A stretch of DNA of 64,000 nt, taken from assembly GCA_027622665.1 (NCBI GenBank), contig JAQBYT010000010.1, forward strand, positions 1 to 64,000. The letters run 5' to 3'. Positions 1 to 64,000 of this stretch are shown here, piece after piece. The notes under the pieces were generated by a model. The model had not been told where the DNA came from and ran no database searches. It saw only the letters and a list, made by a program, of their open reading frames with translations. Within the stretch, counting starts at the first letter, position 1. Every line of letters begins with the position of its first letter. The stretch comes from Verrucomicrobiota bacterium. Its GTDB lineage: Bacteria; Verrucomicrobiota; Verrucomicrobiia; Opitutales; Seribacteraceae. Both the position numbers and the translations under genes were made by a program.

Positions 1-50
1 GTGGCGGGCGAGGTGGGTTCGTCTCAGGTTTAGGGACGTATCCCCTGTGC

Positions 51-479
51 TGTCATTGCGAGCCCGGCAGGGCGTGGCAATCAGGTCTCCTCACTTTTTG
101 TCATTGCGAGGAAGATCTCGCAGAGAACTGACGTGGCAATCCAGTCTAAAACGTCATGTGGGATGCCGGGGCGATGCGGTGGGTTGCCCAATGGTTCCGC
201 TGGATTGCCGCGTCGCTACGCTCCTCGCAATGACAACGGGGGGGGGGGGCGGGGGGGGTGGGGAGTGGCGGGCGGGGTGGGACGCGATCGCTGGATTGCC
301 GCGTCGGGGCTTTGCCCCTTCTCGCAATGACAAAGGTGGGACGGAAATGGGCGGGGTGGGACGCGTTCGCTGGATTGCCGCGTCGCTGCGCTCCTCGCAA
401 TGACAGGGTGTGAAGTGGTGGGCGGGGTGGGACGCGATCGCTGGATTGCCGCGTCGCTGCGCTCCTCCTCGCAATGACA
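51..479. repeat. Cluster of six REP-like palindromic repeats (TGTCATTGCGAG...GCAATCCAG family)
   Basis: Forward copies at 51-82 and 99-144. Reverse copies (CTGGATTGCCGCGTCG...CTCGCAATGACA) at 200-235, 291-332, 370-405 and 441-479. The last three are preceded by GGCGGGGTGGGACGCG(A/T)TCG. G-run at about 238-263. Confidence 0.85.
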
Positions 480-566
480 GGACAAAAATAGGCGAACCCC
501 TCCAAGCTGAAAGCGAGAAAAACTGGTGTCGGCGACCTAATTCGGATAGTTTGAGCTATTAGAAGA

Positions 567-2876
567 GTGATGATAGAGAATAGGGGAAGCGCAAGGCTGA
601 GAGCGGTTGTAGGGATCGCTGCTTTTCTGTGGGCGGGTTTGACGGCCCATTCGGAGCAAGTGAACCTGTCGGGAGAGCAAGTGTATAGCAAACACTGCAT
701 GGAATGCCACGGAGATCGCGGACAAGGTGTGGAAGACGAATACGACAAGCCCTTGGTAGGCGAATGGCCCTTACAGAAACTGGTTCGCTATGTGGAAAAG
801 ACGATGCCGGATGATAAACCGGGATTAGTCAAAGGGAAGGATGCCGAAAATGTTGCCCGCTTCATCTTCGACAGTTTTTACAAAAAACCCGAGCTATTCC
901 AAAAGGAGTCCCGGGTGGAGTTGGCCCGCTTGACCAATCGGCAGTTTCGTCAGTCCTTGTCCGACCTGTTTGCACAATTCGAAGGGCAACCCCAGCTCAT
1001 CAATCCCGAACCCGGGCTAAAGGCCAAATACTACAATGCCGAGGGCATGAACAAGAGGAAGAAAATGCAGCTCGAGCGGATCGATCGACTAATCCGGTTC
1101 GACTTCGGCAAGGAAGCTCCCGCCAAGGGCATGACCCCGAAGAAGTTTTCCATTTATTGGGAAGGATCTCTCATGCCACGCGAGACCGGTTGGTATGAAT
1201 TCTTCGTCAGGTCTCCCAATGGGTTCGCCTTACGAGTCAACAAACCCGATGACCTGCCGACCATTGACGAGAAGGTAACCGCAGGAAAAATGCGCGAGGC
1301 AAGCGCCAAGATGTTTCTTCTCGGCGGACGTCCCTACCCCCTTCGGCTTGAATACTTTAAATTCGACGATCCCAATGCCTCCATCGAGTTGAGTTGGAAG
1401 CCCCCGATCGGGGAAAAAGAAATCCTGCCCACGGAATTCCTCTTTACGCAAATGGTCCCCCAATCATTCGTACCGCAGCAAAAACTCCCTCCCGACGACT
1501 CCTCCCATGGGTACGAGCGCGGCATCCAAGTCGACAACACCTGGGACGAGGCCGTCACCTTCGCGAGTCTCGAGGCCGCCGAGTATGCGGGAAAACGAAT
1601 GGATCGATTAGCCAGGACCAACGACAAGGACGATAACAGGAAAAAAAAGATTATCGAGTTTGCAAAAACTTTCGTCCGTTTGGCTTTTCGGGAGAAGCTA
1701 AGCGAGGAAGACCTTGCCTTCTTCGTCCAGTCGAGATTCGATGAATCAACGCCCTTACAGACCTCGATTGAGAAAATCGTATTGATGGCGCTGAAGTCTC
1801 CCCGATTCCTCTACCCCGAGTGGCAAGCTCTGGCGAAGAAGCAGAAGGACTCGTTCGTAGTGGCCAACCGTTTGGCTTTATACCTTTGGGATTCGATTCC
1901 CGATAAGAAGCTCCACGATATGGTCGATAAAAACCAACTGGTCAAGGAAGGGCAGATCGAGAGCCAAGCCAACCGCATGCTCAAAGATGCTAGATCGAAG
2001 GCCAAGTTCAACGATTTCATGCTTCATTGGCTGGAAATGGATGCCGGGGAACTACCCGCCAAGAGTTCCAAGGTTCATTCCAAATTCACTTCGGCCTTGG
2101 CATTGGACCTAAGACGCTCCCTCTTACGGTGGATCGAAAAAGCGGTTTGGAAGGAAGAGGTCGGATGGCACGAGTTTCTTAGTATGCCCAAAATGGAATA
2201 CAACAAGCCCATCGCCGAGTATTACGGCCTTGAGTACCCAAAAGATCAAAACGTTTCCGGCTTTGTCTCAATAGACTCGTCCAAGCTCGGACGAAAGGGG
2301 CTTCACACTCATCCCTACCTACTCGCCAGCCATTCCTACTCCGACGACAGTTCGCCGATTCATCGCGGGGTGTTCGTAAGTCGTAAGATCTTAGGTCGCA
2401 CCTTGCGCCCACCCAAGGAAGCGGTTTCCTTTCGGAACACCGATTTCGATCCCAAATGGACTATGCGTGAAAAAGTGACCAGCCTCACCAAACCGGCCAA
2501 TTGCATGAGCTGCCACGATTTGATTAATTCCACCGGCTTCTCCCTCGAGGGCTTTGACGCTACCGGTCGTATACGGACGAAAATTGCCGACACACCGATT
2601 GACCTCAAGGTTGTATACTTGGACGAGGAAGGGAACGATCAGCAATTGAAGGGTCCGGGGGACCTACTAGAGCAGGCATTGAAATCTGCCAAAGCCTCAA
2701 AATCTTTTGTCGAGGAGCTATGCAAGCACCTTGCCAAGCAACCCCACGCCAGTTATGGTGAATTAAAAATAAACGAACTCACGAAAATGCTAAACGAGCA
2801 AAAATTGAAAATTAGCTCTCTTTACCTGAAAATAGCTTTTCAAGCTGCAACCGATGGCTTCGAGTTCCAGCCTTGA
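567..2876 (+). CDS. DUF1592-family exported protein: cytochrome c, DUF1587, PA14, DUF1595, DUF1592, DUF1588
   Basis: Signal peptide; CMECH heme motif; RLTNRQFRQSLSDLF; PA14-like FSIYWEGSL...YPLRLEY; LKSPRFLY...RLALYLWDSIPD; SSPIHRGVFV...CMSCH. Lies directly upstream of a DUF1552 gene. Confidence 0.9.
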   Translation: MMIENRGSARLRAVVGIAAFLWAGLTAHSEQVNLSGEQVYSKHCMECHGDRGQGVEDEYDKPLVGEWPLQKLVRYVEKTMPDDKPGLVKGKDAENVARFIFDSFYKKPELFQKESRVELARLTNRQFRQSLSDLFAQFEGQPQLINPEPGLKAKYYNAEGMNKRKKMQLERIDRLIRFDFGKEAPAKGMTPKKFSIYWEGSLMPRETGWYEFFVRSPNGFALRVNKPDDLPTIDEKVTAGKMREASAKMFLLGGRPYPLRLEYFKFDDPNASIELSWKPPIGEKEILPTEFLFTQMVPQSFVPQQKLPPDDSSHGYERGIQVDNTWDEAVTFASLEAAEYAGKRMDRLARTNDKDDNRKKKIIEFAKTFVRLAFREKLSEEDLAFFVQSRFDESTPLQTSIEKIVLMALKSPRFLYPEWQALAKKQKDSFVVANRLALYLWDSIPDKKLHDMVDKNQLVKEGQIESQANRMLKDARSKAKFNDFMLHWLEMDAGELPAKSSKVHSKFTSALALDLRRSLLRWIEKAVWKEEVGWHEFLSMPKMEYNKPIAEYYGLEYPKDQNVSGFVSIDSSKLGRKGLHTHPYLLASHSYSDDSSPIHRGVFVSRKILGRTLRPPKEAVSFRNTDFDPKWTMREKVTSLTKPANCMSCHDLINSTGFSLEGFDATGRIRTKIADTPIDLKVVYLDEEGNDQQLKGPGDLLEQALKSAKASKSFVEELCKHLAKQPHASYGELKINELTKMLNEQKLKISSLYLKIAFQAATDGFEFQP

Positions 2877-2885
2877 CCAACACTT

Positions 2886-4214
2886 ATGACTCTCGATCCA
2901 ATCAATCGTCGATCCGCCCTTAGGCAACTGGGACTCTCCTCGCTTTCGCTTCCCATTCTTTCCCAAGCCTCGAACCTTTTCGCCGAACCGGCCAAGAAGG
3001 GTGCGCCCAAGCAACGTCTGATCGTGATGTTCAGCCCGAACGGAACCATTCCCGATCATTTCTGGCCGGAAAAAACCGGGGACGATTTCGAGCATAAAAC
3101 AATTCTAAAGCCTCTCGAACCCTTTCACGACAAAACATTGATCCTTCGCGACCTCCACAACAAGGTCCGGGGCGACGGAGACAACCACATGCGCGGAATG
3201 AGCTGCCTGCTCACGGGCATCGAGCTTTTTCCAGGCAACATTCAAGGAGGCTCAGACACCCCCGCAGGTTGGCCCAAGGGAATTTCCATCGATCGCGAAA
3301 TTTGCAAGTACCTGCAATCCAAGGATGAGACCCGTACTCGTTTCGGCGCCTTGCATTTTGGCGTCGGCGTAAAAGACACCGCTGACCCTTGGACTCGGAT
3401 GTCTTATGACGGGCCCAATCAGCCTGTCACGCCCTTGCCCGATCCCTATGAAGCTTATCGCAAACTCTACGGCAAGGTGAGGGAAAAGAAAAGGGTGCGC
3501 TCCGTACTCGACGACCTGCGAGCAGATCTGAAAAAGGTCGCCGACCGCCTACCCGAAACCGACCGCAAACTCTTAATCGAGCACACCAAGCTAGTCGACC
3601 GGATGGACAAGGAATACGCCGCTGGCAGTTCGCTGAACAACTTGGTGGTAAAGCCACCCGAGCTGCCCGAGGGCATTCGTAACCAAAACGAGAACCTTCC
3701 GCAACTGGGTCGCTTGCAAATCGATCTCCTGGTCAACTCATTCGTCAACGACTTTGCCCGTGTTGCGACCCTCCAATATACCAAATCCGTTGGACAAGCC
3801 AAAATGAACTGGCTGGATATTGAGGACGCTCACCACACGCTTTCCCACGAACCGGACAAGAACAAGGCCGCCTACGATAAACTGGTCCGTATCAACACTT
3901 GGTTTGCCGAGGAACTCGCCTATTTGCTGAAGAAGCTCGAATCCACCCCCGAGCCGGGCCAAAAGGGTTCGATGCTCGATCACACATTAGTAATCTGGAC
4001 GAACGAGCTCGGCAAAGGAAACAGCCATACTCTCAACAACATACCTTTCGTCCTAATCGGCGGAGGATTCGGTTTCAAGATGGGACGATCAATATCTTGT
4101 AAAAACAGCGCCCATAACCGCTTGTTTTTAAGTCTCGCCCATGCCGTTGGGCATCCCCTGAAGACCTTTGGTAACGCCAAGCTCAGTGCAGACGGACCGC
4201 TGGACTTGGGCTAA
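2886..4214 (+). CDS. DUF1552 domain protein, probably Tat-exported
   Basis: Twin-arginine-like leader NRRSALRQLG; motifs RLIVMFSPNG, ILKPLEPF, HHTLSH, SMLDHTLVIWTNELG; canonical partner of DUF1592. Confidence 0.9.
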   Translation: MTLDPINRRSALRQLGLSSLSLPILSQASNLFAEPAKKGAPKQRLIVMFSPNGTIPDHFWPEKTGDDFEHKTILKPLEPFHDKTLILRDLHNKVRGDGDNHMRGMSCLLTGIELFPGNIQGGSDTPAGWPKGISIDREICKYLQSKDETRTRFGALHFGVGVKDTADPWTRMSYDGPNQPVTPLPDPYEAYRKLYGKVREKKRVRSVLDDLRADLKKVADRLPETDRKLLIEHTKLVDRMDKEYAAGSSLNNLVVKPPELPEGIRNQNENLPQLGRLQIDLLVNSFVNDFARVATLQYTKSVGQAKMNWLDIEDAHHTLSHEPDKNKAAYDKLVRINTWFAEELAYLLKKLESTPEPGQKGSMLDHTLVIWTNELGKGNSHTLNNIPFVLIGGGFGFKMGRSISCKNSAHNRLFLSLAHAVGHPLKTFGNAKLSADGPLDLG

Positions 4215-4268
4215 CAGGATTAGCAATTGTAAAAAGAGTGATCTCTAGTCCCTGCAATTAGCAGAGGA

Positions 4269-5414
4269 TCATTCCTGCAGGAAAAGGAATACGCCCTTGC
4301 GATTGGATACCACGACGTCGATCTTCTTGTCGCCGTTGAAGTCCTCGGTTAAGAACTGCGCCCCGACGCCCGACTGGTCGTCGATCTTGTGGGGAACGAA
4401 CTCGGGCGCCTTGCCCTTGGCCGTCTTGATGTCGAACCAGTAGAGCTCGCTAGCCTGCCCGGCCAAGGAAGGACGGTAACCGTGGGCGAAGAAACGGCGA
4501 CCCGTGACCAAGTCCTTGCGCCCATCACCGTTGACGTCGACGTAGTTGGCCGAGTGCGTCTCGCGAATAAGCCCCTTGTGAAAAGAATTGGTTTCAAAAC
4601 TTCCGTCTTCCTTTTGCTTGCACCAGTAAATGCCGGTGCCGTGAGCGGAGGTGCAGAGGATGTCGTTGAGCCCATCGCCATCGGCATCTAGGTGATACAT
4701 GTCGGCCACGCCATCCTTCACGATCTGCTTGGCATGATAGGTCCACTTGCCACCCTTCCCCGACTTGTCCTTGGGCTGGGCCCACCATCCTCCTCCCCAT
4801 GTTACGTCGAGCAAGCCGTCGCCGTTGACGTCAGAGGCGCCAAGCCCGTGAGCATATTGGTGGGCGGGCTTGGGTTCGTCTCCGATGACATTATGCGACC
4901 AGAGCTCGTTCACCTTTGAAACCTCGGGCACAGGCACCCATGCGATCTTGCCCTCGACACCCATGAGGAAGACCTTCTTACCATCGGCAAATAAATCCAG
5001 GTAGAGGCGGGTCTCGTTGCCCGTTCCCTTGAATGCCTCGTGTTCCTGCCAGTGGCCTGCTCCCTTGTTCTGGGGGTTTTCGTACCACTTGGCGGATTTG
5101 CCGTGAAAGGGAATGACCATGAGGTCGATCCAACCGTCACGGTTGTAATCATCGGGATACACGGCAAAGGCCTCGGTGTAGCCTCCTCGAGTCTCTTTGC
5201 GTGGCTTGCGAATCTCATGGCGTTTCCAATCGGGGGCGGCGTACCAGTAATCTCCAACTGCAACGTCGTTTTTGCCATCCTTGTTGAAGTCGCCTATGCC
5301 CACTCCCTCGGAGCGGAACATGTCGTCCAAAGTGATTTTCTTGAACTTAGGTTCGGCAGAGCCAGCAATCACGCCGGCGACTAGGACTAGGAAAAGCAGA
5401 GAGGGAATTTTCAT
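4269..5414 (-). CDS. FG-GAP/VCBS-repeat beta-propeller protein, exported
   Basis: Repeated DxNxDGxxD motifs (GDFNKDGKND, DVNGDGLLD, DVNGDGRKD, DFNGDKKID). Start moved to MKIPSLL at 5414, which gives a signal peptide. Confidence 0.88.
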   Translation of the reverse strand: MKIPSLLFLVLVAGVIAGSAEPKFKKITLDDMFRSEGVGIGDFNKDGKNDVAVGDYWYAAPDWKRHEIRKPRKETRGGYTEAFAVYPDDYNRDGWIDLMVIPFHGKSAKWYENPQNKGAGHWQEHEAFKGTGNETRLYLDLFADGKKVFLMGVEGKIAWVPVPEVSKVNELWSHNVIGDEPKPAHQYAHGLGASDVNGDGLLDVTWGGGWWAQPKDKSGKGGKWTYHAKQIVKDGVADMYHLDADGDGLNDILCTSAHGTGIYWCKQKEDGSFETNSFHKGLIRETHSANYVDVNGDGRKDLVTGRRFFAHGYRPSLAGQASELYWFDIKTAKGKAPEFVPHKIDDQSGVGAQFLTEDFNGDKKIDVVVSNRKGVFLFLQE

Positions 5415-5712
5415 GGGATGGATGAGGTTGAAGGATTTCAGGTGAAACGAAAACAAAGTGCCGAAGGATCGACTCAGTCGAGCCAAATCCATCCTCCAAA
5501 GAAATTCAGTTCTCGAAAGGACCGAATATTCTTCCCTTGGGAATCGTTTGGGTTGAAAGGAAAGAACATGAAAAAAACTTCACTGATTGAATGGAAAGTG
5601 CGGGCGGTTTCATAAAAAACAAGAGATTCCCGCTAGCCTCGTTCCGCTTGACGTCCTCTACCTAAAGAAACGATATCAAAAGCCTAAGTCCAAAACCTCC
5701 ACCATAATTCCC

Positions 5713-6435
5713 ATGAAACTTGCCCATTCGCCACTGATTACAGCTTTATCTCTTTCAATAATTCTGGCCAGCGTATCCGTAGCCAAGCAAAGCGAGGAGA
5801 GCTTCAAGCCTGAAAACGGTTCCCAAGGCTACCGCTACTTGCTGCACCTCCCAAAGGGATCGGAAAAGAAGGGGGCGAAGGAGAAGTGGCCCCTGCTTGT
5901 CTTTCTTCATGGCCGCGGTGAGCGAGGCGACAACCTTAGATTGGTAAAAAAGCATGGTCCCGCCAAGCTGGCTGAGGATCGCGAAATGAAATTCATCGTG
6001 ATTTCCCCCCAGTGCCCGACCACCGACTTGTGGTGGAAACCGAGTATCGTAGCCGGACTCGTAGACTCCGTAATCAAGAAGTACTCCGTGGACAAGGATC
6101 GCGTTTACCTTACGGGACTGAGCCAAGGTGGCTTCGGCACTTGGGCGACCGCCGCCGAATATCCAAAGAAATTTGCCGCTGTGGCTCCGATCTGCGGCGG
6201 GGGCAAGGTGAGCTGGGCCCACAACTACGGGAAGTTGCCGATTTGGAACTTTCACGGAACGAGAGACAAGGCCGTTCTTGTCGTTCTTAGCCACAAGATG
6301 GTCAAGGCGGTGAAGGAGGCAGGGGGCGACGTAACTTTCACGGAATACCCCGACAAAGGGCACGACTGCTGGACTGCGACCTACGACAACCCGAAACTTT
6401 ACGAATGGCTGCTCAGCCACACTAGGAAGCCTTGA
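5713..6435 (+). CDS. Exported alpha/beta hydrolase (phospholipase/carboxylesterase or predicted-peptidase type)
   Basis: PLLVFLHGRGE, nucleophile elbow GLSQGG, FHGTRD, GHDCW; signal peptide from MKLAH at 5713. Confidence 0.88.
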   Translation: MKLAHSPLITALSLSIILASVSVAKQSEESFKPENGSQGYRYLLHLPKGSEKKGAKEKWPLLVFLHGRGERGDNLRLVKKHGPAKLAEDREMKFIVISPQCPTTDLWWKPSIVAGLVDSVIKKYSVDKDRVYLTGLSQGGFGTWATAAEYPKKFAAVAPICGGGKVSWAHNYGKLPIWNFHGTRDKAVLVVLSHKMVKAVKEAGGDVTFTEYPDKGHDCWTATYDNPKLYEWLLSHTRKP

Positions 6436-6716
6436 CGGACAATTCCTTCATTCAAGCCGTTCTAGATCGATTACAAGCGACGGCATCCAAAAACTTCCTT
6501 TCCGACAAAGCTGAGTTCCAGTCTTTTGTCGAGCAAACGGCCGCGACCTTTTCGGAAGAACCTGAGAAGATCGAGATGCCCCTTCTCGACGAAAACCCTT
6601 GGAGTCTCCTGGTGAAGAACGTACCGGAAGCGATCGCTTCGGCAGATCCACTTGGCTTCGGTCGCTTCGACGAGGTAACACCGGACGATCTTCGACCCAT
6701 CTTGAACAACATTTGA
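6432..6716 (+). CDS. Hypothetical protein, 94 aa
   Basis: TTG start overlaps the upstream stop (TTGA); protein-like composition; fills the intergenic gap. Confidence 0.55.
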   Translation: MTDNSFIQAVLDRLQATASKNFLSDKAEFQSFVEQTAATFSEEPEKIEMPLLDENPWSLLVKNVPEAIASADPLGFGRFDEVTPDDLRPILNNI

Positions 6717-6780
6717 ATTAGCTTCGGCAGATTATTTCCAAAGAACACTCAGGATCATCTTTAATCCAGTCCTTATCCTT

Positions 6781-9700
6781 ATGAATCATCGCTTGGTAAA
6801 CATTCTCTCGTCAATCATTCTCATAGTCTCGCCCACCCTTGCGGAAGAGACCCACGTCGTCGACCATCCTGAAATGGTCAAGGGATTGGACACGGCCAAC
6901 CGCGAAGGATACGATAGAGGCAAAGCCCTCTACCAAATTGTTTGCACAAATTGTCATGGAACCCCAAGCAAGGCGGGGACCTTGCCCACGGCCCTCCGTT
7001 TCTGGGAGGCGCCAATGAAAAATGGTTCGGATCCCCGGGCGATGTACCGCACTTTGACCAAGGGATTCAACCAAATGGTCCCACAAAACTGGATGACACC
7101 GGAGCAAAAGTACCAAGTCATTCATTTCATCCGCGAAGAATTCCTCAAGGATGCAAACCCGTCCCAGTATAAAAAAGTAGACGATGCCTACCTAGCTGGG
7201 GTCGATAAGGAAACCGCAGCGGGTCCGGCACCACAATCTCGGGCTCTCAACAAGCCATACCTCCAAATGGACTTTGGGCAGAACATGAACTACACCTTCG
7301 AAGTCGGTCCCGACAACATTGCCTACAAAGCCATTGCAGTTCGCCTCGACAAAGGCGGTGACGGAATAACCAAGGGGAAGGCGTGGTTGGCCTATGACCA
7401 CGACCTGATGCGCGTCGCAGCCATCTGGACGGGCGATAAGTTTTGCGACTGGCGAAGCATCGGAATGGACGGTAGTCACGGCTCACACCCGAAAATCGTC
7501 GGGGACAAATTCCTCGTACACCCAAAGGCCCCGGGATGGGCTAAACCCGGGACCGATGATTTCACCGACCCACGTTTTCTGGGCCGCGACAACAAACCCT
7601 ATGGTCCCCTGCCCCGCGATTGGACGCACTACAAGGGACTTTATCACCACGGCGAAAAGGTCGTGGTGAAATACACGGTTGGCCAACGCGAGATTTTGGA
7701 GATGGCGGACCTTGCCTCAGAGGTCCCCTTGGTCGTGGCGCGGAACTTTAGGATCGGTCCGGGCAAGCAATCCATGCTGCTTAGTCTTGGGAAAGGCTCG
7801 GGTGACGGTGGAATCATCAAGGGCAAAGCAAAACAGTCCATCGCCTTCGTTCCCTTACTCGGCGGCCTCGCAAGCGCGCCTCCGCCCGACCCGAATGGTC
7901 AAATGACATTGGGCGGCACGGACTTTTCGATAGCCGCGTGGATTCGCACCAAGAAAGGCGGGGCAATCTTTTGCAAGTCCAGCCCCACGGGGCCTTGGAG
8001 CAAAAACGCCAAAGCGTTGTTCGTGCGCAACGGACGACTCACCTACGAAGTAGGTTGGGTCGGCGACGTAGTCTCACGAACACCTGTCGCTGACGGCAAG
8101 TGGCGCCACATCGCGATGACTCACAAGAGTGACGGGAAAGTTCGCCTCTACGTCGACGGCAAGGAAGATCGTTCCGGTTCTCTGCCTGCTTCCGACGGAT
8201 CAGGGCACGTCGTACGTTTGGGTTACTGCGCGACGGACTTCTGTCCGCCATACAAAGGGGACTTGGATGAAACTCTCGTCTATGCCCGCATCCTTGAGGC
8301 CAAGGAAATCGAAACCCTCGCAGCCGCAAAGCAAGTGCCCGGAACCGCTGCTCGATGGAGTTTCGACAAGCAAGGCAAAGAGATCGCAAATGAGGTAGGC
8401 CCCGATTATCACGGCGCTCTTCGCGGCAACCCAAAACAAATCACCGGAAAGATCGGGAAGGCGCTGAGCTTCACCGGTTCTTCCAAGATCGAAATCGCCG
8501 GAAAGTCCAAGAAGGGTGAAGCCAAGCCCAAGGCACCCAAACCCGCCACCCAGGAATTCGATGGTCTCGTGTTGGCCGCATCCGTGGTCGGCGACGTCGA
8601 AGGAATCGCTTGGACTTCTGCAAACGGGCACCTGCGACTCCGCATACCGGCCTCAACAGAGGAACTAAACATAAAGGTTCTCCACTGGCGGGGAGAGGCT
8701 TCCGAGTTGGTCGCTTTCGGGAAAATCATTAATTCCGCCCAAACGATCGACCTCACGCCGCTCACCAAGGGTACTGCTCCGCGGTGGGCCCATGACGTCG
8801 AGGTTGACGCAAAAGTCTCCGAATCCGAAAAACCGTACGTGGTCGATGAAATCGTCATTCCCCCCGTAACGCCATGGAACTCCTGGATGCGCCTTTCCGG
8901 GTTCGACTTCTTTAAGGACGGCAAGCGAGCCGCCGTATCCACTTGGCACGGCGACGTCTGGACCGTATCAGGCATCGGAGATGAACTCGGCAAAGGAAAA
9001 TTGAAGTGGCGCCGGATCGCATCCGGACTCTTTCAACCGCTCGGGGTACGCGTAATCGACGAGGTCGTGCACCTCGCCTGCCGCGACCAGCTCGTCGTCC
9101 TTCGCGACCTCAACGGCGACGGAGAGACCGACTACTACGAATCCCTGAACAACGACCACCAAGTCACCGAGCACTTTCACGAATTCGCCATGGGCTTGCA
9201 GACCGACGAAGACGGCAACTTCTACTACGCCAAGTCCGCCCGCCACGCAAAAACCGCCTTGGTCCCTCACCACGGCACACTCATCAAGGTGACCAAGGAC
9301 GGCGAAAAAACCGAAATCATCGCCAATGGCTTCCGGGCCGCCAACGGGGTCTGCCTAAATCCAGACGGATCCTTCTTCGTCACCGACCAGGAAGGTCATT
9401 GGACTCCCAAGAACCGCGTCAACTGGGTAACCAAGGGTGGTTTTTATGGCAACATGATGGGCTACACCGACGTAAAGGACACCAGTGATTCCGCGATGAA
9501 CCAACCCTTGGCATGGCTTACCAACTCCTTCAACCGCTCGCCGGGGGAACTGGTCTGGGCCAAGAGCAAAAAGTGGGGACCGCTCGAAGGTTCGTTACTC
9601 GACGTATCCTACGGCATGGGCCGCGTGTTCGTGGTTCTCAACGAAAAGGTAAACGGACAACTGCAAGGCGGCGAATACGCCCTTCCCATTCCCGACTTCC

Positions 9701-10164
9701 CGACGGGCGTAATGCGAGGACGTTTTCATCCCGACGACGGGCAACTTTATGTTTGCGGCATGTTCGCCTGGGCAGGCAACAAGCGCGGTGACGGCGGCTT
9801 CTATAGGATCCGCTACACAGGAGCACCTACTTGTCTCCCCACCACTCTGGAGGCGTCCAAGGGAACTCTCCGAATAAAGTTCAGCGAAAAGCTCGATAAA
9901 GAAACCGCCACAAGTCCATCCAGTTACAAGCTGAAGACTTGGAGCATAAAACGAACAGGAGGATACGGTTCACGCCATTACGACGAAAAGCCGCTCAAAG
10001 TGGAGAGCGCGAAACTTCTTGCGGATGGCCAAACCGTGGAACTCAACGTTCCGGACATCAAGCCCACTTTGTGTATGGAAATCAATTACGAGCTAAAGAC
10101 CGGAGAAGGCAAAGCCATCTCCAACCGCATAAACAATACCATTCACAATTTGGCCAAGAACTAA
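6781..10164 (+). CDS. Exported c-type cytochrome with DUF6797-like domain, LamG insertion and sugar-dehydrogenase-like beta-propeller
   Basis: CTNCH; AYKAIAVRLD...YDHDLMR; LamG motifs FSIAAWIRT, DGKWRHIAMT, LYVDGK, GDLDE; propeller motifs ASGLFQPLG, ANGFRAANG, TDQEGHW. Confidence 0.85.
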   Translation: MNHRLVNILSSIILIVSPTLAEETHVVDHPEMVKGLDTANREGYDRGKALYQIVCTNCHGTPSKAGTLPTALRFWEAPMKNGSDPRAMYRTLTKGFNQMVPQNWMTPEQKYQVIHFIREEFLKDANPSQYKKVDDAYLAGVDKETAAGPAPQSRALNKPYLQMDFGQNMNYTFEVGPDNIAYKAIAVRLDKGGDGITKGKAWLAYDHDLMRVAAIWTGDKFCDWRSIGMDGSHGSHPKIVGDKFLVHPKAPGWAKPGTDDFTDPRFLGRDNKPYGPLPRDWTHYKGLYHHGEKVVVKYTVGQREILEMADLASEVPLVVARNFRIGPGKQSMLLSLGKGSGDGGIIKGKAKQSIAFVPLLGGLASAPPPDPNGQMTLGGTDFSIAAWIRTKKGGAIFCKSSPTGPWSKNAKALFVRNGRLTYEVGWVGDVVSRTPVADGKWRHIAMTHKSDGKVRLYVDGKEDRSGSLPASDGSGHVVRLGYCATDFCPPYKGDLDETLVYARILEAKEIETLAAAKQVPGTAARWSFDKQGKEIANEVGPDYHGALRGNPKQITGKIGKALSFTGSSKIEIAGKSKKGEAKPKAPKPATQEFDGLVLAASVVGDVEGIAWTSANGHLRLRIPASTEELNIKVLHWRGEASELVAFGKIINSAQTIDLTPLTKGTAPRWAHDVEVDAKVSESEKPYVVDEIVIPPVTPWNSWMRLSGFDFFKDGKRAAVSTWHGDVWTVSGIGDELGKGKLKWRRIASGLFQPLGVRVIDEVVHLACRDQLVVLRDLNGDGETDYYESLNNDHQVTEHFHEFAMGLQTDEDGNFYYAKSARHAKTALVPHHGTLIKVTKDGEKTEIIANGFRAANGVCLNPDGSFFVTDQEGHWTPKNRVNWVTKGGFYGNMMGYTDVKDTSDSAMNQPLAWLTNSFNRSPGELVWAKSKKWGPLEGSLLDVSYGMGRVFVVLNEKVNGQLQGGEYALPIPDFPTGVMRGRFHPDDGQLYVCGMFAWAGNKRGDGGFYRIRYTGAPTCLPTTLEASKGTLRIKFSEKLDKETATSPSSYKLKTWSIKRTGGYGSRHYDEKPLKVESAKLLADGQTVELNVPDIKPTLCMEINYELKTGEGKAISNRINNTIHNLAKN

Positions 10165-10208
10165 ACAATCGCTCTCAAGGCAAAGATTCTCATATTGTGC
10201 ACCGTGGT

Positions 10209-10243
10209 TTGACATCCGGGCCATAAGACATAAGGCTTAAACT
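10209..10243 (+). promoter_or_regulatory. Candidate sigma70-type promoter abutting the start codon
   Basis: TTGACA-17 nt-AAGGCT-6 nt-ATG(10244); no Shine-Dalgarno sequence. Confidence 0.5.
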
Positions 10244-10699
10244 ATGAAAATCATTCACGCCATTGTGTTACTTGGTCTAGTATTTTTCTCGGCAAATCTC
10301 ATCGTTGCAGACGATGACAAGGATAAGAAGGAGGCCACGCCTGAAGTAAGGTTACAGGCCGCAAAAGAGGCTATGTCCACGCACACGAACATAGCCATCA
10401 TCTATGTTAAGGGGCTCGTGTGCCCTTCCTGCGGGATCGGCGTGAGCAAGAACTTGAGCAGGATGAAAGGCGTCGACAAGAAGAGGTTCAAGAGAGGCAT
10501 TGAAATGGACGTCAAGACTCAGCTCGTGAAGATTGCGCTGAACGGAAAGACTGGGTTGGACAAGAAAGATATTTTGGAAAGAGTGGACGATGCGGGCTTC
10601 GTCGCAATCGAGGAATACAAGCTCCATGACGACCATCTCGACGTCCATCGGTTCGGCGCGGGCGCATCGACAGAAGTCATCCATCACTTGAAAAAGTAG
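10244..10699 (+). CDS. Exported heavy-metal-associated (HMA-like) domain protein
   Basis: Signal peptide; VKGLVCPSC metal-binding motif; VDDAGF HMA terminus; His-rich tail. Confidence 0.75.
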   Translation: MKIIHAIVLLGLVFFSANLIVADDDKDKKEATPEVRLQAAKEAMSTHTNIAIIYVKGLVCPSCGIGVSKNLSRMKGVDKKRFKRGIEMDVKTQLVKIALNGKTGLDKKDILERVDDAGFVAIEEYKLHDDHLDVHRFGAGASTEVIHHLKK

Positions 10700-10721
10700 A
10701 CTTCCTCCGATTAGGATAGGT

Positions 10722-11543
10722 ATGATGCGCTTCATACTCGGAGTTTGTTCGCTGTTCCCAGTTGTTTTCGGGCTCCTGCTCAAAGCGGACGAACCTATCA
10801 TGAACATGATGCCCCGTTGGTCGGGTGGTTGGGGCTACCAGTTCTTTTACGAACACCGCAGAGAAAGGGATCTTCTCCTAGGCAGCTCTGCTCGCTACAG
10901 AGGTTTCTCCGAAGAGGTAAACCTGTTTCATCTGGAGGGAGTCTACACTTGGAAGAAATTCATTCGGCTAACCGCCAAGCTACCATACGTCATTCATGCG
11001 GAGCGGGAGATTCCCGATGCAACGGGCAACAAGCGAGTCCAGAAGGACGAAGGCATTGGAGACCTGACCTTGGCCCTACCCCTTAAGAAATACTTCAACC
11101 TCGATGGGCGAAGCGGGTCCTGGACCTTCAAGCCCATGCTGCTTGTTCCCCTTGCCGGTGACGACGAATACGAAATCTACGACAACGAGTGGGGAAACGG
11201 CATCGGGCTTGGCTACGAGTTCGAGACCTCTCAGTTCTACTTTGGCATTGGAACGAACGGATGGGTTTTTTACGGGGACGAACCCTTCGAGTCACATTCC
11301 TTTCTCGACCTCGGCTACAACTTCGTCACCGAGCAGTCAAACGGCTCCCTCTTCTGGGAAACCGACTTCCACTTCGAGGACGACGAATCGAGAACCCTCT
11401 CCGCGGGGCCCGCCTTATACTTCAACCACAACGACACCATTCACTCACGGATAGAGTGGAAGCATGATTTCGCAGACCATCAAGGAATCCTAGACCACGG
11501 CAACGGTGACACCATCAAGCTCGGCATGGCTTGGGTGTTCTGA
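10722..11543 (+). CDS. Putative outer-membrane beta-barrel transporter
   Basis: Signal peptide; TAKLPYV and GIGDLTL motifs; aromatic-rich amphipathic strands; C-terminal W-V-F. Confidence 0.7.
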   Translation: MMRFILGVCSLFPVVFGLLLKADEPIMNMMPRWSGGWGYQFFYEHRRERDLLLGSSARYRGFSEEVNLFHLEGVYTWKKFIRLTAKLPYVIHAEREIPDATGNKRVQKDEGIGDLTLALPLKKYFNLDGRSGSWTFKPMLLVPLAGDDEYEIYDNEWGNGIGLGYEFETSQFYFGIGTNGWVFYGDEPFESHSFLDLGYNFVTEQSNGSLFWETDFHFEDDESRTLSAGPALYFNHNDTIHSRIEWKHDFADHQGILDHGNGDTIKLGMAWVF

Positions 11544-11578
11544 CTCGTCGGAAAAAATAACCGAGGGGAAACAAAAGG

Positions 11579-12526
11579 TTATTCCGGTGCGTCCTTGCCC
11601 GACCAAGCATCCCACCAAGAGGTGAATAGTTCGAGTTGTTCCTTGGCGTAGCCTAGTTGACTTGGGCTGAGGGCATCCGTTTCGTTGAAGTGAAGCTCGT
11701 AGGCGGCATCCCCCTTCAGGCTGAGGAGGTACTTGTAATAGAGCACCAGATCGGGTCCCTCGTCGAAGGTGGACAACACGGTCAACGCCTGCTCCAGTTC
11801 CTTGGCGAAGAAACGAGCGTCGAAGTCACCTGCGGCCGCTTCCTTGCATAGGCTGAAGTAGTGGAGGACTTCAGCGGGCAAAACATTACCGATACCCGTA
11901 ATGGCTCCAACCGCCCCACAATTGACCACACCATGAAAGACCTGAGTGTCCACACCGACCAACAAGGCCAAGGAATCGTCTTCGCTGGTAATGTGTTCGG
12001 CAGCGTAGGTCAATGAATCGGCGCCGCCGAATTCCTTGAAGCCAATAAGGTGGGGAAATTCAGCTCGAAGGTCGAAGAAGAGTTCGGCCTTTGTTTCGAA
12101 ACCGTAATATGGACTGTTGTAAATGATGGAGGGAAGCTCTTCTCCCGCAGCAAGGATTCCCGCAAAATGATGGCGCTGGGCAGCGGATGAACTGCCCCTG
12201 GAAAGTACCCGTGGAATAACCATTAGTCCCGCAGCTCCCACCTCCTTGGCATGGGCGGCGTGGGCGGCGGCAAGCTTTGGGTTTTGGGCACCCGTACCCA
12301 CGACGACGGGCACGCCCGACTCTACAAGCTTGGAAACACCCTCTTGCCTCTGGGCGTCAGTAAGCAGAGGCCAGTCCCCCATGGAACCACAGTAGACGAC
12401 CGCCGACATGCCGAGCTCCATCATTTCAAGCCCTTTGGCAACCAACGCATCGAAATCCGGCTCACGGTCCGCGTTACAAGGTGTCATGAGGGCGGGAATG
12501 ACCCCGTTGTAGATATTTAAATTCAT
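11579..12526 (-). CDS. hypD: DHDPS-family protein, probable 1-pyrroline-4-hydroxy-2-carboxylate deaminase (hydroxyproline catabolism)
   Basis: GVIPALMTPC, VYCGSMGDWPLLTD, IYNSPYYGF, GFKEFGG, FDEGPDLVLY, LHFNETDAL match the Sinorhizobium HypD/LhpC type as I recall it. Confidence 0.8.
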   Translation of the reverse strand: MNLNIYNGVIPALMTPCNADREPDFDALVAKGLEMMELGMSAVVYCGSMGDWPLLTDAQRQEGVSKLVESGVPVVVGTGAQNPKLAAAHAAHAKEVGAAGLMVIPRVLSRGSSSAAQRHHFAGILAAGEELPSIIYNSPYYGFETKAELFFDLRAEFPHLIGFKEFGGADSLTYAAEHITSEDDSLALLVGVDTQVFHGVVNCGAVGAITGIGNVLPAEVLHYFSLCKEAAAGDFDARFFAKELEQALTVLSTFDEGPDLVLYYKYLLSLKGDAAYELHFNETDALSPSQLGYAKEQLELFTSWWDAWSGKDAPE

Positions 12527-12679
12527 GGAATGTAAAGTAGTTGTAGATTCAAAAATAAAGCGATGCTGATCAAAGCCAAGAAAAACTAATGAATATTTCT
12601 TCTATGGAATGTAATCGAATTTTAATCAGACGTTTTGACCGTGCTTAGGCAAACTTGTTCGCCTAAAAGGAAACTCGAC

Positions 12680-13723
12680 ATGAACGAACTACCGAAACCA
12701 TCCACCGACCCCACGCCCATCTTTGAACATTTCAGGGGTACGCACGGAACAGAGTTGCTGGTCGCCGCCACCTGCCACTTTGGTCTATTCGACAAATTGA
12801 GCGACTGTCCGATCGCAAGGAACGAACTGAAAGAAGCCCTCGAAATGGCAGAACGACCTTTTGTCGTGCTGACCACGGCGCTACGGGCAATGGGCTTGCT
12901 GGAACCGGATGCGGAAGGATGTTTCATCGCCACCCCTCTCGCCCTCGAGCACCTCCCGAGCAACGCCCCCTTTGCCGTAAACAATTACCTCGGTCTTGCC
13001 GCAGACTCCCCAAATGTACTCGCTATGGTCGAGCGCCTGCGAACAAACAAGCCGGTCGGTTCCGGAACCGACGAAGGCGCCGCCTTCATTTTTAAGGACG
13101 GAGAGAAATCAAAGATGGAGGAGGCCGAAGAGGCTCGCCGTCTCACCCTCTCATTGGCGGGCCGGGCTAACAACGTGGCACCACATCTCGCCGCCAACTA
13201 TCCCCTGCCGAGCACAAAGACCCTTCTCGACGTTGCAGGTGGTTCGGGCATCTACGCAATCGCCTACCTGCGAGCCCATCCCGACCTGCGAGCCATCGTA
13301 TTCGATCGTCCGGAAGTGCTGAAGGTGGCCGAAGAATTCGCAGAGGAGCATCAAGTTGCCGACAGACTTCAGCTAATGGAAGGCGACATGTTCGCAGATC
13401 CCCTTCCGAGTTGCGACGCGGCGCTCCTCTCAAACGTTCTGCACGACTGGGACCTCCCCGAGTGCGAAACCATCGTCCGGCGCTGCGCCGACGCCGTGAA
13501 TCCGGGCGGCGAGGTTCTCATCCACGACGTCTTCCTCAACGACGACCTGTCAGGTCCGCTCCCCATCGCTCTTTATTCAGCCGCCCTCTTTTCCCTTACT
13601 GAAGGACGGGCCTACTCCGCCAAAGAATACCGAGAAATGCTGGCGAAGGCCGGTCTGCAGTCAGGCAAAGTCACGCCCACCCTCGTTCATTGCGGAGTCC
13701 TGCCGGGACGCAAGAATCCTTAG
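12680..13723 (+). CDS. SAM-dependent O-methyltransferase (methyltransferase_2 with dimerisation domain)
   Basis: LLDVAGGSG, FDRPEV, GDMF, SNVLHDW, EGRAYS; start at MNELPK. Confidence 0.88.
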   Translation: MNELPKPSTDPTPIFEHFRGTHGTELLVAATCHFGLFDKLSDCPIARNELKEALEMAERPFVVLTTALRAMGLLEPDAEGCFIATPLALEHLPSNAPFAVNNYLGLAADSPNVLAMVERLRTNKPVGSGTDEGAAFIFKDGEKSKMEEAEEARRLTLSLAGRANNVAPHLAANYPLPSTKTLLDVAGGSGIYAIAYLRAHPDLRAIVFDRPEVLKVAEEFAEEHQVADRLQLMEGDMFADPLPSCDAALLSNVLHDWDLPECETIVRRCADAVNPGGEVLIHDVFLNDDLSGPLPIALYSAALFSLTEGRAYSAKEYREMLAKAGLQSGKVTPTLVHCGVLPGRKNP

Positions 13724-13843
13724 AGAAGTGGAAGTAACTTCTTTGAGTCATGCGTCCTCTGGATGAAACAGGCTCCCGATGCCAAAACTTTGGTTGCTTT
13801 GACATTAGGTAGGAATTAAATTTTCATCGACTGAACCGGAACC

Positions 13844-15250
13844 ATGTCGAGCTCGCACAGAATCAAACATTTGAATGGGCACGCATTCGCGAACTTTCAC
13901 GGTTCCGAAAGAGAGGGCTTGGCTGTGATGGATCGACGTGGGATGATAAAGGCCGGTTTGGCAGGAATGGCGGGCCTTTCCTTACCCGATCTGCTTCGGG
14001 CACGCGATCTTGCCAAGTGGAATGGACAATCTCTTGGCGGCAACAAATCGGTTATTCTTTTGTGGATGTGCGGTGGCCCCAGCCACATTGATACGCTCGA
14101 CCCCAAACCTGACCAACCCGACAACAATCGAGGGCCTTTCTCGACCATCCCGACCACTCATCCGGGAATACGTGTTTGCGAACATCTTCCGAAATACGCG
14201 AAACTAACGGACAAACTGACTATCATTCGTTCCGTCGACTGCCGGGGCAGCAACCATCAACCGAACCAAGTCATGCAGACGGGGAACTTGGCCGCAGGTC
14301 CGAGAGTCAACCGGGAAGGTCGCATGTATCCCGCCATCAGCTCGATCGTAAGCAAGTTCCATGGCCCGAACCATCCCGCCTTGCCCGCGAACGTGGTCCT
14401 GAACCTGAATAGTCGCTCTCACTGCGCATGGGGAGGATGGCTAGGAAAAGAATACGATTCTCTGGTAGGAGACAATGCGGGAAAACTGTTTGACCTGGCC
14501 AAAGGCTTAACCGTGGACCGACTGGACAACCGTAAGACACTGTCCGACAAACTGGAAGCCGTGCGTCGCAACCTGGATCAGGGCGACAACATGTCGGCCT
14601 TGGACGAATTCGGGCAGCAGGCTTACGACTTGCTGACCGGGCAAAAGGCGCGAAATGCCTTTGACCTAAGCGATGAACCAAAGAAACTCATTGAGCGTTA
14701 CGGCGAACATTCCTGGGCTCAAAAGGCTTTGCTGGCTCGACGTTTGGTGGAAGCCGGCGTCTCCTTCGTCACGATCGACTTAAGCAACCACGGGGCCTCG
14801 GGAACATGGGACACCCACGGGGATAAGTTTCCTCCCTATGGAGGTATCGAAAGCGGCCTCAAGCCTTTGCTCCCCGTATTCGATCATGTTTTCACAACAT
14901 TGGTTACCGACCTCGATGAACGAGGCTTGCTGGACGAAGTGCTGGTCATTGCGATGGGCGAATTCGGGCGCACTCCGCACATGGGAACGCAAGGCAGTCC
15001 GGACGGACGGAACCACTGGCCTCAAATCGCCTCAATGACCCTCGCGGGCGGAGGGTTCCGTCACGGTCAGGTGATAGGGGCAAGTTCAAGCGACGGTGGC
15101 GAAATCAAGGAACGACCGGTAACTCCTGGTGACTTGGCCGCGACCGTTTATCATCACTTCGGCATCCCGCTTGACTCTACTTACGAAGACCATCGAAGCA
15201 GGCCCCGCTACATTTTGGAGGAGGGACAACCTCTTCCGGAACTAATCTAA
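13844..15250 (+). CDS. DUF1501 domain protein
   Basis: DRRGMIK twin-arginine; GGPSHIDTLDPKP; LLARRLVEAGV; WDTH; GEFGRTP; GRNHWP. Confidence 0.92.
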   Translation: MSSSHRIKHLNGHAFANFHGSEREGLAVMDRRGMIKAGLAGMAGLSLPDLLRARDLAKWNGQSLGGNKSVILLWMCGGPSHIDTLDPKPDQPDNNRGPFSTIPTTHPGIRVCEHLPKYAKLTDKLTIIRSVDCRGSNHQPNQVMQTGNLAAGPRVNREGRMYPAISSIVSKFHGPNHPALPANVVLNLNSRSHCAWGGWLGKEYDSLVGDNAGKLFDLAKGLTVDRLDNRKTLSDKLEAVRRNLDQGDNMSALDEFGQQAYDLLTGQKARNAFDLSDEPKKLIERYGEHSWAQKALLARRLVEAGVSFVTIDLSNHGASGTWDTHGDKFPPYGGIESGLKPLLPVFDHVFTTLVTDLDERGLLDEVLVIAMGEFGRTPHMGTQGSPDGRNHWPQIASMTLAGGGFRHGQVIGASSSDGGEIKERPVTPGDLAATVYHHFGIPLDSTYEDHRSRPRYILEEGQPLPELI

Positions 15251-15266
15251 AAGAAGCAAACTTGGG

Positions 15267-15301
15267 TTGCCATCCCGGGCAAGAATCCTAGCTTCATTGA
15301 G
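15267..15301 (+). promoter_or_regulatory. Candidate promoter abutting the start codon
   Basis: TTGCCA-16 nt-TAGCTT-7 nt-ATG(15302). Confidence 0.5.
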
Positions 15302-15931
15302 ATGAAAACCCGATTAAACTCCATTATCTTTCTCGCGAGCTTCGTTCTCGCGTCCATGCACATTCACGCCGAAACCAAAGACGGTGACTGGATCGACCTG
15401 TTCGACGGCAAGTCGACCAAGGGGTGGACACCTCGAGCAAAGGTCGAGTCCTTCGAGGCGAAGGATGGTCAATTGAAGCTCTCCTCGAAAGTCAACGTTT
15501 GGGTGGTGTCCGACCTCAAGATGGCCGACTTCGAAGTGGAGGCTGAGGTAAAGATTCCAACCGACTACGCAGGTTTCAACTCGGGCTTGGGCTTCCGTTT
15601 GGTCGGTGAGAAGGGAAAGCCAAAAGGCTACCAGTGCGAAATCGACCGCGGCAAACCCGGTGGGGTATACGGAATCGGCATGGGCGGCTGGCTTTACCCG
15701 GGCAAAGACACGATCGCCGAGTACAAGGAACGCTCAAAAGGTCTCTTCAAACCGGAGGAATGGAACAAGGTACGAGTGGTCTGCAAGGGCCCAAGCATCA
15801 AGACTTACGTAAACGGCAAGTTGGTCGCCGAAGTGGAGCACAAGCAATCCCTCGAAGGGCATTTCGGCATCCAGCACCACGGCAAGGGAGGCACCGTCGC
15901 CTTCCGCAACCTGAGGGCCAAGAAGCCTTAG
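15302..15931 (+). CDS. DUF1080 (3-keto-glycoside-processing family) exported protein
   Basis: LFDGKSTKGW, NSGLGFR, GYQCEI, GHFGIQHHG, FRNL. Confidence 0.92.
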   Translation: MKTRLNSIIFLASFVLASMHIHAETKDGDWIDLFDGKSTKGWTPRAKVESFEAKDGQLKLSSKVNVWVVSDLKMADFEVEAEVKIPTDYAGFNSGLGFRLVGEKGKPKGYQCEIDRGKPGGVYGIGMGGWLYPGKDTIAEYKERSKGLFKPEEWNKVRVVCKGPSIKTYVNGKLVAEVEHKQSLEGHFGIQHHGKGGTVAFRNLRAKKP

Positions 15932-15937
15932 AAAAGC

Positions 15938-16520
15938 TTACTTCGGTAAATCAACGGGAGGACGCTCGTGTCGGAGGCGCCCCTTGAAGTCGCCCATGTT
16001 GGCTCTCCAAAAGTGTTGCTGAGGCAAGTCTACTTCCTGCAGCACGACTTCGTCTTGAGTAGTGGCCCGCACACCTAAGTCCCACTTCCTATAAATGCCA
16101 CTTACGTAACCTGCCTTGCCAAGTACGGCGGGCAAAAGGATTTCACACCGATCCATACCTCCTATTCGCTCGAAAGTCGCCTCGTATTCGCCGGGCTTGT
16201 ACTGGTATGCGTAATCGGGAGCCTCGTTGCGTATCATGTCGTAGATGCCGTTACGCTGGGGATAACGCCCGGTGAGCAACGCTCCCCGTGACGGCGTGCA
16301 AGCAGGCCATGCAACATAAAAACCAGTCAGTTTGACACCACCCTCCGACAGACGATCGAGATGGGGCGCCTTGACCTCGTTCGAACCGAAGCAACCTAAG
16401 TCTCCATAGCCTTGGTCATCGGAAACGATGAGCACGACATTGGGTGGCTTTTCCGAAAGCCACAAGCGCCGAAGATAAAATTCCAAATGTCGTCAGCAAC
16501 AATTCAGAAAAGGCATCCAT
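15938..16520 (-). pseudogene. Truncated, frameshifted sulfatase N-terminus fused to an unrelated C-terminal tail
   Basis: PNVVLIVSDDQGYGD, CTPSRGALLTGRYP and KWDLG are present, then similarity stops at about 16064. The signal peptide (MDAFSELLLTTFGILSSALVAFG, ATG 16520) is out of frame. Confidence 0.8.
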
Positions 16521-16601
16521 AACCCATAAGAGTAACTATCTGGAATCCCAAAAGCCAAGCCTCAAGAAGCAAAAGACGAAAGTACGATCGAATGCTCTTG
16601 C

Positions 16602-16638
16602 TTGACGCAAACCTTCCAAAGCATCAGTTTCAGCCTAT
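16602..16638 (+). promoter_or_regulatory. Candidate promoter abutting the start codon
   Basis: TTGACG-17 nt-CAGTTT-8 nt-ATG(16639). Confidence 0.45.
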
Positions 16639-16932
16639 ATGAAAAGCATTCCGTTTCTATCTATAATCAGCCTTTCACTTGGGATTTTCGCCAGTTGTTC
16701 GACCCAGGTTTCCGAACCTGCTGGCGATTCAAACGCCACCGAAAACAACGCCTCCGCTAAAGCCGATGGCTATTCGCTGAAAGTCTGCGTCGTTTCAGGC
16801 GAGGAATTGGGCGGCATGGGCGAACCCTACGTCCACAATCACGAGGGAGTTACGGTAAAGTTCTGTTGCAAACCCTGCCTAAAGAAATTCAACAAGGAGC
16901 CGGAAGTTTACTTAGCGAAACTTGAACGCTAA
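16639..16932 (+). CDS. Small lipoprotein with YHS-like Cys/His metal-binding domain
   Basis: Lipobox FASC; CVVSGEELGGMGEP, HNHEG, KFCCKPC..KF.KEP..Y. Confidence 0.75.
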   Translation: MKSIPFLSIISLSLGIFASCSTQVSEPAGDSNATENNASAKADGYSLKVCVVSGEELGGMGEPYVHNHEGVTVKFCCKPCLKKFNKEPEVYLAKLER

Positions 16933-16944
16933 GGGCCCAGCTCA

Positions 16945-18276
16945 TCACTTCCCCGGCCTCAGGGACTGCCACCAACTTTGCTTGGGCGGCGCCTTGATTG
17001 CGTTCTGAGTTGCCTCAGGCAAACCACTGTCGGGCAACCACGCCTCGACCGATTCTTTGTCCTGCCGATACCAGTTGTGCCCAACTTGTGTGATGGTCTT
17101 CTTTTGTAGATCCGGTTCAGTTATAGATACCGCCCACTCCATGGCACTCGCACCATCATCCTTTGAAACTTGGCGAGCATAGGCGGCTACCGCAGGATCC
17201 AACTCGGCTGTGGGTTCTTGCTCGTTAAGCCATTTCCCAGAAGCTTCAGCATCGTCCCGAGACCAACTCTGCATTACCTCTCTAATGCCTTGCTGCTTCC
17301 CCTTCCCCGCCGGTAATTCGTCAAAGTATTCAATAGCGGAAACGGGGTCTCGTTCGCCCCAGTTGTCACCCAGTTGACGGAGGGAATCAGTAGCATACTC
17401 TTTCGACGCATGCTCCTTTAGCCAAGCGGCGACCTCCTCGGGACGCTCTCGCGACACTTGTCGAGTCAGGTTGGTAAAAGCACCTTTTTTAAGAGAGTCC
17501 TCTTGCAGTGTCTCGGCCCATTGGCGGGCACTGGTGAATCCTTTCTTCATGTGTTGCTCGGCCAGGATGCCCACCAATTTTCCCGTTTCATCGCCGGAGT
17601 CCAATCCGGCGACGTACTGAGACGCACCGGTGAGATCCGTGCTTGCCCACCCTCGAACGAGACCGAAGTTATAGAGCTTTGCCATGCCGGCATTATCAGG
17701 AGATTTCACCCAATCGGCGGCAGCCTGAGGCTCACGACTAGCCCAACCCTCAAGCACGCCCGAAGTCGCAAACCCGGCGCCAATCCCTTTTGCCCTTTCA
17801 TTGCAGTATTCAATGGCCTTCAAGGGATCGAACCGGCCCCATCCATAGAGCAGCATTCGGTATTCCTGCATGTGCTCGAATCCGAATGACAAATCCTCAA
17901 ATGCCTCCAAGACGGCATCGACGTTATTCTCATCCAGTTCGGATAGTACCTCCGCAAAGGCGGCCGTACGCGTAATCGGGTTGGAATCAACCTGAGCGGC
18001 AAAGAGACGGTCGCGAAGGTCACTCGGACTGAGTCGTTTCTTCGCGGAAACTTCCTTCTCGGCAAGTAAGGGCACCGAACTGAACACCTCGCCATTAAAA
18101 GATCCTTCCGTCGACTGAGAAATTCCCTCTGGCTTCAATGGCGACTTATCCGTTGCGCTTTTCACGCCATCCGAAATTTCGGGGGTTTCTTGCGGAGAAT
18201 CACCTCCGCCGCCAAGAAGGAATCCTAAAAGCAAACCAATGGCGGCAGCAACAAGAACATAGACTTTGTTCCCCAT
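16945..18276 (-). CDS. Membrane-anchored alpha-helical repeat hypothetical protein
   Basis: N-terminal hydrophobic anchor; repeated W..xDP..A..W units typical of verrucomicrobial hypotheticals. Confidence 0.8.
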   Translation of the reverse strand: MGNKVYVLVAAAIGLLLGFLLGGGGDSPQETPEISDGVKSATDKSPLKPEGISQSTEGSFNGEVFSSVPLLAEKEVSAKKRLSPSDLRDRLFAAQVDSNPITRTAAFAEVLSELDENNVDAVLEAFEDLSFGFEHMQEYRMLLYGWGRFDPLKAIEYCNERAKGIGAGFATSGVLEGWASREPQAAADWVKSPDNAGMAKLYNFGLVRGWASTDLTGASQYVAGLDSGDETGKLVGILAEQHMKKGFTSARQWAETLQEDSLKKGAFTNLTRQVSRERPEEVAAWLKEHASKEYATDSLRQLGDNWGERDPVSAIEYFDELPAGKGKQQGIREVMQSWSRDDAEASGKWLNEQEPTAELDPAVAAYARQVSKDDGASAMEWAVSITEPDLQKKTITQVGHNWYRQDKESVEAWLPDSGLPEATQNAIKAPPKQSWWQSLRPGK

Positions 18277-18403
18277 GATTATCTTCTTGTTTTTGGAACC
18301 TTGCGGAACAGTTGTGGAATTAGATTGGTTTTTCTAACAGTAATAGAACAATTATGAATACACCTCAAACCGACTAAAGGTTACGTCATTTGCCGTCTTT
18401 CCG

Positions 18404-18850
18404 TCACTTTCCCATCTTCGAGATGGTACCGTAGAGGTGTCCACCAACCTTACCATGAGCCCAGGTTCCCGCATACTTGCCGCCATCGATCACGACGTGG
18501 GCACTGAAGGTTCCGAGACCGGGCAGGTTCAATTTGTCCATGGTGATTACCGGGATTCTCCCAACCCACTTTACGGGTAGAGGCATTGGCAAGGTAACGT
18601 CTTTACCTCCGTATTTCACTCGAGCAGTGAAGACCCAGAGATCACCGTCACCCAATTTTTGGACGTTTTGAATTTCGTAAGTTTCTTTCGCGGTGACCAA
18701 GTCCTTTCCCGTCACCGTAAAGTGACCGGAGAACCGAACGTTCTTCATAGACGCTTCGAAACTCTTAAAAAGTTCTTCCTTGGTCGGTTCCTTACCGAAA
18801 AGGTTATGTGAAATCACCATTAAGGCGGCCAATGCAATGAGAATTTTCAT
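18404..18850 (-). CDS. Exported hypothetical protein
   Basis: Signal peptide from MKILIAL (18850); conserved-looking YAGTWAHGKVGGHLYG. Upstream TTGCAT-17-CATCAT-6-ATG supports this start. Confidence 0.75.
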   Translation of the reverse strand: MKILIALAALMVISHNLFGKEPTKEELFKSFEASMKNVRFSGHFTVTGKDLVTAKETYEIQNVQKLGDGDLWVFTARVKYGGKDVTLPMPLPVKWVGRIPVITMDKLNLPGLGTFSAHVVIDGGKYAGTWAHGKVGGHLYGTISKMGK

Positions 18851-18967
18851 GGAACCATGATGATTTCTAACTTGAACACATGCAAGCCTATCGTGATCAC
18901 GAGAAAGAATCTCCCAGACTACTTGATTAATGGAATTCTCCATTTAGGTTCAGAGCCCATGACCTCA

Positions 18968-19015
18968 AAACTAGTCGGGACGACCGTTGACTAGTTTGTT
19001 AAGAAAAGTCATAAT
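18968..19015. promoter_or_regulatory. Promoter with overlapping 9-bp inverted repeat in a divergent intergenic region
   Basis: AAACTAGTC(18968-76)-12 nt-GACTAGTTT(18989-97) overlaps TTGACT-17-CATAAT-9-ATG(19025). Confidence 0.5.
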
Positions 19016-19024
19016 CAGATCAAT

Positions 19025-19330
19025 ATGAAACTAGACGCGCTCCATTCCATTGACGCCTTGGAAAAGGCAAACGCTAGCGAGCATTTGAGCTCGCGAGAAA
19101 AACACCTAATAGGATTGGCGGTAACAATCACGCGAGGTTGCGGCTACTGTTCGGGGGGGCGGATTGAAAAGGCGCTTGCGGCAGGCATTCCCGAGGCAAC
19201 CATTGTCGCAACCGTCGATCTCACGGCTTCCGTCAACGCAGGAGTTGCCGTACGCACCGCCCTACTCGGCATCGAGGGTAAAGATCTCGAAGGAACCTGC
19301 GACGACGTCACCTGCTCGGCAGGAGATTGA
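19025..19330 (+). CDS. Carboxymuconolactone decarboxylase/AhpD-like small protein
   Basis: LSSREKHLIGLAV...CGYC...ALAAG; extra C-terminal CDDVTC. Confidence 0.8.
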   Translation: MKLDALHSIDALEKANASEHLSSREKHLIGLAVTITRGCGYCSGGRIEKALAAGIPEATIVATVDLTASVNAGVAVRTALLGIEGKDLEGTCDDVTCSAGD

Positions 19331-19346
19331 ATGTATCTCTAAAGGC

Positions 19347-20138
19347 GTGGGCAAGTTATCAATCGTTTCCTTGATTGTCCTCTTGGGTGTTGTGACCGTT
19401 TGGTCTCAGCAACGAAAGGAAAACAACCAACCGTGGCCCGACCTTTCCGATGCCAAGAAGTTGGCGGAAATATTGAAATTGGCAATGCCGGTGGAAAGAA
19501 TCCCCGTATCGACGAAAGACGGAGAACGATTGCTCCAGTTGCCCGACCGACGGACTCTTTATGAAGGATGGTCAAAGAAGATGCACGCCAACGGGAAGAT
19601 CGATGATTTGATCCACTACAAGGATGGCAAACAAAACGGTCCGTGGATCCGATGGTACGAGAACGGCCAAAGGCAGTACGACTTCATGATGAAGGATGGT
19701 AAAATGATTACCGGTACCGGTTGGAAACCAACGGGAGAAGCCAGTCCGACCAAAATCGTCAACGGCAACGGTCTTTGCGTTGGCTACCACGCCAACGGTC
19801 GCAAACGGTTCGAAGGCCGTAGAGTAAATGGTGACCTCGAAGGGATCGTAAGCTTTTGGTATGCAAATGGGGCTAAGTATTGGCAACGAAACTTCAAGCG
19901 CGGCAAGGCCAACGGCCCGGCGAAGGAGTGGGTTTCCTCAACCAATCCATCCATTATCACAGGTAGAGGCGAAATCATCCCCGCCAATCCAACGAAACTT
20001 CGAAAGCACAACGGCATTTATGCAAATGGCTTGCGTAATGGAGAATGGATAGAATGGGACGAAAACGGACTGCCTTCGATTCGCAGAACCTACAAGGCAG
20101 GAGTGATCGTAAACACCACCACGGGTTACGCCGACTAG
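19347..20138 (+). CDS. Exported MORN-variant (YwqK-like) repeat protein
   Basis: Repeats YKDGKQNGPWIRWYENGQ, GYHANG, FWYANG. In-frame GTG at 19347 gives a signal peptide and removes the overlap with the upstream gene. Confidence 0.78.
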   Translation: MGKLSIVSLIVLLGVVTVWSQQRKENNQPWPDLSDAKKLAEILKLAMPVERIPVSTKDGERLLQLPDRRTLYEGWSKKMHANGKIDDLIHYKDGKQNGPWIRWYENGQRQYDFMMKDGKMITGTGWKPTGEASPTKIVNGNGLCVGYHANGRKRFEGRRVNGDLEGIVSFWYANGAKYWQRNFKRGKANGPAKEWVSSTNPSIITGRGEIIPANPTKLRKHNGIYANGLRNGEWIEWDENGLPSIRRTYKAGVIVNTTTGYAD

Positions 20139-20161
20139 GCTAAACGGCTAAACGAAGCTAC

Positions 20162-21130
20162 CTAATCCTCATCCTCTCGGGTGAAACGAACATGACGGAT
20201 GTCGCGCTCACGACCTGTGCGTTCGGCTAGAAGATCGTACAACTCCGGACGTCGACTCCGAATCCAACGAACGCCCGTACACATCTTGCGAACCTCCGGG
20301 TCTAGGTCGGCCACGACCATATCGTCCCCTGCCTTCCAAGTTTCGGCAAGGACGTCTCCGTAAGGATCAAGGATCATTGCATTGCCCGTACGCACCTCGT
20401 CGTCGTCACGCCCTACCCCGTTGCTGAATATAAGGAAAATTCCGTTGTCGTGGGCCCGGGCGGGTAGCCACTTCATCAACCACTCGCGACCTTTGGGTCC
20501 CTTGAACTCGGCCTCGATAGCGGCGGGATCCTCGGCTCGGCGTTCCCAAAGGTCTAGGTCGATAGCGCCCATGCAACGTGGGCTCGGAGTATCGCAACCA
20601 CCGGTCTGATGCGGAGCCAGCAACACTTCCGCTCCCTGCAAGGCAGTGGCCCTAACGTTTTCACTTAGGTTGCAATCGTAGCAGATGAGGATGCCTGCCT
20701 TTGTCCCGTCGGGCAAGTCAAACACCGTGTACTCGGAACCTGACTTCATGTGCTCACTGATGAAAGTGTGCAGCTTGCGGTGACGGACAGTTCGGCCATC
20801 GGGCATGGCCACGACGTAAGTATTGTACAAATACCCATCCTTCCCAGTCTCGATCAAGCCCGCCCCAATCGTCATACCGTATTCGGAGGCAAGGGAAAGC
20901 AAGGCTTCAGTGGATGGACCCGAGGGGACAGGTTCCGCAAGGGCATCGATCTCCTCACGGAGCAAGTTCCTGACATGCCAATAACCGGTGAGGCACATCT
21001 CGGGAAAAACCAATAGGTCGACCTTTTCCGCGGAGGCCTTGGCCGCGAAGGACCGGATGGTCGCGAGATTCGCCTCCTTGTCTCCCGGCACATGCTGAAA
21101 CTGAACGGATGCAGCTCGTAAATTGTTCAT
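20162..21130 (-). CDS. Carbon-nitrogen hydrolase (nitrilase/amidase family)
   Basis: Glu-Lys-Cys triad motifs FPEMCLTGY, HRKLH, ILICYD. Confidence 0.92.
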   Translation of the reverse strand: MNNLRAASVQFQHVPGDKEANLATIRSFAAKASAEKVDLLVFPEMCLTGYWHVRNLLREEIDALAEPVPSGPSTEALLSLASEYGMTIGAGLIETGKDGYLYNTYVVAMPDGRTVRHRKLHTFISEHMKSGSEYTVFDLPDGTKAGILICYDCNLSENVRATALQGAEVLLAPHQTGGCDTPSPRCMGAIDLDLWERRAEDPAAIEAEFKGPKGREWLMKWLPARAHDNGIFLIFSNGVGRDDDEVRTGNAMILDPYGDVLAETWKAGDDMVVADLDPEVRKMCTGVRWIRSRRPELYDLLAERTGRERDIRHVRFTREDED

Positions 21131-21264
21131 GAGGCTAGCTGAAACACGATGAGGAATTCCAGCAATGCTAAAGAAACTTCAAATTAAAATCTGCGGGTAA
21201 AGTGAATTTTCGACTAGGAAAAATAGGCGATCCGGATTATTTTAAATATCTAAATTCATTAATT

Positions 21265-22635
21265 ATGCTAAACGTACTAGGTCTTTTGAATAATGGTCGC
21301 TCGCATTGCGACGGAGTTTCTCGTCGTGATTTCCTAAAAGTGGGAGGAATGGCAGCAGGTGGGTTGTCACTCGGGCAGTTGCTGAATCTGGAAGCCAAGC
21401 AAGGTCTGGGAAGTTCTCAAAAAGCAGTAATCAACGTATTTCTTCCAGGTGGTCCGTCGCACTTGGATATGTTTGACCTAAAGCCCGACTCACCAAGTGA
21501 AATACGAGGTGAGTTCAATCCGATTTCCACAAACGTGCCCGGCATGCAGATCTGCGAACTGTTTCCGAGATTAGCCAAATTGGGGGATAAGTTTTCAATT
21601 ATTCGTTCCATTTGCGACTCCGAGGGCGCTCACAGTTCCTACCAATGCATGACGGGGCACACCAACCGCGATGCAAACCTTGCGCCTCCCGGCGGATGGC
21701 CGAACTGGGGTTCTTGGATTTCCAAAATACAAGGCGACCACTCGGGGGTACCTGCAAACGTTTCTCTCGTCTACCCGACGGGAGCCGGTTGGAGTAAAAC
21801 GGGAGATGGAGGATTTATCGGCACCGCTCATGCCCCTATGCAATTGGTAGACAAAGATCCCAACAAGAAGGTGTCCAACATGACCTTGGAGGGAGTGAGC
21901 CTAGATCGATTGTCCCACAGAGAAGGGCTCCGATCCTCGCTCGACAACTTTCGCCGCGATGCTGACTCTCAAGGTCAAATGGAGGGGTTGGACTCCTATA
22001 ACAAACAAGCTTTGGGAATTCTGTCCGACGCGGGACTTGCTGATGCCCTTGATCTCTCCAAGGAAGATCCCAAGGTGGTGGAACGCTATGGCGTCAACGA
22101 TCCCACCTACCAGCGTGACGGCGCACCCAAGATGATCCGCAACTTCTGCGTTGCCCGCAGATTAGTCGAAGCAGGTGCCCGAGTTGTCTCGATGAACTAT
22201 GCTCGCTGGGACTGGCACGGAGGAGACGGCATGAATTACCCACGTTCCCGCGAAGAGTTCCCGTTACTGGATCAAGGTCTGTCCGCCCTTATAACCGATT
22301 TACACGAGCGAGGAATGGACAAAGACGTTTCGGTCGTGGTGTGGGGCGAGTTCGGTCGCACGCCAAAATTAAATAAGAACAACAGTCGCGACCATTGGTC
22401 TCAGACATCCTTCGCATTGCTTGCAGGAGGTGGCATGCGCCACGGCCAAGTAATCGGCAGCACCGACAAGCAAGGCGGGGAAATAGTCGATCGACCAGTG
22501 AAATTCCAGGAGGTATTTTCCACTCTCTACCACTGTCTCGGAGTGGATCCGCGTGCCAATACTGTCACTGACGTTTCCGGACGCCCCCACTACTTGGTCG
22601 ACTCGGACATTCAGCCCCTGCGGGAGCTGATCTAG
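21265..22635 (+). CDS. DUF1501 domain protein, Tat-exported
   Basis: SRRDFLKVG; GGPSHLDMFDLKP; ARRLVEAGA; WDWH; GEFGRTP; RDHW. Confidence 0.92.
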   Translation: MLNVLGLLNNGRSHCDGVSRRDFLKVGGMAAGGLSLGQLLNLEAKQGLGSSQKAVINVFLPGGPSHLDMFDLKPDSPSEIRGEFNPISTNVPGMQICELFPRLAKLGDKFSIIRSICDSEGAHSSYQCMTGHTNRDANLAPPGGWPNWGSWISKIQGDHSGVPANVSLVYPTGAGWSKTGDGGFIGTAHAPMQLVDKDPNKKVSNMTLEGVSLDRLSHREGLRSSLDNFRRDADSQGQMEGLDSYNKQALGILSDAGLADALDLSKEDPKVVERYGVNDPTYQRDGAPKMIRNFCVARRLVEAGARVVSMNYARWDWHGGDGMNYPRSREEFPLLDQGLSALITDLHERGMDKDVSVVVWGEFGRTPKLNKNNSRDHWSQTSFALLAGGGMRHGQVIGSTDKQGGEIVDRPVKFQEVFSTLYHCLGVDPRANTVTDVSGRPHYLVDSDIQPLRELI

Positions 22636-22643
22636 ATTCGAAA

Positions 22644-22670
22644 AAGAGCCTTGCCTCTAGGCAACCTCTT
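22644..22670. terminator. Possible hairpin after the DUF1501 gene
   Basis: TTGCCT-CT-AGGCAA flanked by AAGAG and CTCTT; weak U-tract. Confidence 0.3.
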
Positions 22671-22727
22671 GTTAAAGGAGAGGAAAAGTTTGCCCAGGGG
22701 CATATTTTTCCTAACTTGGACTCCCTT

Positions 22728-25280
22728 ATGAAACCATCCTTCCGTCGGCTATTATTCATTTTCATCTCGGTCTGTGCGACCATATGCTCAGTCCAAGCTC
22801 AGTTCGAGACAACGGCGACGCCAGTCGATAAACTGAGTGTCCCAAAAGGATTCCAAGTGGAATTGCTATACACCGTGCCGAAAGCCGAACAGGGTTCTTG
22901 GGTCAACCTCTGCGTGGACGGCAAGGGACGCATAATCGCAAGCGACCAGTTCGGCGGCCTTTATCGCTTCCCCGCTCCATCTGCGGGTCAACCCCTGCAA
23001 GCCAAGGACATCGAGAAGGTGCCGGCCAAAATACGCGCCGCCAACGGTTTGCTTTGGGCCTTCGGGGCACTCTACGTTGGAATCAACGACTACGAGCGAA
23101 AAATGGAAAGCGGCTTGTACCGCGTGACCGACTCGAACGGCGACGACCAATTGGACAAAGTAGAAAAACTGCACGGCATGACTGCCCGCGGAGACCACGG
23201 TGTCCATGCGGTACTGCTAGCCCCGGACGGCAAATCGATTTACCTGATTACCGGCAACAACACCACGCCGGTCGAGACCGACGCCTCTCGAGTACCATTG
23301 CACTGGGGTGAGGATCACCTACTGCCACGCATGCCCGACGGCAGAGGTCATAATCGAGGTCGTTTGGCTCCCGGAGGCATCATATACAAGATTTCTCCCG
23401 ACGGAAAAGACTGGGAAATCGTCTCCTCCGGCTATCGCAATATCTTTGACGGCGCCTTCAACAAGGCAGGTGACTTGTTTACCTACGACGCGGACATGGA
23501 ATACGACTTCAACACCTCATGGTATCGTCCCACTCGCGTGTGCCACGTCACAAGCGGATCGATGTGGGGCTGGCGGAACGGCACGGGCAAACGACCCGAG
23601 TTTTATCCAGACACCCTGCCCCCTGTTATTAATATTGGGCCAGGCTCGCCCACCGGCGTAACCTTCGGCTATGATGCGAAGTTTCCCGCCAAATACCAAA
23701 AAGCCATGTACCTACTGGACTGGAGTTGGGGCAAAATACACGCCGTCCACTTGAAGCCGGAAGGCTCCTCCTACGTCGCGACCAAGGAAACCTTTATCAC
23801 CGGCAGTCCATTGCCTGTGTCCGACGCCATCATTCACCCCGAGGACGGTGCCATGTACTTCGCCATCGGAGGAAGAAAGGTACAGTCCGGCCTTTATCGA
23901 GTCACCTACGCAGGCAAGGAATCCACGGCACCGGCCAAGCACCAGACGGAGGTCAATGAACTCGCCCAGTTGCGGCGCAAACTCGAGGCCTTCCACATCA
24001 GTGCCGACCCCAAGGCTATTCAGACCGCTTGGCCGCACCTCGACCACAGTGACCGTTTCATCCGTTGGGCCGCCCTCACCGCAGTGCAGCTCCAACCCGT
24101 CAAAAAGTGGGCAAACCGCGCCTTGAAAGAAAAGAACCATGGCAAGCGGGTCGCCCTGCTTCTCGGATTGGCCAAGGTGACGGGTATCGACCCCGCCAAC
24201 CGACAACCAACCGATTCTCCGATGGATCAGGCCATGGCCAAGAAAATCTTTCAATCCCTCGACCAAGTGGACTGGGACCAATTGAACGAGGACCAACGCC
24301 TCACCTTGGTTCGCGCCTACCAGGTCGCCCTCGTGCGATTTGGCAAACCCGACGACCGAACAGCTCAAGGAATCGTCAAGCAACTGGATCCTCATTTCCC
24401 CGCTCCCACCTTCGATCAAAATTGGCTGCTCTGCGAGACCTTGGCTTTTCTCCAGGCTCCCTCCACGGCGACCAAGGGAATGAAACTGCTTCTGGATGCT
24501 CCCACCCAAGAGGAGCAAATCGAGTACGCTCGCTCCCTCCGCATGCTAAAAGCCGGCTGGAACAAGAAATTGCGGACAGCTTTTTTCAACTGGTTCCTAA
24601 AGGCCGCCAACTACCGGGGAGGAGCAAGTTTCAGCAAGTTCATCGAGTTTATTCGCAACGACGCCGTGGCCAGTCTGAGCAAGGCGGAACAAACAGAACT
24701 GAAGGCTCTTCTGGCCAAGAAACCCGAGAGCAAGACACCGTTCGAAATCATGGCCGAGTCGATGATCGGAAGGAAATACGTCAAGCTATGGAAACTGGAA
24801 GAGCTAAGCGAAGCCACCGCCGAACTGAAAGGCAGGAACTTCAAGCAAGGTCGCAAAATGTTTGCAGCCGGCGGTTGCTTCGCCTGCCACCGCTTCGGCA
24901 ACGAAGGAGGCATGACGGGTCCCGACCTGACCGGTGCCGGCGGACGTTACTCGACCCACGATCTGTTGGAACAGATCATCAACCCCAGCAAGGAGATCAA
25001 CGAACAATTCGTACCCACCATCGTAAAAATGAAAAACGGGGACGTCATGACTGGCGTAGTGGTTAATTTAAGCGGTGACCGCGTAACCTTGAACACCGAC
25101 ATGTTCGACCCCAATCAGCAAGTCAACGTCAACCGTCCAGACATCGCCAGCATTGGGCCATCCACCGTTTCGCCCATGCCCCCGGGCCTGTTGAACATGA
25201 TGCAAAAGGAGGAGATAAAGGACCTTGTCGCCTATATCCTCAGTGGTGGGAATCCCAAGCACGAGTCATTTCTCAAGTAA
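22728..25280 (+). CDS. PVC-type heme-binding protein: sugar-dehydrogenase-like propeller, HEAT repeats, cytochrome c
   Basis: VPKGFQVEL, GDHGVHA, SGYRNIFD, TYDADME, GPGSPTG; C-terminal CFACH, GPDLT, SPMPPGLL. Confidence 0.9.
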   Translation: MKPSFRRLLFIFISVCATICSVQAQFETTATPVDKLSVPKGFQVELLYTVPKAEQGSWVNLCVDGKGRIIASDQFGGLYRFPAPSAGQPLQAKDIEKVPAKIRAANGLLWAFGALYVGINDYERKMESGLYRVTDSNGDDQLDKVEKLHGMTARGDHGVHAVLLAPDGKSIYLITGNNTTPVETDASRVPLHWGEDHLLPRMPDGRGHNRGRLAPGGIIYKISPDGKDWEIVSSGYRNIFDGAFNKAGDLFTYDADMEYDFNTSWYRPTRVCHVTSGSMWGWRNGTGKRPEFYPDTLPPVINIGPGSPTGVTFGYDAKFPAKYQKAMYLLDWSWGKIHAVHLKPEGSSYVATKETFITGSPLPVSDAIIHPEDGAMYFAIGGRKVQSGLYRVTYAGKESTAPAKHQTEVNELAQLRRKLEAFHISADPKAIQTAWPHLDHSDRFIRWAALTAVQLQPVKKWANRALKEKNHGKRVALLLGLAKVTGIDPANRQPTDSPMDQAMAKKIFQSLDQVDWDQLNEDQRLTLVRAYQVALVRFGKPDDRTAQGIVKQLDPHFPAPTFDQNWLLCETLAFLQAPSTATKGMKLLLDAPTQEEQIEYARSLRMLKAGWNKKLRTAFFNWFLKAANYRGGASFSKFIEFIRNDAVASLSKAEQTELKALLAKKPESKTPFEIMAESMIGRKYVKLWKLEELSEATAELKGRNFKQGRKMFAAGGCFACHRFGNEGGMTGPDLTGAGGRYSTHDLLEQIINPSKEINEQFVPTIVKMKNGDVMTGVVVNLSGDRVTLNTDMFDPNQQVNVNRPDIASIGPSTVSPMPPGLLNMMQKEEIKDLVAYILSGGNPKHESFLK

Positions 25281-25307
25281 GTTCCTTTCTTGAAAGGCGC
25301 AAACCCC

Positions 25308-27917
25308 ATGAAAACAATCCTGCTCCTTCTTCTTTCCCTCTTTGCCGTTCTCTTCACGGAGGCGAAGGACGACCTCACCGTAAAGCCCATTCCAGATGAC
25401 GAGCGTGAACGCCTCGACCTCGACGCATTCTACCAAAAACGCGTGGTGGTGGGAGGTTTCTCTATCGTCGGATCGAAGAATGTCTCCGACTACGCATTGA
25501 GGGAGGCAGGCTATCTCATTCGCCAAATGATGGGTAGTCGGGACGACCTCCTGGCCAAAATGAACGCCAACAAAACTCGCCTAACCATCATGGCGAGTGA
25601 CGAGTACACCACCGACGTACCCGAGCACTCCCATCTCTACCCCGACCTCTATTGGGACAAGCGAGCCCGAGGACTGGGAGCCGATTCGGATAGCGATCGG
25701 CCCTGCGTTAGTTGTGGCGAGGAAAACCTCATCGAGATTCCAAGCGATCCATACGCAACCGAGAATATTCTCATCCATGAGTTCGCCCACGCCATCCATA
25801 TAATGGGATTGAACGACCTCGACTCCACTTTTCAGAACCGACTCGATGAAGTTTTCGCCAAAGCCATCAAGAAAGGCCTCTGGAAAGGCACCTACGCCGC
25901 TTCCAACGTAATGGAATACTGGGCCGAGGGCGTGCAGTCTTGGTATGGATCAAACCGACAGAACGACTTCGATCACAACCATGTAAACACTCGCAAGGAA
26001 CTACAGGCATACGATCCCGCCCTTGCCAAACTGATAGAGGAAGTGTTTGGGGAACGGGAGTGGGTTTACCGCAAACCTTCCGAGCGCAAACCCGCGTCCG
26101 CCCACATGAAAGGCTTCGAGTTGAGCAAGGAACCTGAATTCAAGTGGCCCCAGCGCCTACTCGACTGGCAAAAACTGTACGAACGAGGCCTCGTCAGCCT
26201 CGCCCCGGAAAACGCACCGGAAGTCGAACCTCTGCCAATCGAATCGAAGAAGGCCGAGCGGTCCGGTTTCTCAAATAGGAGAACGGAATTCTTTGTTCAT
26301 AATTACTCGGTTCATGCCTTACGACTCGAGTGGGTGAATTTCGAAGGCAAGCTATCTCAAACCAGCTACCTTCGCCCCGGTGATCAACGCCACTTCAACA
26401 GTTTCGCGACACATGTCTGGCAACTTAGCGAAGCGGAAACCCGCAAGCCCATCGCTCGATATGTTCTGCCCAAGGCAAAGGCCTCCCAGTTAAACGTCGG
26501 CAATGCTCATGTTCTGTCCGCATTAGCCTCCAAGCCCAAGGCAAAGCCAAACGTGCTCTTCGTTGCGGTGGACGACCTAAACGCCGACCTCGGTTGTTAT
26601 GGTCACCCTCTCGTCCACTCCCCCAACGTCGACCGCTTGGCAAAGAGTGGTCTGCGTTTTGACCGGGCCTATTGCCAATATCCCGTTTGCAACCCCAGCC
26701 GCTCTTCATTTTTAACAGGGTTGTACCCCGAGCAAACCGGGGTGCTCTCCAACGCAGGCAACTTTCGAAATAGGCATCCCGAGTTGGTCACCCTGCCACA
26801 ACTTTTCAAAAACAACGGCTACCATGTTTCCCGCATAGGCAAACTCTACCATTACGGAGTACCCCTCCAAATTGGAACACCCGGCGAGGATGACCCCGCA
26901 TCTTGGCACGAAACCGTCAACCCAATCGGCATAGACAGAACCCAGTTGGAACCGATCAAAACCCTCGTCAAGGGAAAGTACGGCGGTACCATTTCCTGGC
27001 GAATCGTCGACTCCAAGGACGAGGATCACACCGACGGCCAAGCCGCTCTTGCAGCAATCAAACTACTGGAGAAGAACCACCCGAAAAAAACAGGTAAACC
27101 ATTCTTCCTAGCCCTTGGTTTCTATCGACCCCACACCCCATACGTGGCACCCACTCATCACGCTAAGCACTATCCACTGAACAAGATAAAACCGGTTCTG
27201 GAAAAAGAGGGTGATCGCGACGACATCCCGCGGGTCGCCCTCCCCGATCGCCCCCACCAGCGTGAACTGACGATGGCCACGCGGAGGGAAATCATCCAGG
27301 CCTACTACGCATCCACAACCCTAATGGACGCCTGTTTGGGACGCGTCCTCGATGCCCTCGAGAGGTTGAAGCTAGACGACAACACCATCGTAGTGTTCCT
27401 CTCCGATCACGGTTATCACCTTGGGCACCACGGGCTTTGGCAAAAAAGCGATCTCTTCGAAGCCAGCGACCGCGTGCCTCTGATCATCTCGGTCCCCGGC
27501 ATGACAACTGCGGGTCGCGACACCTCTGCCATGACCGAGTTGGTCGACCTCTACCCCACTCTTGCCGACCTCTGCGGTCTACCCGCACCAGACCACCTTA
27601 TGGGAGACAGCCTGCTCCCCATTCTACAGCGCCCCCAGCGCCGCGGCAAGGAAGCGGCCTACACGGTGAGTCGCATACGGCCCAAAGGCTTTAGGACGAA
27701 AGCCCAACCCAATCCCCTCGGACGAACCGTGCGAACTGAACGCTACCGCTACACCGAGTGGTTGGGCGGCAAGCACGGGATCGAGCTTTACGACTACCAA
27801 GAGGACCCCATGGAATATGATAACTTAGCCGAGCACACGGAACACCAAGAAACCCGCAATGACCTCGCCGTCCTCCTTGCCAAGATGCAAGCAAAAGCGA
27901 TCGGTGAAAAGAAATGA
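25308..27917 (+). CDS. Exported fusion: HExxH zinc-peptidase-like domain, VHL beta-domain, formylglycine-dependent sulfatase
   Basis: Signal peptide; IHEFAHAIH (25776) with EYWAEG; WVNFEG...LRPG...SFATHVW (from 26331); PNVLFVAVDDL, CNPSRSSFLTG (26688), GKLYH, RPHTPY, SDHG. Confidence 0.85.
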   Translation: MKTILLLLLSLFAVLFTEAKDDLTVKPIPDDERERLDLDAFYQKRVVVGGFSIVGSKNVSDYALREAGYLIRQMMGSRDDLLAKMNANKTRLTIMASDEYTTDVPEHSHLYPDLYWDKRARGLGADSDSDRPCVSCGEENLIEIPSDPYATENILIHEFAHAIHIMGLNDLDSTFQNRLDEVFAKAIKKGLWKGTYAASNVMEYWAEGVQSWYGSNRQNDFDHNHVNTRKELQAYDPALAKLIEEVFGEREWVYRKPSERKPASAHMKGFELSKEPEFKWPQRLLDWQKLYERGLVSLAPENAPEVEPLPIESKKAERSGFSNRRTEFFVHNYSVHALRLEWVNFEGKLSQTSYLRPGDQRHFNSFATHVWQLSEAETRKPIARYVLPKAKASQLNVGNAHVLSALASKPKAKPNVLFVAVDDLNADLGCYGHPLVHSPNVDRLAKSGLRFDRAYCQYPVCNPSRSSFLTGLYPEQTGVLSNAGNFRNRHPELVTLPQLFKNNGYHVSRIGKLYHYGVPLQIGTPGEDDPASWHETVNPIGIDRTQLEPIKTLVKGKYGGTISWRIVDSKDEDHTDGQAALAAIKLLEKNHPKKTGKPFFLALGFYRPHTPYVAPTHHAKHYPLNKIKPVLEKEGDRDDIPRVALPDRPHQRELTMATRREIIQAYYASTTLMDACLGRVLDALERLKLDDNTIVVFLSDHGYHLGHHGLWQKSDLFEASDRVPLIISVPGMTTAGRDTSAMTELVDLYPTLADLCGLPAPDHLMGDSLLPILQRPQRRGKEAAYTVSRIRPKGFRTKAQPNPLGRTVRTERYRYTEWLGGKHGIELYDYQEDPMEYDNLAEHTEHQETRNDLAVLLAKMQAKAIGEKK

Positions 27918-29872
27918 AGATTGCCTCGGTCTCCTTGATCATCTGCCTTTCGCTTTCCACTTCTGTTGGGATCGCTAAAGCCAAGAAGGCGGAAAACATT
28001 CTCCTTCATCAACGCGACAACGGTGGTTGGCCAAAGAATTACGACTGGGAACGGGAACGGAGCACAGCTGAAAAGAAAAAACTAGCGGACATTAAAACCG
28101 CCGGCGACACGACATTCGACAACGGGGCCACGCACAACGAGGTGCGTTACTTGGCCAAGGCATTCAAGGAAACGGGCGACCCACGCTATAAGGAAGCCTG
28201 CCTGAAGGGCATCGAGTTTATGCTCAAAGCCCAGTACGCCAATGGTGGATGGCCTCAGCAATTTCCAAAACCATCCGGTTACTCAGTTCACATTACCTTC
28301 AACGACGGAGCCATGATCGGGGTGATGTCGACCTTGCGAGAAATTTTCCGGGACAGGAAGGCATATCCATTCGTCAGCGACGAGCTCCGCGAGCGATGTG
28401 GCAAAGCAGTCGAGAGAGGCATCCTCTGCATTTTGAAGTGCCAGATCGTGGTGGATGGGAAGAAGACCGCCTGGTGCGCCCAGCACGACGAGAAGACCTT
28501 GGCTCCGCGAGGGGCTCGCAGCTACGAACTGCCCTCCATCAGCGGTGCAGAGTCCGTCGGCGTGGTTCGCTTCCTAATGGAGATCGACGAGCCGTCGCGG
28601 GAAATCATTGCCGCCGTGCAAGGAGCCGTCCGCTGGTTCAACGAAGCCAAGCTGACCGGTATCCGAGAAATCCGGAAGGAAACCAAGGGTACGCCCAAGG
28701 GATGGGACAAGGTGGTGGTCAAGGATGCCTCGGCTCCGACCATTTGGGCACGATTCTACGGGATCGGGACGAACCGGCCCATCTTCTGCAGCCGCGATGG
28801 CATCCCTAGAAAAACCTTGGCGGAAATCTCCTACGAGCGACGCAACGGCTATAGTTGGCTAGGATACTACGCGGAGGACCTCTTGGCGAAGGCATACCCT
28901 GTCTGGCTGCAAAAGTGGGTGACCAACGTCAATTCACTCGCTCCACAAATGTTCTCCATCACCGAGCCGGTCATGTTCAACACAGTGAAAGCCGATGAGA
29001 TTTGCAGTGCCTTGCAAGTCTTCCCTCGAGACAACCCATGGAATCAAATTGTGGAAGATTGGCCGTTGCACAAAAACTCAAGGCAAATCATTTCCTCCAT
29101 CGGAGCCAGCAAACCGCTTCGCTACAACCCCGACATGGCATTCATCCTGATTCCGCCAAATCAAAAGCGCGTAAATCTGACCAAAGTTCATTATGCGGGA
29201 GAGTCGGACAAAGGACCTTTTCCCATTCCAGAAACCACTCCGATCGAAGGTTGGCCAATCCACTACAAGCGGCCAGACGGCAGAATGATTCATACGCTGG
29301 ATGAAGTGCAACGCGATCGGTTTAACAAGGGGGGAGATCGCCATGCAATTGTCGTGGACCCCGTCAATCGCATGCTGTATGAGTTCTTCGCCGTAAAAAA
29401 GACGGATACCGGATGGGAGGCGGGACAGGCTTCCGTGTTTGACCTCAAGACCAATAAGTTGCGTCCAGCAGACTGGACCAGTGCCGACGCTGCGGGTCTA
29501 CCCATTTTTCCCGCCGTGGTTCGGTACGACGAATTGAAGAGAGGCATCGTTCGTCACGCCATGCGGGTAACCGTTCGACGCACCCAACGCGCGTATGTCT
29601 CGCCGGCACGCCACTTCGCGAGTCAACTCACCGATCCGAATCTACCGCGAATGGGCGAGCGCATTCGGTTGAAGCAGAAGGTCGACGTCAGCAGTTTCCC
29701 CCCTGAAGTGCAGGCAATCCTCAAAGGGCTTAAGAAATACGGAATGCTTGTAGCCGACAACGGGATCGAGTGGGCAATCAGCGTCACCCCGGATGAACGT
29801 ATTCCGGTGCTGCACGAAGAACTCCGGCGAATCAAGGGATCCGATTTCGAGGTCGTCGTACGTCCACGTTGA
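27914..29872 (+). CDS. pelA: PL10-family pectate lyase fused to an uncharacterised C-terminal domain
   Basis: GGWPKN, TFDNGAT, QYANGGWPQ, ITFNDGAM, WCAQHD, ARSYELPS, WARFY, ERRNGYSW; second domain FPRDNPWN, GDRHAIVVD, TSADAAGLPIFP. Confidence 0.85.
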   Translation: MKIASVSLIICLSLSTSVGIAKAKKAENILLHQRDNGGWPKNYDWERERSTAEKKKLADIKTAGDTTFDNGATHNEVRYLAKAFKETGDPRYKEACLKGIEFMLKAQYANGGWPQQFPKPSGYSVHITFNDGAMIGVMSTLREIFRDRKAYPFVSDELRERCGKAVERGILCILKCQIVVDGKKTAWCAQHDEKTLAPRGARSYELPSISGAESVGVVRFLMEIDEPSREIIAAVQGAVRWFNEAKLTGIREIRKETKGTPKGWDKVVVKDASAPTIWARFYGIGTNRPIFCSRDGIPRKTLAEISYERRNGYSWLGYYAEDLLAKAYPVWLQKWVTNVNSLAPQMFSITEPVMFNTVKADEICSALQVFPRDNPWNQIVEDWPLHKNSRQIISSIGASKPLRYNPDMAFILIPPNQKRVNLTKVHYAGESDKGPFPIPETTPIEGWPIHYKRPDGRMIHTLDEVQRDRFNKGGDRHAIVVDPVNRMLYEFFAVKKTDTGWEAGQASVFDLKTNKLRPADWTSADAAGLPIFPAVVRYDELKRGIVRHAMRVTVRRTQRAYVSPARHFASQLTDPNLPRMGERIRLKQKVDVSSFPPEVQAILKGLKKYGMLVADNGIEWAISVTPDERIPVLHEELRRIKGSDFEVVVRPR

Positions 29873-29887
29873 TATTTCCCTTTTCGG

Positions 29888-30284
29888 ATGGATCCGACGA
29901 ACGATCCCATTCCTAGTCTGATCCGAATAATCGCGATTCAGGCAAGCGTCAGCATATTCCTCAACACAATGTTGATCTGGTTGGAAACCTTCTTCGCGGT
30001 TTCATCTCAACCGAGGCGTTCGACGACCTTTCCATTTGTTTTGGGTGACGCTCATCTGCCTTTATCGACAAATCATGGGAGCCTTTGTGAAGTCCGATAT
30101 CCCGTCGTTTCAATTCTACATGAGGGAAGTCGACACCCGGGTGAGTTTTTACATGTTCGCGTGGAGCACCGCAATTATTTCCTATTTCATACGCACAATA
30201 CGTACTCCAGCAAAGACTCGCCGCCGAGCAGGAACCCCCAGAACCCTCAGTACCTGTCTTATGGCAACTAGTCGGAGCGAGTAA
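29888..30284 (+). pseudogene. Possible decayed membrane-protein gene fragment
   Basis: Hydrophobic segments spread over two frames (IIAIQASVSIFLNTMLIWL; FHLFWVTLICLY; FYMFAWSTAIISYFI); no family recognised. Confidence 0.3.
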
Positions 30285-30292
30285 CCTCGGGC

Positions 30293-30329
30293 TTGCCCGC
30301 CGCATACATGGGGCTAAAGTGCAGGGAAT
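30293..30329 (+). promoter_or_regulatory. Candidate promoter abutting the start codon
   Basis: TTGCCC-16 nt-TAAAGT-9 nt-ATG(30330). Confidence 0.45.
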
Positions 30330-31286
30330 ATGAAAACTTCTCCAATGCTTCGCTTACTCCCATCCATCCTGCTCCTCTTTGGACTGCTTCCTGCAGAGGC
30401 CAAGGAGAGCATCTCGCTCAAACAAACTGAAAAGACGATCTCCCTGATGCGGGGCGAGAAACCGATTCTCACATACCACATAGCTGAGGTGCCGCCCCCG
30501 AACGGCGTCGACCCGATCTATAACCGCAGCGGGTTCATTTACCCGATGCACGCCCCTTCCGGCGGAATCGTGACCGGCATTCATCCCGACGACCATTATC
30601 ATCACATCGGACTCTGGCATGCCTGGGTGAACACCAAGTACGACGACAAGAAAGGTCCTGACTTTTGGAACCTCGGACGCCGCACCGGACGTATCCGCCA
30701 CGCCAAGGTGAAGGAGACTCGAGATGCTGGTTTCACCGTGGTCCAAGAACATCTCGGCTACCTCGACGGCATCAAGGCCGAGCCAACCGTCATCCTGAAC
30801 GAAACCCTATTGGTCGATGCGGCCTTCGTGGGCGGGGCAAACGTCATCGATTACGCCATGACCCAGAAAAACTTGACGACCAAACCATTAGTCTTTCCCG
30901 CCTACCGCTACGGCGGCGGCCTCGCATACCGGGCGCCCCATTCATGGAACAAAAAGAACAGCGACTACTTGACCTCCGAGGGACTGGACCGAACCAACAG
31001 CCACGCCACTCGGGCCCGCTGGGTCGCCATGCACGGCCCCGCCGAAGAGGCAAAAGGGGAAGACGCCACCGTGGCGATTCTCTGCCACCCTAAAAACCAT
31101 GATGCTCCCCAGCGCATCCGCACTTGGGACAACGGCAAGGTATTCTTCAACTACGTCCCCGTGCAGGAAACCGGATGGTCTATTCAACCGGGGAAAAGCA
31201 TCACCTTGCGCTACCGTATCGTTATTCTGGACGGCAGTGCCGACGCAAAGGGCATCGAGGCTCGTTGGAAGGCATACCGAAACTAA
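30330..31286 (+). CDS. DUF6807 (so-called PmoA-family) exported protein
   Basis: RSGFIYP, PDDHYHHIGLWHAW, YRYGGGLAYR, HPKN, LRYRI. Confidence 0.82.
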   Translation: MKTSPMLRLLPSILLLFGLLPAEAKESISLKQTEKTISLMRGEKPILTYHIAEVPPPNGVDPIYNRSGFIYPMHAPSGGIVTGIHPDDHYHHIGLWHAWVNTKYDDKKGPDFWNLGRRTGRIRHAKVKETRDAGFTVVQEHLGYLDGIKAEPTVILNETLLVDAAFVGGANVIDYAMTQKNLTTKPLVFPAYRYGGGLAYRAPHSWNKKNSDYLTSEGLDRTNSHATRARWVAMHGPAEEAKGEDATVAILCHPKNHDAPQRIRTWDNGKVFFNYVPVQETGWSIQPGKSITLRYRIVILDGSADAKGIEARWKAYRN

Positions 31287-31297
31287 CCCAAGTATCC

Positions 31298-31894
31298 CTG
31301 AAAAAACCTCGCCTAAAACGAGATGAAATTTGCGACACCTTGCGTCCAGAAATGCTTTCGGGGCAATGGGAAAGTAACCAACCCGTCCGAGAACATTCCT
31401 TGGCCGAACGCTTCGGCATAAGCCGGGGGCCGATCCGTGATGCGCTCCTGCAACTCACACAGGAAGGAGTCTTGATTTACAGGCAAAACAAGGGAGTGCG
31501 GGTGGGTTCTCCTCCCGACAAGGAAGACCGCGACATACTCTTAAAACTAAGACGAGATTTGGAGATTCACTCTCTCAAGAAGGTCTTGCCCAACTGGAAT
31601 TCGGAAGATGACGCTCACCTCAATCGTTTGCTTGAAAATTTAAACCTCGCCTCCGAGAAGTCCGATCTTCCAAAGGTGGCGGAAAGCGATCTTGCCCTCC
31701 ACCGTTACTGGGTATCGCAAGCTTCCAAGGAAATGGAAATTATTTGGCTTAGCATTACCGTTCGCATGCGAATGACTTACTCCCGGTTGACCAACTACAT
31801 GGAAATCTACCAAGAGCATGAACCCATTGTGGACGCCATTCATCGGCGTGACTTGCAAGCCGCTCAATCCTGGATCGAGAAAAACATCATTTGA
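31298..31894 (+). CDS. GntR/FCD-family transcriptional regulator (start uncertain)
   Basis: Winged HTH REHSLAERFGISRGPIRDALLQLTQEG; FCD motifs DLALH and EHEPIVDAI. Only an in-frame CTG (31298) precedes helix 1. Confidence 0.8.
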   Translation: MKKPRLKRDEICDTLRPEMLSGQWESNQPVREHSLAERFGISRGPIRDALLQLTQEGVLIYRQNKGVRVGSPPDKEDRDILLKLRRDLEIHSLKKVLPNWNSEDDAHLNRLLENLNLASEKSDLPKVAESDLALHRYWVSQASKEMEIIWLSITVRMRMTYSRLTNYMEIYQEHEPIVDAIHRRDLQAAQSWIEKNII

Positions 31895-32706
31895 TGAGAC
31901 TCTTACTAACAGCTGTGGCTCTTTTGCCCGTTCTTCTTAACGGACAGGACAAAGTCGATCAAAGGGCTCAAGGGGAACGCCTCTTTTCTTTAAAGGAACG
32001 CGGAATCCTCGAAAGCAAATGCTTGGCCTGCCACGGCGAGAAAGGCAAGAAGGTGAAAGGCGAATTCAACCTGACAACTCGCAACGACCTTCTGAAGGGA
32101 GGCGAGACCGCGGACGATGTTCTAGTTCCCTTTCATCCGGATAAAAGCCTCATCATGACCGCGATCCAATGGAAGGACGAGGACTATGAAATGCCCCCAA
32201 AGGAAAACGATCGGTTGACATACGAGCAGATTGAATGAGTTCGGCGCTGGATCAAGTTTGGCGCTCCTTGGCCCGATCAAGTTACCCAGGACCGCCACCT
32301 GCAGAAAGAAAGATCGATCCCAGTTACGGAAGAAGGCTTGCTGGTCTAGACAAGCGGCGGACTCTCGGAGGAGTGGACCTACAGGCGCTATAAGCCAGAG
32401 GACGTTTGGGCCTTCCAATCGGTGGTCAAACCGAAGGCTCCCGAAAGCGCATCCCATCCAGTCGATGCCTTTGTGAAAGAGAAACTAAGAGAGGCAAAAG
32501 TATCCCCCGCTCAGCAGGCGGATTTCCACACCCTCGTCAAGCGTGCTTACCTCGATCTGCATGGACTTCCTCCAACACCCTTCGAAATCTACCAGTTTCG
32601 CCTCGCATGGGACAAGGACCCCGACAGGGCTTGGAGCGACCTGATCGATCATTTACTCGACAGCCTTCATTACGGTGAACGTTCCGCCTAGCACTGGCTC
32701 GACGTC
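31894..32706 (+). pseudogene. Planctomycete cytochrome c + DUF1549 pseudogene, 3'-truncated
   Basis: One frame carries CLACH, MPPK, WIKFGAPW, HPVDAFV, RAYLDLHGLPP, YGERSA*HWLDV, interrupted by stops at 32236 (TGA), 32347 (TAG) and 32689 (TAG). Confidence 0.9.
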
Positions 32707-33686
32707 ACAGACGTCGCCATGGATTGGCTCAAGGCAAGGGATAAGAAAAAGCCTTTTTACTGAGCCTCCAGTTCAAGGCCGCCCGATACGATAAATTGCT
32801 CGCGGGGATACCCATCGCCCAACCGCCCACTCTCTACGAAGACGTTTACAGCAGCGACTCGAACCTCAAGAAGGAGTTCCTCAAAAGAACCAAGTTTCAC
32901 ATGTTGCTTTCCGGCGGCAATCCCAAGCAAAGCAAGGAAGGCAATGCCTATTACTTCCGTCATTTGAAAGACAAAGCGCCGAACGAAATGTGGAAACACG
33001 ACCCAAAGAGTGATAAGGACAGGATTCGCGTGGCCTACCAACACATGATCCACAAGTACATACGCTGCCTGACCGGCAACGACGACAACCTGAAGCGGGT
33101 CCTCGATTATTTAGACCAAGAAAAGCTGACCGAGGACACCATAGTCGTCTACACCTCAGACCAAGGCTATTGGCTGGGTCAGCACGGCTTCTACGACAAA
33201 CGACTCATCCTCGAGACCTCCATGTGCATACCATTCCTCATACGGTATCCTCGATTGATCAAGCCGGGCACTGTGAACAAGGATCTTTGCATAAACGTTG
33301 ACCTCGCCCCCACCCTATTAGAACTGGCCGGACTGACATCCCCCGGCGCCATGCAGGGACATAGCATGGTTTCCTTGCTTCAGGGCAAATCCCCTACCGA
33401 CTGGCGCCATTCCCAGTTCTACGCCTATTGGGGAACCCTCAATCATTACGGCATACGCACCGAACGTTACACCTACCTCAAACTCGCGGGCCACCCCGCA
33501 GAACTGTTCGATCGTGAAACCGACCCGGACCAAGTCCATAACGTCGCTGCCAACACCGAAAACAAACCGGTCGTCGAACGACTGGAAAAGGAACTGCAAA
33601 AACAGATTCGAGAAGTAGAGATCAGGAGATACGAACTGCCGACCTCCTCAGGGAAACAAGAAAAGATACATAAGGCTCGGCGGTAA
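32707..33686 (+). pseudogene. C-terminal half of a sulfatase, lacking the CxPSR catalytic region
   Basis: TDVAMDWLKARDKKKPF, frameshift near 32755, LSLQFKA, YTSDQGYWLGQHGFYDKR, NVDLAPTLL, YGIRTERY. Confidence 0.85.
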
Positions 33687-33763
33687 GCTTAGCCAAACGA
33701 ACAAAACCACTTTCTCCCATCTCTACGCTTGCCTTGACCAGCTATTATACGTCCGATTCGAGA

Positions 33764-35650
33764 ATGAAAGCTTTTTTTCAAATCCTCGGGTTGAATTTTC
33801 TGTTTTGGGGTTCGACGACACACGCTGAACACTTCCCTGAGCCACCCGACACTCAAAAGACCGATCTCAAACTTCCTTCTCCCGAGGAAAGTGCTGCGGG
33901 CTTCACTTTGCCTGAGGGTTTCAAGGTAAACGTCTTCGCCGCAGAGCCCGACGTGCGCCAACCTATCGCCATGACTTTCGACGACCGCGGGCGCTTATGG
34001 GTCGCCGAGTGCTACACTTACGCCGACCGCACATTGATCTTCAATACAGAATTGCGAGACCGCATCGTCATTTTTGAGGACACCGACGGCGACGGCAAGT
34101 TCGACAAAAGGAAAGTGTTTCATGACGGGTTACAGCGCCTCACAAGCATCGCTCTGGGTTTCGGCGGTGTATGGGCCACCTGCGCCCCCGATTTCATCTT
34201 CATTCCAGATGAGAACGAGGACGACAAACCTGATGGCGAACCTACAGTGCTTCTCGATGGCTGGCATTCCGGCAAGGTGCGACACAACATCGTGAATGGC
34301 CTAAAATGGGGACCCGACGGTTGGCTGTACGGGCGCCATGGCATCCTCGACACATCCAAGGTGGGAAAGCCCGGAACCCCGGACGAAAGCCGCGTGAAAC
34401 TGCGTTGCTGCATTTGGCGCTACCATCCAACCCGACACATATTCGAGGTCGTTTGCGAAGGCACCACTAATTCGTGGGGGCACGACTGGGATGAGCACGG
34501 TCAGCTTTTTTTCATCAACACGGTGATCGGCCACCTTTGGCACGGAGTCCCCGGAGCATACTATAAACGCATGTACGGACAACACTACAATCCGCACCTC
34601 TACGAACTGATCCAGCAAACCGGTGATCACTTCCACTGGGACATAGGGCGTGAAAAATGGGCAGACTTAAAAAAAACAGGTCTTACTCCAAGCACTGACG
34701 AAGCCGGTGGCGGACATGCTCATTGCGGCATGATGATTTATCAGGGAGACAACTGGCCCGCCAAGTACAGAGGCAAATTGTTCACCGCAAATTTTCATGG
34801 TCGACGACTCAATAGCGAACGACTCGAAAGAAGCGGATCTAGCTATGTGGGAAAACACGAAGCTGATTTCCTCAAAGTTAAGGACCTCTGGTTTCGTGGT
34901 GTGGAGTTGGACTACGGGTTCGACGGTTCCGTTTATCTGCTGGACTGGTCGGATGTCGGAGAATGCCACGAAAACGACGGACTCCATCGCTCGTCGGGGC
35001 GTATTTATCGAATTACCTACGGAGAAACCAAGTCCAAGAGCATCGACTTGAAGAAACTGAACTCCATCGAACTGGCCGAGCTACAACTTCACTCAAACGA
35101 ACGACTCGTGCGTAACGCTCGACGTATTCTTCAAGAAAGAGCTGAAGAGGGGAAAAACCTCACGGACGCTAAACAAAGACTTGAGGAAATCTTGGCAAAG
35201 AATCCCAACGTCACACGTAAACTGCGAGCACTCTGGTGCCTCTACGGCATAGGAGAGCTTGATGCAAAACGGCTCGGTCTCCTACTCCGGCATAAGGAAG
35301 AACACATACGTGTCTGGGCTATCCAGTTGCTCGTCGACTTCGGGTCACCGAACGTTGAGACAATTGACCTGTTCACCTCGCTCGCGATAACCGAGCAATC
35401 CGGCCTCGTGCGACTTTACCTTGCATCCGCTATGCGAAAACTACCTCTAGAGAAACGCTGGCCTTTGGCTACCGCACTGGGGAATAGAGAAGATTTGAAC
35501 GAAGACCCTGTCTTCCCGTTGATGCTTTGGTACGGTATAGAGAGTGCCGTCTCCGCAAACCCTGCCGCCGCCCTTAAAATGGTAACAGCGTGCAAAATCT
35601 CCAAGATTCAACAATTCATTCCTCGTCGACTCACAAGCATTAAAAATTAG
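33764..35650 (+). CDS. PVC-type dehydrogenase-like propeller/HEAT protein, lacking the usual C-terminal cytochrome c (possibly truncated)
   Basis: LPEGFKVNVFAAEP, DDRGRLWVAE, DTDGDGKFD, WGPDGWLYGRHG, GGGHAHCG; no CxxCH; ends within the HEAT region. Confidence 0.8.
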   Translation: MKAFFQILGLNFLFWGSTTHAEHFPEPPDTQKTDLKLPSPEESAAGFTLPEGFKVNVFAAEPDVRQPIAMTFDDRGRLWVAECYTYADRTLIFNTELRDRIVIFEDTDGDGKFDKRKVFHDGLQRLTSIALGFGGVWATCAPDFIFIPDENEDDKPDGEPTVLLDGWHSGKVRHNIVNGLKWGPDGWLYGRHGILDTSKVGKPGTPDESRVKLRCCIWRYHPTRHIFEVVCEGTTNSWGHDWDEHGQLFFINTVIGHLWHGVPGAYYKRMYGQHYNPHLYELIQQTGDHFHWDIGREKWADLKKTGLTPSTDEAGGGHAHCGMMIYQGDNWPAKYRGKLFTANFHGRRLNSERLERSGSSYVGKHEADFLKVKDLWFRGVELDYGFDGSVYLLDWSDVGECHENDGLHRSSGRIYRITYGETKSKSIDLKKLNSIELAELQLHSNERLVRNARRILQERAEEGKNLTDAKQRLEEILAKNPNVTRKLRALWCLYGIGELDAKRLGLLLRHKEEHIRVWAIQLLVDFGSPNVETIDLFTSLAITEQSGLVRLYLASAMRKLPLEKRWPLATALGNREDLNEDPVFPLMLWYGIESAVSANPAAALKMVTACKISKIQQFIPRRLTSIKN

Positions 35651-35744
35651 AGTCTACCGAGAATTGACCAATGGCCAACTGAGTGTAACAATAGACTCCT
35701 GATCATACCTTTCGGAACTTCAAAATTCCTGCCCTAACATAAGT

Positions 35745-36647
35745 ATGAGCCTTAGCGCTACACTTGCCAACTCACCCCCCATCGATAGCGTCGGAGTAGC
35801 TGAGCGTGTGGCCAGATTCAGCACAAGAAGCATAAAGAAGTCATCCAAGATGGAGGCTCTAAAACTTGCCTTGTCCATGATAGACCTCACCACGCTCGAG
35901 GGTAAGGACACCGAGGACAAAGTGAGACGGCTCTGTTACAAGGCTCGGCATTTGCACGTCGATCTGCCCGACCTCCCCACGGTGGCCGCAGTGTGCGTCT
36001 ACCCTACGATGGTTAAAGTTGCCCGAGAGGAATTGAACGATTGCGGGGTCAAGGTAGCTTCCGTGGCAACCAGTTTCCCCAGCGGGCAAGACGATCTCTC
36101 TCTACGCATTCAGCAAACGAAGGGAGCGGTTCGAGATGGAGCGCAAGAAATCGACATGGTCATTTCCCGGGGACGTTTTCTGGCAGGTGATTACCAATAC
36201 GTGACCGATGAAATTGTCGCGGTAAAAGAAGCCTGCGGTGAGGCTCATTTAAAAGTCATCCTGGAAACCGGCGAACTGCACACTCTCGAAAACGTGCGAA
36301 AAGCTAGCGATCTCGCCATCCACGCCGGTGCCGACTTCATAAAAACTTCCACCGGCAAGGTGCAACCTGCGGCTACCATGGAAGTTACGCTCGTCATGCT
36401 GGAAGCCATTCGCGACCACTTTCAAGAAACAGGAAAAATCGTGGGTATGAAACCCGCAGGGGGAATTTCCAATTCAAAGATCGCCATTCGTTATCTAGTT
36501 ATGCTCCGTGAAACCCTTGGCAATCGCTGGCTAACGCCGAAGCTGTTCAGATTCGGCGCCAGCAGTCTCGCGAATGATCTTCTCATGCAAATCGTGAAAC
36601 AAAGTTCTGGCGTATACCAATCGTCGAACTATTTTTCCATTGACTGA
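35745..36647 (+). CDS. deoC: Deoxyribose-phosphate aldolase (long, eukaryote-like DERA type)
   Basis: IDLTTLEG, AAVCVYP, FPSGQ, EIDMVI, LKVILETGEL, FIKTSTGK, KPAGGI, FRFGAS. Confidence 0.95.
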   Translation: MSLSATLANSPPIDSVGVAERVARFSTRSIKKSSKMEALKLALSMIDLTTLEGKDTEDKVRRLCYKARHLHVDLPDLPTVAAVCVYPTMVKVAREELNDCGVKVASVATSFPSGQDDLSLRIQQTKGAVRDGAQEIDMVISRGRFLAGDYQYVTDEIVAVKEACGEAHLKVILETGELHTLENVRKASDLAIHAGADFIKTSTGKVQPAATMEVTLVMLEAIRDHFQETGKIVGMKPAGGISNSKIAIRYLVMLRETLGNRWLTPKLFRFGASSLANDLLMQIVKQSSGVYQSSNYFSID

Positions 36648-36661
36648 CCTCTTTTACCGAC

Positions 36662-38152
36662 ATGGCGAAAAAAAATAGCAACAAGTTGGATTTCGATACG
36701 GGCTGGCATTACGACCCCGCACCCGAATCCCCCGAACTCGCCAAGCTAAACGACAGCTACGACCTCTTTATCGACGGCAAATTCGTTAAGCCGGCGAGTG
36801 GGAAGTACTTCGACACGACCAGCCCTTCCAGTCACAAGACCCTCGCAAAAGTGGCCGAGGCCGACAAGCGAGACGTCGACAAAGCCGTGACCGCCGCCCG
36901 CAAAGCCTACGAAGGAACATGGTCTCGCCTCCGACCTTCGGAACGAGGTAAATACCTATTTCGCATCGCACGGGTGATTCAAGAACGATCTCGGGAACTG
37001 GCCGTTACGGAATCCTTGGACGGTGGAAAACCAATCCGAGAATCACGCGACATTGACCTTCCCCTCGTAGCCGCCCACTTCTTTTATCACGCGGGTTGGG
37101 CCGACAAGCTCTCTTACGCTTTTCCGGGACGAAAAGTAAGTCCATTGGGAGTTGCAGGACAAATTATACCGTGGAATTTCCCACTGTTAATGGCTGCTTG
37201 GAAAATCGCGCCCGCATTGGCCGCAGGTAACACAGTGGTCATCAAGCCTGCCGAAACCACTCCGCTGACATCCCTCAAACTGGCAGAGATCTTCCAGGAA
37301 GTCGACCTGCCTCCCGGAGTAGTGAACATATTAACCGGAGCAGGATCCACAGGTGAGTCTATCGTTCGTCATCCCGATGTGGACAAGATTGCTTTCACAG
37401 GATCGACCGAGGTGGGGAAGCTTATCCGCAAGACATTAGCGGGAACAGACAAGCGACTCACCCTTGAACTTGGTGGCAAGGCCGCAAACATAGTATTCGA
37501 GGACGCCGCCCTCGACCAAGCCGTGGAGGGCATAGTCAACGGCATCTTCTTCAACCAAGGTCATGTCTGCTGCGCGGGATCACGGTTACTCGTTCAGGAA
37601 TCAATTTCCAAAAAACTCGTCCGAAAGCTGAAAGACCGTATGGAAACTCTCATCGTGGGCGATCCGCTAGACAAAAACACTGACATCGGAGCAATCAATT
37701 CGAAAGAACAACTTAAAAAGATTCAAGGATACCTAAAGGTAGGCCAACGCGAGGGAGCTGAAATCTTCCAAACCTCATGCCCTCTACCCAAACGCGGAAA
37801 CTGGTGTCCCCCCACCCTATTCCTCAACGCCTCCCAGTCTCATCGCATTTCGCAGGAAGAAATTTTCGGCCCGGTGCTCGCCATTCAAACATTCAGAACC
37901 GTCGACGAAGCCATCGAAAAAGCCAACAATACGCCCTTCGGACTATCCGGCGGCGTCTGGACAGACAAAGGCGCCAAGGCTTTCCATGTAAGCGAACGAA
38001 TCAAGGCAGGCGTCGTATGGATTAACACCTTCAACAAATTCGACCCCGCCTCACCGTTTGGCGGATATAAGGAAAGTGGTTTCGGCCGAGAAGGCGGTCG
38101 CCACGGACTAGAAGCCTACCTCAACATCAGTGAAATGGGAGGAACCCGATGA
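36662..38152 (+). CDS. NAD-dependent aldehyde dehydrogenase, catalytic subunit (ALDH16-like)
   Basis: IIPWNFP, KPAE, FTGSTEVG, ELGGK, FNQGHVCCAG, EEIFGPV, GGYKESG. Confidence 0.92.
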   Translation: MAKKNSNKLDFDTGWHYDPAPESPELAKLNDSYDLFIDGKFVKPASGKYFDTTSPSSHKTLAKVAEADKRDVDKAVTAARKAYEGTWSRLRPSERGKYLFRIARVIQERSRELAVTESLDGGKPIRESRDIDLPLVAAHFFYHAGWADKLSYAFPGRKVSPLGVAGQIIPWNFPLLMAAWKIAPALAAGNTVVIKPAETTPLTSLKLAEIFQEVDLPPGVVNILTGAGSTGESIVRHPDVDKIAFTGSTEVGKLIRKTLAGTDKRLTLELGGKAANIVFEDAALDQAVEGIVNGIFFNQGHVCCAGSRLLVQESISKKLVRKLKDRMETLIVGDPLDKNTDIGAINSKEQLKKIQGYLKVGQREGAEIFQTSCPLPKRGNWCPPTLFLNASQSHRISQEEIFGPVLAIQTFRTVDEAIEKANNTPFGLSGGVWTDKGAKAFHVSERIKAGVVWINTFNKFDPASPFGGYKESGFGREGGRHGLEAYLNISEMGGTR

Positions 38153-39030
38153 TGAGCAGCAACTCCCCCGACAGACGGCTCTCAGTCGCCAAAACCTACA
38201 AATTGTACATTGGCGGCAAATTCCCCCGAACCGAATCAGGTAGAACCTTTGAGGCCCGCTCACACTCGGGTGACCTTCTCGCCAACCTCTGCCGAGCCTC
38301 CCGCAAGGATTTGCGCGAAGCTGTCGTAGTCGCTCGAAAAGCCTTTCCCGGTTGGGCAAAGCGATCGGGTTACAATAGAGGACAAATCCTATATCGAATC
38401 GCCGAAATAATGGAGGGTCGGATTGATCAATTGGTGAACGAAATATCTTCTCAGGGCGTGGCCCAAAAAAAGGCGCTCAAAGAAGTCGAGACCTCCATCG
38501 AACGCTTTGTGTATTATGCAGGGTGGGCCGACAAATATGCCCAAATCCACGGTTCGGTAAATCCGGTATCTACATCACACTTTAATTTTTCCGTCCCGGA
38601 ACCGATGGGAATCGTGGGAATAATCTCCCCTAACGAACCTTCTCTACTGGGTCTTGCCACACTACTTGCGCCAGCATTGGCGGGTGGAAACGTCGTCATC
38701 TCTCTTGTTTCGGAAACTCGTCCGCTAGCACCAGCAACTTTTGCCGAGATCCTCCACTCTTCGGACGTACCCGCCGGAGTAGTCAACATTCTGACGGGAT
38801 TCCGCAAAGAACTTCTTTCCGATTTCTCCACCCACATGGACGTGAATGCGATCCTTGCCGCGGATTTATCGCTCAAGGAAAGAAAACTTACTGAGGAAAA
38901 CTCCGCCCTGAACCTAAAACGGGTGGTGCATCTACCGGCCAAGGCCATTTCCGCTACGGATAATCCCGGAATATCTCCCATTCTCAGCTTACAGGAAACC
39001 AAGACTACTTGGCATCCGGTCGGGACCTAA
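38149..39030 (+). CDS. Short non-catalytic aldehyde-dehydrogenase-fold subunit
   Basis: KLYIGGK, RGQILYRIAE, YYAGWADK, EPMGIV, GVVNILTG, terminal KTTWHP; no ELGGK or catalytic Cys domain; ATGA overlap with the upstream gene. Confidence 0.88.
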   Translation: MMSSNSPDRRLSVAKTYKLYIGGKFPRTESGRTFEARSHSGDLLANLCRASRKDLREAVVVARKAFPGWAKRSGYNRGQILYRIAEIMEGRIDQLVNEISSQGVAQKKALKEVETSIERFVYYAGWADKYAQIHGSVNPVSTSHFNFSVPEPMGIVGIISPNEPSLLGLATLLAPALAGGNVVISLVSETRPLAPATFAEILHSSDVPAGVVNILTGFRKELLSDFSTHMDVNAILAADLSLKERKLTEENSALNLKRVVHLPAKAISATDNPGISPILSLQETKTTWHPVGT

Positions 39031-39031
39031 T

Positions 39032-39418
39032 TCACCAAATCGTGGTTACGGGGTATTTCTTAATTTCCTCGTCGGGCGTAAGAATGCTCAAACCTTCCGC
39101 CAAAGCAGTGGCCACGAGAATGCGGTCGATCGCATCATCGTGGTGATAAGGCAGTTCGGACAAGCGATAACAAGCTTCGCGCCTCAAGGGTAACGCCTTC
39201 ACCTGCCACAGTTCTCGTTGCTTCTCCACCCAGTCCCTCGGAACCTGCGGCATTTCGAGAGAACCGTCGTTATATTTCAGGCAAAGCTCAAGAACGGATG
39301 AATCGCTAAGGAAGAAATCATTGGTCTCGTCAGATAGCGTTTCAGTGGCGAGCCGACTCAGTTTAGTCGGTTCAGCCGCCAACCACACGAAAGGAAAAGT
39401 ATCCAACAGAACGCGCAT
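39032..39418 (-). CDS. vapC: PIN-domain (VapC-family) toxin
   Basis: LLDT, SVLEL, HHDDAIDRIL, LTPD carry the PIN acidic residues. Confidence 0.85.
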   Translation of the reverse strand: MRVLLDTFPFVWLAAEPTKLSRLATETLSDETNDFFLSDSSVLELCLKYNDGSLEMPQVPRDWVEKQRELWQVKALPLRREACYRLSELPYHHDDAIDRILVATALAEGLSILTPDEEIKKYPVTTIW

Positions 39419-39419
39419 G

Positions 39420-39659
39420 CTAAAAGTATACTATAGTATCTCCCACTTTCCCTTGGACCTCGCGTGTCTCCACTATTTTGACCGCTTTGGAAGTTGATTC
39501 TCCAACCGTGGGGCGCGGGCGTTTGGATTTTACTGAATGAGGAACCAACCGAACGACAGGTCGCTTCCCCTTGGCGATCACGACTTCACCGCCCGATTCG
39601 GCTTCATCCAGCAACCGAGACAAGTGAGTTTTCGCTTGGTGCGTAGTGTAAAGTGTCAT
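39420..39659 (-). CDS. Phd/YefM-family antitoxin
   Basis: HQAKTHLSRLLDEAESGGEVVIAKGKRPVVRLVP; 1 nt upstream of the PIN gene. Confidence 0.9.
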   Translation of the reverse strand: MTLYTTHQAKTHLSRLLDEAESGGEVVIAKGKRPVVRLVPHSVKSKRPRPTVGESTSKAVKIVETREVQGKVGDTIVYF

Positions 39660-39660
39660 G

Positions 39661-39695
39661 ACTTAGTTTTAATTTTTTTAAACTTAGCTAATTAA
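39661..39695. promoter_or_regulatory. Candidate TA autorepression operator
   Basis: Palindrome TTAGCTAA (39684-91); ACTTAG repeated at 39661 and 39682 in AT-rich DNA just upstream of the antitoxin. Confidence 0.35.
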
Positions 39696-39849
39696 CTTTT
39701 ATCGAGCAAGAGCAAAGAACTGGAGTATTCCATGTCGTGGGGTTCCGGGAAAAAATGTGTTACTTCCACATTCAAAGGCTTGCCGGAGAAGTAAAGTTGC
39801 CGGAAAGTAACATCATCCTTTCTTACTTAAATCCACAAATCACAACGCC

Positions 39850-40893
39850 ATGAACGCTAAAAGTCTCACACGTCGCGACTTTCTGTCCACAACGGCCATT
39901 GCGACCGCCTCGCTCGCCGCTGTTCCAGAACTATCTGCAAAACAGTTAGCTCCCAAAGGAAAAACATCGGAAAGCTACGTGAAGCTTTTGCATGCGTCCT
40001 TAAGCGATAGTCAAAAAAAAGTACTTTGCTTTCCTTGGGACCACAGGGATAAGAAAAACGGGTTGCTCCGAACCCATGTCTCCAACAATTGGCGTATCAC
40101 AAATCACGCTCTCACAAGCGATTTCTACACGAAAGAACAACAGGTCCTTATCCGAAAGACGTGGGAAGGGCTGGTAAATCCCGACTGGGTGGAACGATTC
40201 GACAAGCAGTTCAAGGACGATATGGGTGGGTTCGGTAAAAAACAAGGAATCGCCATCTTCGGGGACCCGATGACCAAAGGGGAAAACTACGAATTCGTTC
40301 TAACGGGTAGACATGGCACGGTACGGTGCGACGGTGATTCCGCAGACCACATGGCCTTTGGCGGTCCAATTGTTTATGGACATGCCGCCAGTGGTTACTA
40401 CGAAAAGGCTGCTCATCCAAACAACGTGTTCTGGCACCAAGCAGTAGCAGCCAACGATTTGTTCGAGATGCTAGATGGCAAGCAAAGAGAGAAAGCCCTG
40501 CGCCCCAAGGCACCGGAGGAATCCGACATCGGTTTTCGCTCAAAAGGCGAAGCGATTGATGGAATCGCCATTGAATCCTTTTCCCGTGATCAAAAGGAGC
40601 ATGCCCAAAAATTACTCCATTCTCTACTGGAACCCTATCGCCTAAAAGACCGCGAAGAAGCATTGACTGCACTCAAGAAGCAGGGCGGATTGGATGCCTG
40701 TCATCTCACTTTTTACAAAGAAGACGATCTGGCTAACGATGGCATCTGGGACAATTGGCGCCTCGAAGGCCCATCATTCGTCTGGCATTACCGGGGGGCT
40801 CCACACGTACATGTCTGGTTAAACATTGCAGACACTGCAAAAGTCGATTTGAACTCCAACAACCGCTCAGGGCCGCTGCGCCAAAAGAGCTAA
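39850..40893 (+). CDS. DUF3500 domain protein, Tat-exported
   Basis: TRRDFLS; LHASLSDSQK; AIFGDP; TGRH; WRLEGPSFVW..RGAPHVH. Confidence 0.85.
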   Translation: MNAKSLTRRDFLSTTAIATASLAAVPELSAKQLAPKGKTSESYVKLLHASLSDSQKKVLCFPWDHRDKKNGLLRTHVSNNWRITNHALTSDFYTKEQQVLIRKTWEGLVNPDWVERFDKQFKDDMGGFGKKQGIAIFGDPMTKGENYEFVLTGRHGTVRCDGDSADHMAFGGPIVYGHAASGYYEKAAHPNNVFWHQAVAANDLFEMLDGKQREKALRPKAPEESDIGFRSKGEAIDGIAIESFSRDQKEHAQKLLHSLLEPYRLKDREEALTALKKQGGLDACHLTFYKEDDLANDGIWDNWRLEGPSFVWHYRGAPHVHVWLNIADTAKVDLNSNNRSGPLRQKS

Positions 40894-40925
40894 ACTTTTC
40901 TCAGACCAAAACAAGGAAGATTATT

Positions 40926-42182
40926 ATGAAGAAAATTCTAGCTAAAATCACACGTCGCGATTTCCTCGCGGCCTCCACCACTGGGGCAACAGCTTTTACG
41001 ATCGTGCCTCGTAACGTTCTTGGAGCTCCGGCAGTTCCACCGTCCGAAAAACTGGGAGGCGCCCTCATCGGTTGCGGCGGGCGAGGACCTGGCACCTACT
41101 CGGGCATGTGCAAGGATCTGAATGTTGAGCTTTTGGCCGCCTGTGACGTCGACATCCGAAAAGCCCAACGTTTCGCTGACTCTCGGAACAAAGGAAAGGC
41201 AAAAGCGTACCAAGACTTCAGACGCCTTCTGGAGCGAGACGACATCGACGTCGTCTCCATCGCCACCCCACCTCATTGGCATGCAAGCATTTCAATCGCG
41301 GCCGCTGAAGCGGGAAAAGACGTGCTTTGCGAAAAGCCCATGACGCGTTTTATAGCTGAGGGGCGAGCAGTCGTGAATACCTTCGAACGCTATGGTCGCG
41401 TGTTTCAGATCGGCACATTCGGACGTTTTGGGAGAAGTCGCGACCGAGGTTCCATAGACAAGCACAAGATAATGGCGAGCGGCCTTCTCCAGAACTGCGA
41501 AGCGGTGCGTATAAAAAAAGGCGGGCTCAAGATTAGGCAATGGAGCGGTCGCCCGGGCATTCCACCCCAAACGATTCCCGACGAACTCGACTGGGATCTC
41601 TATTGCGGCCCTTCACCGTGGAAGCCATACGAAAGTCGCCGAACCGGAGGTACTCATCGTGGTTATTGGGACTACGAAGGCGGCGGCATGTGCGACATGG
41701 GGCAACATCACTACGACCCCGAGCAGTGGACCTACGCAAAGGACCACACAAGCCCCGTGGAGATTACGCCTTTCGCCCCGCCCGCTCATCCCGAGGTAAC
41801 CGGCATGTGGGCATGGGTAGAATTAAAGTATGCCGACGGTTTTCGATTTGTTATGGAAAGTGGCGAATGGGGCCCAAAATACAACAGCAGGCCTGAACGG
41901 GACGTGAGCATGAACGATCTGTCCGCCGAGAATCAGGAAAAAATCAAGGCCATGCCCGACCCCGAACCATTGCTCTCTTTCGGAGAAGCCGTGAAGCAAA
42001 GAAAGAAAGCGGGGGGGCATCCGGAAGCCGCCCACCGGGCAGCCTGCATCCTCCATTTAGCGAATCTGTCCATACGATTGGGGCGGAAGCTCCACTACGA
42101 CCCCGACAAGGAGGTATTCGTCAACGACGATGAAGCCAATCGATTCCTCGCCCCGCCCATGAGCGCTCCTTGGCGCGTTTGA
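40926..42182 (+). CDS. Gfo/Idh/MocA oxidoreductase, Tat-exported
   Basis: TRRDFLA; IGCGGRG; ATPPHWH; CEKP; LDWDLYCGP; DMGQHH. Confidence 0.92.
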   Translation: MKKILAKITRRDFLAASTTGATAFTIVPRNVLGAPAVPPSEKLGGALIGCGGRGPGTYSGMCKDLNVELLAACDVDIRKAQRFADSRNKGKAKAYQDFRRLLERDDIDVVSIATPPHWHASISIAAAEAGKDVLCEKPMTRFIAEGRAVVNTFERYGRVFQIGTFGRFGRSRDRGSIDKHKIMASGLLQNCEAVRIKKGGLKIRQWSGRPGIPPQTIPDELDWDLYCGPSPWKPYESRRTGGTHRGYWDYEGGGMCDMGQHHYDPEQWTYAKDHTSPVEITPFAPPAHPEVTGMWAWVELKYADGFRFVMESGEWGPKYNSRPERDVSMNDLSAENQEKIKAMPDPEPLLSFGEAVKQRKKAGGHPEAAHRAACILHLANLSIRLGRKLHYDPDKEVFVNDDEANRFLAPPMSAPWRV

Positions 42183-42219
42183 TCAAACAAAGTATTAAAC
42201 CCGCAAACCAACACCCATT

Positions 42220-43053
42220 ATGAGCGCCAAAGACATCATTAAAGCTTTCCCCACACCCGCGAGTGGGGGCATCCTCAGCACGATCGACAAAGAAGCCTGC
42301 GAAAAAGCCGTTGCTGAAATCATCGCAGGCGGAGAGAAGATCTTACGCGAACTGGTCGACCTGCTACAAGAACCCGGCAAAGGCGAAGACATACAAGTTC
42401 GGCACGCTATTAACGCCGCAGCTATCCGCGTAGGAGGTCCGACAAACAAGAAGGCTCGCAAAGCGTTCGCCCATTCCCTGGCAGGAACCCTCGCAGACGA
42501 CAGACCCAAAGCGGTCAAGGGCTTCATCCTGAGGCAACTGCAAATCTGCGCAGGACCCGAAGAAGGAAACGCCATAGCCGCCTTTCTGACCGACCCCGAT
42601 GAGCACCTCTACGAATACGCCGCACAAGCCCTCGAAGCCTTCGGCCCAGCCACTACGGAACATTTCCGCAAGGCCTACAAGAAAGCCAAGGGAGCTCCGC
42701 GGCTCACCATATTGCAAGGTCTGGGTGTGCTCCGAGACGAGAGTTCCGCACAGGTCTTCCGAGCTGCAGCAAAGGAAGATGATCTTGAGATTAGACTCTG
42801 CGGGCTATGGGGCTTGATGCGTATCGCTTCGGACGCGGACGCTGAACTGATCCTCTCTACCTCTGCAAAGGAAAAGGGCTGGGCTCGGATAAAGTCGACC
42901 GGATATTGCCTGCAACTCGCCGAGGCTCTGGCGGACAACGGCAAGAAAAAGGAAGCAAAGTCCATCTACAAGGAACTTCAAAAAACACGAGTAACCGCAA
43001 ACGAGGCTCACATTTTGAAAGCCTGTGAAATTGGCTTGTCGAAACTAGGCTAA
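42220..43053 (+). CDS. HEAT-repeat protein
   Basis: Helical repeats (FILRQLQ, AAQALEAFG, LQGLGVLRD); no signal peptide. Confidence 0.78.
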   Translation: MSAKDIIKAFPTPASGGILSTIDKEACEKAVAEIIAGGEKILRELVDLLQEPGKGEDIQVRHAINAAAIRVGGPTNKKARKAFAHSLAGTLADDRPKAVKGFILRQLQICAGPEEGNAIAAFLTDPDEHLYEYAAQALEAFGPATTEHFRKAYKKAKGAPRLTILQGLGVLRDESSAQVFRAAAKEDDLEIRLCGLWGLMRIASDADAELILSTSAKEKGWARIKSTGYCLQLAEALADNGKKKEAKSIYKELQKTRVTANEAHILKACEIGLSKLG

Positions 43054-43073
43054 ACGCCAAGGAGATTACAACC

Positions 43074-43799
43074 ATGGACACATCCATTCGTTTTCTCACT
43101 ATCGTGGCAACGACCACTCTCATGATGGGCCTTGGAGCCTTGGCAAAGAAGGACAAAGGCTTTGTCAGTCTATTCAACGGCAAGGATCTGAAAGGCTGGA
43201 AGACACCTGCCGGCACCCATGCGTGGAAAGTCATCGATGGAGTGATCGATTACGAAGCCAAGGGCGGGAACTTAGTTACCGAGAAAAGTTTTGGCGATTA
43301 TACCCTGAGGCTGGACTGGCGCTTCAAACGAACGGCCGGCCCTCCCTACAACGCCAAGATCTTCGACGCAGAGGGTAATCAAAAGAAGGGCAAGGACGGC
43401 AAACCCATGACCAAACCCGTTAAGAACGCGGACTCGGGTATTTTCGTGCGCGGCTCGGGAAACTCACAGGTAAATCTCTGGTGCTGGCCTTGCGGTTCGG
43501 GTCACTTGTGGGCCTTTCACCAGAGCGATAACCCATCCATTCGCAAAGGAGCTATGCCCAAATTGAATGCCGACAAACCAGTGGGTGAATGGAACGAAAT
43601 GGAAATCACCATGAAGGGAGAAACGGCCACCGTGATCATGAACGAAAAAACGGTAATCGACCGATCGGAAATGCCCGGCGTGGGTACCAAGGGTCCCATA
43701 GTGCTGCAACACCATGGGGGTTACGACGAGAAGAACAAGACATGGAGCTCCGCCTCCGCACTCATCCAGTTCCGTAATATCAAAATCAAGGCACTTTAA
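43074..43799 (+). CDS. DUF1080 exported protein
   Basis: LFNGKDLKGW, DSGIFVRG, KPVGEWN, GPIVLQHHG, FRNI. Confidence 0.92.
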   Translation: MDTSIRFLTIVATTTLMMGLGALAKKDKGFVSLFNGKDLKGWKTPAGTHAWKVIDGVIDYEAKGGNLVTEKSFGDYTLRLDWRFKRTAGPPYNAKIFDAEGNQKKGKDGKPMTKPVKNADSGIFVRGSGNSQVNLWCWPCGSGHLWAFHQSDNPSIRKGAMPKLNADKPVGEWNEMEITMKGETATVIMNEKTVIDRSEMPGVGTKGPIVLQHHGGYDEKNKTWSSASALIQFRNIKIKAL

Positions 43800-43819
43800 A
43801 AACGAGATTTGTCTCGTTT
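43800..43819. terminator. Hairpin immediately after the stop codon, possible intrinsic terminator
   Basis: AAACGAGA-TTTG-TCTCGTTT. Confidence 0.45.
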
Positions 43820-43853
43820 CTAAGCTATTCCGAAATCTTGTTACCGATCGACT

Positions 43854-45110
43854 ATGAATAAACTTCTTCCTCTTGCTATATGTTCGTTATTTCTTGGGAA
43901 TGCCACTCTTCATGCAAAGCCTTCCTATTGGAATCAATTTCGTGGTTCCAACGGAGATGGAGACGCAGGTGACGCCATTTTGCCTCTGGTATTTAATGAA
44001 GGTCATCCAAACATAACCTGGAAAACGCCGGTAACGGGGAAGGCATGGTCTTCGCCAGTGATTCGGGACGGGATGGTCTGGCTGACGAATGCCTTGCTTG
44101 ACGGGCAGAAAATGTGGGCCGTTTGTCTCGATTTCGAAACAGGAAAAATGCTTCACGAGACTCTGGTGTTCGAGAACGGAAAACCACAATTTTGTCACAA
44201 TATGAACAGCTATGCCACACCCACTCCTGTGATTGAGGGTGGACGCGTCTTCGTTCACTTCGGTACGCACGGGACAGCGGCACTCGATGCCAAAACGGGT
44301 AAGAAGCTTTGGGAGAGGCGGGATTTCAAATGCAACCACCACAGAGGTGCCGCCGCCTCACCCATCCCGTTCGAGAAATCTCTCATCGTTCACTTCGACG
44401 GGTTCGACCTCCAATACGTGGTCAGTCTCAGCCAAGATACGGGCGAAACGCTATGGCGTAAGAATCGCGCCTTCGACTTCGGAACCAACAACGGCGACAA
44501 TAAAAAGGCGTACTGCACGCCATCGGTTATAAAACATAAGGATCGCTTGGAACTGATTAGTCCGGCGGCGGCGGCCACGGAATCCCGCAACCCTCGCACG
44601 GGCGAACTCTTTTGGACTGCGCGAACGGGCGGCATGAACAGTTCCTCACGCCCCATCTATCGCGATGGGCTAGTATACGTATTCAATGGAATGGGCTCGA
44701 TATCAGCCATCAAGCCTGGAGGGACGGGAGACGTCGACAAGACCCACATTGCATGGGCACGGCGGAAGGTCGTCGCAAAAAAATCGTCGCCTTTGCTTCT
44801 CGACGGGCTCCTATACATGACCTCCGACGAAGGCGTTGCATCCTGTTCGAACCCGCAAACAGGTGAGATCATATGGGCGGAACGTTTAGGCGGAAAGGGT
44901 CAATACGCCGCATCCCCCATCCATGCAAACGGTCATATCTACTTTTCATCCAGTGAAGGAGATTTTCCCGTGCTGAAAGCTGGACGGAAATTCGAAATAA
45001 TATCGCGCAACAAACTTGATGCGGGATGCATGGCCTCTCCCGCCATTGTGGGAAATGCATTGGTAATTCGAACGAAAACCCATGTTTACCGAATCGAGAA
45101 AAGTTCGTAA
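43854..45110 (+). CDS. PQQ-binding-like beta-propeller repeat protein, exported
   Basis: WNQFRG, WKT...G.AWSSPVI, YATPTP, ALDAKTGKKLW, ASPI, MASPAI. Confidence 0.9.
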   Translation: MNKLLPLAICSLFLGNATLHAKPSYWNQFRGSNGDGDAGDAILPLVFNEGHPNITWKTPVTGKAWSSPVIRDGMVWLTNALLDGQKMWAVCLDFETGKMLHETLVFENGKPQFCHNMNSYATPTPVIEGGRVFVHFGTHGTAALDAKTGKKLWERRDFKCNHHRGAAASPIPFEKSLIVHFDGFDLQYVVSLSQDTGETLWRKNRAFDFGTNNGDNKKAYCTPSVIKHKDRLELISPAAAATESRNPRTGELFWTARTGGMNSSSRPIYRDGLVYVFNGMGSISAIKPGGTGDVDKTHIAWARRKVVAKKSSPLLLDGLLYMTSDEGVASCSNPQTGEIIWAERLGGKGQYAASPIHANGHIYFSSSEGDFPVLKAGRKFEIISRNKLDAGCMASPAIVGNALVIRTKTHVYRIEKSS

Positions 45111-45180
45111 TTAAGCGGCGAAACCCTGACACTTGTTTTTGGCCGACAACCATCAAGTTCCGACAAACAATCCAACGACT

Positions 45181-46701
45181 ATGAAACCACTCATCGCCCT
45201 CGTCATCACCTTAACCATCAGCTCTACCCTAAAAGCTGAACTGAACTATGAAGCCGTTTCCGACTGGATTAAACTGCCTGAAGGTCGGGAGAACATTGGC
45301 AACATGCACGGCGACGTCGCGGTTAGCTCTGCCGGAGAAATATACGTAAGCGTTCAAGATCCCAAAGCGGGGTTACAAGTATACAGCGCCGACGGAAAAT
45401 GGATTCGGAACGTTAAGGGAGCCCCAAACGACTTTCACGGTTTTGTCATCCGAAAACAAGAAGACGGCGAATTCCTATACGGACCGCGCCTCGGTGGAGG
45501 CGAAATTCTAAAAATGACGCTGGACGGCGAGATAAAGCTACGAATCCCCGCCTCCGCGATTCCGGACAAGTACAAAAAAGGGGGACTTGTTCGCTTAACC
45601 GGCATGGACGTAGCCCCGAACGGCGACCTCTTTGTAGTGGACGGTTATTCCTCCGACTACATTCACCACTTCGACAAAACCGGCAAGCACCTCGCTTCCT
45701 TTGGCGGCAAGGGCGAACCCTACAAATTCCGCACCCTCCACAAGATCGCGATCGACACGCGTTTCGATCCCCCTCGCATAATCGGTACGGACCGGGCCAA
45801 CATGAGAGCAGTGCACTTGTCGCTCGACGGAAAGTTTCTCGGAGTGATCGCCAAAGACCTTCTTCTGCCCGCCTGCGTAGCAATCCAAGGGGACCTTGCC
45901 GCCATTGGCGAAATCAAGGGACGCGTCAGCTTGCTCGATAAATCGGGCAAGGTGGTTAAGCAATTGGGACACAACAAAAACGCCAAGGAAGTCGGTACCA
46001 ACCGCACTCCGAAATCCGCTTGGCGCACTGGTTTCGTGACCGCTCCCCATGGCGTGGCATTCAACGCATCCGGCGACGTAATAGTCGCTGAATACAGTAA
46101 TGCCGGGCGCGTTCATCGCTTCAAGAATCTGAACGGTTCCTCGGACAAGACCTCTGGCACGAGCGAACAAGACCTCAAACCCATCCTCGGGAAAGACCTC
46201 GCCAACTGGCAAGTGCCCTCGGGCAACGACAAAGCGGGATGGTACAAGGTAAATAACGGAGTCTTGGAAATTCGAAACGGACCCAAGAAAAAAGGCTCCA
46301 TCCTATGGACGAAAAAGAACTATCGGAATTTCGTGATGGAATTCGACTTCCGCTTCGGCGAAGGCACGGTCGACTCCGGGATCCACGTTCGCAACCAAGA
46401 CCAAATTCAAATCGGAATTTCCGGATCTCTCAAACGCGACATGACTGGCTCCCCATACATTCCCGGCAAAGGCTATCCGGTCGAGGCGAAGAACATCAAG
46501 AAGCTCCTCAAGGCGAAGGAATGGAACACCATGCGCATCCGGGCCATCGGCAATCAATATACGGTTTGGTTACAGGGCGAAGAGGTAATGACCTACAAGT
46601 CCGGTTCGGCAAAGGAGGAAGGTCCCATCGGCATCCAGTTGCACGGCGGGCGTATCATGGGAATCGACTTCCGCAACATGAAGGTCGCCGAACTCCCTTG
46701 A
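45181..46701 (+). CDS. NHL-type beta-propeller + DUF1080 fusion, exported
   Basis: HGDVAV, APNGDLFVVDGY, DRAN, APHGVAF; then DSGIHVR, GPIGIQLHG, FRNM. Confidence 0.85.
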   Translation: MKPLIALVITLTISSTLKAELNYEAVSDWIKLPEGRENIGNMHGDVAVSSAGEIYVSVQDPKAGLQVYSADGKWIRNVKGAPNDFHGFVIRKQEDGEFLYGPRLGGGEILKMTLDGEIKLRIPASAIPDKYKKGGLVRLTGMDVAPNGDLFVVDGYSSDYIHHFDKTGKHLASFGGKGEPYKFRTLHKIAIDTRFDPPRIIGTDRANMRAVHLSLDGKFLGVIAKDLLLPACVAIQGDLAAIGEIKGRVSLLDKSGKVVKQLGHNKNAKEVGTNRTPKSAWRTGFVTAPHGVAFNASGDVIVAEYSNAGRVHRFKNLNGSSDKTSGTSEQDLKPILGKDLANWQVPSGNDKAGWYKVNNGVLEIRNGPKKKGSILWTKKNYRNFVMEFDFRFGEGTVDSGIHVRNQDQIQIGISGSLKRDMTGSPYIPGKGYPVEAKNIKKLLKAKEWNTMRIRAIGNQYTVWLQGEEVMTYKSGSAKEEGPIGIQLHGGRIMGIDFRNMKVAELP

Positions 46702-46810
46702 ATGCCACCTATTCCGCTTCGGCAGTATGACGTGGATTAGGGCTGACCGGGTAATAGAAGACCGCATAGTGGAGAAGTGATGAACTTCGCTTCTTAACCC
46801 ATTACCTTTT

Positions 46811-47950
46811 ATGGCCAAGCTATCCGCCGTCGCCAAACTCCTGCGAGACCTCGTAGCCCTACCCAGCGTAAACCCGGCTTTTCTCCCCAACGATTCCGAG
46901 CGCACGGGCGAGGAAAGAATCGCCTCATATTTAACCGACCTTGCCCGCAAACAAGGCCTCGAGATTTCTCGGCAAAACGTTCTGCCCGGACGCAAAAACC
47001 TGTTCGTGCGGCTAAAACCTACAGGCAAGGTAAGGCGTCGCATCGTCCTCGCCCCCCACCTCGACGTAGTACCCGCCGAGGACAAGCAATTTACTCCGCG
47101 AGTGAGGAACGGTCGCCTGCATGGCCGCGGTGCCTGCGACACAAAGGGTTCCGTCGCCGCCTTCTTTCATGCCCTACTTGAACTGGCCAAAGGCAAGAAC
47201 CGCCCGGCGGAAACTGAAATTCTGTTTGTGGGATTAGTCGACGAAGAGTATGGGCAATCAGGTTCTCGCATCTTTGGGGAACGAGGACCTAAGGCCGATC
47301 TAGCGATTGCGGGCGAACCCACCCAGCTGCAGGTCGTGACCGCCCACAAGGGAAACCTCTGGCTACGATTCGAGACCCGGGGGAAAGCCGCCCATGGAGC
47401 CACTCCTCACCTCGGCAAAAGCGCCATCCATAAAATGGCTCGCATCACAGAAGTACTTCTCACCGAGTACGCCGATGAACTCAGAAAGCGAACGCACCCC
47501 CTGCTCGGTCATCCGAGCATAAACATAGGAACAATAAAAGGGGGTAGCCAAACCAACGTCGTACCCGAACGTTGCAGTATAGAGATCGACCGACGAACCT
47601 TGCCCAGCGAAACCGAGGAATCCGTCTTCAAAGAAATCAATCGCATTCTGGCCAAACGAAAACTCAAGGTAGTGAACCCGCAGGAGTCGCGCGGCGTACC
47701 CTGCCCACCACTGGAAACCAATCCGGAGCTCCCTATCGTCCGGAAATTCCTAAAAGCCGCCAAACGCCGCAAACCCAAAGGAGTCGATTACTTCACCGAC
47801 GCCTCACCCATCGCCATGGGCGGAACTCCCGCCATCGTCTTCGGTCCCGGCGACATAGCCCAAGCCCACTCCGCCGACGAATGGATCGACCTTGACCAAC
47901 TCGATCAAGCCTCCGCCGTTATTCTACGCTTCCTGTATGAGCAGCCTTAA
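46811..47950 (+). CDS. M20 metallopeptidase (ArgE/DapE family)
   Basis: PHLDVVP, GRGACDTKG, DEE, GEPT, GKAAHG, TDA, GPGDIAQAHSADE. Confidence 0.92.
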   Translation: MAKLSAVAKLLRDLVALPSVNPAFLPNDSERTGEERIASYLTDLARKQGLEISRQNVLPGRKNLFVRLKPTGKVRRRIVLAPHLDVVPAEDKQFTPRVRNGRLHGRGACDTKGSVAAFFHALLELAKGKNRPAETEILFVGLVDEEYGQSGSRIFGERGPKADLAIAGEPTQLQVVTAHKGNLWLRFETRGKAAHGATPHLGKSAIHKMARITEVLLTEYADELRKRTHPLLGHPSINIGTIKGGSQTNVVPERCSIEIDRRTLPSETEESVFKEINRILAKRKLKVVNPQESRGVPCPPLETNPELPIVRKFLKAAKRRKPKGVDYFTDASPIAMGGTPAIVFGPGDIAQAHSADEWIDLDQLDQASAVILRFLYEQP

Positions 47951-48052
47951 TGGATGGGGAGTCTGAAGATCGAATGGTAGTGACTGTGGCAAAGTACTTG
48001 CGCCAACAGGTAAAGACCTCTTAGGTTATTATTAAATAAATCCTTAGGAAAT

Positions 48053-51000
48053 TTGCCCACGAATCATACCAAGCCAGTAAAACGGGCTCATAACAACCGT
48101 CGAGGTTTCGCACTTGTACTTGCCTTGGCTCTTATGAGCCTTGTCTTTTTATTGGTGGTCACTCTTATCACCCAAGTTGGCGCCGAGTTGCGATTAACGG
48201 AGTTACGCAAACAAAAGGTTTTGGCTGCAGGTAATGCACGCATGGGCCTCATGGTGGCTATTGGGGAACTACAGAAACACGCCGGTCTGGATACCCGGTC
48301 GACGGGGACTGCGAGCTTACTGGACGACGATCCCAGCACACCGGAACTGGAAAAAGTCGCGAATCCTTATTGGACGGGCATATGGAAGAGACAGTCAGCC
48401 CCCCCCCTCTCGCCCAAGAACTTGGAAAGTAGTTCCATGGCTCCCAAAGTAGACAAAGATGGGAATTTACTAGGAGATCCTCCCGACGTCATGTACGACT
48501 CGGAATTCGATGATCACCCGGCCAACGAAGTCGCTTGGCTGGTGAGTGGAAACGAAGGCAAAAAATTTCAGGGCAAAAGACGGCACCAGTGGCTTCACGA
48601 CGATGATGAAACAGACGACCAATATCGCAGTCGAATTAGGGAAGACAAAGACAGTGACGGAAAGCCGGACTACTTCCACCCTGTTTTCGACGACGTGCCC
48701 GACCCTGACTCCAGTGGTTCGGAAAGCGTTTGGATCGTGAACAACTCGGTACTCGATCCGGAAAACATAGATCCGGTTTTGTACGGCAAGGTTAAGGTCA
48801 TGAAGACGGAGATGACGCTGGACCACTCTCAAATCGTGCCACCTTCAAATTCATCTCCAACCGGTTCCCCCGGTTCTCCGCCGATCTCTTCACCGAATAA
48901 CCAAAGGTCGGCGGGGGCATATGCCTATTGGGTCGGAGACGAAGGGGTGAAAACAAAAGCAAACGTAGTGAACCCCCATAAAGATGCAGATATTTCATCG
49001 AATTACGGGGCAGCGGAAAGCAACCTGATTGTCTCGCCAGAACCGAACTTAAAGGATGGTCACGACTTAGTTGTCGATCCCGCCTATGACGAAAACCGCA
49101 GGAAAGTTATCAATCTTACGGACATTGACAATCTCTCACCAACATACGCAGGCCAAGGACAACTCACCGGATCTGACGACGAACAACTCAAGTATAGGTT
49201 TCACACTCTAACCACCCATTCCGCAGGTATACTGTCCGACGTATCCCATGGCGGCTTAAAACGGGACCTTACGGGCTACTTTGGAAAACCCGACGATGAC
49301 TGGACTTTAATACGGAATCCCGATGGAACCAATATTAAAGGCGACGGAGAAATGAACGAGCTTCCACTTTTTCACGAACAAGTGCACTACCTTAAGGAAT
49401 TCGCCGCAGGAACGGACAAAGCAAATTTCTGGCGCTACGGGAATGACGCTCCCATTGATTCAAAAAACGGCTTCATGTTTGGCCCGATGTGGAACGTATT
49501 GAGAGACTACTATAAATTGTACGAGCATTTCTCAGGCAACGATCCTTATGGGATGTCAGTTCCTCCCGAAGCCCCCGATCGCTTCCCACAACGCGTAGGG
49601 GATCATTTCGTGACTTTTGACTCTCGCCCCGGAAACAAAGGCGGATCAAGCGGAAATACGATGCAGCCTTATCTTAGGCATCATCCCAAGTTTTCCCAAT
49701 ACGGACCGAATTCCTACAATATGGCACATCGGCGAGAAGAGCCGTCGAATCATCCCATTGGTCCGGTTCTGGTCGAGCTTCAACACAGGCAAATAATCTA
49801 CACCGCGCAAGCGGGAACCGACTCCACGCTTCGCTTGGCGATCATGCCAACTTTTGCCCTGTGGAATCCATATAACGTAAAGCTTTCGGCTGCTAGATAT
49901 CAAATGGAGTACAAAATGAGAGATTGTACAATCGCCGCCTACAACACCAAGGAACGTGAAATCTTTTACAAATGGAGCATCCACAGTCAACGTAATGCGG
50001 CTCTCCACCCCAATCCAAGATACACTATACACCGTGAGCGAGCTCGAGATATAGATAAAAACGGGAATTACTATGGCTTCTGGGGGTTGGACCAGTATAA
50101 TTGGGGTGACCCCCACGCGGGAGGCGAACCGTACATGGACATCAACCTCAACAGTCGCTTCGACCCCGGCGAACCATTCGAAGATAAGAACGGAAACGGC
50201 TCCCACGATGGCGGGGGGGGAGCCAATGACGAATGGAGGACCGTAGAACATCGGTTGTGGCACGAGGACATGAGTCGAAGATATGGCAATAAGGACGACC
50301 TCAATGGTTCGGACTGGATCACCAATGTGGTTAGAAACGAGCTGATGCCGGGACCATTAAACAAAGCTATCTCCGATAATTTTCTTGATTTCCGAACGCG
50401 TAATGAACCAGGTACTTTTCCGACCTTCATGCCCTATGTCGACAACCAGAACCGCGTGCAGCACTTCCAGCCTTACAGATCCGACCCGACCGAGGGCGGA
50501 GGGGGAAATCCTAATCTTCCTCTAAAATTACTAACGGAACTCATTTCTTTCGAACCAGGTCAAAAATTGTTGTTTTGCGTAGAGCCCGGTCCCAACCGCT
50601 ATCAACCGGGAACCACCATCAACATGGTAAATCATCACGGCAGCTCCCCCCTCCATCACGTCTACTTCGAGGGAGACGCCTCCCGATTCAGTATTCCCGG
50701 AAACGACCCCATTACCATCCGGCATGTCGCACATGGAGCTGAAGGTTTCAACCGGGGGGATTCTGAACAATCGCACAACGCAATCATAAGCCAACCCCAG
50801 CTCCTAGCTAAGGGAATCGTGCTATACTTGATGGACGGTAGCGTGAGACGGCCGCTACAGAAGGTTAACAAAGAATTCGGCGGCGACATCCAACTCTGGA
50901 GAGATGACTATCGGCAAGCCAATGATCTCGCACAGAGCAAGCTTCCCCAGAGAATCGCGAGTGGGGAAGGCTTGGGATATAGGATTCGTCGCAAAATATC

Positions 51001-53233
51001 CACCACATCCCAGAGAATTGTGTTCCACGAGTTTAATCCAAGGGCACTCGTAGACAGTTACCAAGATGGTTCCGGGGACTTATGGCAAGTGGACAGTTTC
51101 CACAGAAGAGGGAACCGTCAGCCATTGTTAAATCGACAACACGTCGAGTTCTACACTCGGTATCAATTCGACGGAAATTCTACTCAGGAATGGTTGCTAA
51201 GCGAATCAGGCCAATTTCGCAACGTATCCAACTGGGACATCGCTGCCACCGGCAACAAGTTCGCCATACCCGACGTACCTACTCCCGATGCAGGCCGTTA
51301 CTACGGACACTTGGGACATTCCCATAGCATGTCCTCACCGGCAAACCTTCCTACGACTCCCCGCTTAGCCCTTTTCGACGTACCTCGGCAACCAATGCTG
51401 TCCATAGCACAGTTTCAGCACGCCAACCTTAGCTGGTATTCCCACTCACCCGCATACATCGTGGGGAATTCCTATGCCACGGGGCAGGTTGCTAGATACA
51501 AGAAGTGGGGTCGAGTGTCTAGAATCATATGGCAACCTGAAGCTCCCGAATCTCCAAGAAATTATATGGATCGGAGCAAACCTCCCATTGGATCAGAATT
51601 CAACCACGTTTACGGAATTATATCAGATTGGTGGTGGGATTCACGAAATTACGACCATGGGATGGGGGTTCTCCGAGACGCCCACTCCGAAGTGGAACAC
51701 CAAAACGTCACCATTGATCAGAGCGTATACGCCAACGAGACACTTTTTGACGGATATTACTTTTCTTCCGTTCCTACCGAAGAAGTCGACAGTTCTTTTT
51801 CGCAACGAGAAATTGATGACAACACTCCTCTTCGCAACGGTCGCCTACTCTACTATCGAGATAAAGGGCAATCGCCGGAAATCAGCGAATTGCGTGCCCC
51901 GGAAACGGCAAATGCGAACTTGCTGGTCAACGGTATGTTCAACATCAACTCGACCTCGGTGGCGGCATGGATGGCTCAGCTCGCCAGCCTCTCCGGTAAA
52001 ACCGCAAAAATGCTCGACGTCCAGGATCAGCATATGCTTTCCGGGTCCGCCGGAAGCAGCCAAACGATAAACTTCTCAGCGGGAAAGTTTCCATTCCTTC
52101 GCCACACTGCTCCCTTCGGAGAAGAGATTCCTCCGGCATCCCAAGGCGCCGACCCTAACGATGACTACTGGACGGGGTACGTAGTACTAAACAAAGACCA
52201 ACTTCGCTTGCTCGCCGAAAAAATGGTAACTGAAGTAAAGATTCGTGGTCCTTTCCTCTCCTTGGCCGATTTTATAAATAGAAGAATAACAAAATCCCCG
52301 GAAGTTCCGGGCAAGCCTGGTCATCATTATGATCTTAGATCACTGAAAGCAAATATTTGGCCCGCAGAGACTCCGGAGACTGAGGCAGGATTCCGAGGAA
52401 CTATTCAAGCGGCAATCGCCAATGCGGGTTTCAATAATGCACCCGTCTCAGAAACCATAACTCGAGCTATAAATCACGACAATATGGGAGGCACAACCGA
52501 TTTCAGCTTCCGCAGAAGCATTTTTGGGGAACAGGTTTCCAATAGGAACGAACTAATAGGCAACCCCTATTGGGGACGGGGTATCTGGATGTACGAAAAT
52601 GATAAAAAGTACTATGATGGGCGATCTTTTGATGGGCTCGGAGCTACTCGCGACAGGAAAAAACTTCGGACGGTCTACAAAGACGCATACGATTTTGGCG
52701 AAGCGCCCGACAATTTGCAAGCGATCGAAAGTTCCACAACTGCCGCAATGATGCCCGGATGGCTTACTCAAGGGGACGTATTGACACCTCTGGCACCTGT
52801 AATCTCTCCCAGATCAGACACCTTTATAATCCGCACCTACGGCGAACCCGATGAAGAAACGGGAATAAAGCGATACTGCGAAGCAGTCGTGCAACGGATC
52901 CCGGACTATGTAATCAACGGGCAAGATGCTTCCTTTGAGCAGCGCTCGTCCATCCCTACTCCGGGAGACCCTGCCCACCACCGCCCGAGAGAACCTTTTG
53001 ACGATTGGAATGGCGACGGCATATGGACCGATGGCGAACCTTGGTTGGACCTAAATCAAAACTCACCGAACACATCCAAACTCCTCCGAGCTCAAGGCAA
53101 TGAGGAAGAAGAGCCCGATCTACCGGACACAGGTTGGAATTCGGATCGAGAAATACTAAATCTTACTAATCGTAAGTTCGGTCGCAAGTTCCGTATCGTA
53201 AAGTTTAGATGGTTGACGGAAGAAGAGGTCTGA
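48053..53233 (+). CDS. Giant verrucomicrobial PilX-like protein (Verru_Chthon cassette protein A-like), 1726 aa
   Basis: Prepilin-like RRG/FALVLAL; blocks IGELQK, WLVSG, YAYWVGDEGVK, GGLKRDLT, FNINSTSV, RGPFLSLADFINR, RSDTFIIRTYG, CEAVVQR, FGRKFRIVKFRWL. Confidence 0.85.
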   Translation: MPTNHTKPVKRAHNNRRGFALVLALALMSLVFLLVVTLITQVGAELRLTELRKQKVLAAGNARMGLMVAIGELQKHAGLDTRSTGTASLLDDDPSTPELEKVANPYWTGIWKRQSAPPLSPKNLESSSMAPKVDKDGNLLGDPPDVMYDSEFDDHPANEVAWLVSGNEGKKFQGKRRHQWLHDDDETDDQYRSRIREDKDSDGKPDYFHPVFDDVPDPDSSGSESVWIVNNSVLDPENIDPVLYGKVKVMKTEMTLDHSQIVPPSNSSPTGSPGSPPISSPNNQRSAGAYAYWVGDEGVKTKANVVNPHKDADISSNYGAAESNLIVSPEPNLKDGHDLVVDPAYDENRRKVINLTDIDNLSPTYAGQGQLTGSDDEQLKYRFHTLTTHSAGILSDVSHGGLKRDLTGYFGKPDDDWTLIRNPDGTNIKGDGEMNELPLFHEQVHYLKEFAAGTDKANFWRYGNDAPIDSKNGFMFGPMWNVLRDYYKLYEHFSGNDPYGMSVPPEAPDRFPQRVGDHFVTFDSRPGNKGGSSGNTMQPYLRHHPKFSQYGPNSYNMAHRREEPSNHPIGPVLVELQHRQIIYTAQAGTDSTLRLAIMPTFALWNPYNVKLSAARYQMEYKMRDCTIAAYNTKEREIFYKWSIHSQRNAALHPNPRYTIHRERARDIDKNGNYYGFWGLDQYNWGDPHAGGEPYMDINLNSRFDPGEPFEDKNGNGSHDGGGGANDEWRTVEHRLWHEDMSRRYGNKDDLNGSDWITNVVRNELMPGPLNKAISDNFLDFRTRNEPGTFPTFMPYVDNQNRVQHFQPYRSDPTEGGGGNPNLPLKLLTELISFEPGQKLLFCVEPGPNRYQPGTTINMVNHHGSSPLHHVYFEGDASRFSIPGNDPITIRHVAHGAEGFNRGDSEQSHNAIISQPQLLAKGIVLYLMDGSVRRPLQKVNKEFGGDIQLWRDDYRQANDLAQSKLPQRIASGEGLGYRIRRKISTTSQRIVFHEFNPRALVDSYQDGSGDLWQVDSFHRRGNRQPLLNRQHVEFYTRYQFDGNSTQEWLLSESGQFRNVSNWDIAATGNKFAIPDVPTPDAGRYYGHLGHSHSMSSPANLPTTPRLALFDVPRQPMLSIAQFQHANLSWYSHSPAYIVGNSYATGQVARYKKWGRVSRIIWQPEAPESPRNYMDRSKPPIGSEFNHVYGIISDWWWDSRNYDHGMGVLRDAHSEVEHQNVTIDQSVYANETLFDGYYFSSVPTEEVDSSFSQREIDDNTPLRNGRLLYYRDKGQSPEISELRAPETANANLLVNGMFNINSTSVAAWMAQLASLSGKTAKMLDVQDQHMLSGSAGSSQTINFSAGKFPFLRHTAPFGEEIPPASQGADPNDDYWTGYVVLNKDQLRLLAEKMVTEVKIRGPFLSLADFINRRITKSPEVPGKPGHHYDLRSLKANIWPAETPETEAGFRGTIQAAIANAGFNNAPVSETITRAINHDNMGGTTDFSFRRSIFGEQVSNRNELIGNPYWGRGIWMYENDKKYYDGRSFDGLGATRDRKKLRTVYKDAYDFGEAPDNLQAIESSTTAAMMPGWLTQGDVLTPLAPVISPRSDTFIIRTYGEPDEETGIKRYCEAVVQRIPDYVINGQDASFEQRSSIPTPGDPAHHRPREPFDDWNGDGIWTDGEPWLDLNQNSPNTSKLLRAQGNEEEEPDLPDTGWNSDREILNLTNRKFGRKFRIVKFRWLTEEEV

Positions 53234-53273
53234 CCCACATAATTTCGCTGACTTTCTAAGCCATAAGGAAGAC

Positions 53274-54197
53274 ATGATTGATTCCCTACCTAAGGCAGTT
53301 GCGTTTTTAATTCTTTTATTAGGAATCCACCAACCCCTGACATTTGGGCAGCTAAATCCGACGCCATCCGGTGGTGCAGGTGTTGATGTGCCGATCGTTG
53401 AAGTTAAAGACGAAGAGTTTGTGGAACCGAAAATCACCTTCTCCGTAGTCGGATGGGGAAACACCAGTCTGAAAGATCTTTTTTACTTTCCTCTCGGAAA
53501 CGGAGAGGACGAAAACGCCTCTTGGGAACCTCTTATCATTGCTCCTGACAAAATATCATCCCCATATGCCTTTTACGGTCGGGAAGATGCTCCCAAAACT
53601 CTTGAGATCTATCACCAAGCGCAAAGCTATGAGAATAGTGAAGGCGACATAGTTGATGTTAATGAAAGTAAAAGGAAACTCGTGGGAACCGCGACCTTTC
53701 CGGAAAACGCGGAAGAAATACTTTTGTTAATTATGTCGAGCGGGAACACAATCCGAAGCTATCCAATGCCATTCGACGAGAAGTCAAACCCTCCGGGTAG
53801 CTATGCTTTCATTTCGCAAAGCAAAAAAGATTACGGCATCCGATTCGGAACCACGACTTTTAATCTCGGTTCCGGAAAAAAGCACCTAGCGTTCGGCAAG
53901 GCTGATAAAAACGGAGATATGTTTTTGCAGGTTTTTGACATCTCCGAAAGGAACAAGCCCAGGCAACGAGCATCGAAACTTTTCTTTGATATTCCGACAG
54001 CCCGAGGGATGGTATGGATTTCCGACAGGAACGGTCTTCCGGCAATTCATAAGATCATGGATTTCGCAGAAGATGAGAATGCCCTGCCAATCGGTCTTCA
54101 ACCAATACCGAGGGAAAAGGCAAAGACTCCCACCCCATCTACTTTACGACCACCTACATCCCCACGGATTAGTCCTTCCGCTCCAACGGGCAACTAA
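53274..54197 (+). CDS. Exported hypothetical protein, companion of the PilX-like gene
   Basis: Signal peptide; beta-rich body; Pro/Thr-rich tail; 40 nt downstream and co-oriented. Confidence 0.75.
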   Translation: MIDSLPKAVAFLILLLGIHQPLTFGQLNPTPSGGAGVDVPIVEVKDEEFVEPKITFSVVGWGNTSLKDLFYFPLGNGEDENASWEPLIIAPDKISSPYAFYGREDAPKTLEIYHQAQSYENSEGDIVDVNESKRKLVGTATFPENAEEILLLIMSSGNTIRSYPMPFDEKSNPPGSYAFISQSKKDYGIRFGTTTFNLGSGKKHLAFGKADKNGDMFLQVFDISERNKPRQRASKLFFDIPTARGMVWISDRNGLPAIHKIMDFAEDENALPIGLQPIPREKAKTPTPSTLRPPTSPRISPSAPTGN

Positions 54198-54215
54198 CTT
54201 CTCCTCGATAATTTC

Positions 54216-55661
54216 ATGTCTCCCGTTGTTTTGTTGTTGGTCGGGATCGGAGTAGTACTCGGGGGAATTCTTTGGTTGAGGTTGCATGCCTTTCTCGCCC
54301 TTACCTTGGCAGCCTTTGTCGTGGGTTTTCTGACACCCCGCGAGAATCTGCTGCACCATTGGGAAGTTGAGAAAAAGGAGTCGATCGAAGTCGCCGGGAA
54401 ACTAGCTGATCAATCCGTTGGGAAAAGAGTAGCCGAGGGTTTTGGGCGCACCTGCGCCAAGGTGGGGCTCATCATCGCAATGGCCGCCATAATCGGGACT
54501 TGTCTGCTGGAAAGCGGAGCGGCCGATCGCATCGTGCGTTCGGCACTTAAACTGTGTGGAGAGAAACGCGCTCCTTATGCCCTTTCCGGAAGCAGCTTCA
54601 TACTGGGGATACCTGTCTTCTTCGACACCGTATTTTACCTCATGATACCCTTGGCGAAAGCTTTGGCTTCCCGCACGGGGAAGAACTACTTGCTGTACGT
54701 CTTGGCCATTATCGCGGGAGGCTCGATGACGCATTCGCTCGTACCACCTACGCCGGGACCGTTGCTGGTCGCCGGTGAACTGGGAGTGGACTTGGGAGAA
54801 ATGATAATAGGTGGCTTGACGGTCGGCATCTTCGGCATGATGGGCGGTTTCGTCTATGCGCGCTGGGCGAACAATCGATGGCCCATGGATGTTCGAGGGA
54901 GCGAGGATTTGACGACCGAGGACCTCAAGACAATGGCCAACCGTACCGATGACGAACTGCCCAGCCTTTGGCTTTCCCTTGCCCCTACCCTCGTCCCTGT
55001 GATTCTGATCGCGGGCTACTCCTTGATGAAACAGGTCTTTGGCGACGAACCGAGCAAAGGACAACAGGAACTGCTTTCCGTTTTGGCCGCCTTGGGCGAC
55101 AAGAACCTAGCCCTGACTCTAGGAGCCGGAATGGCCTTGTGGTTACTTACGAAGTCCGGGGCGAAGAAGGGGAAGGAATTAGTGGATGCCATTCGCAAGT
55201 CCCTCGGAAGCGCGGGGTCCATCATACTCATAACCGGAATGGGAGGAGCTTTTGGCGGCATTCTCCAACAGACAGGCATCGGTTCAGAGGTAAACGCCTG
55301 GGTCGACGGCTCCGGAATGGGACTAACGGGCATACTACTGATAGCGTTTTTCGTAACCGTGGTGATTCGCATTGCTCAAGGTTCGGCCACTGTCGCGATG
55401 ATTACCGCTGTGGGTATCGTTGGAGGTATCATAGAACCGAACGGTGAATATTGGATTGGCTACGTGGCGCTTGCCATCGGATGCGGAGCAAAACCTTTTC
55501 CATGGATGAACGATAGTGGCTTCTGGGTAGTGGGTCGCCTCGCCGGCTTCACCGAGGGGGAAACACTCAAAACCTTCTCCTGTATTATCAGCTTACTTGG
55601 AGTCATCGGCATTGCCGTAACTCTCCTTTTGGCAAATCTTTGGCCCCACTTCATCTTCTAG
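54216..55661 (+). CDS. GntP-family sugar-acid:H+ symporter
   Basis: LHAFLAL, ESGAADRI, IPVFFD, HSLVPPTPGP, RIAQGSATVAM, NDSGFW. Confidence 0.92.
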   Translation: MSPVVLLLVGIGVVLGGILWLRLHAFLALTLAAFVVGFLTPRENLLHHWEVEKKESIEVAGKLADQSVGKRVAEGFGRTCAKVGLIIAMAAIIGTCLLESGAADRIVRSALKLCGEKRAPYALSGSSFILGIPVFFDTVFYLMIPLAKALASRTGKNYLLYVLAIIAGGSMTHSLVPPTPGPLLVAGELGVDLGEMIIGGLTVGIFGMMGGFVYARWANNRWPMDVRGSEDLTTEDLKTMANRTDDELPSLWLSLAPTLVPVILIAGYSLMKQVFGDEPSKGQQELLSVLAALGDKNLALTLGAGMALWLLTKSGAKKGKELVDAIRKSLGSAGSIILITGMGGAFGGILQQTGIGSEVNAWVDGSGMGLTGILLIAFFVTVVIRIAQGSATVAMITAVGIVGGIIEPNGEYWIGYVALAIGCGAKPFPWMNDSGFWVVGRLAGFTEGETLKTFSCIISLLGVIGIAVTLLLANLWPHFIF

Positions 55662-55754
55662 ACAGTGGACTGAAGAAAAAGTTCAAGGCAGTTTCGAGAA
55701 TCCCGTTTTAGCCTTTAGATTGGCGTGACAGTCGAATATCGTTAAGAATAGCCA

Positions 55755-55768
55755 TGATTAAATAATCA
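55755..55768. promoter_or_regulatory. Palindrome just upstream of the dehydratase start
   Basis: TGATTA-AA-TAATCA, ending 3 nt before ATG 55772. Confidence 0.35.
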
Positions 55769-55771
55769 ACG

Positions 55772-57076
55772 ATGCGCATAACTGATCTACGAATTCATTC
55801 CATCGCCATGGCCGATCCTCCGCTGAGGAGTTCCTACGGTCTGCACCAACCCTACGCGCTCCGCAACGTCATTGAACTGGAAAGTGAGGACGGTGTCGTC
55901 GGCATCGCCGAAACATACGGGGGCGAAGAACCGGCTACGGCGTTGGAAAATCTTAGAGACCGCGTAGTGCAAGCAAACCCCTGGAAGTTATTGGGAGATC
56001 TTATTCCATTAATCGAGGGTGGAGCTTCGGGCATGGAAAGATCTCAAACACACCATGTACCCGGAGAAAACCCTCTGGATGCCGATGCAAGAAGCTATGC
56101 GGCGATAGAGACTGCTTGTCTAGACCTAATAGGAAAGAGCTTGGAGGTCCCTGTTTGCGACCTGATAGGTGGTAGGGTGCGCGATTCAGTTTCATTCTCC
56201 GCTTACCCATTCTACAAGCACGACGGTGGCGGTGGCGAAGGCGACGATCTCAGGGACGACGAATACGGTGAAGCCCTTACCCCTGAGCAATTGGTTGTGC
56301 AGGTCAGGCAAATGGTAGATCGTTACGGTTTCAAGGACATCAAGTTCAAGGCGGGCGTACTCGATCCCGAAATTGAGATAGAGACCATAAAACAACTCCG
56401 CCGAGAGCTAGGTCCCGACGTGCCACTCCGCATCGACCCAAACTGTGCATGGTCGATCGACACATCAGTCAAGGTAGGCCTTGCCCTCGCCGATGAGCTA
56501 TCAAACGGAGGTTACCTCGAAGACCCCACCGCAGGACTTGACGGCATGGCTGAGGTTCGCAAACGATTGCTTGCCGAGGGCGTAGACATACCGCTCGCCA
56601 GTAATGTTTCGGTCACCTCGTTCGGGGACCTGCCCGAGGCCGTAAAGAAGGATGCCGTACAGATCGTACTATGTGATCACCACTACTGGGGAGGCATGCG
56701 GCAAGTCCAACATCTGGCCAAAACCTGCCAAACCTTTGGCATCGGTTTGTCGATGCACTCCAACAGTCACCTCGGTATTTCACTTCTCGCCATGACCCAC
56801 GTCGCGGCAGCCACTCACCACCTCTCCTACGCTTGTGATACTCATTACCCATGGCAATCGGAACAAGACGAGATCGCTGACGGCGGGCGAGTTACAATCA
56901 GCAACGGAGAAGTTTCCGTACTTGAAAGCGGAGGACTTGGAGTGAAATTGGACTACGACCAGATCGCCCGAGGGAAGGAATTGTATCACGCAATCCCCTA
57001 TCGCAAACGGGACGACGAAGCGGAAATGCGCAAACACATAGACCCCGACTGGAAGCGAGTTTTGCCCCGTTGGTAA
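55772..57076 (+). CDS. Glucarate-dehydratase-family enolase-superfamily enzyme
   Basis: DPPLRSSYGLHQPY, IETACLDLIGK, KFKAGV, RIDPN, YLEDP, LASN, SMHSNSHLGIS, ACDTHYPW. Confidence 0.85.
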   Translation: MRITDLRIHSIAMADPPLRSSYGLHQPYALRNVIELESEDGVVGIAETYGGEEPATALENLRDRVVQANPWKLLGDLIPLIEGGASGMERSQTHHVPGENPLDADARSYAAIETACLDLIGKSLEVPVCDLIGGRVRDSVSFSAYPFYKHDGGGGEGDDLRDDEYGEALTPEQLVVQVRQMVDRYGFKDIKFKAGVLDPEIEIETIKQLRRELGPDVPLRIDPNCAWSIDTSVKVGLALADELSNGGYLEDPTAGLDGMAEVRKRLLAEGVDIPLASNVSVTSFGDLPEAVKKDAVQIVLCDHHYWGGMRQVQHLAKTCQTFGIGLSMHSNSHLGISLLAMTHVAAATHHLSYACDTHYPWQSEQDEIADGGRVTISNGEVSVLESGGLGVKLDYDQIARGKELYHAIPYRKRDDEAEMRKHIDPDWKRVLPRW

Positions 57077-57102
57077 AACATCGAGCTCAAACAAAGAATT
57101 TT

Positions 57103-57126
57103 GCTTGTCCCTGACAAGTGACAAGC
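57103..57126. promoter_or_regulatory. Candidate operator (inverted plus direct repeat)
   Basis: CTTGTC-CCT-GACAAG followed by a second TGACAAG. Confidence 0.35.
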
Positions 57127-57155
57127 TCCATAGATTTTAGAACTATTAAAACAAA

Positions 57156-58064
57156 ATGTCCGACCAACCGTTCAGCGAACTTATCCCCGAGGGAGTCATA
57201 GGCTTCCCCGTAACACCTTTTCATGCCGACCACGCTCTTAACCTAGAGGGATTCAAAAAGAATCTAGAAGTCATACTTCAAGAACCATTTACTACGTTCG
57301 TTGCCGCGGGCGGCACGGGCGAAATGTATTCCCTCGACCGCGAGGAATATGTCGCAGTCGTACAATCCGCAGTAAACGTTACGGAGGGACGGATGCCGGT
57401 AATAGCAGGCGTCGGTTACGGGTCACGCATTGCCGTGAGCATGGCCACCGAGGCAGCCAAGGCGGGGGCCGCCGCTTTGCTCATTTTGCCCCCCTACTAT
57501 CCAAACCCCGCATTCGAAGGTCTAACTGCCTACTGTAAGGCCATTGGCAATGCTACCGACCTTCCCATGCTTATCTATACCCGGGATTGGTTGAACCTAT
57601 CCGCGGAACAAGCAGAAAATCTCGCCGAGGAAGTGCCCACTCTCGTGGGCTGGAAAGACGGGCAAGGCGAATTGCGAAACTTCCAACGCATCAGATCTCG
57701 ACTCGGTCAACGCTTCACCTGGATTGGCGGCGTAGGCGACGACCACGTCAGCGGCTATTACGGGATCGGAGTACGTCGCTACACTTCCAGTATTTCATGC
57801 GTTGCGCCAAAGCTTTCCATCCTCCTTCATGAGGTCGCTGCCGCACGCGATGAAGGAACACTCGCAGCAGTAACTGACAAACATGTCTTGCCTCTTTACA
57901 ACCTACGTACTCGATGCAAAGGATACGAAGTATCGGCAATGAAAACTCTGCTCGAACTTAGAGGTCTTGCGGGCGGCCCAGTTCGCCCTCCTCTGATCGA
58001 TGTAAAAACCGAGGAGCACCCTGAACTACAAGCCATTCTAGACGGATGGAAAGAATTTCTGTGA
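57156..58064 (+). CDS. kdgD: 5-dehydro-4-deoxyglucarate dehydratase-like DHDPS-family enzyme
   Basis: FPVTPF, AAGGTGEM, LPPYY, IYTRD, KDGQG, GYEVS, GPVRPPL; adjacent to the glucarate dehydratase gene. Confidence 0.8.
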   Translation: MSDQPFSELIPEGVIGFPVTPFHADHALNLEGFKKNLEVILQEPFTTFVAAGGTGEMYSLDREEYVAVVQSAVNVTEGRMPVIAGVGYGSRIAVSMATEAAKAGAAALLILPPYYPNPAFEGLTAYCKAIGNATDLPMLIYTRDWLNLSAEQAENLAEEVPTLVGWKDGQGELRNFQRIRSRLGQRFTWIGGVGDDHVSGYYGIGVRRYTSSISCVAPKLSILLHEVAAARDEGTLAAVTDKHVLPLYNLRTRCKGYEVSAMKTLLELRGLAGGPVRPPLIDVKTEEHPELQAILDGWKEFL

Positions 58065-60580
58065 CGCCTACACGAGCATGCTTATATTTTGCCTTTGTCC
58101 TTTCCTTTACGGCTTGCGGCGACAAGGCAGACCGGGGCACTAACAAGACGAATGGTGAATCGGGAGAAAAAGAGGAAAAGGTAAAACTAGTAACGATCGA
58201 AGGAATCCGTCGACCGGAAAGCTTCATCGTGGAAAAGCTCCACGACATACCATTGGTCCCCTTCGGTTCATTGATCAGCCTAACCTTCGACTCCAAGGGA
58301 GACCTTCTGGCGGGTTCCGAGAAGGGTCCTCTCAGTCGTATTCGCTTGAACGACGAAGGGAGGGTCGAGGAAATGGAGGTAGTCCGAGGTGCCCCTGGGC
58401 AAGTTCATGGCATCCTGGAAGCATTCAACTCACTCTACTTGGTAAGTAATGAAAAAGAAGGACTCGTCAGATGCCGCGACGTGAATGATGACGGGATCTA
58501 TGACCAGACGGAACTTCTTCTGCCTCTGCAGGGAGAAGGTGAGCACGGACCACATGCGATTATTCTGTCAGCGGACGGCGAAAACCTAATCCTAATTGCG
58601 GGCAACCATTGCCCCACGACATTGGAGACGACCTTCTCTTCCTTGCCCGCCCCAGGCGGTTGGATTGGTCTCCTTCCCCCGGATGCCTCAAAGATCGAGA
58701 TTATCGCCTCAGGTCTACGGAATGCCTACGACGTAGTTCTCAATGCTCAGGGTGACCTCTTCACCTGTGACTCAGACGCCGAACAAGACGCAGGGCTTCC
58801 TTGGTATCGCCCTCCACGCTTTCTTCATGCTGTCAATGGAGCTGACTTCGGCTGGCGGAAAGGTCCTGAAAAATGGCCCAAGCACTATGCCGACTCCTTG
58901 CCTCCTATCGCAGAGCTCGGACCATCGTCACCGGCCGGATTGGTGTCGGGACACCTCACCCATTTTCCAAAACCTTACAAGAACGCCATTTTCGTCTTGG
59001 ATTGGACCTTCGGAACCATACACAGCATCCATCTGAAACCGGAAGGGGCAGGCTACAAAGCGAAAAGTCAGGTATTTCTCTCAGGGCCAAACATGCCGGT
59101 AACCGATGCGGCAATTCATCCTGACGGGTCACTCTATTTCGTGACGGGTGGTCGGGGCGTTCCCTCCAAGTTGTACCGAGTTCGACACGAAAATCCAACC
59201 GGACCGAGTCAAGAATCTCAGCCTAGCCCGAGGCTCAGGGAACAAAGGCTCAGACTCGAGAGTTTTCACCAGAGTAATCCTAGCGACAGGGCTCTTCGTG
59301 AAGCATGGGAAAGCTTGGGCAACCCTGATCGTTGGGTTAGGCATGCCGCTCGAATCGCCCTTGAGAGACAACCCGTAGATGGTTGGCGTACCCTTTTTGA
59401 AAAAGAGACAAACAATCGGGCATCCATCCACGCTTCGCTTGCCCTTGCCCGCAAAGCCCCCGTCCATCGCCGGGCCGCACTTGCAAAACTTAGCAATTTG
59501 AATTTCGAGTCATTGAACGAGGGAAACCAACTCGCCTACCTGCGAACACTTGCGATTGCCTCCAAGATAGACCCCGCTCCACCGCCGGAGCTGTTGGCCA
59601 TAATAACCCCGCAGTTGAACGCGGCCTACCCTGCCGCAAGCGATGCCCTCAACATGGAGTTGAGTCGTATTCTCAGTCGTCTCGAACCCAAGGGTTTCAT
59701 CAACAAGACCCTCAATCTTCTGCAAACTCGTCGTAGTTCCCGCACTGACGTAGATTTCGCCATACTGAACCAAAACCCAACTTACGGAGATAGGTTCCGA
59801 CGCTTTGCGGAAAGTCCGGCCGACCCACTCGGTCTCCACTTGGCCTTCATGGCGTCCCATGCCGATGCCGGAAATTGGCGACCCGCCCAAATGCAACGAC
59901 TGGCAAGCTGGTTGCGCGAGTCATTGAAACATGCTCCTACAGGCACTAACTACCACGATGTTATTAATCGCCTTTCGGACAATGTCGAAAACGCTTTGAC
60001 TCCGACTAGGAGGGCAAAACTGGGAGCACGTGCAACATCGCCATCAAGTCCTCGTATACTCCCGCAAGGTCCGGGCAGCAACTGGACGTTGACCGCAGCA
60101 TTGAAAGCGACCGAGGCGCTAAGCAGTCGCAATTTTGCAAACGGTCGACGAACCTATGAAGCCGCCTCTTGCGCCGATTGCCATATTTTCGCAGGCAAGG
60201 GAAAAGCACTCGGACCCGTTCTCGACGGCTTGTCTCAACGTTACTCTCGAGGAACTATGCTTGAGGCCATCATTCACCCAAGCCGAGCACTACCCGAAAC
60301 CTACGCCACTTCCGTCATTACTACCAAAAGCGGCAATGTCTTTTCCGGTCGCATCGTATCACGGGACAAAGAGGGTCTGTTTATAGCGGAAAATCCATTC
60401 GCTCCCAATGACATTGCAAGACTCGAACAAAGCGTTATTAAACAAGAAGAAACCTCGCTAATTTCCCCAATGCCTACCGGCTTATTGAACTCGCTGAATC
60501 CAGACGAATTGAAAGACTTGACGGCCTACCTACTAGCTGATGGGAAGGTGGAAGACTCTAGATTTTTTCGTTCCAATTGA
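58061..60580 (+). CDS. PVC-type heme-binding lipoprotein (propeller, HEAT, cytochrome c)
   Basis: GTG start overlapping the kdgD stop; lipobox FTAC; GEHGPHA, SGLRNAYD, DSDAE, CADCH, SPMPTGLL; paralog of 22728. Confidence 0.85.
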   Translation: MTPTRACLYFAFVLSFTACGDKADRGTNKTNGESGEKEEKVKLVTIEGIRRPESFIVEKLHDIPLVPFGSLISLTFDSKGDLLAGSEKGPLSRIRLNDEGRVEEMEVVRGAPGQVHGILEAFNSLYLVSNEKEGLVRCRDVNDDGIYDQTELLLPLQGEGEHGPHAIILSADGENLILIAGNHCPTTLETTFSSLPAPGGWIGLLPPDASKIEIIASGLRNAYDVVLNAQGDLFTCDSDAEQDAGLPWYRPPRFLHAVNGADFGWRKGPEKWPKHYADSLPPIAELGPSSPAGLVSGHLTHFPKPYKNAIFVLDWTFGTIHSIHLKPEGAGYKAKSQVFLSGPNMPVTDAAIHPDGSLYFVTGGRGVPSKLYRVRHENPTGPSQESQPSPRLREQRLRLESFHQSNPSDRALREAWESLGNPDRWVRHAARIALERQPVDGWRTLFEKETNNRASIHASLALARKAPVHRRAALAKLSNLNFESLNEGNQLAYLRTLAIASKIDPAPPPELLAIITPQLNAAYPAASDALNMELSRILSRLEPKGFINKTLNLLQTRRSSRTDVDFAILNQNPTYGDRFRRFAESPADPLGLHLAFMASHADAGNWRPAQMQRLASWLRESLKHAPTGTNYHDVINRLSDNVENALTPTRRAKLGARATSPSSPRILPQGPGSNWTLTAALKATEALSSRNFANGRRTYEAASCADCHIFAGKGKALGPVLDGLSQRYSRGTMLEAIIHPSRALPETYATSVITTKSGNVFSGRIVSRDKEGLFIAENPFAPNDIARLEQSVIKQEETSLISPMPTGLLNSLNPDELKDLTAYLLADGKVEDSRFFRSN

Positions 60581-60831
60581 TTGAATTGCAGAAGTAAATT
60601 CAACGGCAGATCCGGAATAATTCTTCGTCTGACTGATCTGAAGCAACGCCGCTAGCAAGGGTTAACCTTGGTTCATGACTATGTCGAGTTGAGGTGGTTC
60701 CACCCGGAGCGTAAAGGCAGGCAAGGACGCCACGCATAACATCACCATCTCAACGGCTCAGGGTCACAACTAATCAAAATTGGTAACGCATTGGCGTTGG
60801 AATAGATACATTTGTCGGTGACAACTAATAT

Positions 60832-61090
60832 ATCCTGACCGCGCAAGGCATTCTCCAACTCATCGAAGTCGCTTCAGGCAAGATCGTGAAGAGGTCCCCC
60901 GTGGGCAAATACTGCAAACGGAGCCCGTTCATTCATGTGGAGTAGGAAGCTCTACGACACCGACAAAGCACACCAGAGCCTTATCCTTTCGGCCGACCTC
61001 GACTTCGAAGTCCTAACCGGAAACCCCGCAAACAAAATGCCCCAAGGTTCCCCGCCTTCTCTACCGGGCAGGCATTTCTACGCATCTAAG
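60832..61090 (+). pseudogene. Decayed C-terminal fragment of a PQQ-like beta-propeller gene
   Basis: ILTAQGILQLIEVASGKIVKR..VGKYC..SP, a frameshift, then KLYDTDK..SLILSADLDFEVL...GSP, resembling the end of the 43854 protein. Confidence 0.5.
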
Positions 61091-61129
61091 AACGCCTATG
61101 CGGCAGGGGCAAGTCACTCTAAAAGGTCA

Positions 61130-61859
61130 TCATTTTTTCTTACCCCAGCGCGTTTCCCAGATGGCGGCAAGTTGTTCGACACGTTCGGGGTACTTGGGGG
61201 CAATGTTATTTGTTTCAGTGCGATTCTCGGCGAGATGGTAGAGGGCCCAGGGACGCCTACCTTCGCGGACGATCTTGTACTCGCCCTTCACGATGGCATG
61301 AGTACCGCCGTGGTTGAAGACGTAGGCGTGGTCGCGATCGACGGTCTTGCCTTTAAGGATCGGGACCAGCGAGAAGCTTTCGTGGGGTTTGGTTTCCTTG
61401 CCGTTGAATTCCTCGGGGTACTCAGCCTCGGCGAGCTCTAGACAGGTGGCCATCATATCGACGACGTGTCCTCGCTGTTTTGAGATGGAGCCAAGTTTGG
61501 TCTTCAAGCCGGCGGGCCAATGGACGATGGCGGGCGTGCAGGCCCCTCCGTTGTGGACATTCATCTTGTAGCGGCGCATGGGGGTGTTTTGGGCATTGGC
61601 CCAGTTGTGCCCTACGCTGCCGTAGGTCATGGGGCCGCCCATGGGGACGTCGAACTTGTCGCCCACGGCAATGGTCTTACCGGCTTTCTTGGCCTTGGCG
61701 AGTATGTTGTTTGCCGTGTTCCAGCCGTTGCCGCCGAGGTGTTCGGGACAGGCCCCGTTGTCATGGAAGTAGATGATGAGGGTGTCGTCGAGTTGCTTTG
61801 TTTTTTCGAGGGCTTGGACAATATTGCCCACAGCTTGGTCCATGTGGTCGACCATGGCC
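61130..61859 (-). pseudogene. C-terminal half of an arylsulfatase
   Basis: MVDHMDQAVG, DNGA, WANAQNTPMR.YK, HVVDMMATCLELA, LYHL..NRTE; no CxPxR N-terminus or signal peptide. Confidence 0.85.
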
Positions 61860-61924
61860 TCTCCCCCCGCTGGAGGATCGCGTCAAGCCATGGGACACCA
61901 TAGACCACAAGCCATGGCGTATTC

Positions 61925-62603
61925 TGACGAAGGGCTCGCACAGGTAGCAAAGCTAAAGAACATCGTTTCACTACATCTTGGAGGAACCAAGATAACTGGT
62001 GCGGGCATGGTACACTTGAAGGGATTGAAACAACTTCAGCGACTTCATCTAGAGAAAACCGAAGTTGACGACGACGGTCTCGCCGAACTCGGAGGTTTAT
62101 CCGAGCTCGAATACCTTAATCTCCATGCCACAAAAACAACTGACGCAGGATTGGAGAATCTGGTCGGTCTCAACAAACTTAGATGCCTCTACCTTTGGCA
62201 AACCAAGGTTACCGATGAGGGGGTGACTAAACTTGGGAAGGTTCTTCCCGATCTCGTCATAGATACCGGAGCCGACCTCTCCACGGTCACTGCCTCAGAA
62301 CCTCCTGCAAAAAAAGTAGACATCAAATGGAATCCCGCCGGGACCGTGGGACCGCCCCGTTCACAAAACGGTCCAAATACCGCCATTCACTTCGAAAACA
62401 AGTCGGGGAGGAAAGTAAAGGTGTTCTGGCTCAAGTACACGGGCGGTTTGCAATTATACGGCGAATTGAATGAAGGCGATACTCGACGGCAAAATACCTA
62501 CGCGGGGAACGTATGGGTAATCACCGATGAGAAAGACAACCGGCTCGGACACTTCATCTCCGTAAAAGACGATGGACTGGCTATTGTCCCGCTAATAAAG
62601 TAA
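61925..62603 (+). pseudogene. 5'-truncated leucine-rich-repeat + VHL beta-domain gene
   Basis: LRR units L..L.L..T.(V/I)TD.G; then FENKSGRKVKVFWLKYTG..QLYGEL..G...QNTY.GNVW. The N-terminal part of the listed ORF is derived from sulfatase DNA. Confidence 0.75.
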
Positions 62604-62624
62604 AAAGAACGAAGAAAGTCTTCG

Positions 62625-63670
62625 AAAGAATCGTGAAGGTAATTAGCGTCCATCACCATCGGTGATTACGCAAAAGGATCAACTTGTCGTTGGGCAACAC
62701 GTCCGAGGATGCAACATAAGCGTTACCATCGGCATCCCAACGAATGGGAAGCGGGAGTTCCGCCCCTAGCAATTCATCGTCGAAAAGGTTTATGTCGAAA
62801 CCATCGAGCACCTAAAAAGACTTCATTTCCGTTTCAACATCGATTCCCTTGAATCCGGTCAATTCAGAAGATTTCCGAGTAATGGGTGGTTGATCTGCAA
62901 AAACCCGAGCCTATGCATTCTCTATGAGTCCAGGCTAAGTCGACCACTCCTGCTTGAAAGAAGGCAAGCCCCTTGACGCATTCGAGAATACGCGGCGATT
63001 CTCATCGCCAAAAAGACATTTCCAATTGGCGGGTCTCCAGTACTCGTACCAAAGCCTATGCTTTTCACGCACAGTTGCGACTAACTTGGTGGACGGTTTA
63101 ATTTCCTCCACGAAATCACGAATAAAAGGAATATTGCGGGGAGTAGCCATTTCCTCGACCGCCAGAGTGTAGACGTCGAAGGAGGTCTCCTCGACACTCC
63201 ATTCGAATGCCGAGGGAACAAGCAAGGTCACATCCGTTCGTCGAGCGAGAATAGGGACCAGTTTATCGTAAGCCTTGGTAAAGTCTTCCAAGCGACGAGG
63301 ACCATCCAGTAACTGAATCTTACCGAACCGAGAGATCACCACAGTAGTCCCAACTTTCTTCAATTGCACGTCTCAATCCTCTAAGGTTTGTCACCGCCAA
63401 CGGTCAGAGATCTGTGCTTTGGCGGTAAACCGCATCTCCATCCCAAGCCAAATCCCGAAAACGAGGATTGGTGACAAGAAAGCGTTTCGTAATAGAAGTT
63501 TCTACAAGACCTTCCTTTTGCATCCGCACCATATCGGAACCACCGACGAAGGCCACAACATCATCTTTTTTTCAGAGCAAAATCGGGTTTAGCATCAGCA
63601 TCGGACGAGCAAAGATGAATCCCGTGGAGGACACCAATCGTAGCTAACAAGACCAGTTTGGCCAGTCAAT
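62625..63670 (-). pseudogene. Heavily decayed SGNH-like + PVC-type dehydrogenase gene (N-terminal part)
   Basis: Pieces DDVVAFVGGSD, RFRDLAWDGD, LWYEYWRPANW, EMKSF*VLDGFDINLF, IRWDADG, PNDKLILL, with several TAG stops and frameshifts. Confidence 0.75.
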
Positions 63671-63855
63671 CTCAAGACAACCCCGATGGCGATTGCAACT
63701 GAGAAACCCAATTTGCGGACGAGTAACTTCTAGCATCAGGCAACCTTTCCATCTAATTATTGGAAGTAAACGAACGTTGCATTAATACAGATTTAACCAT
63801 TCAAGTTTGAGACAAAATAAGTCCGAAACCAAACATAGATTAAGATAAAGGCGAT

Positions 63856-64000
63856 ATGCAGTCAGCGAAAGAAGCAATTAATCGACTACGAGAAGGCAAC
63901 CGGCGATTTGCCGAGGGTAATGAAAGCCTCCACTCGATTGCCGATTCGAAGAAAAGGAAGATGTTAATCGAGAGACAGAATCCATTTGCAATCATACTCG
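63856..64000 (+). CDS. Beta-class carbonic anhydrase, partial (runs off the window)
   Basis: Manual translation: MQSAKEAINRLREGNRRFAEG...QNPFAIIL(G), the typical lead-in to CSDSR. Confidence 0.8.
   Translation, partial: MQSAKEAINRLREGNRRFAEGNESLHSIADSKKRKMLIERQNPFAIIL

Follow-up and report, generated by a model that had tools for sequence, protein, structure and literature searches.

In human pVHL, Ser111 and His115 contact the 4-hydroxyl of hydroxyproline (Hyp), and Trp88 and Trp117 form the walls of the pocket. In addition, Tyr98 of this protein is reported to bond the Hyp carbonyl (PMC9528729). The PPEP metallopeptidases have an S1 pocket described as Pro/aromatic/Trp (PMC12828418), and the most distant pair of this family, as it has been described, is 32% identical; the main text of the corresponding phylogenetic study makes no mention of Planctomycetes or Verrucomicrobia (PMC8610288). 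That a secreted zinc peptidase can be associated with Hyp catabolism is illustrated by Streptomyces coelicolor, whose HypR regulon is reported to include a collagenase (PMC6608401).

Unlike that collagenase, an M9 enzyme whose link to Hyp catabolism is regulatory and which lacks a VHL domain, the protein analysed here joins a peptidase, a VHL and a sulfatase domain in a single open frame of 869 aa (25308-27917, forward strand) of the window, i.e. the whole 64,000-nucleotide stretch of DNA (Table 1). Pfam, the fold model and hydropathy confirmed the original prediction of three domains on one frame behind a predicted signal peptide. The N-terminus is hydrophobic (11-residue hydropathy up to 3.2) with no membrane segment downstream, and it is similarly hydrophobic in 72 of 91 Met-starting relatives, which suggests that the protein is exported. 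An assembly artefact as the source of the fusion was ruled out by a contig from run X12 of a separate study, which carries the whole stretch with 7 substitutions and 0 gaps, by contigs of two RNA libraries bridging the VHL-sulfatase junction (these libraries may contain DNA, and their contigs over parts of the gene cannot show transcription), and by fused close relatives; the fusion is thus not unique to this assembly. Scans for promoters and terminators gave match numbers at chance level.

Table 1. Positions of the three-domain gene's segments and of its discussed neighbours in the window.
Feature	Positions	Strand	Details
Predicted signal peptide	25308..25364	+	residues 1-19, hydrophobic core, hydropathy up to 3.2
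PPEP/lethal-factor-fold zinc metallopeptidase	25365..26177	+	residues 20-290; H157, E158, H161, E203, Y196
VHL beta domain	26247..26498	+	about residues 314-397; Pfam PF01847, fold match to pVHL
Linker, ~15 residues	26499..26546	+	standalone peptidase+VHL relatives end just upstream
Formylglycine-type (S1) sulfatase	26547..27917	+	residues 414-869, Cys461 in CxPxR
PL10 pectate lyase	27914..29872	+	its ATG overlaps the stop codon of the three-domain gene
PVC-type CxxCH haem protein	22716..25280	+	upstream neighbour conserved across the host's family
HypD-like DHDPS-family deaminase	11579..12526	-	E 7e-143 to PDB 5czj

Structure prediction recovered both the PPEP and the pVHL folds. A single-sequence AlphaFold run reached a pLDDT of 35, hence an alignment-based AlphaFold model was used (residues 20-406, pLDDT 95, pTM 0.90). 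The Foldseek matches listed were taken up by pVHL, and the peptidase fold was assigned with VIA-align, in which PPEP-2 was the best match (Z 14.3, 3.3 A, 171 aligned), with PPEP-3 at Z 13.4, lethal factor at Z 12.6 and MtfA at Z 8.3. The only PDB sequence matches to the peptidase that recurred were PPEP-1/Zmp1 and lethal factor, the alignment to PPEP-1 having an E of 0.002 (0.3 in a single-sequence search). The HExxH motif (157-161), the third ligand Glu203 and Y196, to which the oxyanion Tyr178 of PPEP-1 aligns, were invariant in 96/96 and 39/39 aligned relatives. This fold match and the complete catalytic set uphold the claim of a PPEP/lethal-factor-like zincin, and suggest that the domain would hydrolyse peptides in a zinc-dependent manner.

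The likeness to PPEP-1, -2 and -3 (PDB 5a0p, 6fpc and 9g0j) comprises the fold, HExxH, the third Glu, the oxyanion Tyr and secretion, which for the query is predicted. In the marginal PPEP alignment (E 0.002) the S1 positions correspond to P112, Y115 and W116, which are P in 96/96, Y/F in 95/96 and W in 96/96 relatives; A120, Y149 and I154 occupy further pocket positions, and six residues of the S-loop are absent. Unlike the PPEPs, the query adds a 60-residue C-terminal extension, the VHL domain and the sulfatase, and its family is found in PVC bacteria, not Firmicutes, with a probable foraging role. Since its identity to PPEPs in structural alignments is 18-20%, below the range described for that family, we do not class the peptidase as a PPEP; judged from its sequence, it would be at best PPEP-like in action. 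The zincin fold is also shared with anthrax lethal factor/ATLF (PF07737), for which the Pfam score of 19 bits did not reach the gathering cut-off of 27.4, and with MtfA (PF06167). Unlike lethal factor, to which it is 12% identical, the query has no protective-antigen-binding or other toxin domains and its host is a free-living marine bacterium. Lethal factor is not Pro-specific, which counts against a Pro preference of the query.

The VHL domain was recognised by Pfam at residues 321-382 (26.3 bits, cut-off 21) and by its fold (Foldseek to pVHL E 9e-8, probability 1.00; VIA-align Z 11.7, with 88 residues aligned at 2.0 A). It aligned without gaps to residues 68-125 of PDB pVHL (E 0.01; E 2e-6 with the family profile) and, just as had been noticed from the sequence, W342, S365, H369 and W371 stand at the positions of W88, S111, H115 and W117, with T352 at that of Y98; equivalents of N78 and G93 of the human beta domain (PDB 1lm8, 4ajy) are likewise present. 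In contrast to pVHL, the domain is attached to a predicted exported hydrolase, has Thr at the Y98 position and lacks the elongin C-binding alpha domain with its elongin box, the match stopping at pVHL residue 156, after which the sulfatase follows. Tyr occupied the Y98 column in 27/96 close relatives and in 34/57 non-redundant peptidase-linked VHL domains. His115 was kept in 56 of these 57 domains and replaced by Ala in 53/53 sulfatase-linked VHL proteins, so this residue is dispensable for the VHL fold. The W/S-T/H/W set also occurs in unrelated proteins, in 299 of their 391 VHL domains, and is therefore a default of the family. R356 (94/96), D359 and H360 are specific to the clade.

What supports a role in Hyp utilization, at the level of sequence, are the gene neighbourhoods of the peptidase family. 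Thirteen peptidase loci adjoin Hyp-catabolic genes, in 8 groups/changes on the 191-row tree. A Hyp epimerase and/or an LhpC-like DHDPS protein was a neighbour in 5/80 genome loci, 7/80 metagenome loci and 1/30 loci of an even Planctomycetota sample. The epimerase itself adjoined 3/80 genome loci versus 0.17 expected (P 7e-4), and it was the commonest recurring neighbour (8/138 loci) in an unbiased screen of 2503 genome ORFs. At locus L205 the order of the genes is deaminase-like, peptidase+cyclophilin, epimerase and oxidase; at L084 and L192 it is deaminase-like, peptidase, epimerase and a DPP-IV peptidase with VHL. The LhpC-like label was inferred from the 41-65% identity among the proteins alongside the epimerase in L065, L084, L177, L192 and L205; in L077, L097, L202 and L212 an LhpC-like protein occurs with no epimerase within the fetched stretch. 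Left out of the count were L064, whose DHDPS protein is KdgD, L217, where the DHDPS reached only 27%, and L089, where the sole candidate was an oxidase (34%) at a distance of 5 kb. The peptidase has further partners in prolyl isomerase (34/191 rows), DPP-IV/S9, GH127 and GH51, and it is also fused to GH10, esterase, amidohydrolase and Sel1. In the stretches fetched, Hyp neighbours were absent from 147 of 160 family loci and from most others, including every one of the 22 in the query's own syntenic clade, and VHL bearers were not enriched (2/60 rows, versus 11/131 without VHL). The Hyp reading of the original prediction is therefore linked to Hyp through the neighbourhoods of the peptidase family but not through those of the query's clade.

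Co-occurrence across genomes, which had been proposed as a check of that reading, was set aside as weak support. The epimerase co-occurred with the peptidase family in 22/44 versus 19/207 genomes (OR 9.9), and was present in 26/43 genomes with VHL, 26/36 without VHL and 19/301 of the background (12/13 versus 2/28 in relatives). However, pectate lyase, used as a control, behaved alike (9/44 versus 7/207, OR 7.3; 10/13 versus 2/28 in relatives); because this control is nearly as strong, the co-occurrence of the epimerase mostly reflects lifestyle and kinship.

The interpretation that we favor, somewhat beyond an even chance, is that a core formed by the PPEP-fold peptidase and the VHL domain digests Pro/Hyp-rich proteins for food, with VHL holding the chains, and that the sulfatase came later and acts independently. 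The peptidase, presumably exported, would prefer Pro or Hyp, as suggested by its nearest folds, the partly kept S1-pocket residues, the fusion partners and the operon context of its relatives, and its substrates may be algal wall glycoproteins and collagen-like material. The VHL domain, keeping the Ser/His pair, could serve as a substrate anchor that grips Hyp, probably in a weaker or altered manner without the Tyr. Freed Hyp would then be channeled to the Hyp epimerase, oxidase and deaminase encoded in the host genome, and the sulfatase would remove sulfate from sugars on its own.

Possible, albeit doubtful, is that the protein is a general secreted peptidase whose VHL domain binds some other ligand or just stabilises it, the Hyp link being a matter of other branches. 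Consistent with this are the lost Y98, the Hyp-free neighbourhoods of the query clade and the variety of VHL partners elsewhere (TIR, MACPF, C2, lipase, ricin-B and others); besides, R356, D359 and H360 could form an interdomain contact, and the pTM of the model suggests a fixed arrangement. Against this alternative, the query has the catalytic cleft residues in common with Hyp-operon members (54-58% identity), and His115 and Ser/Thr111 are invariant in the peptidase clade, yet dispensable elsewhere.

The sulfatase was recognised by Pfam (Sulfatase 414-757, 171 bits; SGSH_C 706-862) and its motifs CxPxR, Asp-Asp, GKxxH and SDHG are intact at 461, 422, 511 and 699. Its best PDB match was 6hhm (E 7e-71), the ulvan xylose-2-sulfatase P18_S1_7 (PMC9096561) of SulfAtlas S1_7, followed by iduronate-2-sulfatase; the query differs from both in being fused behind a peptidase. 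The conserved unit is peptidase+VHL, mostly a standalone PVC protein of ~400 aa, and most members lack the sulfatase. Fused forms are restricted to a small number of Opitutales relatives, being intact in G000, G003, G005, G006, G008 and G013 and split by contig ends in G004; G007, G011, G012, G015 and G021 have a standalone peptidase+VHL gene at the same site. As the fused forms are 82-90% identical, they represent one recent event. The distribution shows that the sulfatase was joined later, probably as a recent add-on, and the linker is possibly a leftover of its former signal peptide, given the signal-like stretch that standalone sulfatase homologues have there.

These data bear on the original idea that the three domains act jointly on a sulfated Hyp-rich glycoprotein, with VHL steering both enzymes. 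Such a role would agree with the six intact fusions, with separate peptidase-sulfatase fusions in other domain orders (P0096, L217) and with the sulfated Hyp-rich glycoproteins reported in green algae (PMC2115946). We nevertheless regard it as unlikely. The single recent event speaks against it, and with ~106 sulfatase starts in the host genome, some sulfatases should end up as neighbours or fusion partners by chance; one was among the nearest five genes in 9/80 peptidase loci, by our estimate no more than this density gives. Furthermore, in its VHL pocket the query resembles peptidase-linked domains and not sulfatase-fused ones, the solved structure that the sulfatase matches best is that of a polysaccharide-acting enzyme, and the next gene has a similar lineage-limited fusion.

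The same idea had invoked translational coupling to the pectate lyase and the presence of hypD in the window. The stop/ATG overlap at 27914 exists, but the pectate lyase adjoins fused forms only, as local synteny. The HypD-like gene is also real; the search tool annotates its match 5czj, which we take to be S. meliloti HypD, as dihydrodipicolinate synthase. However, it lies 13 kb upstream of the three-domain gene, on the opposite strand and in a separate gene run, with the same contig and spacing only in two same-genus genomes (G003 and G005) and on other contigs in 7 further genomes with a match. A full-length GH127 gene was not found in the host genome. With these links being local, the sulfatase mostly absent and the VHL pocket peptidase-type, a single evolved three-domain machine is not supported.

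That the peptidase acts on exported proteins of its own cell, in the manner of PPEP-1 adhesin release or MtfA-like regulation, is very improbable. In favour of such a role, characterised PPEPs are described as cutting endogenous surface proteins (PMC8610288), Peptidase_M90 matches 35/39 members weakly, and the query clade has PVC haem and DUF1501 proteins as conserved neighbours. However, the relatives inside Hyp-catabolic clusters and the fusions to polymer-degrading enzymes fit foraging.

The peptidase family is large and uncharacterised, with 6100 matches among 7999 scored candidates and members in 44 of 251 sampled Planctomycetota genomes. The main texts searched in the openly accessible literature yielded neither a description of this family nor a characterised ligand of any bacterial VHL. 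On a bolder view, which we hold to be fairly unlikely, the bacterial VHL domain would be a modular Hyp reader retuned for each partner, with Ser/Thr and His for free Hyp on peptidases (the query and DPP-IV fusions) and, where the hydroxyls are substituted, a His-to-Ala change on GH127 arabinofuranosidases and, together with an extra Arg, on sulfatases; the query would then be the first of an undescribed Hyp-cutting PPEP-like family, and its fusion with the sulfatase would let one polypeptide deal with sulfated glycoproteins of algal walls.

If the family cuts at Pro or Hyp, its specificity would be useful for proteomics, and it would supply a missing extracellular step in the bacterial turnover of collagen and of algal and plant wall glycoproteins. 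Furthermore, if VHL reads Hyp in a foraging enzyme, it would represent a nutritional counterpart to the oxygen-sensor pocket of animals.

The query gene is a single open frame of 869 residues whose product has a hydrophobic N-terminus (hydropathy), a Pfam VHL match above cut-off at residues 321-382 and a sulfatase match at 414-862; residues 1-290 matched no Pfam family over cut-off. Residues 20-406 were modelled with AlphaFold from 96 relatives (pLDDT 94.9, pTM 0.90), and the model was compared with 48,161 chains by VIA-align. Residues 20-230 retrieved the Pro-Pro endopeptidase (PPEP) PPEP-2 first (Z 14.3, 3.3 A, 171 aligned), followed by PPEP-3 (Z 13.4) and lethal factor (12.6), and residues 295-386 matched pVHL (Z 11.7, 2.0 A, 88 aligned). 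The VHL segment aligned without gaps to PDB pVHL 68-125. These data confirmed the original prediction of one protein with three domains, its gapless match to pVHL and its two expected folds. Nor is the fusion limited to the source assembly, as it occurs in related genomes and an independent run carries the whole gene within a single contig; RNA-library contigs spanned both domain junctions. The runs containing the gene were marine or estuarine, and its nearest named records were uncultured Opitutales.

Residues H157, E158, H161, E203 and Y196 were invariant in both alignments of relatives and occupied the positions that in PPEP-1 serve as zinc ligands, base and oxyanion tyrosine (roles as described in PMC12828418), so an active zinc peptidase is, on model and alignment, very probable. 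The S1 proline pocket of PPEP-3 consists of Pro, Trp and Tyr (PMC12828418), which align to P112, W116 and Y115 of the query. With a marginal alignment and an S-loop six residues shorter, the sequence leaves specificity unsettled, a preference for Pro/Hyp (hydroxyproline) being rather likely. The domain would work like a PPEP, but by sequence it is not a member of that group. No account of its family was found in the accessible literature; in the ESM Atlas the peptidase clusters are hypothetical proteins, and those with VHL bear automatic names only. Among 191 rows of the peptidase-domain tree, 34 were fused to prolyl isomerase and 60 to VHL; further partners were DPP-IV/S9, GH127, GH51, GH10, esterase, amidohydrolase and Sel1.

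In pVHL, Ser111 and His115 bond the Hyp hydroxyl, Tyr98 bonds the carbonyl and His110 contributes through its backbone (PMC9528729), while Trp117 is also structural (PMC3688787). In literature searches bacterial VHL domains came up in two papers, PMC7736814 and PMC9002001, with no ligand in the accessible portions of either. Although assigned to the VHL beta family, the query is short of one pocket residue and has no alpha domain. In the 96 close relatives the equivalents of W88, S/T111, H115 and W/F117 were invariant, that of Y98 was retained in 27, and 94 carried a clade-specific Arg at the P102 position. VHL-like domains abound, with 6163 clusters matched at E 0.001. Pocket conservation alone fails to single out the query, since among 391 domains taken from the 150 highest-ranking proteins that lack this peptidase, 299 keep the four residues. 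The partner proved more informative. All 53 sulfatase-VHL proteins (7 non-redundant) had Ala at His115 and Arg at Tyr112 and kept Tyr98, and two GH127-VHL proteins also had Ala at His115, whereas His115 was kept in 56/57 non-redundant peptidase-linked domains; each partner group is made up of kin, and the contrast therefore represents few independent events. This distribution implies that the fold can do without His115, which varies with the partner. By sequence the query has the peptidase-type pocket, and Hyp binding by this copy is conceivable, at somewhat short of even chances; the sulfatase-VHL family is a candidate binder of sulfated ligands.

Bacterial Hyp catabolism comprises an epimerase, a D-amino-acid-oxidase-family enzyme, a DHDPS-family deaminase and an aldehyde dehydrogenase (PMC4113996). 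Such genes adjoined the peptidase in 5/80 genome loci (best 80 of 575 confirmed), 7/80 metagenome loci (best 80 of 542) and 1/30 loci from an even Planctomycetota sample, these 13 loci representing 8 changes on a FastTree of the 191 domains with a poorly supported backbone. In locus L205 the order was deaminase-like, peptidase-isomerase, epimerase and oxidase; in L084 and L192 the peptidase gene has a deaminase-like gene on one side and the epimerase gene on the other, and a VHL-bearing DPP-IV peptidase comes next. The VHL domain of this DPP-IV peptidase has the complete pocket in L084. The epimerase was observed in 3/80 genome loci vs 0.17 expected. It was also the commonest neighbour (8 loci; runners-up 5 and 4) when all ORFs from 138 loci belonging to clades other than the query's were compared with 2503 ORFs of the source genome, a screen in which multi-copy families divide their counts and genes missing from that genome are invisible. 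VHL bearers were no more often linked (2/60 rows vs 11/131 without VHL). Co-occurrence of peptidase and epimerase across whole genomes was strong (OR 9.9), but pectate lyase came close to the same value (OR 7.3), so that the association would mostly mirror lifestyle and kinship. The source genome has its epimerase and oxidase on contig C4. A HypD-like gene does lie within the window, but 13 kb upstream and comparably near in two same-genus genomes only.

That the enzyme is a general peptidase, its VHL domain being structural or serving another ligand, is unlikely; it would accord with the absence of a Hyp-pathway neighbour from every one of the 22 loci in the clade of the query and with the frequent loss of Tyr98, but it leaves the retention of a dispensable His115 beside peptidases unaccounted for.

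Searching with residues 20-406 recovered mostly standalone proteins of ~400 residues with peptidase and VHL, and a full-length window recovered the three-domain layout in just 5 of 120 listed clusters, all 82-89% identical. The peptidase (E <1e-70) was present in 13/41 related genomes. It was fused to sulfatase in the source genome (G000), G003, G005, G006, G008, G013 and, across a contig break, G004, and standalone at the same site in G007, G011, G012, G015 and G021. The gene order there is DUF1501, CxxCH haem protein, peptidase-VHL, GntR, PSCyt/PSD1, DUF1501 and sulfatases; sulfatase and pectate lyase intervene between peptidase-VHL and the genes downstream in the fused lineage only. The source genome has about 106 sulfatase starts, and the 15-residue linker before the sulfatase resembles a shortened signal peptide. 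From these data we infer a recent fusion of neighbours. The C-terminal part is assigned by sequence to the S1 sulfatases, its best solved match being a ulvan xylose-2-sulfatase. An integrated machine, with all three domains acting jointly, is improbable, given a recent fusion in few relatives, a mostly standalone family and a pocket unlike that of sulfatase-fused VHLs.

Features of the window, of the source genome and of related loci
Location	Strand	Feature	Observation
25308-27917	+	Query gene	
27914-29872	+	PL10 pectate lyase	Extra 307-residue tail without Pfam match or second copy in source genome or fetched loci; relatives' lyase has 350 residues, then a MatE gene
31891-33686	+	PSCyt fragment, short frames, sulfatase without N-terminal half	Seemingly a deletion, as G005 and G013 have PSD1 protein intact, plus DUF1501 and sulfatase
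35745-39030	+	DeoC-type aldolase, complete aldehyde dehydrogenase	Overlapping N-terminal-only dehydrogenase copy (293 residues)
61773-62603	+	Second VHL domain, after leucine-rich repeats	Tyr98 kept, Asn at His115; gene start overlaps opposite-strand sulfatase fragment
G000:C4:157290-158219 (L127:6559-8475)		Split peptidase paralogue	Fused to 3-keto-disaccharide hydrolase domain
L003:1-1725 (G000:C65)		Sulfatase, C-terminal VHL	Family of 53 clusters; invariant Arg at Tyr112, Ala at His115
L019:1-1860; L022:1438-3237		GH127 arabinofuranosidase-type, C-terminal VHL	Two related genomes; Ala at His115
L071:7178-11278; P0060, P0070, P0071		GH127, peptidase and cyclophilin	One chain, ~1250 residues
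L205:4845-9543		Deaminase-like, peptidase-cyclophilin, epimerase, oxidase	Cleanest operon of the peptidase family
P0219-P0229		Proteins of 900-2100 residues	Tandem arrays of 8-12 VHL-like domains; many pockets full

Together, these results slightly favor a zinc endopeptidase, predicted to be exported, that would cut Pro/Hyp-containing protein anchored by its VHL domain, the products feeding the host's Hyp pathway and the sulfatase being a passenger acting on carbohydrate; the likelihoods attached to its components are our own estimates. Processing of the cell's own proteins is very improbable. The original prediction of a Hyp-directed machine is thus partly supported, the weight moving from the triple fusion as a unit to a PPEP-like peptidase family tied to Hyp catabolism and a partner-dependent VHL pocket. 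Within this family, the chain joining GH127, peptidase and cyclophilin would suit arabinosylated hydroxyproline glycoproteins.
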